Made by a program: the position numbers and the translations under genes. The notes under the pieces were generated by a model. That model did no database searches. It worked only from the letters and a program-made list of their open reading frames with translations, and had not been told where the DNA came from. Of a DNA stretch of 64,000 nucleotides, positions 1 through 64,000 are shown piece by piece; position 1 is the first letter of the stretch; each line of letters begins with the position of its first letter. Source of the stretch: an uncultured Spirochaetota bacterium (lineage in GTDB: Bacteria > Spirochaetota > Spirochaetia > SZUA-6 > Fen-1364); contig CAVTHO010000001.1 of the NCBI GenBank assembly GCA_963734545.1, positions 27,943 to 91,942 of the forward strand, given 5' to 3'.

Positions 1-2
1 TC

Positions 3-401
3 ATGAAGAACAACATGATCGCCCTCCCGGAAGGGCTGACGGCGGACAAGAACACCTATCCCCCCGACGCGGCGGGTTTCTGGTTCACCAACAAGGATCA
101 ATTCCCGCCGTTCGCAACCTGGACCCCTGCATACGTCCAGCATCGGAAGGACATCGTGGACAAGGGATTCCTGGTTCCCACTCCGTTCGTCGCCTTCTCT
201 GCCTCCACCGACGAGGTGAAAACAGAGGTTGCCAACGCCAACCAGACCATGGTCCAGTACGTGCAGCCGCTGTGGATCGGGATCAGCGACGATGTCGATG
301 CCTCCTTCGCCACACTGGATCAGAAGCTCAAGGCGGCCGGAGTGGAAAAGCTCCGCGCCACCTTCCAGGGCCAGGTCGACGAGTACATGAAACGATTCTA
401 G
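3..401 (+). CDS. C-terminal part of an extracellular sugar-binding protein (DUF3502-like C-terminus), truncated by the window start
   Basis: ORF ends in LKAAGVEKLRATFQGQVDEY, typical of the C-terminus of sugar solute-binding proteins. Confidence 0.6.
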   Translation: MKNNMIALPEGLTADKNTYPPDAAGFWFTNKDQFPPFATWTPAYVQHRKDIVDKGFLVPTPFVAFSASTDEVKTEVANANQTMVQYVQPLWIGISDDVDASFATLDQKLKAAGVEKLRATFQGQVDEYMKRF

Positions 402-412
402 ACGCTTTCCGC

Positions 413-435
413 AGCGGGTGCCGCAGGCACCCGCT
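413..435. terminator. GC-rich hairpin between convergent genes, probable terminator
   Basis: AGCGGGTGCC-GCA-GGCACCCGCT perfect 10-bp stem; U-tails weak. Confidence 0.5.
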
Positions 436-1210
436 ACGGGCTCTTTGATATTGGCGAAGCCACACGACCCGCGAGCAGCTCGGAGAGGGGATCGCAGTCC
501 TGCCGGGTAAATCCTACGTGGGAATGGCGCCGCCAACCCTCCGCATGGACGAACCGCCCCGACATGGCCCCCACCGTCCGGGTGAGATCGTGCATTGTCT
601 TCAGGTAGGAATCGAACCCCTGCGTCCTGTCCAGCCAGACCTTCTGGCTGGCGTGGCAGGCAAGGAGCTTCTCCTTGCGGTCCATGACGGCGCCCACATC
701 CACGTACAGCTCGGGGACCACGGGCCGGCGCATCATGTCCGTGAGGGTGTGCGGGGTGGCGTGGTAGAGCATGGCATCTTCGAACACGGCCGGCGCATCG
801 GGAATGGATCGGTAGCTCCCCGCGTTGCGCAGGAATGTTCCCGTCACGGCGATGCGCGCCGTGTTCATGTGATCTTCCATGTAGTCCTCCATGGACTGTG
901 TGAGCACGATGTCGGGCGTGACCAGACGCACCAGGCCGGTGATCCTGCGTATCAACTCCTGCGTGTAGAAGACCTCGAGATCGTCCACGAGACTCTCGTG
1001 GAGCACCGAGCCCAGCAGTGCCGCTGACTGAGCCGCCTCCTTCCAGCGGATGGCGGAGATCTCCGCCGGCGGCAGATCCGCACTGCCAATGCTTCCGTTT
1101 GCCACGTTGATGTGATGGATCACGCACCCTGCATCCTTCAGGAGCAGCGCGGTGCCCCCCATCATGAACTCCATGTCGTCGGGATGACACGCAACGATAA
1201 GGACGGTCAT
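434..1210 (-). CDS. PIG-L/LmbE family N-acetylsugar deacetylase
   Basis: ACHPDD motif, MEDH, HASQ; ATG at 1210 (alternative GTG at 1225). Confidence 0.85.
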   Translation of the reverse strand: MTVLIVACHPDDMEFMMGGTALLLKDAGCVIHHINVANGSIGSADLPPAEISAIRWKEAAQSAALLGSVLHESLVDDLEVFYTQELIRRITGLVRLVTPDIVLTQSMEDYMEDHMNTARIAVTGTFLRNAGSYRSIPDAPAVFEDAMLYHATPHTLTDMMRRPVVPELYVDVGAVMDRKEKLLACHASQKVWLDRTQGFDSYLKTMHDLTRTVGAMSGRFVHAEGWRRHSHVGFTRQDCDPLSELLAGRVASPISKSP

Positions 1211-1224
1211 CGTCTCTTTCCTCA

Positions 1225-2751
1225 CTACTCGGCCCTCTCCACGCCCACCAGGGTGATGTCGTCGTCGTAGGATTCGTTGCCCCGCCAGGTTCTTACATCA
1301 GAGGCTATTCGCGCAACTGCCGCTGAAAGACTGTCCTTCCTCGTCGCGCGGGCGAAGGCAAGGAGGCGATCCCGGGAGAACGCCTCGGAGTGGAGGTTGC
1401 CGCAATCGGTGAGACCGTCGGAGTAGAGGAGCAGCCGGTCCCCCGGCGCGAAAGAGATCGCCGCCTCCGTGAGCGTCAGGCGGGGGGAGAGCCCCACCGC
1501 GTGGCCATCCACCCTGATCTCCTCGATCCGCTCGTCCTTTCGCACGACGAGAGGGAAGGGATGACCGGCCCGGACCATGCGCATTTTTCCGGTTTTCAGA
1601 TCGATGACCCCATAACAGATCGAGAAAAAGGCCCCATCGCCGAATCCCTGGAACAGCTCATTCATGCGCACGACGACCTCGCGCGGCGAGAGCGGGTCGG
1701 TGTTGAGGAACGGCAGCGTCCTTCCCCGCGCGGGGTCCGGCGCCAGAAGCCTGCTCACCAGGTACGCCATGGAAGCGGCCGCGATTCCATGGCCCATCAC
1801 GTCCACGATGAAGAGACCCGCGTGCGTGTCATCGATGGGGTAAAAGTTGTACACGTCTCCCGCGCCGAAGGCCGCAGGCAGGAGGAACCCGTGCATCGTG
1901 AAACCTCCCAGTGACGTTCCGCTTGCCGGGAGGAGGCTCTTGTGGACTTTCGCGGCGGATCGGAGCTCCTCCTCGACGATGCCCTCCACCCTCCGGGGCT
2001 CGGTGTTGTCGCGGAAGGAGAGGACAATGCCGCGCACCATGCCGCGTTCATCGCGGTACGGCTCGAGATTCAGGTCGACGGTGCGCCGGATCCCGCTTTC
2101 CGTAAGGAGAGTGCAGTTGCGGTAGCCGGCCCTGTTGCCGTCAAGAATCACCTCGTCGAGAGGCAAAGGGGTCTCCTGCCGGCCGCGATGCTTGATGATC
2201 TTGACCAGGCTCATCACCGATGTGGAGAGGGGGAGGGGCAGGGTGAGGTTCAGGAGATTTGCCGCGGTGGCATTGATGTACTCCACGCCGCCTTTGATGC
2301 CCGCCACGATGATGCCGTCTCCGAAGGACTGGAGCACGGTGGTAAGCCTTTCCTTGGCCCGGCGCAGCTCTTCGTGGAGGGCGGCCTTGTGCAGCGCCAT
2401 CTCGATCGAGGCTTCCAGCGCCCGTTCGTCGAACGGCTTCAGGACGTAGCCGAACGGCTCGGTCAGCTTGGCCTTCTCCAGCGTGTCCGAGTCGGAATAG
2501 GAGGTCAGGTAAATGACCGGCACGTGGTAGGAGTCCTTGATGATCCCGGCAGCCTCTATCCCGTCCATCGCGCCGGTCAGGTGGATATCCATCAACACGA
2601 GGTCGGGCTCCATTGCCTGGACCTCCCGCACCGCATTTTCCCCCGAGGACACGACCGCGGGAACCTCGTACGAGACGCTCTCCAGGTAGGTGCGGATGGC
2701 AAGCCCGACGAGCTCTTCATCTTCCACCACGAGGATGCGTGCTTTTTTCAT
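1225..2751 (-). CDS. Response regulator receiver + PAS + PP2C (SpoIIE/RsbU-like) phosphatase
   Basis: ILVVEDE and LMDIHL receiver; PAS; GDVY, DVMGHG, AGHP, LYSDG and DDIT PP2C motifs. Confidence 0.9.
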   Translation of the reverse strand: MKKARILVVEDEELVGLAIRTYLESVSYEVPAVVSSGENAVREVQAMEPDLVLMDIHLTGAMDGIEAAGIIKDSYHVPVIYLTSYSDSDTLEKAKLTEPFGYVLKPFDERALEASIEMALHKAALHEELRRAKERLTTVLQSFGDGIIVAGIKGGVEYINATAANLLNLTLPLPLSTSVMSLVKIIKHRGRQETPLPLDEVILDGNRAGYRNCTLLTESGIRRTVDLNLEPYRDERGMVRGIVLSFRDNTEPRRVEGIVEEELRSAAKVHKSLLPASGTSLGGFTMHGFLLPAAFGAGDVYNFYPIDDTHAGLFIVDVMGHGIAAASMAYLVSRLLAPDPARGRTLPFLNTDPLSPREVVVRMNELFQGFGDGAFFSICYGVIDLKTGKMRMVRAGHPFPLVVRKDERIEEIRVDGHAVGLSPRLTLTEAAISFAPGDRLLLYSDGLTDCGNLHSEAFSRDRLLAFARATRKDSLSAAVARIASDVRTWRGNESYDDDITLVGVERAE

Positions 2752-2764
2752 CGCTCTCACCTTC

Positions 2765-4564
2765 TTACTCCTCTTCACTCTGCTCGGGGGCGCTGGCGGA
2801 CAGCCGGGGGAACTCGATCTCGAGCCGTGTGCCCTGCGGGCCCCTGCTCACGCGCAGGCTCCCCTGGAGTTGTTTGGCAAGCCGGGAAACGATCTGCATG
2901 CCGAGCGTGCCCGCCGTTTCCGGGTCCACTTCCGGCGGTATCCCCACGCCGGTGTCCGCGACCGAAAGCAGGACACGGTCATCGTCCGTGCGCGCGAGCT
3001 CGACGCGAAGCTCCCGCTTCTCGAAAACCATGCCGCGCGGGAAGGCATGCCGCAGGACGTTCGTGCACAGCTCGTTGACGATGAGCCCGCAGGGGATCGC
3101 CTGGTTCACCCCGAGACTCAGCGGCTGCGTCAGGGGAACGAACGCTATTCCTCCCTCCGTGCGGTACGCGGCGAGCAGGCGGCCGACGAGCCGCTGGAGG
3201 TAGCCGCCGAAATCGATATGGCTGAAATCCTTGGATCGATAGAGGTCCTCGTGCACGAGCGCCATTGAGAGGACCTGGTTGCGCGAATCCTGAATGGCCG
3301 CGCGGGCGCTTTCACTCTCGATGCGGCTCTCCTGCAGGTAGAGGAGGCTCGAGATGATCTGGAGGTTGTTTTTCACGCGATGGTGGATCTCCTTCAGGAG
3401 AACCGTCTTTTCCTGGAGGGAGGCGAGGATCTGCTGTTCGGCCTGCATGACTTCGGTGACATCGTGGCTGATTGATCCTATCCGGTAGCCCTGGTCGGTA
3501 CGGATAAGGAACTCGTTCTGCCGAAACGAGCGCAGGGTGCCGTCAGGACGCTGTATGGCGTCTTCGATCTGGCGGGAAAGAAGCGGCGGCTCCTGAGGGG
3601 CGAGCGCTTCCCGGTAGTGTCCTTCGACTCTGGACAGATAGTCGTCCGTGAGGCGCGTGCGGGGCATCGCCTTCATGGCGAGGCTCCAGATCGGATTGCC
3701 AATGACATCCGCGGCGGGAATCCCCGTGAGAAGCTCGGAGGCCTTGTTGTAGACGATGACGATTCCCTCCTCGTCGGTCATGACGATCGATTCGCTCGAT
3801 TGCTCGATAAAAGTTCGGAATTTTTCCTCGCTGGCGACAAGTGCCTGTTTCACGATTCCCGCCTCGACCAGGTCTCTGGACCTCTGGGCAGCGATGAAGA
3901 CCACCGCGGCCAGCCACCCGTACTGGACGAGGTAGATGAAGGAGTACAGGCCAAAGGCAACCGCAAAGTCGCTGATATAGGCGACGCAGACGATCCCGAG
4001 CAGCCAGAAGAGCCTGCGCGCGTCCCGACCATGACCGCTGCGGCCGTACCGCCAGGTAATCCACAGGAAGTAAGCGAAGAGGGCGATCCCGGTGAAGTAC
4101 TGGACGGTCGTCAGTATTCCCGGCGCGACTTCGAGGAAAACGACGGAAAGCCCGAATGGCAGGCTCACGCGTGTCGTGACCAGCCTGGCCGGGTCCCATG
4201 TCAGGCTCCCGAACCCGGCAATCTGGATGAAGACGCTGATACCGCACCAGGCGGCAAAAGCGAGGAAGTGGCCCTTCGGCACCTGCCGGGTGCGGTCGGA
4301 AAGATACCAGAGGAAGGAGAGCGCCACGAGATTGAGAATGATCGCCTGGGCCCTCAGCCACGGGATGCTCTGCAGGGCCGACTCGACATTGTATTCTCCC
4401 GCGCATGCGATATCATAGAGACCGGCCAGAAAGCAGGTGACCGCGAAGGAGAGATCGTAGATGTTGCCCCTGCGGCGCCACCAGATGAGGAACTCGTACA
4501 GCACGACCGTCAGGCAGACGAATCCCATCCCGATGGGGAAGAACGGATAAAGCTTCACTATCAC
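2765..4564 (-). CDS. Membrane sensor histidine kinase (multi-TM N-terminus, PAS, HisKA_2/HATPase)
   Basis: EIHHRVKNNLQ H-box, NELCTN, DTGVG, GTLGM; about 7 hydrophobic segments; start may be GTG 4558. Confidence 0.9.
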   Translation of the reverse strand: MIVKLYPFFPIGMGFVCLTVVLYEFLIWWRRRGNIYDLSFAVTCFLAGLYDIACAGEYNVESALQSIPWLRAQAIILNLVALSFLWYLSDRTRQVPKGHFLAFAAWCGISVFIQIAGFGSLTWDPARLVTTRVSLPFGLSVVFLEVAPGILTTVQYFTGIALFAYFLWITWRYGRSGHGRDARRLFWLLGIVCVAYISDFAVAFGLYSFIYLVQYGWLAAVVFIAAQRSRDLVEAGIVKQALVASEEKFRTFIEQSSESIVMTDEEGIVIVYNKASELLTGIPAADVIGNPIWSLAMKAMPRTRLTDDYLSRVEGHYREALAPQEPPLLSRQIEDAIQRPDGTLRSFRQNEFLIRTDQGYRIGSISHDVTEVMQAEQQILASLQEKTVLLKEIHHRVKNNLQIISSLLYLQESRIESESARAAIQDSRNQVLSMALVHEDLYRSKDFSHIDFGGYLQRLVGRLLAAYRTEGGIAFVPLTQPLSLGVNQAIPCGLIVNELCTNVLRHAFPRGMVFEKRELRVELARTDDDRVLLSVADTGVGIPPEVDPETAGTLGMQIVSRLAKQLQGSLRVSRGPQGTRLEIEFPRLSASAPEQSEEE

Positions 4565-4622
4565 TTAATCTACCACGCGATGCAGCCGATTCACAAAACG
4601 CGGGGGTCGGCGGATTTTTCAC

Positions 4623-4651
4623 TTGACAGGCGCCGCTCCTGTTGGTATTCT
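4623..4651 (+). promoter_or_regulatory. sigma70-type promoter with extended -10, no long ORF downstream
   Basis: TTGACA(4623-28), 17 bp, TATTCT(4646-51), with TG at 4643-44. Confidence 0.75.
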
Positions 4652-4802
4652 CTGCACGATTTGGCTGTCTGGTCGCCGGCTCTCTGGTCCCTGCGCTGCG
4701 CAACATGCGTGCGGCGCAGACTGGAGAACCGGCTTTTTTTGTGGATCATCCGACCGCGGACGGAAATAAGAGTCCTGCGAAGGCAGGGAAAGGAGGTGCG
4801 GA

Positions 4803-4850
4803 GTGAAGAACGAAAACGAAATGCCTGACCAGAGGTGGTCGGGCGTCTAG
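4803..4850 (+). CDS. Putative 15-aa peptide (M)KNENEMPDQRWSGV
   Basis: AAAGGAGGT SD at 4789-4797, 5 nt before GTG 4803; TAG 4848-50. Confidence 0.3.
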   Translation: MKNENEMPDQRWSGV

Positions 4851-4860
4851 ACAGTCCAAA

Positions 4861-4892
4861 GTGGCCGTCCCTGGACTCTTGGGGACGGCCAC
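4861..4892. terminator. Hairpin, probable terminator of the ABC operon (possibly bidirectional)
   Basis: GTGGCCGTCCC/GGGACGGCCAC 11-bp stem next to the permease stop; TTT follows on the minus strand. Confidence 0.6.
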
Positions 4893-4894
4893 CC

Positions 4895-5743
4895 TTATTC
4901 CTTGATCCCGCCGGACGTCATTCCCATGACGATGTATTTCTGGAATATGACCGCGATCAGGACCGGCGGGAGCGAAGCAATCACCCCTCCCATGGCGATC
5001 ATCTCGTAGTCCACGTAATGTTTGCCGCTGAACTCCGCGATGGCCACGGGGATGGTCTTGGCCGCGAGGGTCGAAGTGAAGACAAGGGCGAAGAAGAACT
5101 CATCCCATGCGATCAGGAACGAAAGAATCGCCGTGGCAATGATCCCCGGCCGCGCCATGGGCACATAGATGTGCCAGAGCACCTGCAGGCGGCTGCACCC
5201 TTCGATCGAAGCTGCCTCCTCGAACGTCCGGCTGAGGGACCCGAAGTAGCTCTGCATCACCCAGATCACGAACGGCAGCGACATGGTGAGATACAGCAGG
5301 ATGAGCGTGGGACGGGAGTTGAGCATGCCCAGCTTGCTGAGAAGGAGGTACAGGGGCATGACGACGACGACGGACGGCACCATGTACGTGAAAAGGATCA
5401 GGTACATGATTTTCCCCTTGAACGCGAACCGCAGGCGCGCGAACGCGTAGGAGGCGAGCGAGCCGAGGACCAGGGAGACGACCGTGGCCGCGCCCGCAAC
5501 GATGAGGCTGTTGCCCATGGCGACCTTGAACGCGAATGCGATGTCGTTGTCGTGGTTCGCAATGACGTCCCCATACCTCTGGAAGGTGACCTCCGGCGGG
5601 ATGAGCCGCAGCGGCTTGGAAATGATGTTGCGATGGATGGAAAGGGAAGTAATCATCAGCCAGAGGATCGGCGCAAGGGCGAAGACGAGCACGAGGAAGC
5701 CCGAGAAGTATTGCACCCAGGGGAAAATGCGGCTCCTGGTCAT
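4895..5743 (-). CDS. Carbohydrate ABC transporter permease (MalG-like)
   Basis: EEAASIEGCS EAA loop, WDEFFFA, GGIKE end; ATG 5743 overlaps the upstream stop (ATGA). Confidence 0.92.
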   Translation of the reverse strand: MTRSRIFPWVQYFSGFLVLVFALAPILWLMITSLSIHRNIISKPLRLIPPEVTFQRYGDVIANHDNDIAFAFKVAMGNSLIVAGAATVVSLVLGSLASYAFARLRFAFKGKIMYLILFTYMVPSVVVVMPLYLLLSKLGMLNSRPTLILLYLTMSLPFVIWVMQSYFGSLSRTFEEAASIEGCSRLQVLWHIYVPMARPGIIATAILSFLIAWDEFFFALVFTSTLAAKTIPVAIAEFSGKHYVDYEMIAMGGVIASLPPVLIAVIFQKYIVMGMTSGGIKE

Positions 5744-6639
5744 TGATCCCCCACTTCCCTGCGCTTCATGCTCCTGATGTACAGGACCGTGAAGACGAGC
5801 ACGATGATCGCAATCAGGTACGACACCGTGGATGAGATCGAGTACTGGAGATTGGCGAACGCTTTCAGGTATGCCTCGTAGACCAGGACCTTGGTTCCAT
5901 TGGACGGACCGCCCCGTGTCATGACGTAGAAGATGTCGAAGGCCTTGAACTTCTCCACCGTGCGCATGACCACCACGACGGAGAGCGTCGGCACCAGGTA
6001 CGGCAGGGTGATGTGCCAGAACCTCTTGAAGACGCCCGCACCGTCCACTGTCGCCGCCTCGTAGAGCGACTTGTTGATGAATTGAAGGGCCGCCAGGAAA
6101 AAGATGATGGCGAACGGGGTCATCTTCCACACGTCCGCCGCGATCACCATGTTCATTGCCAGGAACGGATCGCTCAGCCAGGCGCGGTACTCCGCAAGGA
6201 TGTGCAGCCGGGTGAGCACCGCGTTCAGGACGCCATACTCGGGATTGTAGATCCACTTCCATATGCTTGCGTTCACGATGCCGGGTATGGCCCAGGGCAC
6301 AATGACCAGCACGCGCAGAAAACCCACGCCCAGGAACCGCGTGTTCAGGAGGAGCGCGGCGAGCAGACCGAGCATTGTCTCAAGCGCCACCGACACGCCG
6401 GTGAAGTAAAGGGTCCGCGCGAGCGCCTGCCAGAACCAGGCGGAGGCAAGGACCTGGATATAGTTCCAGAGCCCGAGAAACTTCCCGCGTTCCGCGGAGA
6501 TCAGCTCCATGTTTTTCAGGCTGTAGATGAACGTCGTGACAAGCGGGACCAGCACGACGCCGAAAATGACCACGGCGGCAGGGGCAAGGATGAGAAACGC
6601 AAACTGCTGCTCCGCAAACACCTGCCGCCGTGGAGTCAA
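5740..6639 (-). CDS. Carbohydrate ABC transporter permease (MalF-like)
   Basis: LYEAATVDGA EAA loop, TRGGP. Confidence 0.92.
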   Translation of the reverse strand: MTPRRQVFAEQQFAFLILAPAAVVIFGVVLVPLVTTFIYSLKNMELISAERGKFLGLWNYIQVLASAWFWQALARTLYFTGVSVALETMLGLLAALLLNTRFLGVGFLRVLVIVPWAIPGIVNASIWKWIYNPEYGVLNAVLTRLHILAEYRAWLSDPFLAMNMVIAADVWKMTPFAIIFFLAALQFINKSLYEAATVDGAGVFKRFWHITLPYLVPTLSVVVVMRTVEKFKAFDIFYVMTRGGPSNGTKVLVYEAYLKAFANLQYSISSTVSYLIAIIVLVFTVLYIRSMKRREVGDQ

Positions 6640-6654
6640 GAGATCGTCCTCTCT

Positions 6655-7899
6655 CTACTTCTTTGCCGCCAGGGCCGCTGCGAATGCCTGCTCTTCCGCC
6701 AGGGCCTTGTCACTGGTCTTCTTGCCGCGCAGCACGTCCTGGATCCTGGCCTGGAAATCGGTGGAGAACTCGCTGTAGTACGGCAGCGACGGCCTGTTCA
6801 CCAGGTAGGTGTACTGGTCCTTCGCGATTTTGACCACCTCGGGGCTCGACGCAATGACGTCCTTGTCGGCATAGAGGGATTTCCAGATGGGGAGCGCATT
6901 GGCGGGGTGCTTCCGCTGGAAGTCCTTGGACGCCATGTACAGGATATACTGCCACGCGGCCTTGTCCTGCTTTGTGCCCGCGGAGATCGAGAGGGGCTGG
7001 CCTCCGTTCACCGTGGCGCTGGCCACCGCGCCCGATCCCGGGATGAGGGCAACGGCCACGTCGTTCACGACCTTGGACTTCGAAGGGTCCCGGGCTCCGT
7101 TGTACATGTATGTCCAGTTCAGCCCGAAGGCAGCGTCACCGTTGCTGAAAGTGGCGAGCACGTCGTCTTCCACGAACTCCAGGGAGTTCGGATTCGTCAC
7201 GCCTTCGGCGAGCGTCTTCACCATGAAATCGAGCGCTCTCTTGTTGCCGGCGGCGGTCAGGGTGGGGTTCCCGTCCTTGTCGAACATGGCGCCGCCGAAT
7301 GCCGCCGACAGGATCGTGTAGTCGCACATCAGGGCTTCCGCCTGCGTCCAGCTCCACGCGATGGGGAACTTCACGAGGCCTTTTGCCTTGATGACCTTTG
7401 CCTGGGAAAGAAGCTCGTCCCAGGTCCTGGGAGGATTGTTGAAACCGGCCGCCGCAAGGATCTTCTTGTTGTAGAAGAGGTACTTGCAGTCGTTGAGCCA
7501 GGGCATGCCCCAGCTTTTTCCATTGTAGACTGTCGAGAGGATCGCCCCGCCGAATATGTCCTTCTGGTCGGCCGCGGAAAGGGCGGGAACTTCCTTGATG
7601 ATGGACGCTTTGGCAAACTTGGCGGTGAACGGACCGTCGCTCAATACCACGTCGTAGCTTCCGGCCTGCGCGGAGGTGATGATCTTTTCCTCGAGCTGCT
7701 CGTACGGCACGAAGGTCAGCACCACCTTGATGTTCGGGTTGGCTTTTTCGAACTCCCGTGTGCCCGCCGTCACATCGTCCTCGCTGTAGCCGGCCTGCTT
7801 CATGAAAAGCGCATTGAGCGTCGTCGGCGCGCCGTACACGCCCGTGGCGACCACCAGCAGCGCGGCCAGAAATCCGAAAATCATTTTCCTCATGACCAT
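6655..7899 (-). CDS. Sugar ABC transporter substrate-binding protein
   Basis: Signal peptide, GMPWLND, PPRTWDEL; GAAGGAAGGAG RBS. Confidence 0.9.
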   Translation of the reverse strand: MVMRKMIFGFLAALLVVATGVYGAPTTLNALFMKQAGYSEDDVTAGTREFEKANPNIKVVLTFVPYEQLEEKIITSAQAGSYDVVLSDGPFTAKFAKASIIKEVPALSAADQKDIFGGAILSTVYNGKSWGMPWLNDCKYLFYNKKILAAAGFNNPPRTWDELLSQAKVIKAKGLVKFPIAWSWTQAEALMCDYTILSAAFGGAMFDKDGNPTLTAAGNKRALDFMVKTLAEGVTNPNSLEFVEDDVLATFSNGDAAFGLNWTYMYNGARDPSKSKVVNDVAVALIPGSGAVASATVNGGQPLSISAGTKQDKAAWQYILYMASKDFQRKHPANALPIWKSLYADKDVIASSPEVVKIAKDQYTYLVNRPSLPYYSEFSTDFQARIQDVLRGKKTSDKALAEEQAFAAALAAKK

Positions 7900-7940
7900 G
7901 CTCCTTCCTTCGAGAGGTTTTTTCGATCCTCTTCAGGCCA

Positions 7941-7957
7941 TACAAGAAGCATGCCCA
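7941..7957 (-). promoter_or_regulatory. Candidate sigma54 (-24/-12) promoter for the ABC operon
   Basis: Minus strand TGGGCATGCTTCTTGTA = GGCATG-N4-TTGT, correct spacing with one mismatch at -12; adjacent to an NtrC-type activator gene. Confidence 0.55.
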
Positions 7958-8122
7958 CCGGGCATGGATGAACAGGCCCTCGAGGGAAAGATTTTCAAAT
8001 AGCCATATCAAAAGGAGTTGCAGGATATGCCGGAGAACCAGCAGGCGCGGAGCAGCCGGACCCGGCAAGCCGGGTGGGGCATATGACGCAGGGCATTGGG
8101 TGTTCTCACCCGTCGGGTGTGC

Positions 8123-9499
8123 TCATCCGGCAGCGATGCCGTGCTTCCTCATACGGTAACGGATCGTGTCCCTCGTAATGCCCAGCTCCCGGGCCGCGGC
8201 CGAGATATTTCCCTTGTGCCGGTGAAGGGCTTCGAAGAGCAGGTCCCGCTCGACCTGCTCCAGCTTGTTGTCCATGGGCGCCGGCGGGCGGCCGGCGGCG
8301 GGCCCGGAATCCGCGGAGTGCCGCGGCGCCTTGATCTCCGGCGGAAGACAATCGAGCTGAACGACGTCCGAAGAGGACAGCACGACCGCCCTCTCCAGAA
8401 TATTGCGAAGCTCGCGCGCATTGCCCGGCCAGGCATAGGTGCAGAGGGCTTCCCGCGCCTTTGCGGAAATCCCCTTCATCGGCTTGCCGATGATGACGGA
8501 CAACTGCGCAAGGAAGTGCTCTGCAAGCGGGAGGATGTCCTCTCTCCTTTCGCGGAGCGGCGGGATCCTGATCGTGATCGTGTTGATCCGGTAGTAGAGA
8601 TCCTCGCGGAAGAGCCCTTCCCGCACCATCGTTGCCAGGTCCTTGTTCGTTGCGCAGATGATGCGCGTCTCCACCCTGATGCGGGCGGTGCTTCCCAGCG
8701 GCTCGAAGGTCTTGTCTTCCATGAAGCGCAGGAGCTTGGCCTGCGTCTTGAGCGGGATCTCGGCGATCTCGTCCAGAAAAAGTATTCCATTGTCGGCGAG
8801 ACATATCCGGCCGGAGAAGTTTTGAACTGCCCCTGTAAAGGCGCCTTTCCTGTAGCCGAACAGCTCGCTCTCAATGAGAGTATCAGGCACCGCCGGGCAG
8901 TTGATGTTGACGAACGGCACGCTGAACCCGGTCTTCGCGCGCTCGGCTGCCAGCGTATGGAGGGTCCGGGCGATCACCTCCTTGCCCGTGCCGCTTTCCC
9001 CGAGGAGGAGCACCGCGGAAGGGGCGGAGGCCACTTTCTCCACGGTTCGCATGATCTCCTTCATCGCCTGACTCTCGTGCACGACGCCCTGCGTCCGACA
9101 GCTCTCCCGGAGCAGCCGGTTTTCGTTCTTCAGGTCTTCCCGCATCAGCGTGTTGCGCACGATGTGCCGGATCACGTCCTTGTTGAATGGTTTTGCAATG
9201 AAATCAGTCGCGCCCCATTTCATGGCTTCCACCGCGTTCTCGATGGAGCCGTAGGCGGTGATCATCACGAGGGGAATGTCGCGGCCCCCCTGCTTGACGA
9301 ATGCCAGCAGGTCCATCCCGCCCTTTTCGGGCATCTTGAGGTCGGAAATGATCAGGTCCGGATCCGCGTTGCTCTCGATGAGCGCGATGGCCCTGGCGCC
9401 ATTGTGCGCCGTGGAGACCTCGTACCCGTCGTCTTCAAGGAGCATTTTCAGGACGCCGCAGATGTTTTCTTCGTCGTCCACCACAAGGATTCTTTTCAT
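8123..9499 (-). CDS. Sigma54-dependent response regulator (NtrC family: REC-AAA-Fis HTH)
   Basis: GESGTGKE, GAFTGA, FLDEI, FREDLYYR, WPGNARELRN, C-terminal HTH. Confidence 0.95.
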   Translation of the reverse strand: MKRILVVDDEENICGVLKMLLEDDGYEVSTAHNGARAIALIESNADPDLIISDLKMPEKGGMDLLAFVKQGGRDIPLVMITAYGSIENAVEAMKWGATDFIAKPFNKDVIRHIVRNTLMREDLKNENRLLRESCRTQGVVHESQAMKEIMRTVEKVASAPSAVLLLGESGTGKEVIARTLHTLAAERAKTGFSVPFVNINCPAVPDTLIESELFGYRKGAFTGAVQNFSGRICLADNGILFLDEIAEIPLKTQAKLLRFMEDKTFEPLGSTARIRVETRIICATNKDLATMVREGLFREDLYYRINTITIRIPPLRERREDILPLAEHFLAQLSVIIGKPMKGISAKAREALCTYAWPGNARELRNILERAVVLSSSDVVQLDCLPPEIKAPRHSADSGPAAGRPPAPMDNKLEQVERDLLFEALHRHKGNISAAARELGITRDTIRYRMRKHGIAAG

Positions 9500-9507
9500 T
9501 CTCTCTC

Positions 9508-11241
9508 CTAGATCCGGATGCTGAACAAGGAGCCTTTGCCCGCGCAGGAGCGCACGTCAATGGTCCCTCCGTGGCTCTCGACGATTCTGTGCGCAATGGA
9601 CAGTCCAAGGCCGGTGCCCGCGTCGCGCGTGGTAAAGAACGGGTTGAATATGCTGCGGCGGATTTCCTCTTCCATGCCGGCGCCCCAGTCCTCCACCTCG
9701 ATGCAGAGCTTTCCCCCCGCCAGGCGGGAGCGTATTTCCACGCGGCTTCCCGAGGCGGACGCCTGGAGCGCGTTGAGCACGAGGTTCGCCAGCGCCTGGG
9801 TCATCAGGTTCCTGTCCATGGGGTATTCCGCGGGCTCGTCCGCGATGTCGGTACGCACGTCGATCCCGGGGTAGTGCTCCAGCGGCAGGCTTTCCAGGGC
9901 GAAGTCCACCACGCTTCGCACGGTACAGGGCGCGCGGGTGACCTTTCGCGGCCGCGCAAAATCGAGAAAGTTGGAAACAACCAGGTTCAGCGCGTCGGTC
10001 TCATCCACGAGCAGCCGCGTCAACTTGTGGTACTTTTCCTCGTTCTTGCTTACCGTGAAATTGTCCCGCAGCATCTCGGAGGAGACTTTCATCACCACGA
10101 GAGGGTTGCGTATCTGGTGCGCCACTCCCGCCGCCATTTCTCCGAGGGCGGCAAGCTTGGTGGAAAGCGCCAGCTTCTGCGAAAGCTCCGAGAGCTCGGT
10201 CTCACGGATGAGGAGCTTCCGGCACATGTCGTCGAACGCCAGGGCAAGCTGGCCGAACTCGTCCTGCCATCCCAGCCGGAACGGAGGGTTGAAGTCTCCG
10301 CGGGAGATATGCGTGATTCCCTGGAGGATGGTCTGGAATCTGCGCAGGAATGTGCGCTGATAGAAGGCGATCCCGGACACGAGGGCCAGGCTCAGAATGA
10401 GAAAGGTGGCGAGCAGGGAAATGAGATTGTACCGGTTGATCTGCCGGGTGGATTCGGTGGTGTCCATCATGCAGTAGACGGTTGCGCCCGACACACCGAG
10501 GCCCCCGAGGTCCAGGGCGCTCACGATATACTGCGCGGCCTTCACGATGCTGCCTTTCTCCCCCGCGTTGCGGGCGTATGCATCGATGACCTGCGCGACC
10601 TGGTTCTCCGGCATTGTCTCATCGTGGACCGAGACGCTGCCGAACTGGAGCGCCACGCGCGCGTTGATTATCTTCTCGATCCTTCGGACGAAGTCCTGGT
10701 CCACCCTGAGCCCGAGTGAAAGGACCCCGATGATCCTCTCCGCCCTCCGTATGGGAGAGAGGATGTAGAGGCTCGTTCCCAGCCTGCCTTGCGAAACGAA
10801 AAGGGCGTTGCCCCCGGTGATCGCCCCGGCAAGCTGCCTGCGGAACAGCGCATCAGTCGTGGGGAGCTGTCCGGTTGCCGCGAAGAGGGAAGCGGGGGGA
10901 AGGTAGACGGTGAGGGACTGGATGCCGAGGGACTCCTTGAAAATGTCGAGCTCCCGGGCGAGCAGATTCTTCAGCTTGAAGTCCGTGTAGTCGACGGTCT
11001 TCTGCTGACCGGCAATCAGGTCACCCTTGACGCGCAGGTCGGCAAACGTCTCTCCCAGGTATCCCTCGACGCTCAGGATCGTGTCGGACATCTGGGACTT
11101 CAACGAGTCGAGGTTGGTGCGGGAGATGATCGTCGTGAGGATCGTGAGGGTCACGAAGGACTGGCTGAGGACCAGCACGACGAAGAACAGCACCATCTTG
11201 CCGGACAGCTTGAGGCCGCCCTTGCGGAAGAAGTAGCTCAT
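9508..11241 (-). CDS. Sensor histidine kinase (2 TM, HAMP, HisKA, HATPase)
   Basis: AHQIRNPL, NLVLNA, FNPFFTT, GTGLGL; ATG 11241 coupled to the upstream stop. Confidence 0.92.
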   Translation of the reverse strand: MSYFFRKGGLKLSGKMVLFFVVLVLSQSFVTLTILTTIISRTNLDSLKSQMSDTILSVEGYLGETFADLRVKGDLIAGQQKTVDYTDFKLKNLLARELDIFKESLGIQSLTVYLPPASLFAATGQLPTTDALFRRQLAGAITGGNALFVSQGRLGTSLYILSPIRRAERIIGVLSLGLRVDQDFVRRIEKIINARVALQFGSVSVHDETMPENQVAQVIDAYARNAGEKGSIVKAAQYIVSALDLGGLGVSGATVYCMMDTTESTRQINRYNLISLLATFLILSLALVSGIAFYQRTFLRRFQTILQGITHISRGDFNPPFRLGWQDEFGQLALAFDDMCRKLLIRETELSELSQKLALSTKLAALGEMAAGVAHQIRNPLVVMKVSSEMLRDNFTVSKNEEKYHKLTRLLVDETDALNLVVSNFLDFARPRKVTRAPCTVRSVVDFALESLPLEHYPGIDVRTDIADEPAEYPMDRNLMTQALANLVLNALQASASGSRVEIRSRLAGGKLCIEVEDWGAGMEEEIRRSIFNPFFTTRDAGTGLGLSIAHRIVESHGGTIDVRSCAGKGSLFSIRI

Positions 11242-12482
11242 TGACCGGTTCCCGTGAGAGAGTCGATGCCCTTCTGCGCTTCCCGCAGCGCCTGTTCCGG
11301 GGAAACAGCGCCTTTCAGCGCCTTGAAGATCCACCGCTGCAGAACGGCGCTTATCTCCCCGTAGAGGGGATGCACGGGACGATACTGGAGCCCCTCGATC
11401 TGGAGCTGCTTGATGGGCAGGTAAGGGTCGTCCCTCAGCGTGGACGGTCTGCCCCACACCTCCTTCCACACCGGCATGAACTCCAGGTGCCGTCCCTGGA
11501 ACTCGGGGGAGTCCAGGTAGAGGGCGAACCGCCAGGCGCTCTCCTTGTGCCGGGACCGGGCCGTGACCGCCAGGCCTTCGAATCCGCACACGCTCGAAGT
11601 GGTCGTCCCGGTCCTTGCCGTGGCTTCTGATGCAGGGATCGGGCTCAGGGCCCATCGCACCGGGGCCTGTTTCTGGGTTCCTCCGAGGAGCCTGATCAGG
11701 AAGGACCAGTTGGTGGTGAAAAGGCAGTCACCGGACTGGAAGACTTCGGAGGAAAAGTTCTCTTCGGATTGCAGTGAATAGGGATTCATCAGCCCGTCGG
11801 TGAGCAGGCGTTTCATGAAGGTGAGGGCGGACTGGCAGGGAGAGGTGGTGAGGTCGATCCGGCCGTCCGGGTCGGCGAGCGATCCTCCGAACGCGCCGAC
11901 CAGCCACGTGAACTCACAGACAAGCACTTCCTGCTCGTTCCACGAATCGAATAGAGGATACTCGATGATCCCCCTTTTCTTGACCTCCCGCGCCGTGCGC
12001 ACCATCTCTTCCAGGGTCCGGGGCGGGGAGGTGAAACCGGCTTTGGATAGCAGGTCGAGATTGGTGTACAGGAGCTGGAAATCCGCGTGGAAGGGCAGCC
12101 CCCACAAAAGGTCATGATAGGCGAATGCCTCGTAGATTTTCGGAACGATCCCGGCCCTGACTGTCTGGACCAGGGGCGCGGGGAGGGGATCGATGATCCC
12201 GTGCTCGGCGAAATCCGCCGTCCAGATAAGATCAAGAAGGATGAGATCGTAATCCGGAACAGCCCTGCCCGCGGATTCCTCAATCAGGGAATAGCGGTCC
12301 TTGTATTCCACGAACACAGGATTGACGCGTATGCCCGTCTGTTTCTGGAAGGACTGAGCCCGTTCGACAATGTCCGGCAGGTCGTACCCGGATTGCTTCA
12401 TGTAGAGGAACGTGATTTCCTCCGCGCGCGCGGGAATCGAGAGGGAGAATACAAGGAGGAGAAGACACGGGGCTCGTTTCAC
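11238..12482 (-). CDS. Extracellular solute-binding protein (probably a sensory partner of the HK)
   Basis: Paralog of the SBP at 6655-7899 (MKQxGY, PPRTxxE); signal peptide; overlaps the HK start. Confidence 0.85.
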   Translation of the reverse strand: MKRAPCLLLLVFSLSIPARAEEITFLYMKQSGYDLPDIVERAQSFQKQTGIRVNPVFVEYKDRYSLIEESAGRAVPDYDLILLDLIWTADFAEHGIIDPLPAPLVQTVRAGIVPKIYEAFAYHDLLWGLPFHADFQLLYTNLDLLSKAGFTSPPRTLEEMVRTAREVKKRGIIEYPLFDSWNEQEVLVCEFTWLVGAFGGSLADPDGRIDLTTSPCQSALTFMKRLLTDGLMNPYSLQSEENFSSEVFQSGDCLFTTNWSFLIRLLGGTQKQAPVRWALSPIPASEATARTGTTTSSVCGFEGLAVTARSRHKESAWRFALYLDSPEFQGRHLEFMPVWKEVWGRPSTLRDDPYLPIKQLQIEGLQYRPVHPLYGEISAVLQRWIFKALKGAVSPEQALREAQKGIDSLTGTGQ

Positions 12483-12515
12483 CGGGAAGCATTCTAAGAG
12501 CCCCCCGGCGAGGTG

Positions 12516-15215
12516 TCAATGAGATTCGCCTGCGTCCTGCCCTGACCCCCTGGCAAATCCCCGCAGGACCGTGGGGAGGATCCCTCCATTGAGGTAATAG
12601 GCGAGCTCGATCGGCGTGTCGATGCGCGCGAGCACGCTGAATCGTTTCTCGGTTCCCGAGGCGTCGCGGGCCACCACGGCAATGGTCTGGCCGGGCTTGT
12701 CGGCTGTCTCGATCTCGTAGATTTCCTCCCCGGAAAGACCCAGGCCGACCGCGCTTTCTCCTTTCTGGAACTGGAGGGGGAGCACGCCCATGCCGACCAG
12801 GTTCGACCTGTGGATGCGCTCGTAGCCTTCCGCTATCACGGCGCGCACGCCGAGAAGGAGAGCGCCTTTTGCCGCCCAGTCACGGGAGCTTCCCGAGCCG
12901 TATTCCTTGCCCGCGATCACCAGGAGGGGGACCCCTTCTGTCCTGTACTTTTCAGCCGCATCGTATATCGAGAGCGTCACGCCCGAAGGGAGGTGACGGG
13001 TGAAGCCGCCCTCGACCCCCGGTACGAGCTTGTTGCGGATGCGGATGTTTGCAAACGTGCCGCGCAGCATCACCTCGTGATTTCCCCGGCGCGAGCCGTA
13101 CGTGTTGAAATCCTGCACCTTCACGCCGTGCTCCATGAGCCATTTCCCGGCCGGGCTCTTCTCCGGGATGTTCCCCGCGGGAGAGATGTGATCCGTGGTC
13201 ACCGAATCTCCGAGAACGGCCAGGACACGCGCATTGCGTATCCGGGGGATCTCCGGTGGTCGATTCGCAAGGCCCTCGAAGAACGTGGGCTTGCGGATAT
13301 AGGTCGAATCCGGTTCCCAGCGGTAGCGCTTTTCATCAGGGGTCTTCACGCGGTTCCACGTCTCATCTCCGCTGAAGACGCTCGCGTAGACAGAGCGGAA
13401 CATGTCCGGCGTGAGGCTTTCCCTGACTGACGCATCGATCTCGGCAAGGGTCGGCCAGATGTCTTTCAGGAACACGGGGCTGCCATTGTGGTCCCTGCCG
13501 AGGGGCTCCGTGGCCAGGTCGATGTCCATTGTTCCGGCAAGCGCGTACGCCACCACCAGGGGCGGGGACGCGAGGTAATTGGCCTTCACCTCGGGATGGA
13601 TCCTGCCCTCGAAGTTGCGGTTTCCCGAGAGCACGGAGACCACCGTGAGGTTGTTCTCCAGCACGGCCCTGCTGATCACCGGGTTCAACGGCCCGGAGTT
13701 GCCGATGCATGTCGTGCACCCGTAGCCCACGAGGTGGAATCCGAGAGCCTCCAGGTAGGGGCTGAGCCCGGCCCGGTCGAGGTACTGCGTGACCACCTTG
13801 GAGCCGGGGGCGAAGCTCGTCTTGACGTAGGCCGGAACACGCAGGCCGAGCTGCACCGCCTTGCGCGCCAGGAGGCCGGCCCCGATCATGACCGACGGGT
13901 TGGATGTGTTCGTGCAGCTCGTGATGGCCGAGATCACCACTGCGCCCTGCGCGAGGGTTTCCCGGTCTCCTCCCACTTCCACTTCAACGCTTCTGGCTTC
14001 GGTCCCGGCGGAAACGGCCGCATCCCGCCAGGAGCTCTTGGCCCGTGACAGCGGTATCCTGTCCTGGGGGCGCTTGGGCCCGGCCATGGAGGTTTCCACG
14101 GTGGAAAGATCCAGCTCGAGCAGCGCGGAGTATTCCGGCTGCTCCGCGCCGGGACCTCGAAAGAGTCCCTGCTCCCTGCAGTAGCGCTCCACCAGGTCGA
14201 CCAGCTCAGGGCTCCGACCGGTGAACTGCAGGTACTCGATGGTCTTTTCGTCCACGGGGAAGAATCCCGCCGTGGCGCCGTACTCGGGAGACATGTTGCC
14301 GATGGTCGCCCTGTCCGCCACGCTGAGCGAGTCGAGCCCCGGCCCGAAGAACTCCACGATCTTGTCCACCACTCCGAACTTCCGCAGCGCCTGCGTGACG
14401 GTGAGCACCAGGTCGGTGGCGGTCATTCCTTCCCTCAGTGCGCCGGTGAGGCGCATCCCGACCACCTCCGGGATCAGCATGTAGAGAGGCTGCCCCAGGA
14501 GCGCGGCCTCCGCCTCGATGCCTCCGACGCCCCACCCCAGCACGCCGATGCCGTTGATCATGGGCGTGTGGGAGTCCGTGCCCACCAGTGTGTCGGGAAA
14601 GGCGACCGATCCCTTGCCGTCACTCGCCGCGCGCGTCTGCACGACCTTTGCCAGGTACTCGAGGTTCACCTGGTGCACGATACCCGTGGCAGGCGGCACG
14701 ACGCGAAAGTCCGCGAATGATTTCGCGCCCCAGCGGAGGAACTCGTAGCGCTCGCGGTTGCGCTGGAACTCGAGGGCCGCGTTGCCGGCAAGGGCGCGTG
14801 ACGAGGCAAAGAGATCCACCTGGACCGAATGGTCGATGACGAGGTCCACGGGGATCACGGGGTTGATGCGCTGGGGGTCTCCGCCCAGGTCCCCCATTGC
14901 GTCACGCATGGCGGCAAGGTCCACGATGGCGGGCACGCCGGTGAAATCCTGCATGATCACCCGGGCCGGCTTGAAGGGGAAATCGCGGCTCTTCGCCTGC
15001 GCGCTGTTCCACGCGCAGAGGGCGTGCACATCCTCCTCCCGCACGTCGAAACCGTTCACCTGGCGCAGGACAGACTCCAGGAGGATCTTGATGGAGAAGG
15101 GCATGCGCGATACTTTCCCGAGCCCCTGCGACTCCAGCCGTGCGAGGCTGAAGAAATCCAGCCGGCCTGCCGCGGTCTTCAACGTGCTTCGTGCTCCAAA
15201 CGGGTTGGCTTTCAT
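12516..15215 (-). CDS. acnA: Aconitate hydratase AcnA
   Basis: QDFTG, DHSVQVD, GTDSHT, ITSCTNTS, GYGCTTCIGNSG, GSGSSRDWAAKG. Confidence 0.97.
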   Translation of the reverse strand: MKANPFGARSTLKTAAGRLDFFSLARLESQGLGKVSRMPFSIKILLESVLRQVNGFDVREEDVHALCAWNSAQAKSRDFPFKPARVIMQDFTGVPAIVDLAAMRDAMGDLGGDPQRINPVIPVDLVIDHSVQVDLFASSRALAGNAALEFQRNRERYEFLRWGAKSFADFRVVPPATGIVHQVNLEYLAKVVQTRAASDGKGSVAFPDTLVGTDSHTPMINGIGVLGWGVGGIEAEAALLGQPLYMLIPEVVGMRLTGALREGMTATDLVLTVTQALRKFGVVDKIVEFFGPGLDSLSVADRATIGNMSPEYGATAGFFPVDEKTIEYLQFTGRSPELVDLVERYCREQGLFRGPGAEQPEYSALLELDLSTVETSMAGPKRPQDRIPLSRAKSSWRDAAVSAGTEARSVEVEVGGDRETLAQGAVVISAITSCTNTSNPSVMIGAGLLARKAVQLGLRVPAYVKTSFAPGSKVVTQYLDRAGLSPYLEALGFHLVGYGCTTCIGNSGPLNPVISRAVLENNLTVVSVLSGNRNFEGRIHPEVKANYLASPPLVVAYALAGTMDIDLATEPLGRDHNGSPVFLKDIWPTLAEIDASVRESLTPDMFRSVYASVFSGDETWNRVKTPDEKRYRWEPDSTYIRKPTFFEGLANRPPEIPRIRNARVLAVLGDSVTTDHISPAGNIPEKSPAGKWLMEHGVKVQDFNTYGSRRGNHEVMLRGTFANIRIRNKLVPGVEGGFTRHLPSGVTLSIYDAAEKYRTEGVPLLVIAGKEYGSGSSRDWAAKGALLLGVRAVIAEGYERIHRSNLVGMGVLPLQFQKGESAVGLGLSGEEIYEIETADKPGQTIAVVARDASGTEKRFSVLARIDTPIELAYYLNGGILPTVLRGFARGSGQDAGESH

Positions 15216-15255
15216 CGTGGTCTCCTGTGCCTAATATACAGAGCACGGGCTCACC

Positions 15256-15284
15256 TTGCCATCCGGGAGCAATTGCTCTATCAT
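15256..15284 (+). promoter_or_regulatory. sigma70-type promoter
   Basis: TTGCCA, 17 bp, TATCAT. Confidence 0.5.
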
Positions 15285-15306
15285 TGAGGCCAGAGAGAAC
15301 CGAAAG

Positions 15307-15915
15307 ATGCTAGTTCCCGCCGAGGTCTGGACAGTCGCAAAAGCGGAGCAGGGCAATGCGGTCCTTGTCCGGCCGCTCGGCCTGGACGTGGCCGTCCCGA
15401 TCTTCATTGCGCCGCTGGAAGCGCAGTCCATTCTCATCGGGCTCGGCAGCGTCAAGATGCCGCGCCCTCTCACGCACGACCTCTTCATTACCGTCCTGGA
15501 GAGCCTCGAATCATCGGTGAACCGGGTCGAGATCACCTCCCTGCGGGAAGGCACCTACTACGCAAAGCTCATCCTCGAGTCATCAGGCTCGGAGATTGCA
15601 GTGGATGCCCGTCCCTCGGATTGTCTGGCCCTTGCCGTGCGGGTGAAGTGTCCCATCTATATAGATGAAGCGGTGGTGGACGAAGCCGGAATATCCGTGA
15701 AAATGGTGGAAGAGAAGAACAAGGAGCTCAAGCCGGAGGACGCCCCGCAGCTCTCGGAGGAGGCTGATTCCCCGCAGACGCCCGAAGCGGCGCCCATGCC
15801 GCCGGAAACGGAGATGGCAAGCCTCCGCAAGCTGCTCGATGCCGCTATTGAAGAAGAGAACTACGAGGAAGCGGCCCGGATACGCGACAAGATTCGGGAG
15901 CTCGAGAGCTCCTAG
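15307..15915 (+). CDS. Bifunctional nuclease (DUF151) domain + C-terminal UVR motif
   Basis: PIFI, RPLTHDL, DARPSDCLALA; AIEEENYEEAARIRD. Confidence 0.88.
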   Translation: MLVPAEVWTVAKAEQGNAVLVRPLGLDVAVPIFIAPLEAQSILIGLGSVKMPRPLTHDLFITVLESLESSVNRVEITSLREGTYYAKLILESSGSEIAVDARPSDCLALAVRVKCPIYIDEAVVDEAGISVKMVEEKNKELKPEDAPQLSEEADSPQTPEAAPMPPETEMASLRKLLDAAIEEENYEEAARIRDKIRELESS

Positions 15916-15933
15916 GAGCGTGTCGGGGCGGTG

Positions 15934-16632
15934 CTAATCTGGTCCGATCGTCGTGCCCACGAACTCCCCGCCCTCGAGAATGCGTGAAAGGTTGGCAAGA
16001 TCGCGTCCTTCGGCGAACACGACCTTGATGCGTGATTGCGCGGCCGCGCGCGCGGCGGTGGGATCGAAAGGCGTGTTCTTGCCGGGCGTCCACTCCCCGC
16101 CGACTATGGCGAGCATCTCCTTCCAGGAGAGCCTGTCCAGCGGCCGCGCCGCGGGGTTCTTCTTCGGGTCCTCCGAGTAGACTTTCGCGATGTTGGAGAG
16201 ATTGACGAGCGTGTCCGCGGAAAACCGCTGGGCCAGCACGACCGCGTCATTATCGGTGGAGAACCCGGGCTTCCACCCCGCGGCCATCATGACCCTGCCC
16301 GCGAAGACGGAGACGGCGGTGGGATCGGTCACGAGGTCTTCCGCGCACCATCGGTGAAACACCCTGCGCAGCAGCTCCCCGTTCACCCGGGTGGCCGCGA
16401 CTCCCACCCAGTCGAGGTCGTCGCTGCGGGGCTCGGCAACCACCTCTCTCAGCGCCGCCTGATAGTCCCGGGCAAGTCCTCCGCCGCCGCAGACGATGAT
16501 GAGCTTGCGTCTTTCGTCCGCCTCGAGGTAGCCCTCCACCAGCCCTGCGAACCCTTTCAGGAATCCGGTATCCACGCCCTTGGGTGCGATGATCGATCCT
16601 CCGAGGGAAATGACGGTGACGTGCGGAGTCAT
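15934..16632 (-). CDS. pyrH: UMP kinase, archaeal/spirochaete type
   Basis: ISLGGS, CGGGGLAR, PGFSTD, VYSEDPK, PFDP. Confidence 0.88.
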   Translation of the reverse strand: MTPHVTVISLGGSIIAPKGVDTGFLKGFAGLVEGYLEADERRKLIIVCGGGGLARDYQAALREVVAEPRSDDLDWVGVAATRVNGELLRRVFHRWCAEDLVTDPTAVSVFAGRVMMAAGWKPGFSTDNDAVVLAQRFSADTLVNLSNIAKVYSEDPKKNPAARPLDRLSWKEMLAIVGGEWTPGKNTPFDPTAARAAAQSRIKVVFAEGRDLANLSRILEGGEFVGTTIGPD

Positions 16633-16677
16633 ATGCCTACTATTGCATAAATATCCACATTTGTTTATACGTGTCTC

Positions 16678-17643
16678 ATGGAAAAGATGAAGATTTTCGT
16701 CGCTGACAGCATCGCAAAAGAGGGTTTGGAAGAGTTCGCCCGGTTCTCCGGGCTGGAGCTCGTCGTGAAGACGGGGCTCGCTCCGGAAGTGCTCAAGTCG
16801 GAGCTGGGAGATTCGCAGGGTCTCGTCGTGCGCTCCGCCACGCAGGCCACCCGGGAGATAATCGGTGCGGGCAAATCCCTGAAGGTGATCGGCAGGGCCG
16901 GCGCGGGAGTGGATAACATCGATGTGAAGGCCGCCACCGAGCGCGGCATTATCGTGCTGAACACCCCCGGGGGCAATGCCGAGGCCGCGGGCGAGCTCGC
17001 CGTGGCAATGATGTTTGCGCTTTCCCGGGACCTTGTGCGCGCGGACGCCTCCATGAAGGCGGGCAAATGGGACAAGAAGAGCTTCAACGGCGTCGAGCTG
17101 TTCGGCAAGACCCTGGGGCTCATCGGGTGCGGGCACGTCGGGAGCGTCGTCGCCAAACGCGCCCTTGCGCTGGGCATGAAGGTGCTCGTCACGGATCCCT
17201 GCGTGGATGACAGCAAGGCCCAGGATCTGGGGGTGCGCCTGGCCGGGCTGGATGACGTGCTCAAGGCTTCTGATTTCATCTCCCTTCATTCCCCCCGGAC
17301 GGAGGAGACGAAGGGCCTTTTCAACTCGAAGACATTCGCCAGGATGAAGAAGGGCGTTTTCCTGGTGAACTGCTCGCGGGGCGGCATCGTCGTGGAAAAG
17401 GACCTCATTGCGGCGCTGGATGAAGGCATCGTGCGGGGTGCGGCGGTGGACGTGTTCGACAAGGAGCCGCCCGAGGAGTGGAGCCTGGCAAAGCACCCGA
17501 AGGTGATTGCCACGCCGCACATCGGCGCGTCCACCGGCGAGGCGCAGGTCAACGTGTCCGTCATGATTGCGCGCCAGATGGGTGCGTACCTCACGAGAGG
17601 TGAGATCGTCAACGCGGTGAACACGATTGGCGGCGTGAAGTAG
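16678..17643 (+). CDS. serA: D-3-phosphoglycerate dehydrogenase-like 2-hydroxyacid dehydrogenase (short, no ACT domain)
   Basis: GRAGAGVDNID, GCGHVG, NCSRGGIV, TPHIGAST. Confidence 0.8.
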   Translation: MEKMKIFVADSIAKEGLEEFARFSGLELVVKTGLAPEVLKSELGDSQGLVVRSATQATREIIGAGKSLKVIGRAGAGVDNIDVKAATERGIIVLNTPGGNAEAAGELAVAMMFALSRDLVRADASMKAGKWDKKSFNGVELFGKTLGLIGCGHVGSVVAKRALALGMKVLVTDPCVDDSKAQDLGVRLAGLDDVLKASDFISLHSPRTEETKGLFNSKTFARMKKGVFLVNCSRGGIVVEKDLIAALDEGIVRGAAVDVFDKEPPEEWSLAKHPKVIATPHIGASTGEAQVNVSVMIARQMGAYLTRGEIVNAVNTIGGVK

Positions 17644-17654
17644 CCTTCGCGTTC

Positions 17655-17683
17655 TTGCCGAACTCCTCTTCCGGGGGTACATT
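17655..17683 (+). promoter_or_regulatory. sigma70-type promoter
   Basis: TTGCCG, 17 bp, TACATT. Confidence 0.45.
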
Positions 17684-17702
17684 GCACGTAGGGAGCGGGA
17701 GT

Positions 17703-18497
17703 ATGAGCTCAGACATCACAGACCTGCTGCGCGAATGGGAGTTCGATTCGGACAACCAGATCCGGATCGTCCAGGCGGACGACGGCCGCCAGGTGCTGCA
17801 GGTCCGACAGCCAATGGGCATCGAGCAGTACGAGCTGGACGGCCGCCCGGACGGCAAGAAGCCGTTCGGACGGGATTCGGCCCTCGAGGAGTTCCAGGCG
17901 CGCCTGGAAAACTACCGGGCCTCCCACGGCAGCGACGACGGATTTGCGCTCTCCCATGAAGACTTCGCCACGCTGCAGGGCGAGGGCGTGCTGTTCTACT
18001 TCCGCTATCTCGTCCTGTTTCAGATCGGCGATTTCGTGCGCACCAGCCGGGACACGGATCACAACCTGTCGCTCTTTTCCCTCGTGGAGAAGTACGGGGA
18101 CAACGACGACGACCGCCGTGAGCTGCTTCAGTACAAGCCCTACGTGCTGCGCATGAACGCAATATCGCGCGCAATGATCTCTCTGCACAAGGAAATGAAG
18201 AGCGCGGCGGAGGACATCCTGACCAGCGCAATCAGCGCCATCGAGGGAATGGGGGACATCGACACCCCTGCTTTCCAGTTCGAGCGGGTGCGGTCGCTCA
18301 ACTACCTGAAGGCAACGCTGAAGCAGATCCACGACAAGAAAGACTCTCCCGTCGAGGCGCTGAAGAGCGAGCTGCAGAACGCCATCGATGAAGAGGACTA
18401 CGAGCGGGCCGCCTCCCTGCGGGACCGGATGCGCGAGTTCGACGTCAGTGACGAGACCTCCGTGGCGGAGGAAACCGCGGCGGACTCCGAGGAGTGA
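17703..18497 (+). CDS. Conserved protein with C-terminal UvrB/UvrC (UVR) motif
   Basis: GIEQYELDGRPDG, RDTDHN; AIDEEDYERAASLRD; GGGAG RBS. Confidence 0.8.
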   Translation: MSSDITDLLREWEFDSDNQIRIVQADDGRQVLQVRQPMGIEQYELDGRPDGKKPFGRDSALEEFQARLENYRASHGSDDGFALSHEDFATLQGEGVLFYFRYLVLFQIGDFVRTSRDTDHNLSLFSLVEKYGDNDDDRRELLQYKPYVLRMNAISRAMISLHKEMKSAAEDILTSAISAIEGMGDIDTPAFQFERVRSLNYLKATLKQIHDKKDSPVEALKSELQNAIDEEDYERAASLRDRMREFDVSDETSVAEETAADSEE

Positions 18498-18544
18498 GCC
18501 CCCGCGCTCCGGGACTGCGGCGCCTGCCGTGTCCCGCCCGCGGC

Positions 18545-18573
18545 TTGCCCCTGGATGCCCGCCCTGCTATTCT
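18545..18573 (+). promoter_or_regulatory. sigma70-type promoter with extended -10
   Basis: TTGCCC, 17 bp, TATTCT preceded by TGC. Confidence 0.5.
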
Positions 18574-18591
18574 CGCCCGCGGGGCACACAC

Positions 18592-18939
18592 ATGATCAAG
18601 AGAATCGCCGACATGGAAAAAGAGGTGCGCGAGAAGATGCGGGGCGGTTCCGGAAGCGTGGAAATCCTGCACATCTTCCGCAAGGAAGAGCTGAAGGGAA
18701 AGGTCCGTCTTCTCGCGCGTCTGCGCCTGGGCCCGGGCAGCTCCATCGGCTATCACATGCATGAGGGGGAGGAGGAAATCTTCTATATCCTGTCCGGAAA
18801 GGGGCTCGTGACCGAGCAGGGGGTGAGCTCCCCGGTGGGTCCCGGCGACGCGGTCCTGACCGGTGGGGGCGGCGGTCACTCCATCGAAAACCAGGACGCC
18901 GAGCCCCTCGAGTTCATCGCCACCATCCTCGTGTACTGA
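18592..18939 (+). CDS. Cupin domain protein (TM1287-like)
   Basis: MRGGSG, SIGYHMHEGEEEIFYILSGKG, GHSIEN. Confidence 0.88.
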   Translation: MIKRIADMEKEVREKMRGGSGSVEILHIFRKEELKGKVRLLARLRLGPGSSIGYHMHEGEEEIFYILSGKGLVTEQGVSSPVGPGDAVLTGGGGGHSIENQDAEPLEFIATILVY

Positions 18940-18947
18940 GAAACGCC

Positions 18948-21424
18948 ATGATACTCCCCTTCTTCAGATCCCGGCGGCCTCCGGACAGGCTCGCAACGAC
19001 GTTCCGATGGCTGGCACCGAAGCCGCTCCCGGTGACGAGGGGGGAGTTCTACACCGCGCAGTACGAGAGGGGAGCGTACACGCTCACCCTGGCAAAGGAC
19101 AGCTTTCTTCGCCTGGGAAACATTCACGAGCGATCAACGGTTCACCGATTTCGTGCTGGAGGCGCAGGTCGAGCTGGATCCGGCGAACGGGCACAGCGCC
19201 GCGGGCGTGCTCTTCCGCCACGTGAACGACGAGAACTTCTACTCGCTCCTGGTATCTTCCCGCGGGAACTATCGCGTGGACCTCCTGTTCAACAATCACC
19301 CCATGCACCTGGTCGAGTGGACACGCCTGGCGGAGCCTGATGCGGCGGAGCGCCCCGGGCGCCGCGGCAGCGCGGACCGTCCGCGTCGTGGCGCACGGCT
19401 CACGGTTCACCTTCCTGGTGGACGATGAATGGGTGGGAGAGATCGAGGACGAGGTCCTTTCCTCCGGCGGATTCGGATTCGGCGCGCAGAACTTCGCCGG
19501 GGCCGGGAAGGGCATTTTCCGCCTGCGGAAGATCAACGTGGAAGCCCGGCCGATCGAAGTGGAGCGCGCGCACCTGCGCTGGTCCTACTATCTCCCCGTG
19601 TCCCCCGCGGTGCGGCTGCGCCTGGCGGAAACCCATTTCGGCTCCGGGCAGCTCCATGCAGCGGCGGTGCAGCTCCGCAAGGGCCTCAAGGATCGGGAAG
19701 GCAGTGTCCGTGAGCACTTCCTGCTTGCAGAATGCTACGGCCGCCTTTCCCTGTACGACGAAGCCCTGGCGGAAATCAAGATCGTTCTCGCGCGGGAACC
19801 TGGTCATGCGCCGGCAAAGCTGGAGAGGGCGAACATCCTGTACCTGTCCAACCGTCTGCTGGAAGCGCGCGAGGTCCTCCTTGCCGATCTTGCCGGGCAG
19901 GTCATTGCGTCGGGGGCCGGAGCGTGGAACCTGCTCGGCAACGTGGAGTACGGGCTGGGCAACTGGCAGAAAGCGGCGGATGCGTACCGGCGCGCGCGGG
20001 AGCTCCGACCCGAGATCGCGTTGTTTGCGGGGAACGCGGCGCGCGCGCTCGAGCGCGCCGGGCAGGTCCAGGAGGCGGTGGAGCTGTATCTGGCTGCCGG
20101 CCGGCTTCTCTTTGCGGAGGAGGCTTTCGACGAGCTTTCCCTGATCCTTCCCCGCGTGCGCGCGCTCGCGCCGGGGCAGCCCGAGGTCCTGGCCCTGGAA
20201 GCCAAGATGCTCTACCGGGAAGGCAAGACGGAAGAGGCGTTCCAGATTCTCACGGGTCTGCAGGAACAGGGGACGGATGACAGCGCCGTCCACTACCTGC
20301 TGGGAATCATCCTGAGCTCCCGGGGGAGGAGGGAAGAGGCGCTCCCCCGGCTCGCCCGCGCGGCGGAGCTGGAGCCGGATTTCCCCCTGTATCAATTCCG
20401 GCTCGCGGAGACCCTGCATTCCCTGGGCAGAGATTCGGCGCCTGCCCTGGAGAGAGCGCTGGCCCTGGCGCCGGATGACCCCTGGACGAACAATCTTGCC
20501 GGTCAGATCCGGATCGAAGCAGGGGACCCTGCCGGGGCCGTGCTTTACCTGCGCAACGCGCGATCGGCGGCGCCCGCGGAGCCGGACATCTCTCTGAATC
20601 TCTCAGAGGCGCTCTCCCTTACCGGCAGGGCCGAGGAAGCCCTGGAGGTCCTGGAGGGCGTCACGACTTCGCCCGAGCTTGGCGCCCGGGCGGCCAACCA
20701 GCGGGGCAATATTCTCGCGCGCCAGGGTGAGCACGAGAGGGCCGTGCACGAGTACGAGGCCGCGATACGACTGGATCCGGAGAACCTCGTCTACAAGGAA
20801 AACTGCGCCTCTGCCTGTCTCCAGATCGACATGGTGCACCGGGCGGAGGAGCTGCTCGCCCAGGTGGAACCCGAGCATCCCTCACCCTCGGTGTACAACC
20901 TGCTGGGAAACGTGGCCATCCTCAAGGGCGAGCGCGCGCGGGCGGAGCTCGCTTTCAACGCGGGGCTCGCCATCGATCCGGGAAGCCCTGAGCTGCTGGT
21001 GAACCTCGCCATGCTGCAGAAGGAAAAGGGCAACCACGAAAAGGCCCGGGAGATGCTCCTGTCGGTGCTGTCGGCGGCGCCGGGCCACGCCCTTGCCCGA
21101 AAGCTGCTGGAGCGGATCCGCGACGAGCACGAGCGCAGGCTCGCGTGCGGCATATGCGCAAGAGAGTGGTGGGTGCCCCGGGACCTCCCGGCCCAGCCCA
21201 CATTCCAGGTGCGCGGGGAGCCTCCGGCAGAGGCGCCAGCGGGCCGGTGCCCGAAATGCGGCAAGGTCTATTGCATCGGCTGCGCGTCCACCCACGTGAA
21301 GGACATGAGGTTCTTCTGTCCCGACTGCGGGGACTTCCTCAAGCTCTCCGACGACGCCCTGAAGTGGCTGGTGGCGCGCTACATCGAGGGATACACGGGC
21401 CGGAGCGCCACGTCGCTGCCCTAG
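18948..21424 (+). CDS. TPR-repeat protein with N-terminal beta-rich domain and C-terminal Cys8 zinc finger; two frameshifts (~19105, ~19350)
   Basis: Three overlapping ORFs (18948, 19153, 19340) join into one continuous protein; many TPR units; CGIC...CPKC-x4-CIGC...CPDC. Confidence 0.8.
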
Positions 21425-21482
21425 CCACGGATGGCCGAAAGGCCGACCGTAGACGGGTGCGTTGCAACAAACATGGGCGTCC

Positions 21483-21510
21483 TTGACAAAGGCGGTCCCA
21501 TCGGTACTAT
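21483..21510 (+). promoter_or_regulatory. sigma70-type promoter for lolA-rodZ-rimO
   Basis: TTGACA, 16 bp, TACTAT. Confidence 0.55.
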
Positions 21511-21520
21511 GGGTGCAGCC

Positions 21521-22201
21521 TTGAACCGGATAATTGCGCTTCCCTTCATTTTCCTGCTGCTCGTTCCTGCTGCCGCTTTCCCGCAGTCCGCGGACCTGGT
21601 GTCGGCGGAAAAATACTTTGCCTCCATTTCCGCCGGCTACCAGAAAGTGAAGGACTACGAGGCCCTCATTACGATCACGCAGGGGAAGACCTTGTCCCGC
21701 GGCAAGCTTTCCTACAAATCGCCCATGTACCTCCGCATCGACTTCGACGATCCTCCCAAGGAAGTGCTCAATTTCGACGGGGAGAAGCTCACATTCTACT
21801 CACCGGCGAACGAAGTGATCCTCGAGCAGAAGTACAAGAAGAAGACACCCAGCCAGGTCGAGGCCATGGCCACCAGCCAGGGGCTCGCCATCATGCAGCG
21901 CAACTACACCATCGCGTATCTCAGCGGGCCGGCGCCCGTGCCCCTGGAGGAGGGCTCCCGGGAACAGGTGGTCAAGCTGAAGCTCACGGCGCACGGAACC
22001 ACGAGCTTCAGCCAGATGATCGTCTCCATCAAGGATTCCCTCATCCGCCGGGTGGAGGGCACGCAGTCCAGCGGAGACAAGATCGTCATGGACTTCGCGA
22101 ACATCCGCATCAACCAGGGCGTGCCCGATTCACGGTTCGCTTATGACGCTCCGCCGTATGCCAACGTCATTCAAGACTGGCTCTTTGACCCGGAAGAGTA
22201 G
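21521..22201 (+). CDS. lolA: Outer-membrane lipoprotein carrier LolA family
   Basis: Signal peptide; YKSPMYLRIDF, FDGEKL, IRINQGVPDSRF; probable TTG start at 21521. Confidence 0.8.
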   Translation: MNRIIALPFIFLLLVPAAAFPQSADLVSAEKYFASISAGYQKVKDYEALITITQGKTLSRGKLSYKSPMYLRIDFDDPPKEVLNFDGEKLTFYSPANEVILEQKYKKKTPSQVEAMATSQGLAIMQRNYTIAYLSGPAPVPLEEGSREQVVKLKLTAHGTTSFSQMIVSIKDSLIRRVEGTQSSGDKIVMDFANIRINQGVPDSRFAYDAPPYANVIQDWLFDPEE

Positions 22202-22206
22202 GACAT

Positions 22207-23334
22207 ATGGAATCGATCGGTGAAAAACTTCGGCTCGCCCGCGAACGGAACAATCTGACCATCGAGCAGATCGCCCGGGAGACCCACGTGGCCAAGCGCT
22301 TCCTCAAGGCGCTGGAGGACGAGGACTTCTCCGTTTTCCCGGGGGAAACCTACGCAATGGGCTTCCTGCGCAACTACGCGGAAAATCTCGGCCTGAACGC
22401 AGAGGAGCTGATCGGCATCTACCGCAACATCAAGATCCAGGAACAGCCGCTCCCCATGACCGAGCTGCTGGATGCCCAGCCCCGGCTCCCCCCGCGCCGT
22501 CTCATCATCATCGTGGCGGTCGGGGTCATTGTCCTGGCCGCGGCGGGCTGGATCGTCTACCGGGCCGCGACCAGGGGCTCCTCCGCCTCCGCGGCGGCAC
22601 AGAAGCCGCTCGCCGGCGTGGCCACGGATTTCGTGTTCCAGGACGAGGTGCGCACGCAGTGGTTCGGGCAGGGGGACGGAATCGCGGTTCCCATCGCGGG
22701 CAAGAATTACCGCATCGTGGTCGCCGGCATCGGAGATTCCCTCACGTTGAAGGTGCCGGGCGGAACGGTCGACATGGGTCTCGGCAAGGACAGGAGCATC
22801 GACCTCGACGGGGATTCGAAGCCGGAGATCAGGATCGTGTGGAACGATGTGGACCGCACCTCGCCGCAGAAGCGGGTGAACCTGGGCCTGTACCGGACGA
22901 CGGGCCCGGCGGCGGATGCCGCGCTCGCGGCCGCCGGTGACACCTCCGACAATGCCATTCCCCCGGCGGTGCCCTCCGCGTCCACCGCTCCTCCCATGCG
23001 CTCGGATTCATTCAAGCCCATCACCGCGGTCCTCGCGGCGCAGGCAGGGTTTTTCTCGCTGGATTTCACGTTCAAGAACGACTGCCTTTTCCGCTATCTC
23101 GTGGACGAAAAGGACAGGGAGGACCGCTTCTTCCAGAAGGGCGAGCAGTTCTCCATCGACTCCGCGCGGAGGCAGGTCACGATCTGGCTGTCGAACGCCG
23201 GCGCAGCCCGCATGCGCATCCAGGGCAAGGACTACGAGCTGGGAGACCTGGGAGAGGTCGCGACCCGCACAATTGCCTGGCGAAAGGACCCGAACGCGAG
23301 CGGGTATGTCCTCGAGATCACCCCGCTCTACTGA
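22207..23334 (+). CDS. rodZ: RodZ-like HTH membrane protein
   Basis: SIGEKLRLARE...GFLRNYAENLGL HTH, single TM, SNAGA C-terminal motif. Confidence 0.8.
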   Translation: MESIGEKLRLARERNNLTIEQIARETHVAKRFLKALEDEDFSVFPGETYAMGFLRNYAENLGLNAEELIGIYRNIKIQEQPLPMTELLDAQPRLPPRRLIIIVAVGVIVLAAAGWIVYRAATRGSSASAAAQKPLAGVATDFVFQDEVRTQWFGQGDGIAVPIAGKNYRIVVAGIGDSLTLKVPGGTVDMGLGKDRSIDLDGDSKPEIRIVWNDVDRTSPQKRVNLGLYRTTGPAADAALAAAGDTSDNAIPPAVPSASTAPPMRSDSFKPITAVLAAQAGFFSLDFTFKNDCLFRYLVDEKDREDRFFQKGEQFSIDSARRQVTIWLSNAGAARMRIQGKDYELGDLGEVATRTIAWRKDPNASGYVLEITPLY

Positions 23335-24683
23335 TCATCCCGCCCCGGCCGGCCGCACATTCCACGTCGAAAGCCTCGGGTGCGCCAAGAACCAGGTGGA
23401 TTCCGAGCTCATGATCGCGGCCCTGCAGAAGGCGGGGTGGGAGCGCGCGAGCGGGCCCGGGGCGGCGGACGTGCTCATCGTCAATACGTGCGGATTCATC
23501 ACGGACGCAAAGACCGAATCCATAGAGACGAGTCTCGCCCTCAAGGCACGGCACCCCGACAAGAAGGTGGTCATGGCCGGGTGCCTCTCCGAGCGCTACC
23601 GGGAGGTCCTTGCGCGGGAGCTGCCCGAGATCGACGGCTTCCTGGGAAACAGGGATCCCGCTGATATCGTGGAGCTGCTGGAAGGCCGGGGGCCGCTTCC
23701 CGTCCGTCCCGCCGACTCCGCCGTCGCCTTTCCCGCTGTCCCCGCGGAAGTCCCGCGGTCCTACGAGCGCCCCCACCTGCTCTCGTTCCCCGGCAGCGCG
23801 TACGTGAAGATTGCCGAGGGCTGCGCGAACCGCTGCACCTACTGCGCCATCCCGCTCATCCGGGGCGCGCTCGCGAGCCGGGACAGGGGTGAGATCCTGG
23901 CAGAGATACGCGGCCTTCGGGACCGCGGGATACGGGAGCTCATCCTCATTGCGCAGGATCTCGGCTCCTACGGGAAAGACCGCGGCGGGACCGGGCTCGT
24001 GCCGCTTCTTTCCGACATCGCCTCCCTGGAGGGCGATTTCTGGGTCCGGCTCCTGTACATCCATCCCGATCACTTCCCCGAGGACCTGCTCGACCTCGTC
24101 GCCGCCGATGCGCGGTTTCTCCCCTATTTCGACCTTCCCTTCCAGCACGCGGCGCCCGGGATTCTGCGCGCAATGGGAAGGCGCGGGGAGCCCGCGCGCA
24201 ACCTCGCGCTCGTGTCCGAGATACGCGCGCGTTTGCCGCTGGCCGCCATCCGCTCCACGTTCCTCCTCGGTTTTCCAGGGGAATCGGAGGAGGATTTCGC
24301 GCAGCTCCTCGACTTTCAGGACAAGGCGCGCCTGGACTGGGTGGGCGCGTTCACCTACTCACGGGAAGAGGACACCCCCGCCTGGTCCATGCCGGGAAAA
24401 GTGGCGAAAGCCGCGGCGGCGCGGCGCAAGGCGGAGCTGGAGACCCGGCAGGTCCCGATCACTCAAGCGGCCCTCGACGCGCGCGTGGGCACGACGCTGG
24501 ATGTGCTCGTGGAGGAAGAAGTGGCAGGGAGAGGACATGTCCATCGGCAGGGGCTATCTTCAGGCCCCGGATGTGGACGGTCTCGTGGTGCTGATGCGCC
24601 GGCTTTCCCCGGGCACGGTCACCCGCGCGCGCATCACCCGAAGGAACGGCTTCGACCTGGAGGCGGAGATTGCCGCAGGATAG
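23306..24683 (+). CDS. rimO: Ribosomal protein S12 methylthiotransferase RimO; frameshift ~24530 in the TRAM domain; start uncertain
   Basis: SLGCAKNQVDSE, NTCGFI, EGCANRCTYC radical-SAM motif; GRGYLQAPDVDG lies in the next frame. Confidence 0.9.
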
Positions 24684-24705
24684 CCGTTCCTGGAGCGATC
24701 CGCCC

Positions 24706-26904
24706 ATGAATTCAGGGCTTGCCCCCTATTTCGAGATCCTCAATTCCGAGCAGAGAAAGGCCGTCGTGCATCAGGGCTCCCCCCTGCTCATCCTGGCCGG
24801 GGCAGGGTCCGGCAAGACGCGCGTGATCACCACCAAGATCGCGTACCTTGTGGACCGCATGGGCATGAGCCCGCGGTCGATCCTCGCGGTCACCTTCACC
24901 AACAAGGCCGCGGGAGAGATGCGGGAGCGCGTGCTGGCCATCGTGCCCCACGCGCAGGACGTCATGGTGCGGACGTTCCATTCCTTCGGCGCGTGGTTCC
25001 TGAGACGCAATGCGGGCATTGCCGGTCTGGACCCGCGGTTCCATATCTACGACGAGGACGATTCGGTGACGCTCCTCAAGACGATCCTGGGAAAGAACGA
25101 GGACAGGGGCTTCCTGCGAAGAACGTACGAGGAGATCAGCAGGGTCAAGGACCTGGGAATCGGCGCGGACGCGACGCCGGATGAGATCCAGCGTGCAGGC
25201 TGCACGAGCGAGATCTACACCGCGTACGACAAGGCGCTGCGCAAGACGGGCAACGTGGACTTCGGAGACCTGATCCTCCTCCCCCTGCAGCTCTTGAAGA
25301 AATTTCCCGACCTGCGGGACCGGACCCGGCAGAGGTTCCGCGTGGTCCTGGTGGACGAGTACCAGGATTCGAACGTCGCCCAGTTCGAGCTTCTCCGCCA
25401 GTTGTGGAGTCCGGAGACCTACCTGTGCGTCGTGGGGGACGACGACCAGTCCATCTACCGGTTCCGCGGCGCCGAGGTCGGCAACATCCTCTCGTTCCCC
25501 AAGGTGTTTCCGGGGACCGAAATCGTGCGGCTGGAGCGGAACTACCGGTCCACCCAGGCGATACTCGACGTGGCCACGGCAGTGGTGAGCAACAACAAGG
25601 GCAGGCTGGGGAAGACCCTCTGGACCGAGAAGACCGCCGGAGAGCCTCCCCTCGTCGTCTGCCTTCAGGACCAGGATGAGGAGGCTGAGTACTGCGGCAT
25701 GCTGGTACGCGACGGCTTCCCGGGCTCGACCGCCATCCTCTACCGCATGAACGCGCAGTCCCTGCACTTCGAGAAATACTTCCGGGAAAGGGGCATCCGC
25801 TTCCGCCTGATCGGAACGGTGCGGTTCTACTCCCGGGAGGAGGTGAAGGACGCCCTGGCATACCTCTCCCTGCTGCTCAATCCCAACGACGAGGTCTCTT
25901 TCCGCCGGATCTGCAACAAGCCGGGCCGCGGCATCGGCACGGCGAGCGTGGAGAAGATCGTTCAGAGATGGAAAGACGCCGGCGGCGGCCCGGGGGACGT
26001 CGATGCAAAATCCGCCGGGGACGTCGATGCAAAATCCGCCGGGTACGTCGATGCAGAATCCGCCGGGTACGTCGGCGCCGGCGTCGGCGCGGGAGGCCTC
26101 CTCGATACCGGCCGCGCGGCGCCGCACCTTCCCCCTCGGGCGCGCGCGGGCCTCGCCGAGCTTGCCGCCTGCATGAAAGACCTGGCCTCCCAGCTCGAGA
26201 TTGTCCCCCTGCCCGAGCTCGCGCGCGTCATGCTCTCCCGCACCGGACTCTACGAGATGTACCGGACGCGTGATCGTTCGGACGGCACTTCCAAGACCGC
26301 CAACCTCGAGGAGATGGTGAGCGACATGGCCTCCTATGGCACGGGCGCGGATGCGCTGCCCCAGTTCCTGGAGAGCGTGGCCCTGGCGAGCCCGCTGGAT
26401 ACGAAAGAGGCGGAGGCGGAAGACGCCGAGGTGACGCTCATCACGCTGCACAACACGAAAGGCCTCGAGTTCGACCGGGTGATCATCACGGGGCTCGAGG
26501 AGGGGATCTTCCCTCACCAGTCCAGCGGCGAGAGCGAGGAGGACCTGGAGGAGGAGAGACGCATATTCTACGTGGGGATCACGCGCGCCCGGGACCGCCT
26601 GGTCATGACGTGGTGCCTGAGCCGCAGGATATTCGGCCGGACGACGGACATGACGCCTTCCCGGTTCCTGGACGAGGTCCCCGCCGAGGCCGTGCAGAGA
26701 ATCGGGGAGGAAAGGATCGAAGAGGCGGCGGACGACTACCCGGTGGGCGGCGGGGTCTTCCACGACGAGTACGGCCCCGGCGTTGTGGAGAGAAAATGGT
26801 ATGATGACGGCGCCCTCCTGGTGCAGGTCCGGTTCCAGTCGGGGAGGGTGGCGAAGTTTCTCCCGAAGTACGCGCGGCTGGAGCGGATACATCTCGGAGA
26901 GTGA
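24706..26904 (+). CDS. uvrD: UvrD/PcrA superfamily I DNA helicase
   Basis: AGAGSGKT, TFTNKAA, VDEYQD, GDDDQSIY, NYRS, KGLEF, EERRIFYVGITRA. Confidence 0.93.
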   Translation: MNSGLAPYFEILNSEQRKAVVHQGSPLLILAGAGSGKTRVITTKIAYLVDRMGMSPRSILAVTFTNKAAGEMRERVLAIVPHAQDVMVRTFHSFGAWFLRRNAGIAGLDPRFHIYDEDDSVTLLKTILGKNEDRGFLRRTYEEISRVKDLGIGADATPDEIQRAGCTSEIYTAYDKALRKTGNVDFGDLILLPLQLLKKFPDLRDRTRQRFRVVLVDEYQDSNVAQFELLRQLWSPETYLCVVGDDDQSIYRFRGAEVGNILSFPKVFPGTEIVRLERNYRSTQAILDVATAVVSNNKGRLGKTLWTEKTAGEPPLVVCLQDQDEEAEYCGMLVRDGFPGSTAILYRMNAQSLHFEKYFRERGIRFRLIGTVRFYSREEVKDALAYLSLLLNPNDEVSFRRICNKPGRGIGTASVEKIVQRWKDAGGGPGDVDAKSAGDVDAKSAGYVDAESAGYVGAGVGAGGLLDTGRAAPHLPPRARAGLAELAACMKDLASQLEIVPLPELARVMLSRTGLYEMYRTRDRSDGTSKTANLEEMVSDMASYGTGADALPQFLESVALASPLDTKEAEAEDAEVTLITLHNTKGLEFDRVIITGLEEGIFPHQSSGESEEDLEEERRIFYVGITRARDRLVMTWCLSRRIFGRTTDMTPSRFLDEVPAEAVQRIGEERIEEAADDYPVGGGVFHDEYGPGVVERKWYDDGALLVQVRFQSGRVAKFLPKYARLERIHLGE
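25993..26074 (+). repeat. In-frame 24-bp tandem repeat (~3.4 copies) inside uvrD
   Basis: GGGGACGTCGATGCAAAATCCGCC x2, then GGGTACGTCGATGCAGAATCCGCC and a partial copy. Confidence 0.95.
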
Positions 26905-27696
26905 AGATCGGACGGTACATGAGAGACGTGCAAGGCAGCGAGGATTTCCGCAATGTGCCCATCCAGAAGGTAGGGATCCGACAGATCCGCTACCCCATCA
27001 CGGTGCGCGACAAGAGCCGGCAGAAGCAGGAGACCGTGGCCAATGTGACGCTGTCCGTGAACCTTCCCCATGCAAACCGGGGCACGCACATGAGCCGGTT
27101 CGTCGAGGTGCTCGACCGTTTCAAGGACGAGGTGAGCTACCAGAGCCTGGACCTGATCCTCATCGAGATCAAGAAGGCGCTGCAGGCGGAAGAGTCGCAC
27201 ATCGAGCTCGCGTTTCCCTTTTTCCTGAGGAAGAAGGCGCCGGTGTCGGGAATGGAATCTCTCATGTCGTACGACTGCGTCATCTGCGGCCACGTACGCG
27301 CGCCATCTGGAAATCGCCACGCGGGTGGACGTTCCCGTGCACACTCTCTGTCCGTGCTCGAAGGAGATCTCGACGATTTCCGCGCACAACCAGCGGGGAA
27401 TGGTGGCGATCACCGTGGGCATGACCAAGTTCATATGGATCGAGGACATCATCCAGATCGCGGAAGATTCCGCCTCCAGCCCCCTGTATGCGCTGCTGAA
27501 GAGGGAGGACGAGAAATACATCACCGAGCACGCCTATGACAATCCCCGGTTCGTCGAGGACGTGGTGCGGGAGGTCGCGCTGCGCCTCCAGGCGCTCCCC
27601 GGCCTGCGGTTCCACTCGATCGAGGTGGAAAACTTCGAATCCATCCACAATCACAGCGCGTATGCCGTCATATCCAAGAGGTTCGATGCTGAATAG
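26901..27696 (+). CDS. folE2: GTP cyclohydrolase IB (FolE2); frameshift ~27285
   Basis: [14 protein letters not shown] in the first frame; [30 protein letters not shown] in the second. Confidence 0.88.
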
Positions 27697-28557
27697 TCCC
27701 TCGCCGCCGATCCGGCGGCGGCAAATCCGCCGAGTACGTCGGAGGCAATTCCCCGGATCCGCAGGGCCCGGGGCTTCCGGCTCTACGACGTGCAGGGGAA
27801 GAGGTATCTCGATCTCTCCCGTGACGGGGCTTTGCTCGGACATCGCGGCACCTCGACGCTCACGGCAATGAAGTCCGTCCTGTCACAGGGGCTGGCAACC
27901 GCGCTGCCGACGGCGTGGGAGGCACGGCTGACTGCCGCGCTCCTCCGCCTGTTCCCCGCAAGCCGCTGCGTGCGTCTCTACTCCTCCCGGGACCGGGCGC
28001 TGGAGGCGGTTTCCCAGTATCTTGGAAAGAGGATCGACGGGCGGGAGGTCCATGACCCTGCGCTCGATTCCCCGGCCCAGGATCCGTCCCTGCCGGCGCT
28101 CTGGCGGCCTTTTCTTCCCGTCCCCAAGGGCACCGCCGCCCTCCTGCCCGTGCTGCCGTTCACGCTGTGCGGCGCGCCCGCGCCTGCCTGCTTCCCGAAA
28201 GAGCTGCCCGCTGACCTGGTCCGCTCGGACCCTCTCCCGGGGTTCCTGCTCGCAGGGGCGCTCCACGGCCTGAGCGCGCTCAGGGAAGTTTCTTCGGCCC
28301 GCGCGCGGCAGCAGCCGCGGCTGGGCAGCCCGGCCGTGGAGCGCGCGCTGGACGCCGCCCGCGGATGGAAGCGGACAGGTCCTTACGTGCGCGCCGTCTT
28401 TCCCGCAGCGGAATACGCCCGGGTCCACGCGGAGTTCCTGGCCGCGGGCGTGCTGCTCTGCACGGCCTATCCCGGGCCGAGCGTGCTTCCCGGGGAATGC
28501 TCCCCGGGGGAGACAAGGCTCCTGGCGGACCTCTTCGCCCGGATCCCCGGAGGTTGA
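27686..28557 (+). CDS. Degenerate class-III aminotransferase-like protein; probable frameshift ~27700
   Basis: [20 protein letters not shown]...LLGH is the class-III aminotransferase N-terminal motif; ATG 27686 is out of frame at a C-run. Confidence 0.55.
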
Positions 28558-28559
28558 AA

Positions 28560-28859
28560 ATGGATATCGCCGCGTTCTCCCAGACCATGTCGCACCTCGT
28601 CCTGGGCGCCTTTGCCACGTTCTGCGCAATCCTCCTGTGGTCGCGCACGAGAGACATGGCCTGGACATTCGTCATCATCGGCGCGATCGTTTCCTACGCG
28701 GACATCGCGCTCGCCACGCTGCGGAGCTTCGGCATCCTGGGCGAGGACCTCGTGCGCTACCAGGGAATCCCCGTGCTGCAGATCGCACTCTCCAATATTC
28801 CCCTGATTTTCCTCGGGATAGGGTTCCTGATCGCCGCCTCCCGAAGGGGACGCCCGTGA
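28560..28859 (+). CDS. Small membrane protein (3 TM), hypothetical
   Basis: GGAGG RBS, ATG 28560, hydrophobic 99 aa. Confidence 0.7.
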   Translation: MDIAAFSQTMSHLVLGAFATFCAILLWSRTRDMAWTFVIIGAIVSYADIALATLRSFGILGEDLVRYQGIPVLQIALSNIPLIFLGIGFLIAASRRGRP

Positions 28860-30361
28860 CCGTGACGCCCATCCACGTGATCCCCGCGCGAGACGAGGCC
28901 AACATCGAGCAGAAGCTCGTCACCCTGCTGCTTGCCGCCGTGCAGGAGAAGCCCGACCTCATTTTTTCCGTCTTTGCGGGGACACCGGCATTCGGCGTCT
29001 ATCGTCTCCTGGTCGAGCGCGCCCGCTCGGAGCTGGTGGATTTTTCCAAGGTCCGATTCGTCGTTTTCGATGAGCTGATTCGCGAGCATGCCGGTTCCCT
29101 CGAGGGGCCCGTCGCAGCCCCGTTCCGCGCGGTGCTGGACGAGAGATTGTTCCGGCCGCTGGCCATCCTGCCGGAGAACATCATCTCCTTCAATCCGGCC
29201 AGGGACCGGGGAGGCGAAATTGCGCGCATTGCGAGCCTGCTCACGGTGGCGGGCATCGACATCGCGCTGCTCTCGGTCGATTCACGGGGGCACATCGGTT
29301 TTCACGTCTCCGGTTCAGACCTGGAGTCAGCCGCCGGCATCGTGCCCGTTGCCAACCGCGAGCGGTGGGGCGCCGCGGAGGCGTTCTCCCTCGGGCTCGC
29401 CGTCCTGGCAAAAGCCTCGCGGATTCTCCTCTTTGCCGCGGGACGCAACCTTGCGGAGATCGTGCAGAGGCTCACCGAGGGGAGCTTCGATCCCACGATC
29501 CCCATCTCCGTTCTGCAGAGGCACGGAAACGTCACCCTGGTCGCGGACGGGGGCGCCCTCTCACGCATCGAAAAGGCGGAGCGCATCAGCGGCTACTACT
29601 CGGGGTTCTTCATCATGGACGCCGAGTCGGCGCCCTCCGGCCGGAAGGCACTGGTGATCTCCCCGCACCCCGATGACGCGCCCATCAGCCTCGGCGGCAC
29701 GATGGCGATGCTCAGCCAGTCCAACAGGGTTGTCACTGCCGTGATGAGCACCGGTCATCGTTCCTTCATCTACGGAACACAGCGCGGGGAGCGTATTGCC
29801 ATCCGCGAAGCGGAGGTGACGAAGGAATCCCGTCTCCTGGGCGCGGAGCCGCGGTTCCTCCGGCTTCCCTTCTATGACAACGGCTACGAGGTGGGCGTGC
29901 GCGACCGGGAGATTCTCGCGAAGCTTCTCCTGGAGCTCGACCCTGACTGGGTCTTCGTGCCCCATGCCCGGGACACCCATCCCGCGCACATCGCCAGCCG
30001 CGCGATGGCGCTCGACTCCATTCGACAGTTTCTGGCAGGGACGAAGAAGACCGTGGAGGTCTGGAATTACGAGGGGCCCTGGGCGTTGTTCAACAGGGGG
30101 GAGTTCAACACCATCGTGACGGTGCCGCGCATCGCCTTCGAGCGCAAGCTTCAAGCCATCCGCGCGCACGAGTCCCAGGTGGCGCGTACTCCCTACGACG
30201 TTGCCGCGGAGGCCCTTGCGCGGCTTCGCTCCGCGCTCGTGCCCGAGTCCGAGCTGGCGGGGTTCGGCGCCCGGCCGCCGCGGCTGGACGCCTGGATGGA
30301 GCTGTTCCACCGGGAGACATTCCGCGGTGATCAGCCGGCGCCCCTGCGCGGCGGGGATTGA
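28856..30361 (+). CDS. NagB-like (glucosamine-6-P deaminase fold) + PIG-L deacetylase fusion
   Basis: VFDE, GHIGFH, PISVLQRHGNVTLVAD; C-terminal SPHPDD, HPAH, HESQ; GTGA overlap start. Confidence 0.75.
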   Translation: MTVTPIHVIPARDEANIEQKLVTLLLAAVQEKPDLIFSVFAGTPAFGVYRLLVERARSELVDFSKVRFVVFDELIREHAGSLEGPVAAPFRAVLDERLFRPLAILPENIISFNPARDRGGEIARIASLLTVAGIDIALLSVDSRGHIGFHVSGSDLESAAGIVPVANRERWGAAEAFSLGLAVLAKASRILLFAAGRNLAEIVQRLTEGSFDPTIPISVLQRHGNVTLVADGGALSRIEKAERISGYYSGFFIMDAESAPSGRKALVISPHPDDAPISLGGTMAMLSQSNRVVTAVMSTGHRSFIYGTQRGERIAIREAEVTKESRLLGAEPRFLRLPFYDNGYEVGVRDREILAKLLLELDPDWVFVPHARDTHPAHIASRAMALDSIRQFLAGTKKTVEVWNYEGPWALFNRGEFNTIVTVPRIAFERKLQAIRAHESQVARTPYDVAAEALARLRSALVPESELAGFGARPPRLDAWMELFHRETFRGDQPAPLRGGD

Positions 30362-30383
30362 TCAGCGGTACCGGGCACGGTGC

Positions 30384-30413
30384 AAAAAAAAGCCCGGTGA
30401 AGACCGGGCTTTT
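30384..30413. terminator. Bidirectional intrinsic terminator
   Basis: A8-GCCCGGT-GAAG-ACCGGGC-T4 between convergent genes. Confidence 0.9.
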
Positions 30414-30432
30414 CGTCGAAGCGGCTTCGAGC

Positions 30433-30618
30433 CTACTCGATAAGGATGGCTTCCGCAGGACAATCGGTTGCAGCGTCTCTCACAGCGGTTTCGAGATTTG
30501 CGGGAACGAGGGGGTTGATGACCTCTGCCGTGTCCTTCCCCATCTTGAAGACCTGGGGAACACCGTCCGTGCAAAGTCCGCAGGCGGTGCAGAGATCAGG
30601 GTCTATCCTCACCTTCAT
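30433..30618 (-). CDS. Small monocluster ferredoxin
   Basis: CTACGLC...CPAEAI; AAGGAG RBS. Confidence 0.9.
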   Translation of the reverse strand: MKVRIDPDLCTACGLCTDGVPQVFKMGKDTAEVINPLVPANLETAVRDAATDCPAEAILIE

Positions 30619-30722
30619 CGGCAGCTCCTTTCATGTTGGAATTGCCCTATGGTAGCTCAGTTTGCCCGATATTTCAACCACATGAAGGGCGCCTTCCATG
30701 GCTACAGGCTCGCTTTCGGCCA

Positions 30723-30797
30723 TCCAACTCCGCGGGGTACCGCGGAAGGGCCTCGCTCGCCCTCGCCTTCCAACTCCGCGGGGTACCGCGGAAGGGC
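30723..30797. repeat. Two 29-bp direct repeats, each with an internal palindrome (REP-like)
   Basis: TCCAACTCCGCGGGGTACCGCGGAAGGGC at 30723 and 30769; stem TCCGCGG-GGTA-CCGCGGA. Confidence 0.9.
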
Positions 30798-30802
30798 TAC
30801 GC

Positions 30803-30830
30803 TTGACAGTTTCACCATTTTCGCTATTCT
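30803..30830 (+). promoter_or_regulatory. sigma70-type promoter
   Basis: TTGACA, 16 bp, TATTCT. Confidence 0.55.
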
Positions 30831-30869
30831 TTGCAAAGAATCTGACAGAGGGGTATTGGAGGCATCGCG

Positions 30870-31124
30870 ATGATAGCTCTGACGATCGGCATCGTCCTCA
30901 TTCTCTTCGCAGTATATGCAGTTCTTCCCGTGTCATGGAGCCTCCAATGGTGGCAGGAGGTTGTTCAGTTCCTGAAAGGGGCGGTCCCGATCCTCGCCGT
31001 CTTCATCGGCCTGATCGCTTTCTTCGTCGGCGTTGCGGACATCAAGGACAAGAGGGAGGCCAGGAAAGAGGAAGAGGAGGAGAAAGCGGAGAAGAAGGCG
31101 GAGCCGGGCAAGGGGACTACTTGA
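30870..31124 (+). CDS. Small 2-TM membrane protein with charged tail, hypothetical
   Basis: GGAGG RBS; hydrophobic N-terminus, GVADIKDK, E/K-rich tail. Confidence 0.75.
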   Translation: MIALTIGIVLILFAVYAVLPVSWSLQWWQEVVQFLKGAVPILAVFIGLIAFFVGVADIKDKREARKEEEEEKAEKKAEPGKGTT

Positions 31125-31150
31125 CACTCTCCCGCCTGACGTGCAAACCT

Positions 31151-31192
31151 ACCCTTCCTGCGGCCGTTGCGCCGCATTTTCCACGGAAGGGT
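31151..31192 (+). promoter_or_regulatory. Structured 5' leader of rplM
   Basis: ACCCTTCC/GGAAGGGT outer stem enclosing the TGCGGC/GCCGCA hairpin. Confidence 0.45.
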
Positions 31193-31201
31193 TGAGAAAC
31201 G

Positions 31202-31633
31202 ATGAAAACGATATTCGTAAAACCCGCCGACGTCGAGCATAAATGGTACCTGATCGACGCGGAGGGAAAAGTTCTCGGCAGGCTCGCTTCGCGCGTCGTG
31301 GCGATCCTTCGCGGGAAGAACAAGCCGGAGTTCACCCCTCACTGGGACCTCGGTGACTCCGTGGTCATCATCAATGCGGACAAGATCCGCGTGACGGGGC
31401 GCAAGCCCGCGCAGAAGATGTACTACCGGCACTCGCGCTACCCGGGCGGCTTTCGCGCCGAGCCCTTCGAGAAGGTGTTCGCCCGCAAGCCCGCGTGGCC
31501 GCTGGAAAGGGCCATCGAAGGCATGCTTCCCAAGGGCCCCCTGGGCCGCAAGATCTTCAAGCGGCTGAAGGTGTACGCCGGGCCCGAGCATCCGCACGCG
31601 GCACAGAAGCCCGTCAAGCTCGAGATTTCCTGA
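31202..31633 (+). CDS. rplM: 50S ribosomal protein L13
   Basis: [37 protein letters not shown]. Confidence 0.98.
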
Positions 31634-31650
31634 GAAACGAGGAGAAGACC

Positions 31651-32043
31651 TTGGTCAAGAATCTTTCGGTTGCGACCGGAAAGCGCAAGACGTCGATTGC
31701 CCGTGTTTTCCTCCGCGACGGCGCGGGGAAGATCTCGGTGAACGGCAAGAGCGTGGAAGAGTATTTCGCGGGGTTGACCACGGCGCAGAGCGTCCGGAGC
31801 CCCCTGGACGTGACGAACAGCACTGGCAAGTTCGACGTCCTCATCACGGTGAAGGGCGGCGGTGTGTCCTCGCAGATCGAGGCCTGTCGGCACGGCATTG
31901 CCCGGGCCCTGAACACCTACGACGCATCCAACCACATGGCGCTTCGCGCCAACGGATTCCTCACGCGTGACTCGCGGATGGTGGAAAGGAAGAAGTACGG
32001 ACAGGCCGGTGCACGGAGAAGGTTCCAGTTCTCCAAGCGCTGA
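31651..32043 (+). CDS. rpsI: 30S ribosomal protein S9
   Basis: GKRKTSIARV, LTRDSRMVERKKYG...FQFSKR; GAGGAG RBS and TTG start. Confidence 0.97.
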   Translation: MVKNLSVATGKRKTSIARVFLRDGAGKISVNGKSVEEYFAGLTTAQSVRSPLDVTNSTGKFDVLITVKGGGVSSQIEACRHGIARALNTYDASNHMALRANGFLTRDSRMVERKKYGQAGARRRFQFSKR

Positions 32044-32680
32044 TGCAGCGCCGTCTTCCGACGGCCTGACAGTCATTTCCGTCGAGCTCAAGGGAGCCAC
32101 CGGAGAGGCGGTTCGCATCCACCTCTCCGATGGCTCTTTCTTTATCCTGCACGCCGAGGTTTTTGCGCGGGAGGCCATTTCCGCGGGCACGCCCCTGGAC
32201 CCGGAGAAAGTGGCCGCGCTCCTGTCCCGGTCCGAACGCGTATTCGCGCGGCTGCGCGCCCTCTCCCTTCTTTCGCGCGCGGCGCACAGCCGGAAAGGGC
32301 TCGAGCGGAAGCTCGCCTCGCGCGGATTCGGCGCCGAGGCAATACGGGACGCCATTGGCCGCGTGAGCGAGCTGGGGTACCTGGACGACAGGACGTTCGC
32401 GGAAGGCTGGGTGCGCTCACGCATGTCGGCGGGGAAGACAGGATGGAACGCGCTCTACAGGGGACTGCTCGCCAAGGGCGTGGCGCGCGCTATTGCCGAG
32501 GAGGTCGTGAGCGCGCTCTGCTCCCACGAGGATGAGCTCGAAAGCGCACGGCAGCTTTCGGAGGGGCTTTCGCCCGCAGCGGCCATCCGCAAGCTCGCCG
32601 GCCGCGGTTTTCGCTCCCGCACCATCGCGAAAGTGCTCAAGGAGAAGAAAGGTACAGGTCGTGGAGAAGGGGAGGATTGA
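32043..32680 (+). CDS. recX: Regulatory protein RecX (start uncertain: CTG 32066, or ATG 32043 with a frameshift)
   Basis: ALSLLSR, KLASRGF, GYLDDRTFA, LLAKGV, LAGRGF. Confidence 0.8.
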
Positions 32681-33311
32681 AGTGGAAGCTGCGCTGCAGC
32701 ACGGCCCGCGGCAGGTCGATGATCCGCGGCGCGCAGTCCAGGATCACCGAGTCCGATGATGCCACTATGCCTTCGTAGCTTTTCAATGGATAATCGGCGC
32801 TGTGCGCGACAGAGACCTGCGTGGGGCAGGGGATCTGCCCGATATTCCGGCGGACCTCTTCGGCCATGAGACCGGAAAAAGCAATCGGCGCATCGAGGAA
32901 CACGTCGATCCGGGAAGGCGCCATCATCGTCAGCTCGCCCACGATCTCCTGGAACGCACGGGCCGTGAGCTCCGAGGAACGATAGCTGCCATGCGTTGCG
33001 GAAGAGTCCCGCAGAATCCCGTCATCCGAGATGAATACGGGAGATCCGCGAAGGTAGCTCTCCACCGTAATCAGCACATTGTACCAGTCGATGCCGAGGC
33101 TGCTGCCCGGGACATCTGCGGGGAGAACGATCTTGCTCCGCCGCGATCCGGCAATCGCCTCTGCGACGATGCCGCGGAACATGCTGTTGCGCTGCACGCG
33201 CGTCAGCCGGTGCCTGTCCCCGACGAGTTTCAACGTCGCTTTTTCCGGATAGCCTTTCTCTCTGAGGTACTTGTATTCGGCGCAGGCTTCGGAGAAGAAA
33301 TTCGTTGACAT
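32637..33311 (-). CDS. DUF434-family protein (PIN-like fold)
   Basis: YLREKGY...LVGDRHRL, IDWYNVLITVES, DGILRD, DAPIAFSG, SSDSVILD. Confidence 0.75.
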   Translation of the reverse strand: MSTNFFSEACAEYKYLREKGYPEKATLKLVGDRHRLTRVQRNSMFRGIVAEAIAGSRRSKIVLPADVPGSSLGIDWYNVLITVESYLRGSPVFISDDGILRDSSATHGSYRSSELTARAFQEIVGELTMMAPSRIDVFLDAPIAFSGLMAEEVRRNIGQIPCPTQVSVAHSADYPLKSYEGIVASSDSVILDCAPRIIDLPRAVLQRSFHFNPPLLHDLYLSSP

Positions 33312-33332
33312 TATGGATATAATTGGTATACT
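33305..33332 (+). promoter_or_regulatory. Strong sigma70-type promoter overlapping the divergent start codon
   Basis: TTGACA(33305), 16 bp, TATACT(33327) preceded by TGG. Confidence 0.7.
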
Positions 33333-33383
33333 GAATAGTATTGAGAATTGCCAGTGTTGCCCGACACTGTCGAAAGGATAACA

Positions 33384-34019
33384 ATGATGGGAAAGAAAGA
33401 AAAGAAGGTAAGGATATTTTCCGCGCTCGAAGTCGCTGACATCTGCGGCGTCGTCAACCAGACCGCAATCAACTGGATAAAGAACGGATTCCTGAAAGCT
33501 TTCATGACGCCGGGCGGTCAGTACCGGGTGTACGCGGAGGATCTCTTTGCCTTTCTCTCTTCCCGCGGCATGAGGATCCCTGCCGAGCTCGCGGAGAGCC
33601 AGGAAGAGGGGCCTGACTGGGGGCGCATCCTGATCGTGGACGACGACCAGGCCATCAACACCGCGCTGAAAAGATACCTGACGCGAAAGATGCCCAGCTC
33701 TACGATCATGCAGGCGTTCGACGGTTTCGAGGCGGGCAAGCTCATCTCGGAGGCGCGCCCGGGCGTGATCCTCCTGGACATCAGCCTGCCCGGTATCGAC
33801 GGGCACAAGCTGTGCCGGCGGATCAAGGAAGACCAGGCGCTCGGCTCGCCGATCATCATCGCCATCACGGGAATCGCGGAAGACGACGTGGAGGCGACCA
33901 TCCTGGAGGAAGGCGCGGACGCGTTCTTCCGCAAGCCGTTGAACTTCGAGAAGCTGGAGGAGAAGATCGGGGAGCTCTCCACGGCGCGCGTGGCGAGGAA
34001 AGTAGCGGATGAGCGATAA
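33384..34019 (+). CDS. Excisionase-like HTH + receiver-domain regulator
   Basis: EVADICGV...TAINWI...TPGGQYR; ILIVDDD, LLDISLP, FRKP. Confidence 0.88.
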   Translation: MMGKKEKKVRIFSALEVADICGVVNQTAINWIKNGFLKAFMTPGGQYRVYAEDLFAFLSSRGMRIPAELAESQEEGPDWGRILIVDDDQAINTALKRYLTRKMPSSTIMQAFDGFEAGKLISEARPGVILLDISLPGIDGHKLCRRIKEDQALGSPIIIAITGIAEDDVEATILEEGADAFFRKPLNFEKLEEKIGELSTARVARKVADER

Positions 34020-34368
34020 GCCCGTCATCCTCGTGGTCGAGGACGAGGATTCCATACGCCTCACGCTCCGCGACTACTTGAAAAAGAAGGGGCACGAGGT
34101 GATCGTGGCCTCCGACGGGGTCGGTGCCATCAAGCAGATCCTCGATCATCCCGTCGACCTCGTCGTGACCGACTACCGGATGGATATCCTCGGGGGCGAC
34201 TATTGGATACGGTTCCTGCGGGAGTTCTGCACGAACAAGAAAGTCATCATCACCAGCGGCTTCCTGCAGCCTGAGTTCCCCATCCCGTTTCCCGTCGTGT
34301 ACAAACCGTACGACTATGCCGAGCTGGAGGCGATGATCCGCACCACGCTCGCGGGGAGTGGGGCCTGA
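34009..34368 (+). CDS. Single-domain response regulator
   Basis: ILVVEDE, VTDYRM, ITSG, KP. Confidence 0.85.
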   Translation: MSDKPVILVVEDEDSIRLTLRDYLKKKGHEVIVASDGVGAIKQILDHPVDLVVTDYRMDILGGDYWIRFLREFCTNKKVIITSGFLQPEFPIPFPVVYKPYDYAELEAMIRTTLAGSGA

Positions 34369-34378
34369 GCGCTGGCCC

Positions 34379-34684
34379 ATGGCGGAGAACAGGGCCGCCC
34401 CGGGCGGCGAACAGCGGGCCTTCCGGGCGCTCGTGATCGGTCGCGTGCAGGGAGTCGGTTTCAGGTACTCGGCCATCCACGAAGCGCGAAGGCTTGGAAT
34501 CAAGGGCACAGTCTCCAACCAGCCGGATGGCAGCGTCGAGGTCGTGGCTGAAGGAGAGGCGGACAGGCTTGCCCGGCTCGTCTCCTGGCTCCGCAAAGGC
34601 CCTCCCGGCGCTCACGTGCGTGACCTTCAAATCCAGTGGATGCCCTTCACCGGCCGGTACACCGACTTCGAAGTCGAGTTCTGA
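34379..34684 (+). CDS. acyP: Acylphosphatase
   Basis: GRVQGVGFR, NQPDGSVEV, GPPGA. Confidence 0.92.
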   Translation: MAENRAAPGGEQRAFRALVIGRVQGVGFRYSAIHEARRLGIKGTVSNQPDGSVEVVAEGEADRLARLVSWLRKGPPGAHVRDLQIQWMPFTGRYTDFEVEF

Positions 34685-34801
34685 TACATGGTGCCGCGTT
34701 CACGCGGAACGCGTGCTCCGCGCGGCTTGCCCGCTGCTACTTGCACTCGCCCCGTGGTTCTGGTAGAAGGAGCGCAGCCCGGGGACATGAGGAGAAGGTG
34801 A

Positions 34802-36634
34802 ATGTGCGGAATATTCGGCTACGCGGGACCCGATGCGAACCCTGAGGTCCTGATCGAAGGCATCAAGAGACTCGAGTATCGGGGCTACGACTCCTGGGGC
34901 GTCTGCGTCGCGTTCAACGATCAGCTCTCCATGCTTCGGCGGGTGGGGAGAATCGGCGGGGTGGACGGCGGCGCGCTGGGCCTTGGGTCTCACGGGTCCG
35001 CCGGCGCGGGAATCGCCCATACACGCTGGGCCACACACGGCGCGCCGACCGAGGCCAACGCGCATCCTCACGTCGACTGCTCGGGGAAGATAGCCGTCAT
35101 CCACAACGGCATCATCGAAAACCATTCCGCCCTGCGCACCAAGCTCATCGCGCAGGGGCATCGATTCATCAGTGAAACGGACACGGAGGTCATCCCGCAC
35201 CTCATCGAGGAGCTCCTGAAGACGGAGCCCACGTTTTCCGCGGCGTTTCTTGCCGCCATGAAGCTCCTGGTCGGGGCCTACGGCATTGCCACCCTGTGGG
35301 CGGGAGAGCCCGGCTCGGTCCACGTGGCGCGGCACGGCAGCCCCATCGTCCTCGGCCTGGGGAAGAACAAGACGCTCGTGGCGAGCGACCCGGCGCCGCT
35401 CGTGGCCCACACGCGCGAGGTGATCTACCTGGACGACGGTGAAGCCGCCATCCTGCATTCCGACGGGTTCGAGACCAGGACCCTGGAGGGCGCGCCTGTC
35501 AGCAAGCGCGTGCAGCAGATCGCCTTCAGCCTTCCCGACGTCGAAAGGGGCGGATTTCCCCATTTCATGCTCAAGGAGATCTCCGAGCAGCCCGAATCGA
35601 TTCACAACGCCTTCCGCGGCAGGATCGTGCGCTCCGAAGGCACCGCCAAGCTGGGGGGCGTCGAAGAGGCAGTGCTGCGAAAGACGAAGCGCTGCCATAT
35701 CGTTGCCTGCGGCACGTCATGGAACGCGGGCCTGATCGGAAAGTACCTGCTGGAGAACCTCGCGCGCATCCCCACGCAGGTGACCTTCGGGGCCGAGTTC
35801 CGCTATTCGCACCCTGTCCTCGAACCGGACACCATGGTGATTGCCGTCAGTCAGTCCGGGGAGACCGCGGACACCCTTGCCGGTGTGCGCGAGGCCAAGC
35901 TCGCCGGCGCGGAGACCATCGGTATCTGCAACGTGGTCGGATCGAGCATCGCCCGGGAGTGCGGCAAAGGCATCTATATTCATGCCGGCCCCGAGATCGG
36001 CGTCGCCTCCACCAAGGCGTTCACGAGCCAGCTCGTGGTCCTGAGCCTCCTGGCGGTGCACATGGGGCGCATGCGCGGGCTTTCCCTTCGCGCAGGGCTT
36101 CTCTACCTGGACGCGCTGGAGCGCCTGCCCGAGCAGACGGCGCACATCCTGGCGCAGAAGGACCGCATTGCGGAGATCGCCCGGAAGTACGCGCGCTGCG
36201 ACAACTTCCTCTTCGTGGGCAGGCTGTACGAGTATCCTACCGCCCTGGAAGGGGCTTTGAAGCTGAAAGAGATCTCGTACATCCACGCCGAGGGCGTGCA
36301 GGCCGCCGAGATGAAACATGGCCCCATCGCCCTGATCGAACCGGGCGTGCCGACCGTCCTGCTGGCGGCCCAGGCGGAGATCAGGGACAAGATGATGGGG
36401 AACGCGAACGAGATCCTGGCGCGCAAGGGCAAGATCATCGCGGTGGCGCAGGAGGGGGACCACGAGCTTGCGAAGCTCGCGGCGGACGTGATCTACATCC
36501 CCCGGACGCTCGACGCCCTGGTGCCCATCCTGGCGGTCATCCCCCTGCAGCTCTTTGCGTACTATACGGCGGTCGAACGCGGATGCGACGTGGACAAGCC
36601 GCGCAACCTCGCCAAGAGCGTGACGGTGGAGTAG
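34802..36634 (+). CDS. glmS: Glutamine--fructose-6-phosphate aminotransferase
   Basis: MCGIFG, LEYRGYDS, HTRWATHG, SQSGETADT, PRNLAKSVTVE. Confidence 0.97.
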   Translation: MCGIFGYAGPDANPEVLIEGIKRLEYRGYDSWGVCVAFNDQLSMLRRVGRIGGVDGGALGLGSHGSAGAGIAHTRWATHGAPTEANAHPHVDCSGKIAVIHNGIIENHSALRTKLIAQGHRFISETDTEVIPHLIEELLKTEPTFSAAFLAAMKLLVGAYGIATLWAGEPGSVHVARHGSPIVLGLGKNKTLVASDPAPLVAHTREVIYLDDGEAAILHSDGFETRTLEGAPVSKRVQQIAFSLPDVERGGFPHFMLKEISEQPESIHNAFRGRIVRSEGTAKLGGVEEAVLRKTKRCHIVACGTSWNAGLIGKYLLENLARIPTQVTFGAEFRYSHPVLEPDTMVIAVSQSGETADTLAGVREAKLAGAETIGICNVVGSSIARECGKGIYIHAGPEIGVASTKAFTSQLVVLSLLAVHMGRMRGLSLRAGLLYLDALERLPEQTAHILAQKDRIAEIARKYARCDNFLFVGRLYEYPTALEGALKLKEISYIHAEGVQAAEMKHGPIALIEPGVPTVLLAAQAEIRDKMMGNANEILARKGKIIAVAQEGDHELAKLAADVIYIPRTLDALVPILAVIPLQLFAYYTAVERGCDVDKPRNLAKSVTVE

Positions 36635-36638
36635 GGGA

Positions 36639-37871
36639 ATGGCCACACAGATCGTCCTCTTCGAAGACCACCTCCTGTGCGACATGAGCCCCATCACCCT
36701 GACCCGCCCGGCCTTTGCCGTGACGTGCGCGTGCTGCACGCTGTTCGACATCGTCTCCGCGGCGGCGGGCGGTGCCGGCTGGGTGGTGCGTGACTATCTC
36801 TCCGGGTCTGCCGGCCTTCGGTATGCCCGCCAGCCGCTGGGCACGGGGCCGAAGCTCTTCCTCAACGCGTCGATCGTGCCGGACGTGCGCTACGGGGAGC
36901 GGATCCGCCAGCTTGCCGCGGAAGCGCGGCCGTTCGTGGCCACCGCGGGAGGAAGGGTGTCGGCCGCCTTGCTGCCCGCGGGGGTATCTGCGCCGAGCCC
37001 GCTCACATCGGAGAACGTCACCCCATGGCTCCTGGAGCTGAAGCTGCCGCTGCACGACGAAGAGTACTTCAAGACGCTCGATCACCAGTACGAGGTGATC
37101 AAGTACATGGAGCCGCTGTTTCCCGGAAACATCGCCGAGCGCATACGCACCGGATCGTACCGCGAATGGAAACCCGGCGTGTTCTGCGCGGAGAACGTCT
37201 TCGTCGCGGACACGGCGGTCTTTCGCACCCGGGAGGGACCCGTGGTCCTGGAACGCGGCGTGGAGGCGCTGGACTTCACGTACTTCGTCGGCCCCGTGCA
37301 CGTGGGGGCAAAATCGCGCGTCATCGAGCGCGCGTCTCTCAAGGAGCGCGTCTGCGTGGGAGAGACCTGCAAGATCGGCGGCGAGGTGGAGGCGAGCGTC
37401 ATCGAGAGCTTCACCAACAAGCAGCACCACGGTTTTCTCGGGCACTCGTGGGTGGGCTCGTGGGTGAATCTCGGCGCCGGCACGAGCAACAGTGATCTGA
37501 AGAACACCTATGGCGAAGTGCGCCTGGAATACCCGCATCGGCGGGTGGATACCGGCATGCAGTTCCTGGGCTGCGTGATAGGAGACTTCGCGAAGAGCGC
37601 CATCAACACGAGCATCTTCACGGGCAAGATCGTCGGCGTCGCGAGCATGCTCTACGGTTCGATCGGCTCCAATGTGGCCAGCTTCTGCAACTATGCGCGC
37701 TCCTTCGGCCAGATCACCGAATGCCCCGTGGACCAGGCCATTCTGATCCAGAAGAGGATGTTCGAGCGCCGCGGCATTCAACAGACCCCCGAGGATGCGG
37801 AGCTGCTTCGAACGGTTTTCGAGCTGACCCGCACCGAGCGGCTGATTTCGGACGAGCCTCCGTCACTGTAG
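36639..37871 (+). CDS. GlmU-related putative sugar nucleotidyl/acetyltransferase (hexapeptide repeats)
   Basis: PITLTRP N-terminal motif; CKIGGEVE, NKQHHGFLGHS, NLGAGTSNSDLKNTY. Confidence 0.8.
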   Translation: MATQIVLFEDHLLCDMSPITLTRPAFAVTCACCTLFDIVSAAAGGAGWVVRDYLSGSAGLRYARQPLGTGPKLFLNASIVPDVRYGERIRQLAAEARPFVATAGGRVSAALLPAGVSAPSPLTSENVTPWLLELKLPLHDEEYFKTLDHQYEVIKYMEPLFPGNIAERIRTGSYREWKPGVFCAENVFVADTAVFRTREGPVVLERGVEALDFTYFVGPVHVGAKSRVIERASLKERVCVGETCKIGGEVEASVIESFTNKQHHGFLGHSWVGSWVNLGAGTSNSDLKNTYGEVRLEYPHRRVDTGMQFLGCVIGDFAKSAINTSIFTGKIVGVASMLYGSIGSNVASFCNYARSFGQITECPVDQAILIQKRMFERRGIQQTPEDAELLRTVFELTRTERLISDEPPSL

Positions 37872-38051
37872 CCCCCGGGCCTGGCGTACGCCCCATTTCT
37901 CGGGCCCAGGCACGCACCACAAACACGCCTAAATGTACGTTTGAGCATGTATTTCATTGCTCTGCTCCCGCAGGCCAGGACTGCGCCAGGCCCTTACCCC
38001 GCCAATCCCTGGTATTGACAGAGATCGACCTGCCGGTGTTACCATCGGCTA

Positions 38052-38072
38052 TCTATGCATAGACTGTCTATG
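38052..38072. promoter_or_regulatory. Overlapping palindromes, candidate repressor operator
   Basis: TCTATGCATAGA (38052-63) and CATAGACTGTCTATG (38058-72) immediately before the RBS. Confidence 0.45.
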
Positions 38073-38086
38073 TAGGAGGGTCGATC

Positions 38087-38785
38087 ATGCGAAGAACACT
38101 ATCTGTCCTGATTCTGGTGGGTCTTGCGGTTATTGCGCTGCCAATGACAGCCGCTGCACTGGGGCTGGACGTCGAAGCAAAGGCGGGCGCAGGTATCGGG
38201 CTCGGGGCGACAGACAACCCGGATATCACGGGCGCGGCACGCATAGCAGCGGACGGCGGCGTGAATGTCGATGTCTACCTGTTCGCCCTCGGGTCGGTTG
38301 ATCTCGGGATTTCCGTGGGTGCCGAGTACTCGTATCTCACTTTCCACAGCGTGTGGAGCAACCTGCCCTCACCGCCGTTTCCCGCCCCCGGCATTGATCA
38401 AACCACCGATGCGACCTATGGCTATTTCAACCTGCCCATCTCGCTCGTCTGCAAGGTTCCGGTCAGCGAAGCCGTCCAGGTCGTCATCCGCGGCGGCGGG
38501 TTCATCGGGTATTTCCTCGGCGGCTCGGCGGATCTGGCCTACAGCAGCATCCTGCCGGACAGCACCTCGAAGCTGGACTCCAGCAATACCATCCGGTGGG
38601 AATACGGCCTGCACTTTACCGCGGGCGCCGACATCGCCCTTGGCGGAGGCCTCTCCCTGGCCCCTGCCGTTCAGTTCAACATGGGGCTCACCGACACATC
38701 CAAGAACACCGCGCAGGCCGGCACCTTCAAGGATACCTTCTGGTCGCTCACCGCCATCGTCGGGATCAAGTACAAGGTGCTCTGA
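38087..38785 (+). CDS. Outer-membrane beta-barrel protein
   Basis: Signal peptide, amphipathic strands, YFNLPI, GGGFIGY, C-terminal VGIKYKVL. Confidence 0.75.
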   Translation: MRRTLSVLILVGLAVIALPMTAAALGLDVEAKAGAGIGLGATDNPDITGAARIAADGGVNVDVYLFALGSVDLGISVGAEYSYLTFHSVWSNLPSPPFPAPGIDQTTDATYGYFNLPISLVCKVPVSEAVQVVIRGGGFIGYFLGGSADLAYSSILPDSTSKLDSSNTIRWEYGLHFTAGADIALGGGLSLAPAVQFNMGLTDTSKNTAQAGTFKDTFWSLTAIVGIKYKVL

Positions 38786-38862
38786 CTCTGGATGCCGGGG
38801 AAGTGCACGGAATATCGCGCAGTTCCCCGGCTGATAGAATGCCACGGAATACCGTGGCCGAT

Positions 38863-38891
38863 TTGACAGCTTCACGGAGAAGGCATACGCT
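38863..38891 (+). promoter_or_regulatory. sigma70-type promoter
   Basis: TTGACA, 17 bp, TACGCT. Confidence 0.6.
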
Positions 38892-38949
38892 CTAGGCACT
38901 TCACGCTGTGGCTTCCTGGTGTCGGGCGTATGGCGCAAGGAGGTTCGAT

Positions 38950-39192
38950 ATGCAGAATCTGGAAAAAGTTCAGACCGAAATCCAGAAGGTGATCGGGGAG
39001 GATCCCACCATTCGGGAGGCGAACCGCATCATCGTCACCGTCGAAAAGAGGAGCATCTTCAAAGGCGGCAAGGAGATCGTGGTCCTGAAGGGCAGTGTCC
39101 ACTCGGAGATAGACAAAGCCAAGGTCGAGGCGCTTGCCCGGAAGCATGCCGCGGGCCGCGAGGTGGTGGACGCAATCAACGTCCTGTCCTAG
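38950..39192 (+). CDS. Small single BON-like domain protein
   Basis: IVVLKGSVHSEIDKAKVEALA...VVDAINV; AAGGAGG RBS. Confidence 0.65.
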   Translation: MQNLEKVQTEIQKVIGEDPTIREANRIIVTVEKRSIFKGGKEIVVLKGSVHSEIDKAKVEALARKHAAGREVVDAINVLS

Positions 39193-39578
39193 GACCTGGA
39201 CACGGATTCCCCAAACGGCCCCGGAAACTTTTTCACCGTCTCGTAGACGAACCGCGCTACGGCTGGCTCGATCTGCCCGCTGGCCTTCCAGAATCGCTCC
39301 GCCACCGGATCCCTGCTGAACTCGCCATCCGCGATGATCACCGGCGTCATTTTTGCGTGACCCGGGACTTCACCCGCATCGATGCGGTTGTGCTGGAACC
39401 CGTGTTCCCGGGTCCATGTGAGAGCGCGCTCACGTTCGAGCTTGTCATAGCAGAGCTGGAAACCAATGAGGGCCCTGTCATCCGAGTACCACACAATGAG
39501 GTCGAAATACTCATCGGTGAACCAGCGGCGGAAGCCTTCCCCCTCTATCTGCCGCGGGTTGTGTATCTCAGTGAGCAT
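39189..39578 (-). CDS. Conserved hypothetical protein
   Basis: AAGGAGG RBS; RRWFTDEYFDLIVW, GFQLCYDK, ERALTW. Confidence 0.7.
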   Translation of the reverse strand: MLTEIHNPRQIEGEGFRRWFTDEYFDLIVWYSDDRALIGFQLCYDKLERERALTWTREHGFQHNRIDAGEVPGHAKMTPVIIADGEFSRDPVAERFWKASGQIEPAVARFVYETVKKFPGPFGESVSRS

Positions 39579-39635
39579 TCCTGAGCCTCCTTCTCACTTG
39601 ACTTTCTGCCTTGTCGTTCCTACCTATGCATTATA

Positions 39636-40184
39636 ATGAACGCCGCCGATCACGTCGCCCTCCTCAGGGGGGCGCTGCAGGCGCCTGGAGGCGCATGGGC
39701 TGACCTGGGCTCAGGCTCCGGAGCATTCACCCTCGCGCTGGCGGAGCTGCTCGGCCCCGAGTCCAGAATCTGGTCGGTGGACAGCGACGCGCGCGCTCTC
39801 CGTGCCCAGGAACAAGAGCTGCGAGCGCGTTTTCCGCGCCTGCCCGTGCGGCTCATCCGCGCGGACTTCAATGACAGCCTGGACATCTCCGGGCTGGACG
39901 GAATCGTGATGGCCAACTCCCTGCATTTTCAGAAGGATGCGTGCGCCGTGCTCGTCCATGTTTCCCGATGGCTGAAGCCGGGCGGGAGAGTAGTCGTTGT
40001 CGAGTACGACATCGAAGCGGCCAATCCATGGGTCCCGTATCCGCTGCCGTTTTCCCGGCTTCCCGCGGCGGCTGCCTGCGCCGGCCTGTCGGAACCGCGG
40101 CTCATTGACTCCCGGCCGAGCCGCTATCATCGCAGGGTCTATTCCGCCGTCTGCGAGAAACCGGCGCGCACCGGGGCCCGGTAG
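39636..40184 (+). CDS. Class I SAM-dependent methyltransferase
   Basis: WADLGSGSG, SVDSD, NSLHF, LKPGGR. Confidence 0.85.
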   Translation: MNAADHVALLRGALQAPGGAWADLGSGSGAFTLALAELLGPESRIWSVDSDARALRAQEQELRARFPRLPVRLIRADFNDSLDISGLDGIVMANSLHFQKDACAVLVHVSRWLKPGGRVVVVEYDIEAANPWVPYPLPFSRLPAAAACAGLSEPRLIDSRPSRYHRRVYSAVCEKPARTGAR

Positions 40185-40193
40185 AAGGGTCTC

Positions 40194-41352
40194 TCAGCCG
40201 GTTCGGTCGGACACCGGTATGTAGGGCCGCTCCGACGGGCCCTTGTACAGGCTTTCCGGCCTGTAGATACGGTTGTTGTGCTCCCTCTGCTCCAGGACGT
40301 GCGCGAGCCAGCCAGCCACACGCGCCGTGGCAAAGATGGGGGTGAAGAGAATCTTGGGAATGCCGAGCAGGGTGTAGACGGCACCCGAGAAGAAGTCCAC
40401 GTTCGGATAGAGCGGTTTGCCCTTTTCCTCCATCCGCTCGCGGAATTGCCGCTCCACCTCTTTCAATATCTCGTAGAGACGGCCGTCTCCCTTCTTCTCC
40501 GAAAGCTCCTTGAGGAATTCTTCCATGACGTAGGAGCGCGGGTCCTTCACCTTGTATTCCCGGTGCCCCATGCCGGGGACCTTGCGCTTCTCCGCGATGG
40601 CCTTGTCCATCCAGGCGCCCACGTTTTCCCGGGAGCCGATGGCATCCACCATGTCCATCACCTTCTCGTTGGCCCCGCCGTGGAGAGACCCGTGCAGCGC
40701 TCCCATGGCCGCCGAGATGCTGCAGTAGCAGGTGGAGATGGTGGATGCAACCACGCGCGCCGTGAAGGTGGAGGCGTTGAACTCGTGCTCCGCGTGCAGC
40801 ACGAGGCAGGCGTCCATGATCTTTCCCTCGTACTCCTCGGGCTCTGTCCCCCGGAGCATGTAGAGGAAGCTTGCGCCGTGAGAGAGGTCCAGCCGCGGCT
40901 GCACCAGGTCCTTTCCCTGCCGGGACCGCTGGTAGGCGGCCACCACGCTCGCCACCTGCACGACCTGGTGGAGAGTCTGGCGGCAGTTGCACGTGGTCGA
41001 ATGCTGGATCGTGTGCTCCACGTAGCTGGAGATGTAGGCGACCACGGACTGGAGGAGCTGCATGGGATGCGCGCCCGGGGGGAACGCCTTTATCATCTCC
41101 CCTACCTGCGCGGGGATGTGCCCGGCTGGCTCTCATGCGCGGCCGCCACTCATCCAGCTCCGCGGCAGTCGGGAGCTTTTCATACAGGAGGAGATAGGTG
41201 ACCTCCTCGAAGTCAGAGTTCCTTGCCAGGTCCTCTATGGCGTAGCCGCGGTAGTACAGCTTGCCTTTCTGGCCGTCGATGCGGCACACGGTCGTCTCAT
41301 CCGCGATAATCCCTTCGAGCCCCTTCGAATAGGTCCCGGTTTCCAGGCTCAT
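40194..41352 (-). CDS. gltA: Citrate synthase; frameshift ~41122
   Basis: GLEGI, LYYRGY, HAEHEFNAST, LHGGAN, GMGHREYK, NVDF, IYRP. Confidence 0.9.
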
Positions 41353-41380
41353 GCTGCTCGGCCTCCCTCGTTGCGCACGT

Positions 41381-42561
41381 CTATGCCTCGATGAACAGTC
41401 GCCACGGATCCTCCACGAGCTCTTTCACCCTGCGGAGGAAAGTCACCGCTTCCTTGCCGTCGATAAGGCGATGATCGTAGGTGAGCGCCACGTACATCAT
41501 CGGTCGTATCACCACTTTTTCCCCGTCCGCCGCCTGCTCCGCAACCGGTCTTCTCTGGATGGTGTGCATGCCGAGAATTGCCGACTGGGGATAGTTGAGC
41601 AGGGGAGTGGAGAGGAGCGAGCCGAACACGCCGCCGTTCGTGATGCTGAATGTTCCTCCCGCGAGCTCATCCGGGAGGATCTTCTTGTCGCGCGCCCGGG
41701 CGGCCAGGTCAGCGATGGCGGTTTCCAGCCCGGCAAGACCGAGCTTGTCCGCACTTCGGATGACGGGCACCAGGAGCCCCCTGTCCGTGGAGACAGCCAC
41801 GCCGAGATCGAAGGTCTCGCTGTAGACGATCTCGTCTCCCTCGATGCGCGCGTTCACGATCAGGCATCTCCGCCAGGGCCATGCAGCACGCCTTGACGAA
41901 GAAGGACATGAAGCCCAGCTTCACCCCGTGCGCGCGCTCGAACTCATCCTTATACCGTGCGCGCAGGTCGGTGATCTTCTGCATGTTCACTTCGTTGAAC
42001 GTGGTGAGGGATGCGGTTGCGTGCTGCGCTTCCACCAGCCGCGCCGCAATGCGCTTGCGCAGCGTGGTCATGTGCACCCGGCGGCTCGCCGTTGGCCAGC
42101 GTGACGTGCGGCGCCGTATCCGCAGGCCTCGGCGCAGGCGCGGGTTGCGCCACGGCGGGCCGCGGCGCCGAATCCACGGGGTACCGTGGCGCGGGGGCCG
42201 GCCCCTCAACGCGGGTCGCGGTCGGTGCGGGCGTGGTCGGCGCGGGCGCGGCAGCCGCGTTCTGCGCCGCGCTCTTCGCGGTCGAGCTCTTTGCAGTCGA
42301 GCGGGACGCCGCGGCTGCGGCGGCCTTCTCCACGTCCACTGCCCCGACGACCTGTCCGATCGTCACCTCCGTGCCTGCCGCGACGGAAATCGAAAGCGAG
42401 CCGGTGGCGGGAGCGGGCACGGTCACGGTCGCCTTGTCGGTTTCCAGCTCGAAAAGGTCGCTCCCTTCCTCCACATGATCCCCTTCGGCCTTCAGCCAGG
42501 AGGCGAGGATCCCCTGCGTGACTGATTCGCCCACGGAAGGCACCTTGATGTCCAGCTTCAC
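41381..42561 (-). CDS. sucB: 2-oxoglutarate dehydrogenase E2; frameshifts ~42083 and ~41862
   Basis: Lipoyl [33 protein letters not shown]. Confidence 0.9.
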
Positions 42562-42564
42562 GTC

Positions 42565-45358
42565 CTATTCCTCACTTTCCCTGGCTTTCGCGCGGCGTTC
42601 CCCAATGGCCGCGTGGACAACCTGAAGCTGCTCCCGGAGGTGCCGCGAGTGGGACCCCGTGGCCGGGCTGGCGCTTCCGGGCCGGCCGATGTAAGTGAGG
42701 GTCACATCCGGGAACTCCTCGGAGAACCTGTCCTTGACGAAGAGCCAGGCCCCGCGATTCCGCGGCTCCTCCTGTACCCACACGACTTCCGAGCCGGCCT
42801 TGTATTCCTGCAGCACGGCGGCCAGCTTTGCCTTAGGGAACGGGTACAACTGCTCGACACGAACGATCGCCGTGGACAGGTCCTTGCGCTCTTCCCGGGC
42901 GGCAAGCAGATCGTAGAATATCTTGCCCGAGCAGAGCGCCAGCCGCTTCGCCTTCTTCGGCTTCAGGGGATCGTCGAGGACTTCCTGGAAATCGCCTTCC
43001 GACAGCTCGCTGAGGTGTGAGACGGCGCGCGCGTTTCGGAGGAGGCTCTTGGGTGTCATGACGATCAGCGGCTTGCGGAAGCTGCGCTTCACCTGGCGCC
43101 TGAGGAGATGGAAGTATTGCGCCGGGGTCGTGCAGTTGCACACCTGGATATTGTCTCGCGCGCAGAGCATGAGGAATCTCTCCATGTGCGCGCTGGAGTG
43201 CTCGGGCCCCTGTCCTTCGAAGCCGTGAGGGAGAAGGAGAACGATGCCGCTCACCGTTCCCCACTTCGCCTCTCCGCCCGCCACGTAATTGTCTATGATG
43301 ACCTGGCCGCCATTGGAGAAGTCTCCGAACTGCGCTTCCCAGATTGCCAGCGCGCGCGGGCGGCCGAGGGTGAAGCCGTATTCGAAACCGAGCACCGAGT
43401 ATTCGGACAGCGGGCTGTCGTAGACCGAGAACTGGACCTGGTCCGGAGCCAGGTTGGCCAGCGGGGTGTACGGCTGCGGCAGGAGAGACTCCGCGTCCCA
43501 CCACACCAGGTGACGCTGGGAAAAGGTTCCCCTGGCCGTGTCCTGCCCGCTCAGGCGCATAGGCACGCCTTCCAGAATGAGCGAGCCGAAGGCAAGGGAT
43601 TCCGCGAACGCCCAATCCAGCGTGCCGTCCTTTGCCAGGCGCGCGCTCTTCTCCTCAAGGATCCTCCTGAGCTTGGGGTGCATGTGAAAGTCCGGGCGGC
43701 ACCGTGGTGAGCTTGCCGACGAGCATGCGGAGCATGTCCTCCGATGGCCCGGGGATCCTCTCATCCCAGCTCCAGGCGTTCGACGGTCCGGCAGGCTTTG
43801 CCGCGGGGGAAGCGGGTGCTCGTGCCGCCTGCAGCGCTTCTTTCAGCGAGACGCGGAAATCCTTGCGAAGGCTCTGCTCCTGCTCCGTCGTGATGAGCCC
43901 GGCCTCCATACAGCGCTCCGCGTACATGACGGGCTGGCTCTTCTTCTTCTCGATGATCCTGTACATGAGGGGATGCGTGAAGGACGGATCGTCTCCCTCG
44001 TTGTGGCCGTACTTGCGGTAGCAGAATATATCCACCACCACGTCCCGGCCGAAGGTCTGGCGGAACCGGAGCGCAAGCTCGATGGTGTAGATCACCGCGT
44101 CAGGGTCGTCTCCGTTCACATGGAAGACAGGCACCGGCAGCATCTTGGCAACGTCCGTGGGAAAGAACGTGGAGCGCGCGTCCCGTGACGAGGTGGTGAA
44201 TCCGATCTGGTTGTTGATCACGATGTGAAGGGTGCCGCCGGTCTTGTAGCCCTTGAGCGTGGCAAGGTTGAAGGTCTCCGCAACCACGCCCTGTCCCGAG
44301 AATGCCGCATCCCCGTGCAGCACGATGGGCACCACTCTCCTGCGGTCATCGTCTCCCAGCTCCCTCTGGACCGCGCGCGCCATGCCCTGCACCACGGGGC
44401 CCACGGATTCGAGATGGCTGGGGTTGGCCACCAGGCTCACCTTGACCGTGCGGCCGTCCGGGGTCTCGTGGTCCATCTGGTAGCCCAGGTGGTAGCGGAC
44501 GTCTCCGCTGCCTCCGTAGTCATCGGGGTCCTCGTAGCCCTCGAACTCGGCGAACACGTCTTCAAGGGGCTTTCCGAGGATTCGGTTGAGCACGGTCAAC
44601 CTGCCCCTGTGCGTCATGCCCAGGATCAGCTCGCTGATTCCCATTGCGGGCGCGCTGTCCACCACGTGGTGCAGGGCGGGTATGACCACCTCCGCTCCCT
44701 CCAGGGAGAAGCGCTTCTGCCCGATGAAGGCCGTATGCATGAAGTGCTCGAACTCCTCCGCGCGCGTCAGGTCCTCGAGGATGAGCAGTTTCTTTTCGTT
44801 GTCAAACACGGGCCGGTTGCGGGTGGACTCCATCTGCTGGATCAGCCACTTGCGCATTGGCTTGTTCTGGATGTGCAGGAACTCCACCGCAACGGTGGAG
44901 CAGTAGGTCTGGCGGAGAGCGCGGATTATTTCAGACAGCTTCATCCTGGACGGGGTCATGACGCGCCCCGCGGAGAACTCCTTGTCCAGGTCCTCCTCCG
45001 TGAGCCCGAACTCCGCCAGGGTGAGCTGTTCGTAGTTGTGCGCGGGCTCCGTGTAGTAGTTCTGCTGCTCCCCCTGCGCGGGGGCCAGGGGGTTCAGATG
45101 CGCGTAGAGATAGCCGACGTCCCGGTAGCTCCAGATGAGGCTGTCCACCCGGCTCTGCTTGTACACCATGTCGGAGGAGACCAGGGGCGGCGCACCGGCG
45201 CCTTCGATGCTCTCCTGGAGCACCTGGGTGCTCTCCTCCTCCCGGAAAACCTCGTCCCACCTGTTGTCCACGGAGCGCGAGTCACGTTCCCACGCCTCGT
45301 GCAGCTCTTCCAGCCATGGAAGATTGACTGCGGAGAGCGCCGAACCGTCCTTGCTCAT
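42565..45358 (-). CDS. sucA: 2-oxoglutarate dehydrogenase E1; frameshift ~43695
   Basis: KRFSLEG, HRGRL, NPSHLE, HGDAAFSGQG, RGTFSQRH, GPEHSSA. Confidence 0.93.
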
Positions 45359-46248
45359 TACTTCGATCCTCCCACCTTGCGCTTCAACCTTGCCGCTATC
45401 AGCCCGGGAATCTCATCCGGCCTTTCCGCCACGGGCACGTTCGCCGCTCGCAGCGCCTTGACCTTGGCGTCCGCGGTTCCCCTGCCGCCGGAGACGATTG
45501 CGCCGGCATGACCCATACGCTTTTCCGGCGGAGCGGTAAGGCCGGAAATGAACGCCGCGACCGGCTTGCGCATGCTGCCGTGTATGTATTCCGCGGCTTT
45601 CTCTTCGTCCTCGCCGCCTATCTCTCCAATCAGGACCACCCCCGCCGTGCCGGGGTCTTCCTCGAAGAGCTTCAGGAGCTCGACAAAACCCGTGCCGATC
45701 ACCGGGTCTCCCCCCACGCCGATGCAGGTGGATTGTCCCAGCCCGGCGCGCGTGAGCGCCCACACCACCTCGTAGGTAAGGGTCCCGCTGCGCGAGATCA
45801 CGCCGATGTCCCCCTGCTTGTGAATCCGGCCCGGCATGATTCCCGCCTTGCTCTCCCCCGGCGTAATGAGCCCGGGGCAGTTGGGGCCGATGAGTCGGCA
45901 GCCGTGCGCGGCGAGAGAGTGGGTGTTCTCGATCATCTCGAGCACAGGAATCCCTTCCGTGATGCAGATCACCAGGGGGATGCGCGCGTCCGCCGCTTCG
46001 TGCAGCGCGGCGCTTGCGAAACGTGCCGGCACAAAGATCACCGTGCAGTCCGCCCCTGTCTTCTCCACGGCCTGCGCCACCGTGTCGAACACAGGGATGC
46101 CCTGCACGTCCTGGCCGCCCTTGCCGGGGGTGACGCCGCCCACCACCTGGGATCCGTACTCCCGCATGGAAAGCGCGTGGAAGGAACCGTCCCTCCCGGT
46201 AATCCCCTGTACAATGATACGTGAGTCTTTGCCGAGAAGGATGCTCAT
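45358..46248 (-). CDS. sucD: Succinyl-CoA synthetase alpha subunit
   Basis: [28 protein letters not shown]. Confidence 0.96.
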
Positions 46249-47387
46249 TTCGATGCCTTTCCCGCGCGCGCCACGACCGCCTTGACCGCCTCGGTCAGGT
46301 CGTCGTAGGCCTCGATACCGGCTGCCGAGAGTATCTGCCGGCCCTCTGCCTCGTTCGTCCCGATCAGCCGGATCACGAGCGGAACCGGGATGCCGAGCTT
46401 CTCCCGCGCCATCAGGATCCCCCGCGCAATGTCGTCACACCGTGTGATGCCGCCGAATATGTTGATGAGGACCGCGCGGATGTGATCCTTGCGGAGTATG
46501 ATCCGAAGCGCGCTCAGCACCTTTTCAGGGTTGGAGCTTCCGCCCACGTCCAGGAAATTGGCCGGGCTCGCGCCGAAGTACTTGATCAGGTCCATGGTGG
46601 CCATGGAAAGACCGGCGCCGTTGACGATGCAGCCGATGGTGCCGTCGAGGCTGACGTAGGAAAGCCCGTTGGCCCGCGCTTCCAGCTCATCCGCCCCATA
46701 TTCCTCGGGGCTTCGAAGCGCCTCCAGCTCGGGGTGCTTGTACAAGGCGCTGTCATCGAATATCACCTTGGCGTCCGCTGCAACCAGCCGGCCTCCGGGC
46801 ACCAGCGCGCAGGGATTGATCTCCACCAGCGAACAGTCTTTTGCGCTGAAAAGCTTCCACATTCCGTCCACGATGGTCCACGCCTGGGCCGCGAGGTCCG
46901 GCGAGGGAAACGCGCGTGACAGGGCGCTGAAGTGCTTCTCGCGGACGAGCCCCGCCTCCGGATCGAGGGGGAACCTCACGATTTTTTCCGGCTCCTTCAC
47001 CGCGACTTCCTCTATCTCCATGCCCCCCGAGGCGCTGGCGATGCACTGCACCGCCCGGGCCGACCTGTCCACCGTGAGGCTGACATAGAACTCGGACTGG
47101 ATGTCCACTGCCCGGGCCACCAGCACGCGCTGCACTTCGATGCCCTTGATCTTCATTCCGATGATGTCTCGCGCCAGGGACATGGCCTCCTCGGGGCTGT
47201 TCGCCATCTTCACGCCGCCGGCTTTGCCCCGTCCGCCCACCAGCACCTGGGCCTTGATCATCACGGGACAACCTGTCCTCCTGGCGATTTTCTGCGCCTC
47301 CTCCGGCGTGGCCGCTACCTCCCCCTCCGGCACCGGGATTCCGAACTCACGAAGAAATGTCTTGGCCTGGTACTCGTGAAGCTTCAT
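46245..47387 (-). CDS. sucC: Succinyl-CoA synthetase beta subunit
   Basis: [33 protein letters not shown]. Confidence 0.96.
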
Positions 47388-48107
47388 ACGCGGGCTTCCT
47401 TGCTCCTTGTGATCGTCCGCTTGATCGCGTTGATGTTCTTCGTCACCTTGATCTCCCGCGGGCAGACCCGCGTGCAGTTGAAATGATTCTCACAGCCCCA
47501 TGCGCCGTCCCGGGGCTCGTCCAGGACAGGCAGCCTGTCAGCCAGACCCTTGTCCCGGCTGTCGAACAGGAACCGCGCAGCCTGCACGAGCGCGGCCGGG
47601 CCGATGTAGCGCGGAATGGCTCGCCAGTATCGGGCACGAGGAATAACAGGACCCGCAGAGGATGCACGCGGTGGTATCGTCGAAGGCAGCGCGCTCGGAC
47701 GCGCTCTGGATCCTCTCCTTCTCGGGCACCGGCTCATCGTTGATGAGGAAAGGCTTGACCGCACGGTACTTTTCGAAGAACTCGGCCTGGTCCACCATGA
47801 GGTCTTTCTGCACGGGCATGTACTTCAGAGGGGCGATGGTGACGACGGCATTCTCTTTCTGCGCCACGTCCCGCACGAGCGTCTTGCACGCCAGGCGTTC
47901 CACGCCGTTGATGATCATGGCATCCGAGCCGCACACGCCGTGCGCGCAGCTCTTGCGGAAAGACAGGCTGCCGTCCTGTTCGTTCTGCACCTTCATGAGA
48001 GCGTCCAGGATCCGGTCGGTCGGCTCGACCTCCACGGGATAGTCCTTGTCGTGCGGTCTCTTGTCCTTCTCCGGGTTGAATCGCTTTATGCGAAGCACGA
48101 TTTTCAT
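47384..48107 (-). CDS. sdhB: Succinate dehydrogenase/fumarate reductase Fe-S subunit; frameshift ~47620
   Basis: SCAHGVCGSD, CILCGSCYSSCP, CENHFNCTRVCP. Confidence 0.9.
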
Positions 48108-48125
48108 TTCAGACTCCTCTCCTCG

Positions 48126-49863
<1,738 letters not shown>

Positions 49864-49875
49864 TCCGGTTCCTCC

Positions 49876-50799
49876 CTAAATGCCTTCCAGGTCCGCGAGG
49901 CCCTTGCGGACCGACTCCGCGGATGCCTCCAGAGCTCTTCTTTCTATTTCGCTGAGGGGGAGCTCGACGATCCGCTCCACGCCGTTCCTGCCCATGATCA
50001 CCGGCACCCCGAGGTAGATGTCCTTCAAGCCGTACTCCCCCCGCAGGAACGCGGAAGCGGGGACCAGGCGCTTCTCGTCCTTGATCACGGCCTCCACCAT
50101 CTTTGCCACGGATGCGCCCGGCGCATAGAAGGCGCTCCCCGTCTTCAGGAGAGAAACGATCTCCGCGCCGCCGGTGCGCGTGCGCTTCACCAGCTCCTCG
50201 ATGCTCGCCGGGTCCAGGAGCTCGCCGATGGGAATGCCTCCCACCGAGGTGTAGCTCGTCAGGGGCACCATGTCGTCCCCATGTCCCCCCAGGACCATTG
50301 CCTGCACGTCCCCCGGCCACACGCCGAGCCGCTCCGCAATGAAGTACCTGAAGCGCGTGGAGTCCAGGACGCCGGCCATTCCCACCACCTTGCGAAGGGC
50401 GAACCCCGTCTCCCGGAGGGCGACCATGGCGATCACGTCCAGCGGATTGGTGACCACGATGACCACCGCGTTCGGGGCGCGGCGGGCGATCTCCGCCGCC
50501 GCCTTCCGGGCGATTCCCACGTTGATCTTCAGCAGGTCCATCCGGTCCATGCCGGGCTTGCGGGCGATGCCGGCCGTGATCACCACCACGTCGCTTCCCT
50601 CGATCTCCGCGAAATCGGTTGTCCCGCGGATCCGCACCTCGTAACCCCGCAGGGGCGCGGCGTGCAGGAAGTCCAGCGCTTTCGAGCGCGCCAGGCCGTC
50701 CACCACGTCCACCATGACGATGTCCGCCAGGTTCTTCTCCGCGATGTAGTAGACCGCCTTTGCGCCGACGTTGCCGGCGCCGATTACCGCGACTTTCAT
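49876..50799 (-). CDS. mdh: Malate dehydrogenase (LDH-like), canonical
   Basis: GAGNVG, GIARKPGMDR, VTNPLD, LDSTR, GGHGD, GSAFYAP. Confidence 0.93.
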   Translation of the reverse strand: MKVAVIGAGNVGAKAVYYIAEKNLADIVMVDVVDGLARSKALDFLHAAPLRGYEVRIRGTTDFAEIEGSDVVVITAGIARKPGMDRMDLLKINVGIARKAAAEIARRAPNAVVIVVTNPLDVIAMVALRETGFALRKVVGMAGVLDSTRFRYFIAERLGVWPGDVQAMVLGGHGDDMVPLTSYTSVGGIPIGELLDPASIEELVKRTRTGGAEIVSLLKTGSAFYAPGASVAKMVEAVIKDEKRLVPASAFLRGEYGLKDIYLGVPVIMGRNGVERIVELPLSEIERRALEASAESVRKGLADLEGI

Positions 50800-51718
50800 G
50801 CCGCGCCCCCCTTGACCGCCGCGGCCACTTTCCGGCGGATTCCAGGAAGACGGCCTTTTCCTTTGCCGAGAGCTCGGGGACGAGCACGCGCACGACCCCC
50901 TTCTCACCGATCACGGCCGGGAGGCTCAGTGCCGCATCGTTCACGCCGTATTCGCCCTGGAGCTGCACGGAGACGGGGAATATCCTGTTCAGGTTCATGT
51001 GCACCGAATCGGCCAGCTCGGCCACGGCCGCCGAAGGCGCATAGTAGGAGCTGGACCGCTTGGCCATCTCCACGACAAGGTCTCCGGCCGTGCGGGTTTC
51101 CTCTATAATAGAGGCAATTCTCTCCGCGGAGAGAAGCAGGGGGAGGGGGACACCGGAAACGCTGCTGTACCGCGGCAGACAAATCATGTCGTCCGAGTGC
51201 CTGCCGACTACCATCGCGGAGACGATCTCGGTGGACACGTTCAGCTCGCGGGCAATGAGGACGCGGAATCTCGTGGAGTCCAGTATCCCGCCGAGACCCA
51301 CCACGCGCGTGCGCGGCATGCCCGACTTCTGCACGAACAGGCTGGTCAGGGAATCCACCGGCTCGGTGGCAATGACCACGGTGGCGTCCGGCGCCAGCCG
51401 GGCGATCTGCGGTGCCAGGCTGCGGATCAGGCCGGCGTTGGCGGTGAACAGGTCTTCCCGGCGCATGCCCGGGGCGCGGATTGCTCCTGCTGCCACCACC
51501 ACGAGCTGCGATCCCTTTATGTCCTCGATGGAGTCCGTGCCGGCAAGCATGTTGCGGTACCGGCGGATGGGGGCGGCTTCCATGATGTCGAGCATTTTGC
51601 CCCGTGCGAGCCCGGGCTGAATATCGACGAGCAGAACGTCGGTGACGCCCTTTTCCGCAATGAAAAAGCCGGCATTCGCCCCGACGTTGCCGCCCCCGAT
51701 GATGCTCACACGCGACAT
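50796..51718 (-). CDS. Second, divergent malate dehydrogenase-like protein; stop restored by one extra A at ~50830
   Basis: GGGNVG, GAIRAPGMRR, ATEPVD, LDSTR, GRHSD; a +1 correction gives KVAAAVKGGAA* overlapping the mdh ATG. Confidence 0.8.
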
Positions 51719-51774
51719 GTCGTCCACCTTTCCGCGCGCAAAAGGCCGCGATGTGTCATATGGTGCTCGTTTAT

Positions 51775-51783
51775 AGTATACAC
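51775..51783 (-). promoter_or_regulatory. Candidate -10 element for the TCA operon
   Basis: Minus strand TGTGTATACT; -35 weak. Confidence 0.45.
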
Positions 51784-51849
51784 AAAGTCGCGAATGGGAG
51801 CGAGAGAAAGCGCGCGTAGTTTTCCGCGATTCCGCGCACGACTGTTTCG

Positions 51850-51878
51850 TTGACTCCTCCAAAATCGCTGAGTATACT
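51850..51878 (+). promoter_or_regulatory. sigma70-type promoter of the atp operon
   Basis: TTGACT, 17 bp, TATACT, ending 9 nt before the atpB ATG. Confidence 0.75.
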
Positions 51879-51887
51879 CTGCATGCC

Positions 51888-52628
51888 ATGGAGACTTCCG
51901 GACAGCACTCAGTCTTCTCCGTTGCCGGAATCCCCGTCACCAACACGCTCCTGGCAACGCTGGTAGTGGACGCCGTCATTCTTCTCGTCGTATTCGCTGT
52001 TCGACGAAGGCTCTCGCTGGTGCCGGGAAAGCTGCAAGGGTTCGTGGAGTCCGTCGTGGACTACCTGCACACCACGACCGAGCAGGTGGCGGGGTCACGG
52101 ACGGGAATGATCTTCCCGTGGGTCGCGGTCTTTTTCATCTTTATCGCGCTCTCCAATCTCATCGGGCTTCTGCCCGGGTTCGGGACCATCGGGTTCCAGC
52201 GGGAGACGGGGTTCATGCCCCTCCTGCACGTGAGCACCGCGGACCTGAACCTGACCCTTGCCCTCGCGGTGGTGTCCGTGGTGGCATCCAATGTGCTTGC
52301 CATCCGACTCCTCGGCCTGGGCACGTACCTGAAGCGGTTCTTTGCCATCAACCCGCTCCTGCTGTTCGTCGGGCTGCTCGAGCTCCTGCAGGAGTTCACG
52401 AAGTTCATCACGTTCTCTTTTCGTCTTTTCGGCAACATATCGGCCGGGGAAGCGGTGCTCGGGACCATGTCCACACTGGCAAAGTTCACGGCATTCATCG
52501 TTCCCGTGCCGTTCCTTGCCTTCGAGATACTCGTGGCAGTCATTCAAGGGATGATATTCGCCCTTCTCACGCTGGCCTTCATGACCATACTTACCGAACC
52601 CCATCACAAGGAGGAAGAGAGCAAATGA
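51888..52628 (+). CDS. atpB: F-type ATP synthase subunit a
   Basis: PGKLQ, NLIGLLPG, TADLN, SFRLFGNI, IQGMIF. Confidence 0.93.
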   Translation: METSGQHSVFSVAGIPVTNTLLATLVVDAVILLVVFAVRRRLSLVPGKLQGFVESVVDYLHTTTEQVAGSRTGMIFPWVAVFFIFIALSNLIGLLPGFGTIGFQRETGFMPLLHVSTADLNLTLALAVVSVVASNVLAIRLLGLGTYLKRFFAINPLLLFVGLLELLQEFTKFITFSFRLFGNISAGEAVLGTMSTLAKFTAFIVPVPFLAFEILVAVIQGMIFALLTLAFMTILTEPHHKEEESK

Positions 52629-52837
52629 ACTTCACATTGAGCGTTTCCGGCGGACTCATCGTGGCAATCGGAGGTTCGATGCCCGGCCTTGCCATCGGCC
52701 TGATCGGCATGAAGGCAATGGAGGCAATCGGCAGGAATCCCGAAGCGTCCGGCAGGATCGTTCCCATCATGGTCCTTGCCATGGCGTTTGCCGAGTCCAT
52801 CGCCATCTACAGCCTGATCTTCGCGTTCCTCCGCTAG
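52625..52837 (+). CDS. atpE: F-type ATP synthase subunit c
   Basis: PGLAIG, IGRNPEA, FAESIAIY. Confidence 0.92.
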   Translation: MNFTLSVSGGLIVAIGGSMPGLAIGLIGMKAMEAIGRNPEASGRIVPIMVLAMAFAESIAIYSLIFAFLR

Positions 52838-52852
52838 CCGGCAGGGGCACCC

Positions 52853-53359
52853 ATGGAAACCCTCGGGCAGTTCCACCTCAACTGGTTCCATCTCGCGGCC
52901 CAGGTGGTCAACTTCCTCATCATCGCCTGGATCCTGAACCGCTTCCTCATTCGCCCCCTCATGGCGAACATGAAGGCGCGCCGGGAGAAGATCGCTCAGG
53001 GACTGGAAGACGCGGAAAAAGCCCGAAAGGCGCTGGAAGAGGCCGGAAAAGAGCGGGAGAAAATCCTGCAGGACGCCTCCGCGGAGGCTTTTCGTCTTCT
53101 GCAGAACGCCCGGGACGAGGCGGAGCGCCTCCGGGTTGCCGCGCTGGAACGGGCCGGCGCGGACGCGGTGCGCCTCATCGAGGAGGCGCGGGGGGCCATG
53201 GCGCTGGAACGGCAGGACATGGAGAAGGCGGTGCAGGGCCTTTCCCTCGAGCTCTCCGGCAAGATCCTGGAAAGCGTCGTGGAAGGACTTTTCAGCGATG
53301 AGGAAAAGAGGCGGATCGTTGCCCGGGGTATCGAGCGGATCGGAAGGATGGGCAGGTGA
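52853..53359 (+). CDS. atpF: F-type ATP synthase subunit b
   Basis: QVVNFLII, FLIRPL, RREKI, coiled coil. Confidence 0.9.
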   Translation: METLGQFHLNWFHLAAQVVNFLIIAWILNRFLIRPLMANMKARREKIAQGLEDAEKARKALEEAGKEREKILQDASAEAFRLLQNARDEAERLRVAALERAGADAVRLIEEARGAMALERQDMEKAVQGLSLELSGKILESVVEGLFSDEEKRRIVARGIERIGRMGR

Positions 53360-53697
53360 CAAGCCCGTTCGTCAGGCTCGCTCTCACTCCGGACGGTGAG
53401 GTGAACGAGACAGTCGCCGCCATGCTCCTGGACCGGCTCACCCGGTCCCAGCTCAAGCGGTTCCTCGTGGCCCTGCGGCAGGAGCTGAAGCGCCGGCGGG
53501 TATACGTCACCGTGGCAGGGGAGCCGGATCCGTCGGTGGGAACAGCGGTCGGGGAGCAGTATCCCGGCCGTGACATCGGGGTGGAAACGGACGAGTCTCT
53601 CGGGGCAGGGGTGCGCATCAGCGCGGGTGACGACATCGTGGACGCGAGCATCCGCGGCTACATCAGGGAAATCATTGGAGATCTCGAGGGCACATGA
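53356..53697 (+). CDS. atpH: F-type ATP synthase subunit delta (short form)
   Basis: DESLGAGVRI..GDDIVDASI C-terminal motif; position in the operon. Confidence 0.8.
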   Translation: MTSPFVRLALTPDGEVNETVAAMLLDRLTRSQLKRFLVALRQELKRRRVYVTVAGEPDPSVGTAVGEQYPGRDIGVETDESLGAGVRISAGDDIVDASIRGYIREIIGDLEGT

Positions 53698-55211
53698 AAG
53701 CTGAAGAGCTGGTTCGACAAATCGAAGAGAAGCTCGGCACGGTCACCGCACGGCCGGCTGTTGCCAACGTCGGCCGGGTCGTGGGCGTCGCGGACGGCAT
53801 CGTGAAAGCGGACGGGCTTTCCCGCGCGGGCTACGGCGAGCAGGTGGAGTTCGAGGACGGCAAGCACGGGCTCGTAATGAACCTGGACGAGGACTTTGCC
53901 TCGATCCTTGTCCTGTCGGAGAACACCGATATCCAGGAAGGGATGGAGGTCCGGGCCACGGGCACCCAGCTCTCCCTGCAGGTGTCGGAGGACCTTCTGG
54001 GCCGGGTCATCGACCCCTTCGGCGCTCCCCTTGATGGCAAGCCGCTCAGCGTGAAGGGCGGCTCGCTCGTTCCCCTTGAGCGCATTGCCCCGGGGGTCAC
54101 CAAGCGCGCGCCCGTGGAAGTCCCGCTCAAGACAGGAATCAAGGTGGTGGACGCCCTGACTCCCATCGGGCGCGGCCAGCGCCAGTTGATAGTGGGAGAC
54201 CGCAACACGGGCAAGACGGCCCTCGTGGTGGACAGCATAATCAATCAGCGCTCCCGGGACCTGGGACTCTCCCAGGTCGTGTGCATCTACTGCGCAATCG
54301 GCCAGAAGCGCGGAAGTATTGCCCGCACCGTGCAGAAGCTGCACGACGAACGGGCCATGGAATACACCATCGTCGTGGCGGCCAGCGCATCCACGCCCGC
54401 CGCGATGCAGTACCTGGCGCCCTTTGCCGCCTGCGCCATCGGGGAATACTTCATGGAGCGGGGCCAGGATGCGCTGGTGGTCTATGACGACCTGTCCCGG
54501 CACGCGTGGGCCTACCGGCAGATATCGCTGCTGCTCAATCGGCCTGCCGGGCGCGAGGCGTATCCCGGGGATATCTTCTACCTGCACTCGCGCCTGCTGG
54601 AGCGCGCGGCCCGGCTTTCCGTCAAGAACGGCGGCGGTTCCCTGACCGCGCTGCCCATCATCCAGACCCAGGCAGCGGACATCTCCGCGTACATCCCGAC
54701 CAATGTCATCTCCATCACGGACGGCCAGATCTACCTGGAGACAGATCTCTTCAATGCAGGGATCCGCCCTGCCGTGAACGCGGGCCTCTCCGTGTCCCGC
54801 GTGGGAGGCAAAGCCCAGTCCAGGAGCTTCCGGCAGGTGTCAGGCCTGCTCCGGCTGGAGCTGGCCCAGTACCAGTCGCTGGCTGCCTTCTCCCAGTTCG
54901 GATCTGACCTGGACGAAGCCACGCAGCGGCGCATCACGCGCGGGAAGCGCATCGTCGAAATTCTCAAGCAGCCCCAGTTCGCTCCGCTGGACGACCTTAC
55001 GCAGACAGTGAGCATCCACGCGGCGGGAGCCGGGCTCCTGGACGACGTTCCCGTGGAGCAGGTGGCGGAGTTCGAGAGACGGGTGATGGACCATCTGCGC
55101 ACCGGGCATGCCGAGTTGTGCGCCACCCTGGCCACCGGCAAGAAAATGGAGGACGCGACGCTGGCGGAGCTGAATGCGGCCATCTCCGATCTTGCCAGGA
55201 CCCTCCGGTAG
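53694..55211 (+). CDS. atpA: F-type ATP synthase subunit alpha
   Basis: GRGQRQLIVGDRNTGKT, GREAYPGD, SITDGQI, SVSRVGG. Confidence 0.97.
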   Translation: MKAEELVRQIEEKLGTVTARPAVANVGRVVGVADGIVKADGLSRAGYGEQVEFEDGKHGLVMNLDEDFASILVLSENTDIQEGMEVRATGTQLSLQVSEDLLGRVIDPFGAPLDGKPLSVKGGSLVPLERIAPGVTKRAPVEVPLKTGIKVVDALTPIGRGQRQLIVGDRNTGKTALVVDSIINQRSRDLGLSQVVCIYCAIGQKRGSIARTVQKLHDERAMEYTIVVAASASTPAAMQYLAPFAACAIGEYFMERGQDALVVYDDLSRHAWAYRQISLLLNRPAGREAYPGDIFYLHSRLLERAARLSVKNGGGSLTALPIIQTQAADISAYIPTNVISITDGQIYLETDLFNAGIRPAVNAGLSVSRVGGKAQSRSFRQVSGLLRLELAQYQSLAAFSQFGSDLDEATQRRITRGKRIVEILKQPQFAPLDDLTQTVSIHAAGAGLLDDVPVEQVAEFERRVMDHLRTGHAELCATLATGKKMEDATLAELNAAISDLARTLR

Positions 55212-55216
55212 CGGGA

Positions 55217-58006
<2,790 letters not shown>

Positions 58007-58097
58007 AGGGAATCCGCGGCCGCGCTCGCTTGACCAATGGCCGGCGCCGACGGATATTGAAAACGGATAGTATGCAAGAGGAAAGAGGGGGCAGACC

Positions 58098-58802
58098 TTG
58101 AAGAACCAGGGCAGCATGAAAGAGCTTTTCGACCTGTCGCAGCCTGAAGTCGCGGAGGCAATGCGGCTGCACCTCCTGGGAGACCGGGAAGGGGCGGGAG
58201 TGGCGTTCGAGAAGCTTCTGGCAAAGGATCCGAAGAACTACTTCTATCACTACCTCCTGGGAGAAGCAAAGTACGCGACGGGCCGGCTGGACGAGGCGGT
58301 ACGGCACTACGCTTCCGCGATCGAGCTGAAGCAGGACTTCGGAATCGCCTTCTACAAGATGGGCGTCTGCCACTATCGCATGGGACAACTGGAGAAGAGC
58401 CTGGAAAGCTTCTCCACCCTGCTCAAGATGAAGGGGCAGGGCCACGTCATGGCCAGCTATTTCTTCGGTCTGATCAACCAGTTCCTCGGCAACGATGAGG
58501 AGGCCGAAGAGGGGTTCCGCATCCTGCGGGGAGAATCCCGGCAGTCACTCATTGCCAACTACTACCTGGCCCAGCTCAAGCTCAAGCAGAACAAGCACCA
58601 GGAGGCGCTGGAGCTCCTGGAGGAGCTGCTGCGGGCCACACCGCATCTCGCCGAGGCCCACTACCTGAAGGGCATGGTGTTCATGGGACTGCACAGGAAC
58701 ATGGATGCCATCGGCAGCTTCAGAAAGACCCTCGAGCTGAACCCCCACGACAAGCGCGCCCGGGGCAACCTCGAAATGCTCACCGAGGTTCCCGAGCCCT
58801 AG
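58098..58802 (+). CDS. Tetratricopeptide repeat protein
   Basis: Multiple TPR units (AHYLKG...FRKTLELNP); start 58098 or 58116. Confidence 0.85.
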   Translation: MKNQGSMKELFDLSQPEVAEAMRLHLLGDREGAGVAFEKLLAKDPKNYFYHYLLGEAKYATGRLDEAVRHYASAIELKQDFGIAFYKMGVCHYRMGQLEKSLESFSTLLKMKGQGHVMASYFFGLINQFLGNDEEAEEGFRILRGESRQSLIANYYLAQLKLKQNKHQEALELLEELLRATPHLAEAHYLKGMVFMGLHRNMDAIGSFRKTLELNPHDKRARGNLEMLTEVPEP

Positions 58803-58808
58803 CACGAA

Positions 58809-60209
58809 ATGAAAGACAAAGAGAGCTTCCGGGTCGAGACCGACAGCATGGGGGACGTGAAGGTCCCCGCGGGCGCCTACTGGGGAGCGCAAACCCAGCG
58901 GGCAGTGGAGAACTTCTCTGTTTCAGACCTGCGCATTCCCGTCCCTCTCGTGCGCGCGCTCGGCCTGGTGAAGCAGGTGGCGGCAATCGTGAACGGGGAG
59001 CTGGGGCTGCTCGAGCCGAAGATTGCGGACGCCGTGGGCCGGGCAGCGGCCGAGATGGCGGAGGGAAAGTGGGACGCACATTTTCCCATCGATGTCTTCC
59101 AGACCGGTTCGGGCACCTCGTGGAACATGAACGCCAACGAGGTGATTGCCAACAGGGCAAACGAGCTGCTGGGCTCCCCGCTCGGCGCAAAGAAGCCCGT
59201 TCACCCCAACGACCATGTGAACAGGGGGCAGTCTTCCAACGATGTGATCCCCACGGTGATCAATATCGCGGACCGGATCCAGCTTGACGGCTGCGCCGCG
59301 GCGCTGGACAGCCTCCGGCAGAGCCTTGCCCGCAAGTCGGATGAGTTTGCCAGGGTGTTGAAGATCGGCAGGACCCATCTTCAAGACGCGGTTCCCATGA
59401 CCCTCGGCCAGGAGTTCTCGGGGTATGCGCGCCAGGTGGAGAAAGCGCGGGAGCTGCTCCTGCGCTGCGCGCCCGGGCTGGAGGAGCTTGCCATCGGCGG
59501 CACGGCCATCGGCACGGGCATCAACACGCATCCGGATTTCGCCCGGCGCGTCACCGCGGGCATTGCGACCCTGACGCGCCTGCCCTTCCGAGGCGCGGGG
59601 AACCTGTTCGAGGCAATTGCAGCCAGGGACTCGCAGGTGGAGCTGGCAGGCGCGCTCAACTCCCTGGCCGTGTGCCTCACCAAGATCGCCAACGACCTGC
59701 GCCTGCTCTCGAGCGGTCCGCGGACCGGTCTGGCGGAAATCGCCCTGCCTTCTCTCCAGCCCGGCAGCTCCATCATGCCCGGCAAGGTGAATCCGGTGAT
59801 ACTGGAAATGACAATCCAGGCAGCCGCGCGTGTCATGGGCTCCTGTCTCACGATCAGCATCGCGGGGACGACCGGTCCGCTGGAGCTGAACATGATGCAG
59901 CCGCTCCTTGCGTGGGAGAGCCTGAGCTCGCTGTCCCTCATGGAATCCACGTGCAGGGCGCTTGCAGAGAGATGCGTGCAAGGCATCACCGCGGACGTGG
60001 CGCGCAGCAGGGAATGGATCGAGCAGAGTCTCGCCCTGGTCACCCCGCTCGCGCTGAAGATTGGCTATGACCGGGCGGCCAAGCTCGCCCAGAAGGCGCT
60101 GGCGGAAAACCGCACGATACGGGAAGTGGTGATCTCGGAAGGCATCCTGAGCGCCGAAGAGACGGACAGGATCCTGGATCCGGGCACCATGCTCGGTCCC
60201 CACGTGTAA
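58809..60209 (+). CDS. fumC: Class II fumarate hydratase
   Basis: WGAQTQRA, QTGSGT, HPNDHVN, GRTHLQDA, GSSIMPGKVNP. Confidence 0.92.
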   Translation: MKDKESFRVETDSMGDVKVPAGAYWGAQTQRAVENFSVSDLRIPVPLVRALGLVKQVAAIVNGELGLLEPKIADAVGRAAAEMAEGKWDAHFPIDVFQTGSGTSWNMNANEVIANRANELLGSPLGAKKPVHPNDHVNRGQSSNDVIPTVINIADRIQLDGCAAALDSLRQSLARKSDEFARVLKIGRTHLQDAVPMTLGQEFSGYARQVEKARELLLRCAPGLEELAIGGTAIGTGINTHPDFARRVTAGIATLTRLPFRGAGNLFEAIAARDSQVELAGALNSLAVCLTKIANDLRLLSSGPRTGLAEIALPSLQPGSSIMPGKVNPVILEMTIQAAARVMGSCLTISIAGTTGPLELNMMQPLLAWESLSSLSLMESTCRALAERCVQGITADVARSREWIEQSLALVTPLALKIGYDRAAKLAQKALAENRTIREVVISEGILSAEETDRILDPGTMLGPHV

Positions 60210-60227
60210 GGGAGAAAGAAGGGAACG

Positions 60228-61433
60228 CTGCTGCGCGTTGTCATAGTGGGAAACGGAATTGCCGGCATCATGGTGGCGGCCAGGCTCCGCGCGCTGGAGC
60301 CTGACGAGGCCAGGCTGACGGTGGAGATCTACACGCGGGAGTCCATCGAGTACTACTCCCGGATAAGGCTCCCCGAGATCTTCTCCTCGAGCCTCAGCGC
60401 GGAAGACCTCGAGATCTACAAACCAGGCTGGTACGAACAGAAACACATCCAGGTGCTCAAGAACCAGGACGTGACGCGCATCGAGCCCGGCAGCCGGCAT
60501 ATCTACACCAAGAACGGAACCGCGATCCCGTACGACGAGCTCGTGCTTGCCACGGGCGCGGACAGCTACAAGCCGCCCATCAAAAACGTCGACCTGGACG
60601 GCGTGTTCACGATCCGGGAGTATGGCGATGCGGACGCAATCCGCCGTTATCTCACCACGGGCACCCGGCACGCCGTGGTCGTGGGCGGAGGGCTTCTCGG
60701 GCTGGAGGCTGCCCGGTTCCTGCAGGTCCCCGAGGTGGAGGACGTGACCATCGTGGAGATCATGCCGCGCCTGCTTCCGAAGCAGCTCGATGATGAAGGG
60801 TCCCGGATACTGCAGAGTGTTGTCGAGGGCCCGCACTGCTTTGTGCGGCTGGGCGTGGAGGTGGCTGCTTTCCTGGGGAACACGCAGGTGCGCGGGCTGA
60901 AGCTGGCGGATGGCAGCGAGCTTCCCTGCGAAACCGCCCTCATCTCCGCGGGCATCACCCCGCGCATCGGCCTTGCGCGCGATGCGGGTCTGAAGGTCCG
61001 GCGCGGGGTGATCGTGGACGAGCTCCTCCACACCTCTGTCGAGCATATCTGGGCGGCAGGGGATATCGCGGAGTTCAAGGGCGTGGTGTGGGGAATCATC
61101 CCTGCTGCCATGGACCACGCGCCCGTGGTAGCCGCGAACATACTGGGCAAGGACCCCATCGTCTATCATCAGACCATTCCGCAAAACACGCTCAAGGTTG
61201 CGGGCATGAACGTCACGAGCATCGGCAAGGTCGTATTCGAGAAGGGCGAAGAGACGCGCTTCCAGGTGATCGAGAAGGCGGATGAAACACAAAAGCGCTA
61301 CGAGAAGTACGTTCTGAGCAACGGCCTGCTGGTTGGCTGTATTCTGCTCGGCTCCCGCGACAACTACGGCTTTGCCACGCAGCGCATCGGCAAGCCGGTC
61401 ACCGCGGAAGAGGTGAGAATCAGGCTGTGGTGA
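60228..61433 (+). CDS. NAD(P)/FAD-dependent oxidoreductase (NADH:rubredoxin reductase / NirB N-terminal-like)
   Basis: VVIVGNGIAG, YSRIRL, LATGA, GGGLLGLEAA, AAGDIAE, LKVAG; needs a start upstream of 60246. Confidence 0.85.
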   Translation: MLRVVIVGNGIAGIMVAARLRALEPDEARLTVEIYTRESIEYYSRIRLPEIFSSSLSAEDLEIYKPGWYEQKHIQVLKNQDVTRIEPGSRHIYTKNGTAIPYDELVLATGADSYKPPIKNVDLDGVFTIREYGDADAIRRYLTTGTRHAVVVGGGLLGLEAARFLQVPEVEDVTIVEIMPRLLPKQLDDEGSRILQSVVEGPHCFVRLGVEVAAFLGNTQVRGLKLADGSELPCETALISAGITPRIGLARDAGLKVRRGVIVDELLHTSVEHIWAAGDIAEFKGVVWGIIPAAMDHAPVVAANILGKDPIVYHQTIPQNTLKVAGMNVTSIGKVVFEKGEETRFQVIEKADETQKRYEKYVLSNGLLVGCILLGSRDNYGFATQRIGKPVTAEEVRIRLW

Positions 61434-61704
61434 GCGAGACCGCGCGCTGGCGCCTTCATTCGACGCGCGGAGTGGGTGTTGCGTTTCTTAGTATTAGACT
61501 CTCACAGAGCTATATTCTGCCTGGTATGCGTTGTTTTTTCCTTTACTGTCGGTCCCCGCGGGTGTAAGATGGGTTTTCGTCGATTTACCACGCATCGTCC
61601 CCACATGCGGGCAGTGTGTTGCGGCGACGCCCGCAGCGCTTCAAGTCAGGCGAGAGGTAGGGTGCGGGAGGGATCCTGGGTCCTCTTGCTCCGAGGGGAA
61701 AGCT

Positions 61705-62205
61705 GTGCGCTTTGACTGGTCTTTGCTGGTAGAGGGGACACTTATCCCCATCATCGTCGGAGCCAATCTTGCACTCATCGTCTACACTGCCCGGCTTGCT
61801 CATTCCATCCATCAAAGACGGACTCTGCCAATCGGGAATATGATTATCGGGAATTACGAGGACCTGATCTTCGTTGGTGTGGGCAATGCGGGCATGGCGC
61901 CGATGAGAATCAGGAAGCTCAAGGCAACATATATGAACGGTGTCGCGGATGCAAAGACGATATACAGCTCCATTTTCAAGAACGCGGACGAAATAGAGGG
62001 CAGGATAGTGGCATCCGAAGAGAGACTCACGATACTGTCCTTCGGGTTTGTCCCCGGAAGCAGATACGATGATGAGAGAAGGGCCAGAATCCGGCGCATT
62101 CTGAAAGACATCACGATAGAATTGTGCTACACCGATGGGAAGGAAAAGGTGGAGTACACGCTCACACAGGACTTGTCATTGTTCGGGGGAAGACGTTTCT
62201 TGTGA
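61705..62205 (+). CDS. Hypothetical protein with N-terminal TM helix
   Basis: GAGGGG RBS and GTG 61705; hydrophobic N-terminus; lower GC. Confidence 0.55.
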   Translation: MRFDWSLLVEGTLIPIIVGANLALIVYTARLAHSIHQRRTLPIGNMIIGNYEDLIFVGVGNAGMAPMRIRKLKATYMNGVADAKTIYSSIFKNADEIEGRIVASEERLTILSFGFVPGSRYDDERRARIRRILKDITIELCYTDGKEKVEYTLTQDLSLFGGRRFL

Positions 62206-62232
62206 AGATGCCTGCCAAAACAGGAGGGCAGA

Positions 62233-62898
62233 ATGTCTTCGAATATCAAGACCATCAATCTCGGCGGCGTGAATTGCTACCTTGCAGCTTGTCCGGACGG
62301 GTTTATCCTGATCGACACGGGCTTTATCGGAAAGCGAGCCCTGCTCATCAGGGAGCTTGAAGACGCGGGCTGCAGGCCAGGCAATCTCAAGCTCGTGTTG
62401 ATCACGCATGGAGACAGCGATCATGCCGACAATGCCGCTTTTCTGCGCGCGACGTATGGCGCCAGGATTGCCATGCATGCCGATGATGCGGGAATGGTCG
62501 AACGGGGAGATATGGGCTGGAATCGGAAAGCAAAGCCGGACAAGATGTCGCTGGTAATGAAAGTAATGGCTGCCGTGATGGGCAAATTGCTCAGGACCGG
62601 AAGCTTTGAGAAGTTCACCCCTGATCTGCTGGTCGAAGATGGTTTTAGTCTCTCAGAATACGGGCTCGATGCTACCGTACTGCATCTTCCCGGCCATTCA
62701 AAAGGATCGATAGGAGTACACACGAAAGACGGAGATCTGTATTGCGGGGATCTCTTCTATAACATGCCCGGATTCAGATTTGTCGATAACCAGACAGACT
62801 ACGACAGCAGCGTAAAGAAGCTGAAGGGGCTGGCGGTGCACAAGATCTACCCGGGCCACGGGAAAGCGTTACCAGAGGGTTACCTGCAGAAGCAGTAG
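62233..62898 (+). CDS. MBL-fold metallo-hydrolase
   Basis: IDTG, THGDSDHA, PGHSKGS, CGD, PGHG; GGAGG RBS. Confidence 0.88.
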   Translation: MSSNIKTINLGGVNCYLAACPDGFILIDTGFIGKRALLIRELEDAGCRPGNLKLVLITHGDSDHADNAAFLRATYGARIAMHADDAGMVERGDMGWNRKAKPDKMSLVMKVMAAVMGKLLRTGSFEKFTPDLLVEDGFSLSEYGLDATVLHLPGHSKGSIGVHTKDGDLYCGDLFYNMPGFRFVDNQTDYDSSVKKLKGLAVHKIYPGHGKALPEGYLQKQ

Positions 62899-63542
62899 GC
62901 GAGGGGGGCGTGGCCTAAGCGGCGGCGCCAACCTCGAGGAGCAGGTCTTATAGGTCTGCCGGGCATAACACAAATTGAAGCAAAGTTGGATGGCGACCAT
63001 AGAACATGACCAACAAGCGGGTTATGGCGTTCGATGAGACGCAGCCTAACACGAGCGCAAGAGCAGTTAGCGGTCGCACCCTATAATATGATGTTACACG
63101 GCCTCAAAATGACAAAACGCGCACCTATCGAGAACGGTTGGCTACATCCATATTCATGGAATAGAAGAATCCCGCTTTTGCCGTGAGAGATTTCTGCTGC
63201 CTAGATTGGGCATACGTAGCACTCGAGATATTGAAAACAACACATGGCAGGCTGTTGCCCAACGAAAGGATGAGACAACGGTAAGCCGGATGATTGTAGG
63301 CATTGATGTGCTGTATGCCTAGGAAATTACGCTCCTAGGGCGGTGTGTTGCGCAAAAGAAAACCAATCACGCACAAGCGTGGGCTGCATTTATCTTATCC
63401 GCTGGCGCAGAAGATCGGCGGCCGTTCAGTCGGAATTGACGTTGTATTCACGGTCTACCATTGCTTGGTGATGTGTTGGGACAAAAGGATTTGTGCAGTC
63501 TGCAATCCGCCCACGCAATAGAATGACGTTAAAAGAGAACGG

Positions 63543-64000
63543 TGTGAATGAGCCAAGGACATAGGTTACAAAACATTCTAAAGACATAGGTAACACTTAT
63601 TCTAAGGACATGGGTAACACTTTCCTGCCAAAGGAGGGTGCCAGCCATGCCGTGGGAGGGTGTTACTGTGAGCGAGCAGCGTGAGAACTTGATTCGGGAC
63701 TACGCCGACGGTTACTACAGCAAAACCGAGCTGGCCGAACGTTTCGGAGTTTCGCGTAAGACCGTACATAAGTGGATCAACCGCTTCAAGGCCGAAGGGC
63801 TGAAGGGGATAGAGGAGCTCAGTCGGCGGCCACGTAGCTGCCCCTGGCAGACTGACAAACGGATTGTTGAGGACCTGGTTGCGCTGCGCAAAGCATCTCC
63901 GTCGAGGGGGCCGAAGAAGCTCCTGGGGAAACTGCGTAAGCTACACCGCTTTGTTGAATTGCCTGCGGAGTCCACCGTGGCGCACATTTTGGATCGCCAC
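63543..64000 (+). mobile_element. IS481-family insertion sequence, left part
   Basis: Begins TGTGAA; three GACAT(A/G)GGT(T/A)ACA repeats at 63558, 63583 and 63607; transposase follows. Confidence 0.85.
63647..64000 (+). CDS. IS481-family transposase N-terminus (runs off the window)
   Basis: AAGGAGG RBS; MPWEG...LAERFGVSRKTVHKWINRF...LSRRP...GPKKL...PAESTVAHILDRH. Confidence 0.88.
   Translation, partial: MPWEGVTVSEQRENLIRDYADGYYSKTELAERFGVSRKTVHKWINRFKAEGLKGIEELSRRPRSCPWQTDKRIVEDLVALRKASPSRGPKKLLGKLRKLHRFVELPAESTVAHILDRH

What the first reader, a model, noticed from the sequence alone, without database searches (positions are those of the whole stretch)
4623..4892. Orphan consensus promoter driving a ~200-nt switch-like structured RNA with a strong-SD 15-codon ORF
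Seen: TTGACA-17-TATTCT with extended -10 on the + strand, between two minus-strand genes, with no long ORF after it. The 5' arm (4660-4689) can pair in two mutually exclusive ways. (a) Locally, as a long hairpin 4675-4733 followed by T7, which is terminator-like, while the 3' part folds as GCCTGACCA/TGGTCGGGC. (b) Long-range with 4827-4860 (CTCTGGTC/GACCAGAG and TTTGGCTGTCT/AGACAGTCCAAA), giving a ~30-bp closing rod. Inside lies AAAGGAGGT 5 nt before GTG-KNENEMPDQRWSGV-TAG, and the SD could pair with the 4728-4740 U-tract. Several GGA motifs occur. Known: 5'-3' long-distance pairing with SD sequestration is typical of type I toxin mRNAs, a closed rod is typical of 6S RNA, and GGA arrays of CsrA-binding sRNAs. 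The peptide is not hydrophobic and the context does not match those I know. Inference: an unannotated ncRNA or attenuator-controlled micropeptide.
Basis: partly seen in the sequence, partly recalled or inferred. Interest (0 to 1): 0.78.

Follow-up and report, generated by a model that had tools for sequence, protein, structure and literature searches.

The report
Clamped mini-ORF RNA of uncultured spirochaetes
This is a real, conserved gene for a roughly 240-base folded RNA that carries a 15-codon reading frame and pairs its two ends; it belongs to no described family, occurs only in some uncultured wetland spirochaetes, and its function is unknown.

Summary
Window 4623-4902 (+) has a near-consensus sigma-70 promoter, a 5' arm, a terminator-like hairpin plus U7 (T1), two small hairpins, an 11-nt Shine-Dalgarno sequence, a 15-codon ORF holding a hairpin, a 3' arm that pairs with the 5' arm (P1), and a final terminator (T2).

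It is conserved. Credible matches occur in 17 of 92 genomes of one order of uncultured Spirochaetota and on 18 metagenome contigs, in unrelated gene neighbourhoods. Distribution is patchy: 7 of 21 genomes in its own genus.

P1 covaries, with Watson-Crick swaps at 5 positions. The ORF frame, start, length and a UAG/UAA stop are always kept. The peptide sequence, however, evolves almost neutrally, and its C-terminal half follows RNA pairing.

There was no Rfam hit. It is not tmRNA, an unlikely 6S RNA, a poor fit to type I toxins, and not a leader of a neighbouring gene.

Best reading (inferred): a T1-gated, self-clamped, translated mini-mRNA in which ribosome transit matters rather than the peptide. 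No RNA data exist, so transcription, translation and function are untested. I rate it a new RNA family and a new variant of the small-RNA-with-small-ORF kind.

The parts
4623..4651 (+). Sigma-70-type promoter: -35 TTGACA (4623-4628), 17-nt spacer, extended -10 TGgTATTCT (4643-4651)
   Evidence: 10 of 12 matches, TG present. A TTGAC(A/G)-17-TAnnnT promoter sits 6-9 nt before the 5' arm in the homologues printed.
4658..4672 (+). 5' arm (GAUUUGGCUGUCUGG). The transcription start is inferred at about G4658. This arm is the 5' strand of the closing stem P1.
   Evidence: Fold. Covariation with the 3' arm. The start site is inferred from promoter geometry and has not been measured.
4675..4740 (+). 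P2/T1: long hairpin 4675-4733 followed by U7 (4734-4740), an intrinsic-terminator-like element inside the transcript
   Evidence: A hairpin plus a T4-T9 run lies 41-146 nt before the SD in 35 of the 35 homologues that have upstream sequence.
4749..4764 (+). P5 hairpin UCCGAC-CGCG-GACGGA, followed by the conserved single-stranded GGAAAU
   Evidence: Alignment A3. Helix 1 is paired in 89.6% of cells.
4774..4787 (+). P6 hairpin CCUGC-GAAG-GCAGG, abutting the SD
   Evidence: Helix 2 is 97.2% paired, and 2 of its 5 pairs show changes on both sides.
4788..4798 (+). Shine-Dalgarno GAAAGGAGGUG, an 11-nt perfect complement of this genome's 16S 3' end (GAUCACCUCCUUUCU)
   Evidence: AGGAGG is invariant in 16 of 16 rows of A3. 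The 16S 3' end was found in G000.
4803..4850 (+). 15-codon ORF GTG...TAG (MKNENEMPDQRWSGV), starting 6 nt after GGAGGU
   Evidence: The frame is conserved in 18 of 18 homologues found without an ORF-based filter.
4823..4844 (+). P7 hairpin inside codons 7-14 (GCCUGACCA-GAGG-UGGUCGGGC)
   Evidence: Helix 3 is 82.5% paired, and 2 of its pairs show changes on both sides.
4846..4860 (+). 3' arm (UCUAGACAGUCCAAA), which includes the stop codon. It is the 3' strand of P1.
4861..4902 (+). T2: 14-bp GC-rich hairpin 4861-4892 plus a U-poor tail CCUUAUUCCU. It is the presumed 3' end of the long transcript and may also end the convergent permease gene.
   Evidence: One search lists it as terminator-like. 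A GC-rich hairpin plus T run follows the 3' arm in the homologues.

Best explanation
Window 4623-4902 (+) is an independent gene for a structured RNA of a family not yet described. The long form is about 243 nt and the form ending at T1 is about 84 nt.

Shown here:
- The architecture is: promoter, 5' arm, P2/T1 hairpin plus U run, P5, P6, long SD, 15-codon ORF containing P7, 3' arm, T2.
- This architecture is conserved in one order of uncultured Spirochaetota, in unrelated gene neighbourhoods.
- The 5' end pairs with the bases spanning and following the stop codon (P1), with compensatory changes.
- The ORF's start, frame, length and a UAG/UAA stop are always kept.
- The peptide sequence drifts almost neutrally, and its C-terminal half changes together with RNA pairing partners.

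Inferred:
- The RNA is a translated, self-clamped mini-mRNA in which ribosome loading and transit matter, not the peptide.
- T1 lets only a fraction of transcripts reach the ORF.
- Long transcripts close through P1, which protects both ends.
- A ribosome that reads codons 7-15 must melt P7 and the 3' strand of P1, so translation toggles the RNA between a clamped form and an open form.

What the open form acts on is unknown.
For: Conservation and independence
- BLAST and covariance-model searches find the element in 11 of 25 genomes of its family.
- At order level there are 18 hits in 92 genomes. One of these (G006, 22.4 bits) is an ordinary gene start on inspection, which leaves 17 credible.
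- All 18 of 18 metagenome pattern hits are true by the model; 17 score 70.8 bits or more and one scores 25.9.
- Neighbouring genes differ between loci: ABC permease, FMN reductase/aconitase, Sir2, MarR-GNAT, AzlD, shikimate dehydrogenase, FHA.
- The gene after the element is convergent in 8 of the 9 loci examined.

Structure
- z = -6.97 on the + strand against -2.65 on the minus strand.
- P1 is paired in 170 of 198 cells across 18 distinct arm pairs. Redistributing the 3' arms among sequences gives a mean of 147.2, sd 4.3, maximum 161 in 1000 trials. A-U/G-C or U-A/C-G swaps occur at 5 positions.
- Duplex energy of an arm with its own partner averages -16.2 kcal/mol, against -8.2 (sd 3.6) across groups.
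- The 5' arm pairs with the 3' arm at probability 0.75 or more in 17 of 22 full-length folds.
- P5, P6, P7 and a local 3' hairpin are 88.0% paired, with 0 of 500 shuffles as high.

Translation signals
- The SD is an 11-nt complement of the genome's own 16S 3' end.
- Spacing is 6 nt in 17 of the 18 unfiltered homologues and 5 nt in one.
- Start codons are GTG in 9, ATG in 5 and TTG in 4.
- The ORF has 15 codons in 17 homologues and 13 in one, an in-frame 6-nt deletion.
- The stop is TAG in 15, TAA in 3 and TGA in 0, although TGA closes 38 of 60 long frames in the window.
- In the unstructured codons 2-7, stops occur in 0 of 27 distinct sequences in frame, against 2 and 9 of 27 in the other two frames.

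Peptide not the product
- There are 12 synonymous against 42 non-synonymous single-base codon changes in codons 2-7, with 8.0 synonymous expected at random, p = 0.09.
- There is no 3-base periodicity: entropies are 1.33, 1.13 and 1.34.
- The PRR-to-PWG replacement in G021 against G024 comes with matching changes in the 5' region.
Against: - No transcript data exist. No listed sequencing run holding this stretch is RNA, so transcription, the two 3' ends and translation are all untested.
- The ORF could be an incidental by-product. The conserved P, G and stop bases are all base-paired, and the A-rich codons 2-7 make stops rare by composition (P(no stop) = 0.66 per sequence).
- P1 is not universal. 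G023 has no promoter or 5' arm: there the T1-ORF-T2 unit follows an FHA-domain gene. L062 lacks the 5' arm and P2, and L053 lacks the 3' arm and T2. In G040 and G035 I could not place an arm.
- In G014 and L059 a 29-nt hairpin separates the stop codon from the 3' arm. A terminating ribosome would not cover P1 in those sequences.
- The SD is only partly exposed in folds (mean unpaired probability 0.38, range 0.06-0.80), so neither constitutive nor gated initiation is shown.
- The rod extension has weak comparative support (-25.5 with its own partner against -21.1, sd 4.6, across groups).
- No output or target is known.
Confidence: 0.45

Rival explanations
1. A pure non-coding RNA. The purine tract and NUG are kept for structure or for binding a protein (for example CsrA at ACGGA and AAGGA) or the 30S subunit, and the open frame is incidental.
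For: - Peptide evolution is near neutral.
- Every conserved codon in the C-terminal half is base-paired.
- Two GGA-containing motifs (cGGaa and AGGAGG) are the most conserved unpaired or partly paired bases, about 35-45 nt apart.
Against: - The start is always A/G/T-TG at a fixed SD distance.
- The frame stays open: 0 of 27 with stops in frame against 9 of 27 in another frame.
- The only indel within the ORF is 6 nt.
- The stop is always present at the same place.
- The most divergent member, L064, lacks the first GGA motif.
Confidence: 0.2
2. An ordinary micro-protein gene or dual-function sRNA whose 15-residue peptide is the active product, as SpfP is in Spot 42. The RNA structure would only tune its expression and stability.
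For: - The translation signals are strong and the ORF geometry is conserved.
- Within close groups the C-terminal nonapeptide is invariant, for example MPDQRWSG[IVF].
- A 15-residue functional peptide has a precedent in PMC8916003 (search listing and start of abstract only).
Against: - There is no significant excess of synonymous change.
- Replacements between groups are radical: QRWS, LKGS, PRRP, PRRT.
- The invariant residues coincide with paired bases, and synonymous sites that are paired do not vary.
Confidence: 0.15
3. The main product is the short RNA ending at T1, with a free 5' arm. The read-through part is a cis-encoded decoy or self-inhibitor carrying the matching anti-arm.
For: - T1 looks like a textbook intrinsic terminator in every lineage.
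- The short form has the classical sRNA layout of a single-stranded 5' end, a hairpin and a U tail.
Against: - The arm sequence is not conserved between groups but covaries with its cis partner, which fits a structural stem better than a multi-target seed.
- G023 and L062 keep T1 and the ORF without any 5' arm.
- A genome scan for arm targets gave only non-specific GC-rich hits.
Confidence: 0.1
4. A type I toxin-like module: a stable fold-back mRNA for a harmful small peptide, kept silent by structure.
For: - It has a 5'-3' long-distance pairing, a strong promoter, a very stable fold and a small ORF.
- Distribution is patchy (7 of 21 genomes of the genus; 5 near-complete genomes lack it) and loci vary.
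- Fold-back control is described for aapA1 and hok (PMC5416894 and PMC6733600; search listing and abstract starts only).
Against: - The peptide has 15 residues, is hydrophilic and its sequence is unconstrained.
- The long-distance pairing clamps the stop-codon region, not the SD.
- No minus-strand promoter-like site lies in 4565-4894.
- There were no hits in viral contigs.
Confidence: 0.05
5. A divergent 6S-like RNA, or a cis-acting leader or attenuator of a neighbouring gene.
For: - It has a closing stem of the two ends.
- The Rfam 6S model finds no 6S RNA anywhere in this genome, so that slot is open.
Against: - There was no Rfam hit at gathering or E-value level.
- The fold is multi-branched, not a rod with a central bubble.
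- It has an internal terminator and an SD-ORF.
- It is missing from most genomes of the genus.
- The downstream gene is convergent in 8 of 9 loci.
Confidence: 0.03

Closest known systems
Dual-function sRNAs that carry a small ORF (Spot 42/SpfP, 15 aa: PMC8916003, search listing and abstract start only; RNAIII/hld recalled from memory)
   Same: A small stand-alone transcript with its own promoter and terminator, heavily structured, with an ORF of 30 codons or fewer. RNAIII also has long-range 5'-3' contacts that delay translation (recalled).
   Different: No trans base-pairing region is identifiable. The peptide sequence is nearly unconstrained. An intrinsic-terminator-like element sits upstream of the ORF within the same transcript.
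Fold-back type I toxin mRNAs (hok/Sok; aapA1/IsoA1: PMC5416894 and PMC6733600, search listing and abstract starts only)
   Same: The 5' and 3' ends pair over a long distance. The mRNA is very stable and carries a small ORF. Occurrence is patchy and loci vary.
   Different: The clamp covers the stop codon rather than the SD. The peptide is hydrophilic, only 15 residues long and not conserved. No antisense RNA gene was found.
Leader-peptide transcription attenuators (trp, pyrBI; recalled from memory)
   Same: A short ORF whose translation matters rather than its product, alternative hairpins, and intrinsic terminators.
   Different: There is no regulated gene downstream, and the first terminator precedes the ORF rather than following it.
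tmRNA and 6S RNA (stable RNAs closed by their two ends)
   Same: A closing stem formed by the 5' and 3' ends. tmRNA also holds a short internal reading frame.
   Different: A canonical tmRNA lies elsewhere in the genome. This RNA has no tRNA-like domain. It has an SD and a start codon. It gives no Rfam 6S or tmRNA hit.

Membership tests
6S RNA (RF00013) | Match to the family covariance model | tested here: not met
   No match at gathering score in the window or in 15 homologous loci, and none at E up to 10 in 4400-5100. There is none anywhere in G000 either, but the model rings in only 5 of 14 control genomes.
6S RNA (RF00013) | Long irregular rod with a large central bubble | tested here: not met
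   The minimum-free-energy and centroid folds are multi-branched, with five hairpins inside the closing stem.
6S RNA (RF00013) | Near-universal presence among close relatives | tested here: not met
   Found in 7 of 21 genomes of the genus. Five genomes that are 95-97% complete lack the signature by exhaustive pattern search.
tmRNA (RF00023) | tRNA-like domain and tag frame recognised by ARAGORN or Rfam | tested here: not met
   ARAGORN finds 0 genes in 4000-5500. Rfam finds none in the window. A canonical tmRNA scoring 157.7 bits lies on another contig.
Type I toxin-antitoxin | Small hydrophobic (membrane) or otherwise conserved toxic peptide | tested here: not met
   The peptides are 13-15 residues, polar or charged, and differ between groups. 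Codon changes are near neutral. Toxicity itself was not tested.
Type I toxin-antitoxin | Antisense RNA gene overlapping or adjacent | tested here: inconclusive
   No minus-strand promoter-like site lies in 4565-4894. A trans-encoded or non-sigma-70 antisense RNA cannot be excluded.
Type I toxin-antitoxin | 5'-3' long-distance pairing that sequesters the SD | tested here: not met
   The long-distance pairing exists but covers the stop-codon region. The SD unpaired probability averages 0.38, range 0.06-0.80.
Dual-function sRNA | Own promoter and terminator; small transcript | tested here: met
   Promoter and T2. This rests on sequence only, with no transcript data.
Dual-function sRNA | Translated small ORF | not testable with these tools
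   Sequence signals favour translation. No listed run holding the stretch is RNA.
Dual-function sRNA | Base-pairing with trans mRNA targets | tested here: inconclusive
   A scan of G000 for complements of the 5' arm gave 787 sites with only non-specific GC-rich top hits. The genome is not annotated.
Leader-peptide attenuator / cis-regulatory leader | Regulated gene downstream on the same strand | tested here: not met
   The downstream gene is convergent in 8 of 9 loci examined, and the neighbours are unrelated.
CsrB/RsmZ-type CsrA sponge | Many GGA motifs presented in hairpin loops | tested here: not met
   Only two GGA motifs are conserved. One lies in the 3' strand of P5 and the other is the SD.
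Any riboswitch or other Rfam 15 family | Match to a curated covariance model | tested here: not met
   There were 0 matches at gathering score in the 64-kb window and in 15 homologous loci. Only chance-level matches appear at E of 0.76 or more.

The most novel reading that the evidence does not exclude
A new class of ribosome-gated riboregulator. It would be a stand-alone, end-clamped mini-mRNA whose sequence-free 15-codon frame serves as a translation sensor. Ribosome transit through codons 7-15 would flip the RNA between two covarying folds: the local hairpins P2/P7 with clamp P1, or an extended rod. An upstream intrinsic terminator would set the dose. A bolder variant is that the nascent or released Pro/Arg/Gly-rich C-terminus, together with the invariant RF1-read stop (UAG/UAA, never UGA), makes the ribosome dwell at termination.
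Probability: 0.2. Interest if true: 0.8.

Novelty: new variant of a known kind. Interest (0 to 1): 0.55.

Why it matters
Small RNAs that are both folded regulators and templates for tiny ORFs are few, and nearly all known ones come from model bacteria. This family comes from uncultured wetland and peat spirochaetes.

It combines three features not described together:
- an intrinsic terminator ahead of the ORF;
- a covarying clamp between the RNA's first bases and its stop-codon region;
- a reading frame that is strictly kept while its peptide drifts.

If translation itself is the signal, this would be a stand-alone counterpart of leader-peptide sensing. It would also be a compact, testable model of how ribosomes remodel RNA folds.

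At the least it adds a well-defined family (model, alignment, 36 members) that genome annotation currently misses.

Tried and rejected
Known families
- Rfam at gathering and E-value thresholds gave nothing real. The mir-3160, CC2171 and RT-15 matches have E of 0.76 or more.
- ARAGORN found nothing.

Expression
- No RNA holder is listed among the 22 runs returned for 4560-4960. The 20 holders are DNA metagenomes, and none holds half of the sampled words.
- I therefore did not lay reads. This says nothing about expression.

Wider searches
- A class-level sample of 151 genomes gave only G000 and one hit in G112, which lies across two ordinary genes on reading. Only 23 candidates per genome were scored there, so sensitivity was low.
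- The weak hits in G006 (L031), L049 (an Alistipes MAG, 17.4 bits) and G013 (L011, a 26-nt match) were set aside as ordinary gene starts or chance.
- Viral contigs gave 0 hits.

Hypotheses tested and not supported
- SD pairing with the U tract is not supported in the ensemble.
- Pairing of the region before P5 with the start-codon region, and of GGAAAUC with the 5' arm, was checked by eye on the alignments. Neither showed covariation.
- An internal sigma-70 or sigma-54 promoter between T1 and the SD was sought by eye and not found.
- A conserved longer protein frame on either strand is excluded. There are insertions of 13 nt (L005) and about 24 nt (L023) in P6 and variable hairpins elsewhere.
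- Target prediction for the 5' arm was non-specific.

Analyses that failed or were limited
- An empty-site comparison through the Sir2 neighbour failed because synteny is not kept.
- A formal pair count of P1 with the count of structure pairs was not possible. MAFFT placed the arms of different groups in different registers, so I counted pairs in a script instead, anchoring on the core tetranucleotide.
- Rows left out of that count: 12 of 36.
  - G005b, L058 and L063 are cut by contig ends.
  - G023 and L062 have no 5' arm.
  - L053 has no 3' arm.
  - In G040 and G035 no arm could be placed.
  - G080, L055 and L052 have a shifted, weaker arm.
  - L060 has an arm that I saw only later.
- The two copies in G005 both lie at contig ends and share their flanks with the single G017 locus. 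They are probably two strains, not two copies.

Literature and recalled knowledge
- (spirochaet / structured RNA / covariation / small ORF) listed nothing describing this RNA.
- One preprint was checked by term search only and is unrelated.
- No supplements were read.
- Statements about hok tac/fbi, RNAIII, trp and pyrBI attenuation, fourU thermometers, S1 standby sites and apidaecin are recalled and rest on no call.
Full report
WHAT IS IN THE WINDOW

The stretch 4565-4894 lies between two minus-strand genes. One is a HisKA_2/PAS histidine kinase (2765-4564). The other is the last permease of an ABC transporter operon, ending at 4895.

On the + strand the scan finds one promoter-like site, TTGACA-17-TATTCT with a TG extension (4623-4651). 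Taking G4658 as the start, which is inferred and not measured, the RNA reads as follows:
- 5' arm, 4658-4672.
- A long hairpin, 4675-4733, followed by U7 at 4734-4740 (T1).
- Hairpin P5, 4749-4764.
- Hairpin P6, 4774-4787.
- GAAAGGAGGUG, 4788-4798.
- GTG at 4803 opening a 15-codon frame that ends at TAG 4848-4850.
- Hairpin P7, 4823-4844, inside that frame.
- 3' arm, 4846-4860.
- A 14-bp GC-rich hairpin, 4861-4892 (T2).

The 248-nt stretch folds at -126.8 kcal/mol with z = -6.97. The complementary strand reaches only z = -2.65. In the best fold the 5' arm pairs with the 3' arm (P1) and encloses the other hairpins.

Three constrained folds measure the alternatives:
- Forcing the 5' arm single-stranded costs 13.6 kcal/mol.
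The arm-arm stem is part of the best fold and coexists with the local hairpin. Only the extension competes with the local hairpin.

IS IT KNOWN?

- Rfam 15 has no match at gathering score in the 64-kb window or in 15 homologous loci. At E up to 10 it gives only chance-level matches.
- ARAGORN finds nothing.
- A canonical tmRNA lies on another contig.
- The Rfam 6S model finds nothing in this genome, but it rings in only 5 of 14 control genomes.
- A full-text search listed no paper describing such an RNA.

IS IT CONSERVED?

- BLAST against 40 relatives found the 3' two-thirds of the element (window about 4748-4896) in several genomes of the same family.
- A covariance model of that core found it in 11 of 25 genomes of the family.
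- At order level it found 18 of 92 genomes. By family the hits are f1 11 of 24, f4 1 of 2, f6 3 of 21 and f5 2 of 8, with none in f7 (0/24), f2, f3 or f8.
- One hit (G006) is an ordinary gene start, so 17 are credible.
- A sample of 150 other genomes of the class gave no true hit. Few candidates per genome were scored there, so I write 'not found in those searched'.
- A degenerate pattern of the SD-ORF geometry hit 18 metagenome contigs, and all 18 were confirmed by the model. It hit no viral contig.
- Named records show the carriers are uncultured Spirochaetota MAGs. Their record titles carry tags such as 'fen' and 'SPRUCE' (7 of the 18 pattern hits there are true).
- Within the genus, 7 of 21 genomes carry it. 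Five genomes that are 95-97% complete lack the signature by exhaustive pattern search.
- Neighbouring genes differ from locus to locus, and the next gene is convergent in 8 of 9 loci.

It is therefore a stand-alone, accessory gene and not a leader of a neighbour.

CONSERVED ANATOMY

- A TTGAC(A/G)-17-TAnnnT promoter lies 6-9 nt before the 5' arm.
- One or two variable hairpins follow.
- A hairpin plus T4-T9 run (T1) is present in all 35 homologues with upstream sequence.
- An optional extra hairpin comes next.
- P5 (UCCGNC...GNCGGA) is followed by GGAAAU.
- P6 abuts a run of 6-12 purines, usually 11-12, that ends in AGGAGG.
- The start codon lies 6 nt on (5 nt in five sequences).
- The frame has 15 codons and contains P7.
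- The stop codon is followed by the 3' arm and then a GC-rich terminator.

On the model-fitted alignment, P5, P6, P7 and a local 3' hairpin are 88.0% paired, and 9 of 23 pairs show changes on both sides. That alignment leans towards the model's own structure.

THE END-TO-END STEM P1

Anchoring both arms on their core tetranucleotide gives 170 of 198 cells paired in 18 distinct arm pairs. Redistributing the 3' arms among sequences gives a mean of 147.2, sd 4.3, maximum 161 in 1000 trials.

Full Watson-Crick swaps occur at five positions:
- A-U 6 against G-C 10.
- U-A 13 against C-G 5.
- U-A 8 against C-G 10.
- A-U 16 against G-C 2.
- A fifth position with four pair types.

Twelve of 36 rows were left out of this count, for the reasons listed under Tried and rejected.

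Duplex energies tell the same story: -16.2 kcal/mol with an arm's own partner against -8.2 (sd 3.6) across groups. In full-length ensembles the arms pair at probability 0.75 or more in 17 of 22 sequences.

The further 'rod' between the next 25-30 nt and the 3' half of the ORF is possible in every group. Total duplex energy runs from -31 to -53 kcal/mol. Taken alone, however, it beats cross-group pairs only weakly: -25.5 against -21.1, sd 4.6.

In most lineages the 3' arm can instead form a local hairpin, in which 5 of 5 pairs change on both sides. The window and its nearest relative lack that option.

P1 is common but not universal:
- In G023 the T1-ORF-T2 unit directly follows an FHA-domain gene, with no promoter or 5' arm.
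- L062 lacks the 5' arm.
- L053 lacks the 3' arm and T2.

T1, P5, P6, the SD-ORF and P7 are present in all 35 members with upstream sequence; T2 is missing in L053.

IS THE FRAME READ?

For translation:
- The SD is an 11-nt perfect complement of this genome's own 16S 3' end.
- In the 18 homologues found without any ORF-based filter, every start is ATG, GTG or TTG at fixed spacing.
- The frame has 15 codons in 17 of them and 13 in one, an in-frame 6-nt loss.
- The stop is TAG in 15 and TAA in 3 but never TGA, although TGA closes 38 of 60 long frames in the window.
- The variable codons 2-7 hold no in-frame stop in 27 distinct sequences, against 2 and 9 in the other two frames. Composition alone predicts about a third with a stop.

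Against a functional peptide:
- Entropy shows no 3-base periodicity.
- Along a minimum spanning tree, codons 2-7 show 12 synonymous and 42 non-synonymous single-base changes, with 8.0 synonymous expected, p = 0.09.
- Every invariant codon of the C-terminal half is base-paired.
- Radical replacements such as PRR to PWG come with matching changes in the 5' region.

The sequences are related, so these counts overstate independence.

My reading is that the frame is kept open and served by a very strong ribosome-binding site, but what is selected is the RNA and probably the passage of a ribosome, not the peptide.

MECHANISM (INFERRED)

1. A strong promoter fires.
2. T1, a textbook-looking intrinsic terminator, stops part of the transcripts at about 84 nt.
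3. Read-through RNAs fold P5 and P6, present the SD, and are closed by P1 once the 3' arm is made. Both ends are then buried, which should make the RNA stable.
4. A ribosome reading codons 7-15 must open P7 and the 3' strand of P1.

Translation would thus switch the RNA between clamped and open states. What the open state does is unknown.

Points against this are the members without P1, the 29-nt hairpin between stop and arm in G014 and L059, the only partial exposure of the SD in folds, and the complete lack of expression data.

RIVALS

- Pure non-coding RNA or protein-binding RNA: 0.20.
- A peptide-coding micro-gene: 0.15.
- The T1-terminated short RNA as the main product: 0.10.
- A type I toxin-like module: 0.05.
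- A 6S-like RNA or a leader of a neighbouring gene: 0.03.

Evidence and refutation tests for each are given in their own sections.

VERDICT

The element is a new RNA family, restricted as far as searched to one order of uncultured Spirochaetota.

It works most like the known small RNAs that also carry a tiny ORF, and like fold-back small mRNAs. It fails the membership tests for 6S RNA, tmRNA, type I toxins, CsrA sponges, attenuator leaders and every Rfam family.

I class it as a new variant of a known kind, with interest 0.55. The anatomy is unusual and cleanly defined, but the function is open and the hosts are uncultured.

Noticed in passing
window 1225-4564 (-): A HisKA_2/PAS histidine kinase (2765-4564) overlaps by 14 nt a response regulator fused to PAS and a SpoIIE/PP2C phosphatase domain (1225-2778). 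This looks like a two-component pair with a phosphatase output.
   Followed up: partly
window 4895-7899 (-): ABC transporter operon with an SBP_bac_1 binding protein (6655-7899) and BPD_transp_1 permeases. The listed 455-aa frame 4895-6262 matches the permease domain only at residues 265-445 and overlaps frame 5740-6639, so the true start of the last permease is probably much later.
   Followed up: no
L004 (G005 contig C311) and L012/L032 (G005 contig C280): The two 'copies' in this MAG both sit at contig ends. One shares the upstream flank and the other the downstream flank of the single G017 locus. They are probably two strains that broke the assembly, not two genes.
   Followed up: partly
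L002:1768-1800 (G014) and L059: A 29-nt perfect hairpin is inserted between the stop codon (here TAA) and the 3' arm. Its first bases repeat the start of the arm.
   Followed up: partly
L009:1493-2150 (-) (G023); L062; L053: Three members lack one clamp arm. In G023 the T1-ORF-T2 unit follows an FHA-domain gene, whose terminator would then be T1. L062 has a promoter directly before T1. L053 has lost the 3' arm and T2.
   Followed up: partly
T1 stems in L003, L005, L008, L010, L026, L027 and others: The T1 stem keeps the sequence GCCAUCC...GGAUGGC across several groups, which is more conservation than a generic terminator needs. The window's own T1 (GCCGG...CCGGC) differs.
   Followed up: no
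G000, whole genome: The Rfam 6S model finds no 6S RNA in this 89%-complete genome, so the 6S gene of this lineage, if present, is unrecognised.
   Followed up: no
window 4861-4892: On the minus strand the T2 hairpin is followed by UUUGG. It may serve as a weak terminator of the convergent permease gene. Any read-through into the kinase gene would be fully antisense to the RNA described here.
   Followed up: no
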